This document shows, one piece after another, positions 1 to 5,183 of a DNA stretch of 5,183 nt. The notes beneath the pieces are model-generated. The model was not told the origin of the DNA, made no database searches, and saw only the letters and a program-made list of their open reading frames with translations. Within the stretch, counting starts at the first letter, position 1; each line of letters starts with the position of its first letter. A program made the position numbers and the translations under genes. Origin of the DNA: a virus. The stretch lies in IMG/VR virus record IMGVR_UViG_3300030339_000864; one strand, given 5' to 3'.

Positions 1-127
1 TATGTCCCATATTATTCTTTGTTTATTGTTCCGTATGCTATTACGGATATTAGATTAGTTATTAACATCCAGCTTTTTTCTTCTACTTCTTTTACACATT
101 CTTCGAATGATACTTTGCCTTTTATTA
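1..127. repeat. Terminal redundancy copy 1, identical to 5057-5183; marks a circular genome of 5056 nt
   Basis: Base-by-base comparison shows 1-127 is identical to 5057-5183. The capsid ATG (5064-5066) recurs at 8-10. The 3' part of the 90-aa ORF (12-127) recurs at 5068-5183. Confidence 0.95.
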
Positions 128-284
128 CAATGTATTTCCCAATTGCAATGTTCCATTCTGTTTCTAGCTTTACCGCAATAAATGGACTTCCTTTTATTTC
201 TACTCTTTCTATTAACTTATCCGAAGAGTCCATTTGTGTAGACTCTTTTGTACGTTTTTGTTTGGTTGATTGTTCTATTATCAT
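12..284 (-). CDS. Hypothetical small protein, 90 aa, directly upstream of the capsid gene
   Basis: Open frame on the same strand as all the recognisable genes. Its TAA stop (14..12) lies 1 nt before the capsid ATG on the circle (junction TAATATG). There is no SD before the ATG at 284. An in-frame Met at codon 18 is an alternative start. I recognise no family. Confidence 0.55.
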   Translation of the reverse strand: MIIEQSTKQKRTKESTQMDSSDKLIERVEIKGSPFIAVKLETEWNIAIGKYIVIKGKVSFEECVKEVEEKSWMLITNLISVIAYGTINKE

Positions 285-408
285 AATCAGTTTTTTTTTC
301 TTTATTTATTAATACATAATTGTTTAAGTCTTTAAGATACAGTACTTCTCCTGTATCTATATCGACTCTTGTTGTTATTGTTTTCCATTGCATATTAGTT
401 TTGTTCAT
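217..408 (-). CDS. Hypothetical small basic protein, 63 aa (58 aa if it starts at the ATG at 393)
   Basis: Minus-strand ORF that overlaps the end of the 50-aa ORF and the start of the 90-aa ORF. The second in-frame ATG (393..391) sits 1 nt after the 50-aa ORF stop, the same TAATATG junction seen at the capsid gene. It contains the A9 run at 291-299. It may be the N-terminal part of a fusion with the 90-aa ORF. Confidence 0.45.
   Translation of the reverse strand: MNKTNMQWKTITTRVDIDTGEVLYLKDLNNYVLINKEKKTDYDNRTINQTKTYKRVYTNGLFG
291..299 (-). repeat. A9 homopolymer on the coding strand (T9 on plus) at the frame change between the 63-aa and 90-aa ORFs
   Basis: Plus strand reads cag-ttttttttt-c. 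On the coding strand this is GAA AAA AAA ACT in the 63-aa frame. In the 90-aa frame a TAA lies just upstream of the run and the frame is open from the run onward. Confidence 0.9.
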
Positions 409-547
409 CTAATTGATTAACTACTTCTGTTGCTATTGGTGCTGTTTTTTCAGCTATTTGTGCTGTTTTACCTCCGATTATTCCTGCAACTGCAATTGCA
501 ATATATAGCAATATCTTCCAAATACTTTGTTTTGCTTTTGTTGTCAT
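395..547 (-). CDS. Small single-pass membrane protein, 50 aa, absent from the ORF track; candidate lysis or membrane-active protein
   Basis: Manual translation from the ATG at 547..545 gives MTTKAKQSIWKILLYIAIAVAGIIGGKTAQIAEKTAPIATEVVNQLDEQN, with TAA at 397..395. The layout is a basic N-terminus, a hydrophobic stretch of about 18 residues (WKILLYIAIAVAGIIGG) and an acidic tail. It is preceded by AAAGGAGGTG with a 7-nt spacer. It fills the otherwise gene-free gap between rep and the 63-aa ORF. Confidence 0.6.
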   Translation of the reverse strand: MTTKAKQSIWKILLYIAIAVAGIIGGKTAQIAEKTAPIATEVVNQLDEQN

Positions 548-554
548 TTTTTTA

Positions 555-564
555 CACCTCCTTT
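555..564 (-). promoter_or_regulatory. Strong Shine-Dalgarno site (AAAGGAGGTG) for the 50-aa ORF
   Basis: The reverse complement of 548-570 is GTCAAGAAAGGAGGTGTAAAAAAA, followed by ATG. The GGAGG core is at 557-561. No other gene start in the genome has a comparable SD. Confidence 0.7.
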
Positions 565-580
565 CTTGACATTTATTTTT

Positions 581-1603
581 TTAACTATTAAATTCATTGA
601 TACTATTATCGATTGCGAATATGGGATTAATTTCTTTAGGTTTTTCTTTTTCTATATGATATTTATCAATTTTTAACCTTCTTTTTATTTTTAATACACT
701 TCTTTGTTTCTTATATTCACTTTTATCCCAGTTGTTTGTTAAATCTCCGTAACCTAGCTTTTTGTTTCTTATTTGTGCATACTCTAATGTTTTTTCGTAA
801 TCTTCCTCGTTAACTTCTACACCCAGAACGTATCTTGTTTTTTTATTTAACTTTTGCAACCATAATAGTTCTCTTTCTTTTTCACTATATATCTTATTTC
901 TGTAATATATTGGAAGGTTTAGCTTTGTCCCTTTTTTTGTTGTATAGTATTCTTTTGTTTCTTTTTCTGCATATTTGTTTTTTTTACTGTCACTCTTATT
1001 AATATAATTAGCGCCTATACCTGCACTTGTTAATATTTTTGGTTCGTAACCTTTATGCTCTAAGTCGATCTTATTTATGTATTTAACTATGTAATTAATA
1101 GTCTGTTCGTTTACCCATTTTCCAACATATACCCATCCATATTGCCATATTCTTTCTATTTCTTCTTTTTTTTCTGTCCATATTATCCCGTGTAAGTGTA
1201 TTCTTTCAGTGCCATTATGTCCTAACTCTGTTACTAACCAATGTTTTACAGACTTTTTGTATTTTTTTCTCCACCTTTCTAGGAATCTTCTCACGGCTAT
1301 CGTTGCTACTATATTTTCTTCTATGTTAATTCCTTCACATTCTTTTTCTGCTATTGCAGTAAGTTTTTCTAAGGCCTCATTGTTAAATGTTAGCGTCACA
1401 AATTCACATTTTTCTCTTTTTTTTATTTCTTCGTTTAATCTTACTTGCCAGTTTCTTGTTTTTTGTTTCATACATTCTATACACTTTCCACAGCCTATTG
1501 GTACATATAATGTCCTTTCATCAAAAACGGCGGGTATTATTCCGCCGTTCTTTTTGTTAGCTGTGTATTTCCTATTTTTAATTAACCTTGGATATAGACA
1601 CAT
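581..1603 (-). CDS. Microviridae replication initiation protein (VP4 / gpA-like HUH rolling-circle endonuclease), 340 aa
   Basis: It has the MCLYP N-terminus and the CGKCIEC cysteine cluster typical of microvirus Rep proteins. Motif I is FVTLTF (aa 68-73). The HUH motif is IHLHGII (aa 135-141, nt 1181-1201, codons checked by hand). The catalytic tyrosine motif is YIVKYINK (aa 171-178, nt 1070-1093). Confidence 0.93.
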   Translation of the reverse strand: MCLYPRLIKNRKYTANKKNGGIIPAVFDERTLYVPIGCGKCIECMKQKTRNWQVRLNEEIKKREKCEFVTLTFNNEALEKLTAIAEKECEGINIEENIVATIAVRRFLERWRKKYKKSVKHWLVTELGHNGTERIHLHGIIWTEKKEEIERIWQYGWVYVGKWVNEQTINYIVKYINKIDLEHKGYEPKILTSAGIGANYINKSDSKKNKYAEKETKEYYTTKKGTKLNLPIYYRNKIYSEKERELLWLQKLNKKTRYVLGVEVNEEDYEKTLEYAQIRNKKLGYGDLTNNWDKSEYKKQRSVLKIKRRLKIDKYHIEKEKPKEINPIFAIDNSINEFNS

Positions 1604-1631
1604 TGTTTTGTTTTATTTTTAATTATTAACT

Positions 1632-1680
1632 CGATTAAGTTTTGGCCGATTTTTTTTCAAAATCTGGTAAAACTTAGTCG
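1632..1680 (-). other. Long imperfect stem-loop in the VP2-rep intergenic region
   Basis: TAAGTTTT (1636-1643) pairs with AAAACTTA (1669-1676). GATTTT (1648-1653) pairs with AAAATC (1659-1664). The internal loop is GGCC/TGGT, the apical loop is T-rich, and CGA/TCG extend the base. Confidence 0.6.
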
Positions 1681-1693
1681 TTCTTCGTAGGTT

Positions 1694-1724
1694 AAGGCGT
1701 AGCAAGGCGTAAGCCTTGGCTTAC
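1694..1724 (-). other. GC-rich element: tandem 8-mers AAGGCGTA (1694-1701, 1704-1711) overlapping a hairpin with a tetranucleotide loop
   Basis: AAGGC (1704-1708), loop GTAA (1709-1712), GCCTT (1713-1717). The stem extends with two bulges to 1699-1724. The element lies just downstream of the VP2 stop on the coding strand and is locally much more GC-rich than the rest of the genome. Confidence 0.6.
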
Positions 1725-1737
1725 TTCAATTGCGCCG

Positions 1738-2670
1738 TTATTTTCCTGCTACTTTTGATGCTATTCCTATTTTTGCTGCACCTCCTATTATTTCTGTTGC
1801 AAGCTTTACCCATGTTTTCCAGTTTGTAAATATTCCTGTTTCAAACTCTGCGCTCAACTTAGCTGCTGCTGCCTTTACGCCTTCAGCGTTAGCTTTGTTT
1901 GTTTCGTTTACTAACTCTTGAAAATAACCTCTTGCCTTTTCACTAGTTAGCAGTGCACTTGCATCTGCATTTCCTGCTTCTGCTTTTGTTTTTAATAATC
2001 CTGTTATTATTTGCTGAGGTATTGCTGCATTAGGATTAATCACTAGCTCTATCTCATTATAAGCAGCATTAGCTGGTAGTATTGTTTTACCTGTTAATTC
2101 CCATTCTTTTTGGAAGTTTTCTAACAAACTTTTGTATCCATCTTGAATTAACTTGTTTACCGTGTTTTCTCTTAATGCGTTTTCTGTCTTTGTTTTTGCT
2201 TCGATGTTTTCTTTTTCTGCACCAAGCTTTTCTGTATTAGCTTGAGTTTGTTTTATTTCACTTGGCATTTTCGTTAATTGAACTCCTAGTCCTACATTTT
2301 CATTATCTGCTCGTTTTCTTTCGCTCTCATTACTTGCGCTTCCGCTTTGTATTGCCATTGGTTGGTTTGCTGTGCTTCCACCACCACCACCACCGCCGTA
2401 CATTAGTGCAGGGTTCAACCCTGCATCTTTTAACCTTTTCATTTGGTTTTTTGGAGCATTATATTCATTGGCTCTGTCTTGTGCCTCGTAGTTCATGTCT
2501 CTTTGTTGTTTCATTAGTTTTCCTTGCTGATCTACTTGGTCTTTAGCTCTGCTTTGGCTTACGCCTAATAGCTTATCTACTCCATAACCTAGTGCGCTAC
2601 CTGCTGCACTTCCTACTGCTCCCGCTGCTGCTCCTCCTACTGAGGAGGCAAAGTCTTCTAGTATTCCCAT
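1738..2670 (-). CDS. DNA pilot / minor capsid protein (VP2 / gpH-like), 310 aa
   Basis: The N-terminus is Gly/Ala-rich (GGAAAGAVGSAAGSALG). It contains NPALMYGGGGGGGS, a long charged Q/E/K-rich central region that looks coiled-coil-like, and a small-residue hydrophobic C-terminus (IIGGAAKIGIASKVAG). Its size and position between the capsid module and rep match microvirus pilot proteins. These proteins are poorly conserved, so the call rests on composition and synteny. Confidence 0.78.
   Translation of the reverse strand: MGILEDFASSVGGAAAGAVGSAAGSALGYGVDKLLGVSQSRAKDQVDQQGKLMKQQRDMNYEAQDRANEYNAPKNQMKRLKDAGLNPALMYGGGGGGGSTANQPMAIQSGSASNESERKRADNENVGLGVQLTKMPSEIKQTQANTEKLGAEKENIEAKTKTENALRENTVNKLIQDGYKSLLENFQKEWELTGKTILPANAAYNEIELVINPNAAIPQQIITGLLKTKAEAGNADASALLTSEKARGYFQELVNETNKANAEGVKAAAAKLSAEFETGIFTNWKTWVKLATEIIGGAAKIGIASKVAGK
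2380..2394 (-). repeat. (GGT)5 trinucleotide repeat inside the Gly7 tract of VP2
   Basis: Plus strand reads tcc acc acc acc acc acc gcc gta (2377-2400). The coding strand reads TAC GGC GGT GGT GGT GGT GGT GGA. Confidence 0.9.
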
Positions 2671-2691
2671 TTTCGTGTCTTTTTTAAAAGC

Positions 2692-2697
2692 ATTATA
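2692..2697 (-). promoter_or_regulatory. Possible -10 box (TATAAT) upstream of VP2
   Basis: A perfect TATAAT on the coding strand lies 21 nt upstream of the VP2 ATG. No convincing -35 sits at 17-nt spacing (TGTTCT). The AT-rich background makes chance matches likely. Confidence 0.25.
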
Positions 2698-2717
2698 ATA
2701 TTACTTGATAATATAGA

Positions 2718-2745
2718 ACACATGCGTACCGAAGCACACATGTGT
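2718..2745 (-). other. Stem-loop with a C(UUCG)G tetraloop on the sense strand, between the 101-aa gene and VP2
   Basis: The coding strand reads ACACATGTGTGC-TTCG-GTACGCATGTGT. As RNA this is a 12-bp stem that includes two G:U pairs. It starts 14 nt after the 101-aa ORF stop. No U-tract follows it. Confidence 0.6.
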
Positions 2746-2759
2746 TGACTAATCTCTGA

Positions 2760-3065
2760 TTAATTGCTCGGTAATTCTTCTTCTTTTACCGCCTTTTTTA
2801 ACCTACTCTCTAGATAAGCATCGCGTTTTGCTATCTTATCTTTTTGCACCAGACTCATTGCATCTAGTGCTACATCCCACCTATCCGTCCTTGGGTCATA
2901 ACCAGCCATTACACCTTCTTTTCTATCCGTGTATATTATCGGCGCACCATCTGTTATAGGTTCTTTTTGTTCAAATATTCTATCTACTTTTTCTTCTATA
3001 GTCTCGCCTATATAAGCAGTATTTTGCTTTATTTGTGTATTATTAGTAATTCTATTTTTTATCAT
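2760..3065 (-). CDS. Small conserved microvirus protein, 101 aa, possible scaffolding or structural accessory protein
   Basis: It starts 3 nt after the capsid stop (TAAAAAATG). The core PITDGAPIIYTDRKEGVMAGYDPRTDRWDVALDAM resembles, from memory only, a motif in small proteins of non-gokushovirus gut microviruses. It does not resemble the gokushovirus VP3 that I recall. Confidence 0.7.
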   Translation of the reverse strand: MIKNRITNNTQIKQNTAYIGETIEEKVDRIFEQKEPITDGAPIIYTDRKEGVMAGYDPRTDRWDVALDAMSLVQKDKIAKRDAYLESRLKKAVKEEELPSN

Positions 3066-3068
3066 TTT

Positions 3069-5066
3069 TTACAAATTAGGTATTTGTTTTGCACTCATTT
3101 TTCTTCTCGCTGTAATATCACTTGCTATCTGTACCCAAAAGTTCATCGCTGTCAGGTCTGTTTCTGCGAATGCATAATTATATGCACTTGGGTCTATATA
3201 TGTTGTCAAGTCTTGTATAGCACTTCCTTCTCCTTGGTACAAGAATTGATATCGTCTCGCTAAAGTCATAAACATCTCGCTTCTTTCATCTGCAAAGTTC
3301 CCGTAGATCTGGTTCTTCGAAGTCATGTAGTTCAACCATGAAGGTTGTTTACCTGCACTGAACTTTTCCTCCCCTGTTACATTATCACGAACGGTGTCCC
3401 AAAATGCCATATTTTCAGTAATTAACTCTTGCCATCCAAGTCCGTCCATGCCTGGTACGTGGAAGTCTCTTACAGTTTTTAACTCATTAAACCATTCGTT
3501 TCCTTGATAATAATCAATACGTGGTGTTATTGACGCTATTCCCATTATAATACATGGTTCGTTTTGTACATTTATATAAACTGAACCTCCTTTATGTTTT
3601 GAACTCATTGATCCTTTTCCTGCTAAACTTCCTAATGCATCTTTAGCTGTTGCACTTGTTGATACTACTTCGTTGAATATTATTTCTTTAGAAAGTCCAC
3701 CCATATACATTGGTATTTCTCGCATTCCTGAGGCTCTGACATCATAACTTGCTTCTATATAGTCGTAATATGTACCACCCGATACTGCAATTCTGTTAAG
3801 TACGTTATATACTTTTTCCGCAATATTTAACTGGTCAATTGTAAAACCACCGTCTGCTGTTGATATCTTGCTTACTTCGTTGATCCCATTAGTTCCGTCT
3901 ATCCATTCTGTATTAATCCAATTATTGAATATATCAGACTGGTACGTTTTCAAAGCAAGACCTTCTTGTGAAAATATTGAGCACATTGTAAAGTCTGTTG
4001 GGTCATCTGTGTTAAAATGTTTCACTGGTCCCACATATGGCATCTCATCATATGTACTATCAATTATGAATGGTGTTGCTCCACTATGACTTAATATTTT
4101 TTTTCTCATATTGTCGATATTTTCCAAAGGAAACTTTTCGACTTTAATCTGGTCCGCTACATATATAGCTTTGTTTGAACTTTTAAACTGCTTTATTTCC
4201 GTGCTTGCTATTCCTTCCTTATATATAACATAAACTCTATTTATTCCATTTCCTATATTTTCATTTTTTGAGAAAATTGCTATATTGCTAATTGGGTATA
4301 AAGTTTCCGTCATGTCTTTGTACATTAATCCATCGAAACTTACTCCCCTTCCTTCGAAAGTAGCTGTCATTGGGTAAGCCAGTGTTGTGTCTGTGATTGT
4401 GTCTTGCGACCCTGCATCTTGCACATCGCCTGTAACACCATATGTTTTCCATAATATTATAAATGGAGGTGTGTAATCCTCCGTATGAATCATCATACCT
4501 ATCTCTTCTTGTTTATTAGCGTAGTAGTTCTTGTAAATGTCCCAATAACTAATGTATGGAATTGCTAATTTTTCTGCCTCCACATATTCTTCATGTACGC
4601 CCTGTCTTCCTACCCCTCTTATTCCTAAGTAAGCTAATAGACTACTTTGGTTTATCTGCTGAAACTCTAATGGTATTCTATCAACGCCAAAGTTTAATGC
4701 ATTAGCTTTTAACTTTAACAATGGTAGCTTCACATTTTCCATGTGATTCCCTATTTTTGTTTCATTATTATGTAATGCAGCCTGATATAGCCTTATCGGA
4801 CACTGGAATACATCTATCTGTAGCTTGTAGCTACCAAATAGTGGACCAAGTGTCGGGTGTGTTTTCACATCCGCACCGATATTTATATCGAATGTATCTC
4901 CTGGTAAGCCTATTTCTACAAAATAAGGTACTAGTGTTCCTGTTGACATTGTAGTTCTCATAATACGACTTAGGTCGTGTGTACTTCTTTCAAACCCGTG
5001 TAGCCTTACATTTTCTTTGTTGCCACTTCCTATGCGTTCACCGCCAATGTTTACATTATGTCCCAT
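3069..5066 (-). CDS. Major capsid protein (VP1 / gpF-like), 665 aa
   Basis: The N-terminal signature THDLSRIMRTTMSTGTLVPYFVEIGLPGDTF, followed by GPLFGSYKLQIDVFQCPIRLY, is typical of the Microviridae F/VP1 family. It is the largest ORF. The start codon falls inside the terminal repeat. Confidence 0.95.
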   Translation of the reverse strand: MGHNVNIGGERIGSGNKENVRLHGFERSTHDLSRIMRTTMSTGTLVPYFVEIGLPGDTFDINIGADVKTHPTLGPLFGSYKLQIDVFQCPIRLYQAALHNNETKIGNHMENVKLPLLKLKANALNFGVDRIPLEFQQINQSSLLAYLGIRGVGRQGVHEEYVEAEKLAIPYISYWDIYKNYYANKQEEIGMMIHTEDYTPPFIILWKTYGVTGDVQDAGSQDTITDTTLAYPMTATFEGRGVSFDGLMYKDMTETLYPISNIAIFSKNENIGNGINRVYVIYKEGIASTEIKQFKSSNKAIYVADQIKVEKFPLENIDNMRKKILSHSGATPFIIDSTYDEMPYVGPVKHFNTDDPTDFTMCSIFSQEGLALKTYQSDIFNNWINTEWIDGTNGINEVSKISTADGGFTIDQLNIAEKVYNVLNRIAVSGGTYYDYIEASYDVRASGMREIPMYMGGLSKEIIFNEVVSTSATAKDALGSLAGKGSMSSKHKGGSVYINVQNEPCIIMGIASITPRIDYYQGNEWFNELKTVRDFHVPGMDGLGWQELITENMAFWDTVRDNVTGEEKFSAGKQPSWLNYMTSKNQIYGNFADERSEMFMTLARRYQFLYQGEGSAIQDLTTYIDPSAYNYAFAETDLTAMNFWVQIASDITARRKMSAKQIPNL

Positions 5067-5183
5067 ATTATTCTTTGTTTATTGTTCCGTATGCTATTAC
5101 GGATATTAGATTAGTTATTAACATCCAGCTTTTTTCTTCTACTTCTTTTACACATTCTTCGAATGATACTTTGCCTTTTATTA
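5057..5183. repeat. Terminal redundancy copy 2; includes a truncated duplicate of the 90-aa ORF 3' end at 5068-5183
   Basis: Identical to 1-127. Confidence 0.95.

Follow-up and report, generated by a model that had tools for sequence, protein, structure and literature searches.

The locus studied here raises two questions: what does a gene of only 50 codons do for a small virus, and why is it the one gene of its genome that is preceded by a Shine-Dalgarno (SD) sequence? The gene, which we call p50, is located downstream of the gene for Rep in the window, that is, the whole 5183-nt stretch of viral DNA that was analysed, and the initial annotation had put it forward as a candidate single-gene lysis protein. 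Microviruses outside the phiX174 group are abundant in guts, oceans, and peat; how these viruses lyse their hosts is unresolved (PMC3394797).

The genome and the p50 protein

The window consists of a 5056-nt circular genome plus 127 nt of terminal redundancy, has a G+C content of 34.5%, and carries all of its genes on the minus strand. These encode the major capsid protein (5066..3069; Phage_F, E = 1.5e-14), p101 (3065..2760), located between the capsid and pilot protein genes, the pilot protein (2670..1738; PHROG pilot protein family, E = 1.2e-20), Rep (1603..581, stop codon 583..581; REP_ORF2-G2P, E = 1.5e-11), p50 (547..395), p63 (408..217), which belongs to a clade-wide family of small proteins with the motif YVDxETGE, and p90 (284..12), the third small open reading frame (ORF). 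Members of Microviridae are recognised by a circular genome of about 4-6.5 kb, an F-type capsid protein, a rolling-circle Rep, a pilot protein, and genes on one strand. All of these were found, and the window genome is that of a microvirus, as had been supposed initially. Megablast against GenBank phages gave no close relative of this genome; the best capsid matches were about 50% identical and came from animal-gut and environmental Microviridae. No peptidoglycan hydrolase or other candidate lysis gene was found in the window genome, either among its ORFs or with Pfam and PHROGs.

The p50 ORF starts at the ATG 547..545 and ends at the TAA 397..395. Apart from an overlap of its final 14 nt with the beginning of p63, it is free-standing between Rep and p63 and, as annotated, not embedded in another gene. 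The 50-aa product is MTTKAKQSIWKILLYIAIAVAGIIGGKTAQIAEKTAPIATEVVNQLDEQN. The description first given of it, in which basic residues at the N-terminus are followed by one hydrophobic helix and then by an acidic tail, was borne out: residues 1-11 have a net charge of +3 and residues 27-50 a net charge of -2, and the hydrophobic helix occupies residues 9-26 (IWKILLYIAIAVAGIIGG; 470..523, minus strand). The Kyte-Doolittle mean over 19 residues of the hydrophobic stretch is 1.9, with an unbroken apolar core of only 15-18 residues. The helix contains the small-xxx-small motifs A17xxxA21xxxG25 and G22xxxG26, and such motifs favour the packing of helices in membranes. It is free of proline; the sole proline of p50, P36, lies in the C-terminal tail (residues 27-50; 398..469, minus strand), which is helical, amphipathic, and net acidic, with a hydrophobic moment of 1.61. 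AlphaFold2, run on the single sequence, gave one helix from residue 3 to residue 49 with a mean pLDDT of 77. By these models p50 is a genuine small single-pass membrane protein, the function of which would lie in the membrane, and its N-terminus is probably inside the cell.

No match to p50 was found in Pfam, PHROGs, NCBIfam, or PDB. A word-indexed search of 5.8 billion proteins returned p50 itself only, and an exhaustive HMMER search of 1.84 billion cluster representatives gave no homologue beyond p50 itself. Two long proteins that appeared in the HMMER search were read as spurious repetitive or low-complexity matches. A tblastn search with p50 against the relatives described below gave no match in any of them. 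On record, p50 is present on 20 contigs, where public gene callers have annotated it; the same callers overlooked p63. We retrieved 10 near-identical contigs (ENA, JGI samples 3300030943 and 3300030047, and Logan assemblies). They are about 100% identical and differ at five positions in total, none of which is in p50.

The extended SD sequence and the host

The sequence AGAAAGGAGGTGT (566..554, minus strand) ahead of p50 is a perfect 13-nt Watson-Crick complement of nt 1532-1544 of Bacteroidia 16S rRNA (ACACCUCCUUUCU). The initial annotation had noticed AAAGGAGGTG, which is indeed present but is only a part of the longer motif, the end coordinate given (564) dropping the first two bases. That the full 13 nt match the tail of 16S rRNA in its Bacteroidia-specific form, and that SD sequences go unused in the likely host phylum, had been missed. 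A 6-nt spacer, AAAAAA (548..553, minus strand), separates the motif from the start codon, and the SD thus spans -19 to -7. Pairing with the 16S tail has a predicted energy of about -20 kcal/mol, with 13 of 13 pairs Watson-Crick. What remains of the A-rich gap between the Rep stop codon and the SD (567..580, minus strand) contains neither a hairpin nor a Bacteroidota-type promoter. No inverted repeat was found in 540-600, no match to the Bacteroidota promoter consensus TTTG-N-TAnnTTTG in the window, and no match in Rfam. Occlusion of the p50 start site by RNA structure was considered and ruled out, since the region is less structured than its shuffles (z = +1.33).

The claim that this is the only strong SD in the genome was also confirmed. 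The capsid, p101, pilot, Rep, p63, and p90 genes, which are the other six, all have A-rich leaders and no SD; GGAGG is present elsewhere within genes of the window genome but never ahead of a start codon.

In Bacteroidia, ribosomes are blind to SD sequences, as bS21, bS18, and bS6 sequester the 16S tail (PMC9976891, PMC13000453, PMC13000457). In Flavobacterium johnsoniae, rpsU alone has an obvious SD, and an extended one (PMC9976891, PMC13000453, PMC13000457). It is better translated by ribosomes that lack bS21, and its 13-bp helix clashes sterically with bS21 (PMC9976891, PMC13000457). An extended SD of the rpsU type has been defined by 9-13 bp and an energy below -13 kcal/mol (PMC9976891); the pairing of p50, counted as consecutive pairs, falls within both limits. 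In F. johnsoniae rpsU the pairing spans about -20 to -8 (PMC13000457). The probe AGAAAGGAGGU has been used for F. johnsoniae 30S subunits, C1543 and U1544 being the last nucleotides of the 16S rRNA (Jha 2021; PMC7797042). A1532 is characteristic of Bacteroidia (PMC13000457), and the last T of the p50 SD pairs with it. The bS21 mechanism has been demonstrated in F. johnsoniae only. The rpsU gene of Bacteroidales has no extended SD; in that order it is rpsR and some of the rpl genes that commonly have SDs (PMC7797042).

The host bears directly on how this SD is to be read. When one genome per prokaryotic species was scanned, the chromosomes of Dysgonomonas sp. 521 and D. macrotermitis proved to contain integrated relatives of the virus, with Rep proteins 51-62% identical to that of the window. 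The prophage of Dysgonomonas sp. 521 (Rep 62% identical; NZ_QVMO01000010.1) lies on a 73-kb scaffold with bacterial genes on both flanks, and the D. macrotermitis relative on a 265-kb contig. Two further matches of the scan were on short contigs binned into metagenome-assembled genomes, and carry little weight. Members of the clade are temperate, as shown by the integration in Dysgonomonas, and the confirmed hosts of the clade are Bacteroidales only. Because of these integrated relatives, the SD-less A-rich leaders, and the T that matches A1532, the host of the window virus is very probably a member of Bacteroidota.

It is in this context, and in this context only, that the extended SD is remarkable, because Bacteroidia ribosomes normally ignore SDs. 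Among the first 120 matches to the 13-mer plus ATG in IMG/VR, most were in dsDNA phages, many of them from SD-using hosts, and all kinds of genes lay downstream. The idea that the combination is specific to small membrane genes across IMG/VR was therefore rejected.

Could p50 be a chance ORF, and its SD a non-functional relic? The lack of any homologue and the clonal copies, with no variation in p50, would suit such an origin. Against it, the 13-mer with up to one mismatch is expected only 0.03 times per shuffled genome. Of 81 coding-strand ATGs outside the coding frames (out-of-frame or intergenic), 1 opens at least 50 codons and none has a hydrophobic stretch, so that the ORF, the helix, and the SD are jointly far beyond chance. 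A G-rich motif would also decay fast in a coding strand of 43% A, and the layout of an SD followed by a hydrophobic ORF recurs in at least 15 relatives (see below). We consider a chance origin very improbable.

The slot between Rep and capsid in related viruses

The relatives compared comprise 80 IMG/VR genomes (Rep 52-63% identical), 6 metagenome contigs, and 4 genome loci; scans of IMG/VR and of JGI metagenomes gave no relative above 63% Rep identity. The gene order is the same in all of them: capsid, p101, pilot, Rep, a variable module of 0.4-1.6 kb, and capsid again. The module usually contains a p63-like gene (the YVDxETGE motif is present in about 50 relatives) and a p90-like gene, often together with extra genes. 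These encode a zinc peptidase of 103-118 aa (Peptidase_M15_3, above threshold in L099 and L101), DUF5675 in some relatives, or Amidase_2 in the Dysgonomonas prophage L098. The peptidase of the type found in L001, the nearest relative of the window, can be aligned to the hedgehog/LAS fold at its zinc site (E = 2e-4). In many relatives, the p63-like gene is immediately preceded by a small hydrophobic ORF, the end of which usually runs into the p63-like start. An equivalent transmembrane ORF at this position is what the initial annotation had proposed to look for, and the position and the architecture do recur, but not the sequence.

We scanned 92 related sequences (477 kb) for exact complementarity of at least 10 nt to the 13-nt 16S tail. 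The coding strand has 31 such sites and the opposite strand has none. An ATG-started hydrophobic ORF of 27-50 aa directly follows 12 of the 31 sites; three more lie (in L008, L032, and L038) ahead of a TTG-started hydrophobic ORF of the same family. In L007 and L101, the SD is one short ORF upstream of the hydrophobic ORF. Overall, at least 15 of the 92 sequences have an extended SD of 10-13 nt ahead of a small hydrophobic ORF in the slot between Rep and capsid. All three perfect 13-mers precede small hydrophobic ORFs (in the window, in L099, where the ORF is 31 aa long, and in prophage L098, where it is intact and 35 aa long). Some hydrophobic ORFs in the slot are without an SD.

The small hydrophobic ORFs of the slot fall into at least six unrelated sequence families, and what appears to be conserved from the comparison is the SD, the hydrophobic helix, and the position, not the sequence of the ORF. 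A case in point is L001, which shares with the window the SD and spacer, AGAA[A/G]GGAGGTGTA[A/T]AAA, followed by an unrelated ORF. In the largest family (INWLxLxxExxKVxxGFxxGTQ), pN/pS between close pairs is 0.04-0.20, and because of these values its members are judged to be real proteins under purifying selection. Against the profile of this family p50 scores 5.8 bits, a score that about 1% of shuffles reach, and BLASTP of p50 against L010 gave no match; the score is only a hint of remote homology. The small hydrophobic ORF is accessory, because many members of the clade have none.

The position of the small ORFs relative to p63 suggests a further role. The p63 protein is 63-67% identical to its homologue in L001. 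The first ATG of p63 (408..406) precedes the p50 stop codon by 11 nt, and a second in-frame ATG (393..391) follows 1 nt past it. In the relatives, the stop codon of the small ORF falls between -16 and +22 nt of the start of the p63-like gene; in most cases the two overlap or are no more than 3 nt apart. Because the p50 stop abuts or overlaps the p63 starts, and likewise in the relatives, coupling of the two genes by termination and reinitiation is plausible.

One may then ask whether p50 is a leader ORF, in which the extended SD and the act of translation gate p63 by termination-reinitiation and the peptide is secondary. Besides the placing of the p50 stop and the fact that most small ORFs of the slot overlap or abut a p63-like start, the sequences upstream of YVDxETGE in the relatives speak for this. 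Complementarity to the anti-SD of at least 9 nt within 230 nt upstream was found in 23 of the roughly 50 relatives with YVDxETGE, whereas the share among background windows is only about 3%. Of these relatives, about 18 are without a hydrophobic ORF and have an SD-like motif of 9-11 nt, 36-45 nt upstream of YVDxETGE, followed only by a mini-ORF of 12-21 aa that ends at the Met of 'MYVD'. In these lineages, however, the motif falls inside the codons GAA AGG AGG/AGA, which specify a conserved in-frame 'ERR' peptide in the p63-like protein, and coding may account for part of it. The retention of a hydrophobic helix across at least six unrelated families, and the purifying selection on one of them, also argue that the peptides matter. 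A leader function, which is compatible with our main explanation and does not exclude it, has in our view a small chance of being the essence of p50.

Lysis and comparison with known systems

Every M15/LAS peptidase gene in the slot is directly followed by a small hydrophobic ORF. The pair is present in L001, L006, L010, L018, L021, L028, L032, L064, L075, and L099; in L008 the copy is truncated. The L001 peptidase, on inspection, has no N-terminal signal sequence, and because of this a peptidase of the L001 type would need a membrane-permeabilising partner. In dsDNA phages, a signal-less hydrolase beside a small membrane gene is a holin-endolysin cassette. The microvirus peptidases themselves are known as presumed endolysins (PMC3394797, PMC9239249). 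In the literature consulted, no description of small hydrophobic ORFs or SD sequences of Bacteroidota microviruses was found.

Our best guess, held tentatively and at slightly less than even confidence, is that p50 is a holin-like lysis or lysis-timing protein, translated through SD pairing of the rpsU type and coupled to p63. According to this explanation, p50 would occupy the variable accessory slot between Rep and capsid of a microvirus of Bacteroidota. Its initiation would require the long SD-antiSD helix, by analogy with Bacteroidia rpsU, and this helix would form only on 30S subunits with the 16S tail free of bS21 and bS18. The synthesis of p50 would then be gated apart from that of the SD-less phage genes, and ribosomes that end p50 would re-initiate on the overlapping p63. 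The protein's site of action would be the cytoplasmic membrane, where it would serve as a holin-like effector of lysis or of its timing. Dependence on the SD, coupling to p63, and a membrane and lysis function of p50 are what we infer from the evidence above. Several observations stand against this explanation: the window genome has no hydrolase, so that the holin-endolysin logic does not directly apply; p50 is an orphan, its other copies being clonal; the tail is acidic and the apolar core short; many members of the clade have no such ORF, and some hydrophobic ORFs of the slot have no SD; and the bS21 mechanism is established in F. johnsoniae, not in Bacteroidales.

The claim of a lysis protein made in the initial annotation is upheld to the extent that a lysis-related role is our best guess; the relatives point to a holin-like partner of a hydrolase and not to an amurin of the E type. 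A membrane protein of this slot could instead be an accessory factor for superinfection exclusion or membrane modification, made in small amounts, perhaps by the prophage, that keeps related phages from entering. The temperate members of the clade, the variable and accessory nature of the slot, and prophage L098, which has kept both its 13-nt SD and its hydrophobic ORF intact, agree with such a role. The tight and repeated pairing with peptidoglycan hydrolases suits lysis better, and we hold superinfection exclusion to be quite improbable.

The holin-like reading, for its part, leaves room for a more specific proposal on translation. The phage may have co-opted the specialised-ribosome channel of Bacteroidota, p50 being translated only by 30S subunits that lack or shed bS21 and bS18, or its mRNA acting as a sponge for bS21. 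We think this proposal unlikely, although it is by no means negligible. If it is true, a lysis clock that depends on the state of the ribosome would be built into the virus or, in the alternative version, the p50 mRNA would strip bS21 from host ribosomes. With p50, the channel would also for the first time be known to serve a virus, and a gene other than those for ribosomal proteins (rpsU, rpsR, and some rpl genes); its use would recur across many microviruses, including the prophages integrated in Dysgonomonas. In work on Bacteroidia, extended SDs are considered to be confined essentially to rpsU, which is translated by ribosomes free of bS21. A class of phage genes with an equal or better signal would extend the rpsU channel to viruses and provide a second natural substrate for the model. 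The locus and its positional analogues form a testable set of candidate holin-like genes of Bacteroidota microviruses; several of the candidates have a small endolysin as a neighbour, and one comes from a Dysgonomonas strain that can be cultivated.

Among known systems, protein E of phiX174 is the obvious comparison. Like p50, E is a small microvirus protein with an N-terminal membrane helix, encoded in a genome without an endolysin. If p50 were an amurin-type single-gene lysis protein, it would stop cell-wall synthesis at one of its membrane steps (MraY, MurJ, or the like), and the cell would lyse at septation with no hydrolase. This would account for a window genome that contains neither an endolysin nor another lysis candidate, in a group of viruses where lysis is an open problem (PMC3394797). 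No homologue of E is present; no similarity of p50 to E or to known single-gene lysis proteins was found in Pfam, PHROGs, NCBIfam, or the 1.84 billion representatives. Unlike E, which is encoded inside D, p50 is free-standing and not overprinted, and the two hosts are unlike in phylum and envelope. The inhibition of MraY by E requires a conserved proline in the membrane helix (Pro21), and the helix of p50 is proline-free. As the positional analogues in the relatives adjoin hydrolases, which is the pattern of holins, we regard an amurin as rather improbable.

Closer in genomic setting are the M15_3 peptidase genes of Alpavirinae and Gokushovirinae (PMC3394797, PMC9239249), which, as in the window, mark an accessory lysis-associated slot in microviruses of Bacteroidota. 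An unknown ORF was found beside 5 of 11 peptidase genes (Roux 2012; PMC3394797). The neighbouring small hydrophobic ORFs and the SD are not described in these two studies, and the window differs from the M15_3 systems in having the small ORF only, without a peptidase.

Holins open lesions in the membrane at a set time and thereby free or activate the endolysin. Those of the small one-helix types of dsDNA phages have a membrane helix, small-xxx-small motifs, a charged tail, and diverse sequences at a conserved position. The small size, the one predicted helix with its motifs, and the charged tail of p50 resemble them, as do, in its relatives, the sequence diversity at a fixed genomic position and, in at least 10 relatives, the adjoining signal-less hydrolase. 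A typical holin C-terminus is basic and highly charged, whereas in p50 the tail is acidic (-2) and the basic end is the N-terminus (+3). There is also no hydrolase in the window and no dual-start motif in p50, and no homology to the holin families catalogued in Pfam, PHROGs, and NCBIfam was detected.

The closest parallel to the SD is that of rpsU in F. johnsoniae and other Bacteroidota (PMC7797042, PMC9976891, PMC13000457). Both have 9-13 nt complementary to 16S nt 1532-1544, with an energy far below -13 kcal/mol, at a similar distance from the start codon, and in both cases the other genes are SD-less with A-rich leaders. The p50 SD, however, is on a gene for a phage membrane protein and not for a ribosomal protein, with no autoregulatory logic evident, and its pairing is Watson-Crick at 13 of 13 positions, whereas in F. 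johnsoniae rpsU two of the pairs deviate, one being G-U and the other C-U.

Small ORFs between Rep and capsid

The p63 gene (window 217-408, minus strand), which follows p50, the 50-aa predicted membrane-helix ORF, is a real gene, and it was overlooked by public gene callers on all ten contigs. Its product belongs to a clade-wide family of small proteins with the motif [WY]xTxxE[YW]VDxETGE...EC, for which searches of Pfam and PHROG gave no match. Relatives that lack the small hydrophobic ORF, the positional analogue of p50, carry a 9-11-nt complement of the anti-Shine-Dalgarno (antiSD) sequence within the p63-like ORF, in its N-terminal 'ERR' region. They are L030, L031, L033, L036, L043, L047, and L055 (e.g. 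L031:2327), and L024, L034, L042, L046, L049, L050, L056, L057, L065, L066, and L069 (e.g. L065:3798). An out-of-frame mini-ORF of 12-21 aa (consensus M[RK]x[RL]YGxPKVCM) lies 4-7 nt past the complement, and its 12-aa versions stop 5 nt downstream of the Met in 'MYVDxETGE'. The arrangement may have a coupling function, for a short isoform of p63, or be a by-product of coding.

Integrated relatives in Dysgonomonas

A microvirus prophage with host genes on its flanks is integrated in Dysgonomonas sp. 521 (NZ_QVMO01000010.1; L098:2600-8700). It contains a perfect 13-nt Shine-Dalgarno (SD) sequence with a 35-aa hydrophobic ORF (MWWKILRTAVEIIVTVFPIIEKLREKKSENDKPEE), p63-like and p90-like genes and, immediately upstream of the capsid gene, an Amidase_2 endolysin gene. 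As Dysgonomonas sp. 521 is cultivable, the idea proposed for p50 is testable in that strain. In a Dysgonomonas macrotermitis prophage (L101:3490-3790), AGAAAGGAGGT is followed by the three-codon ORF ATG ACT ACG TAA ('MTT*'), the residues of which are identical to the first three of p50. Past its stop, at a distance of 21 nt, is the start of an 86-aa ORF that encodes a strongly hydrophobic segment. This arrangement may be a decayed or re-arranged form of a p50-type start region.

Other features of the window and its relatives

DUF5675 proteins of 125-167 aa are encoded in L012, L019, L025, L059, and L063 (the assignment was confirmed with Pfam for L012 and L019). Their genes lie upstream of the small hydrophobic ORF, in the place taken by the peptidase in other relatives; this shared position suggests that DUF5675 is a candidate cell-wall-active enzyme. 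In the distant relative L100, a 71-aa protein encoded immediately upstream of the capsid gene (L100:2294-2509) combines a helix that resembles a signal peptide with a lipobox-like LAAC motif; it may be a lipoprotein, perhaps a spanin-like one.

An inverted repeat lies in each of the window's two larger intergenic gaps, at 1632-1680 between pilot and Rep (22-nt arms, 82% complementary, 5-nt loop) and at 2717-2746 between p101 and pilot (11-nt arms, 91% complementary, 8-nt loop). Both could be terminators, an origin, or recombination/integration sites. In the population contig L087 (ERZ27249210), which is otherwise identical to the rest of the population contigs, Rep is interrupted by two nonsense changes, G21* and E88* (positions equivalent to window 1543 and 1342), reflecting either a defective variant or assembly errors.

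A possible extended SD in double-stranded DNA phages

The 13-mer of p50 also occurs upstream of genes encoding a conserved, basic protein (35-45 aa; ...VFCKYIxKNGKxIYPKNGxxF...) in eight IMG/VR double-stranded DNA phage contigs (L106, L112, L113, L114, L173, L191, L197, and L210). These contigs, which may derive from Bacteroidota phages, are SD-poor, with an SD on 0-2 of 1-16 long ORFs. In phages, the genes for the basic protein may form a second class that has an extended SD of the type found at rpsU, the precedent in Bacteroidota.
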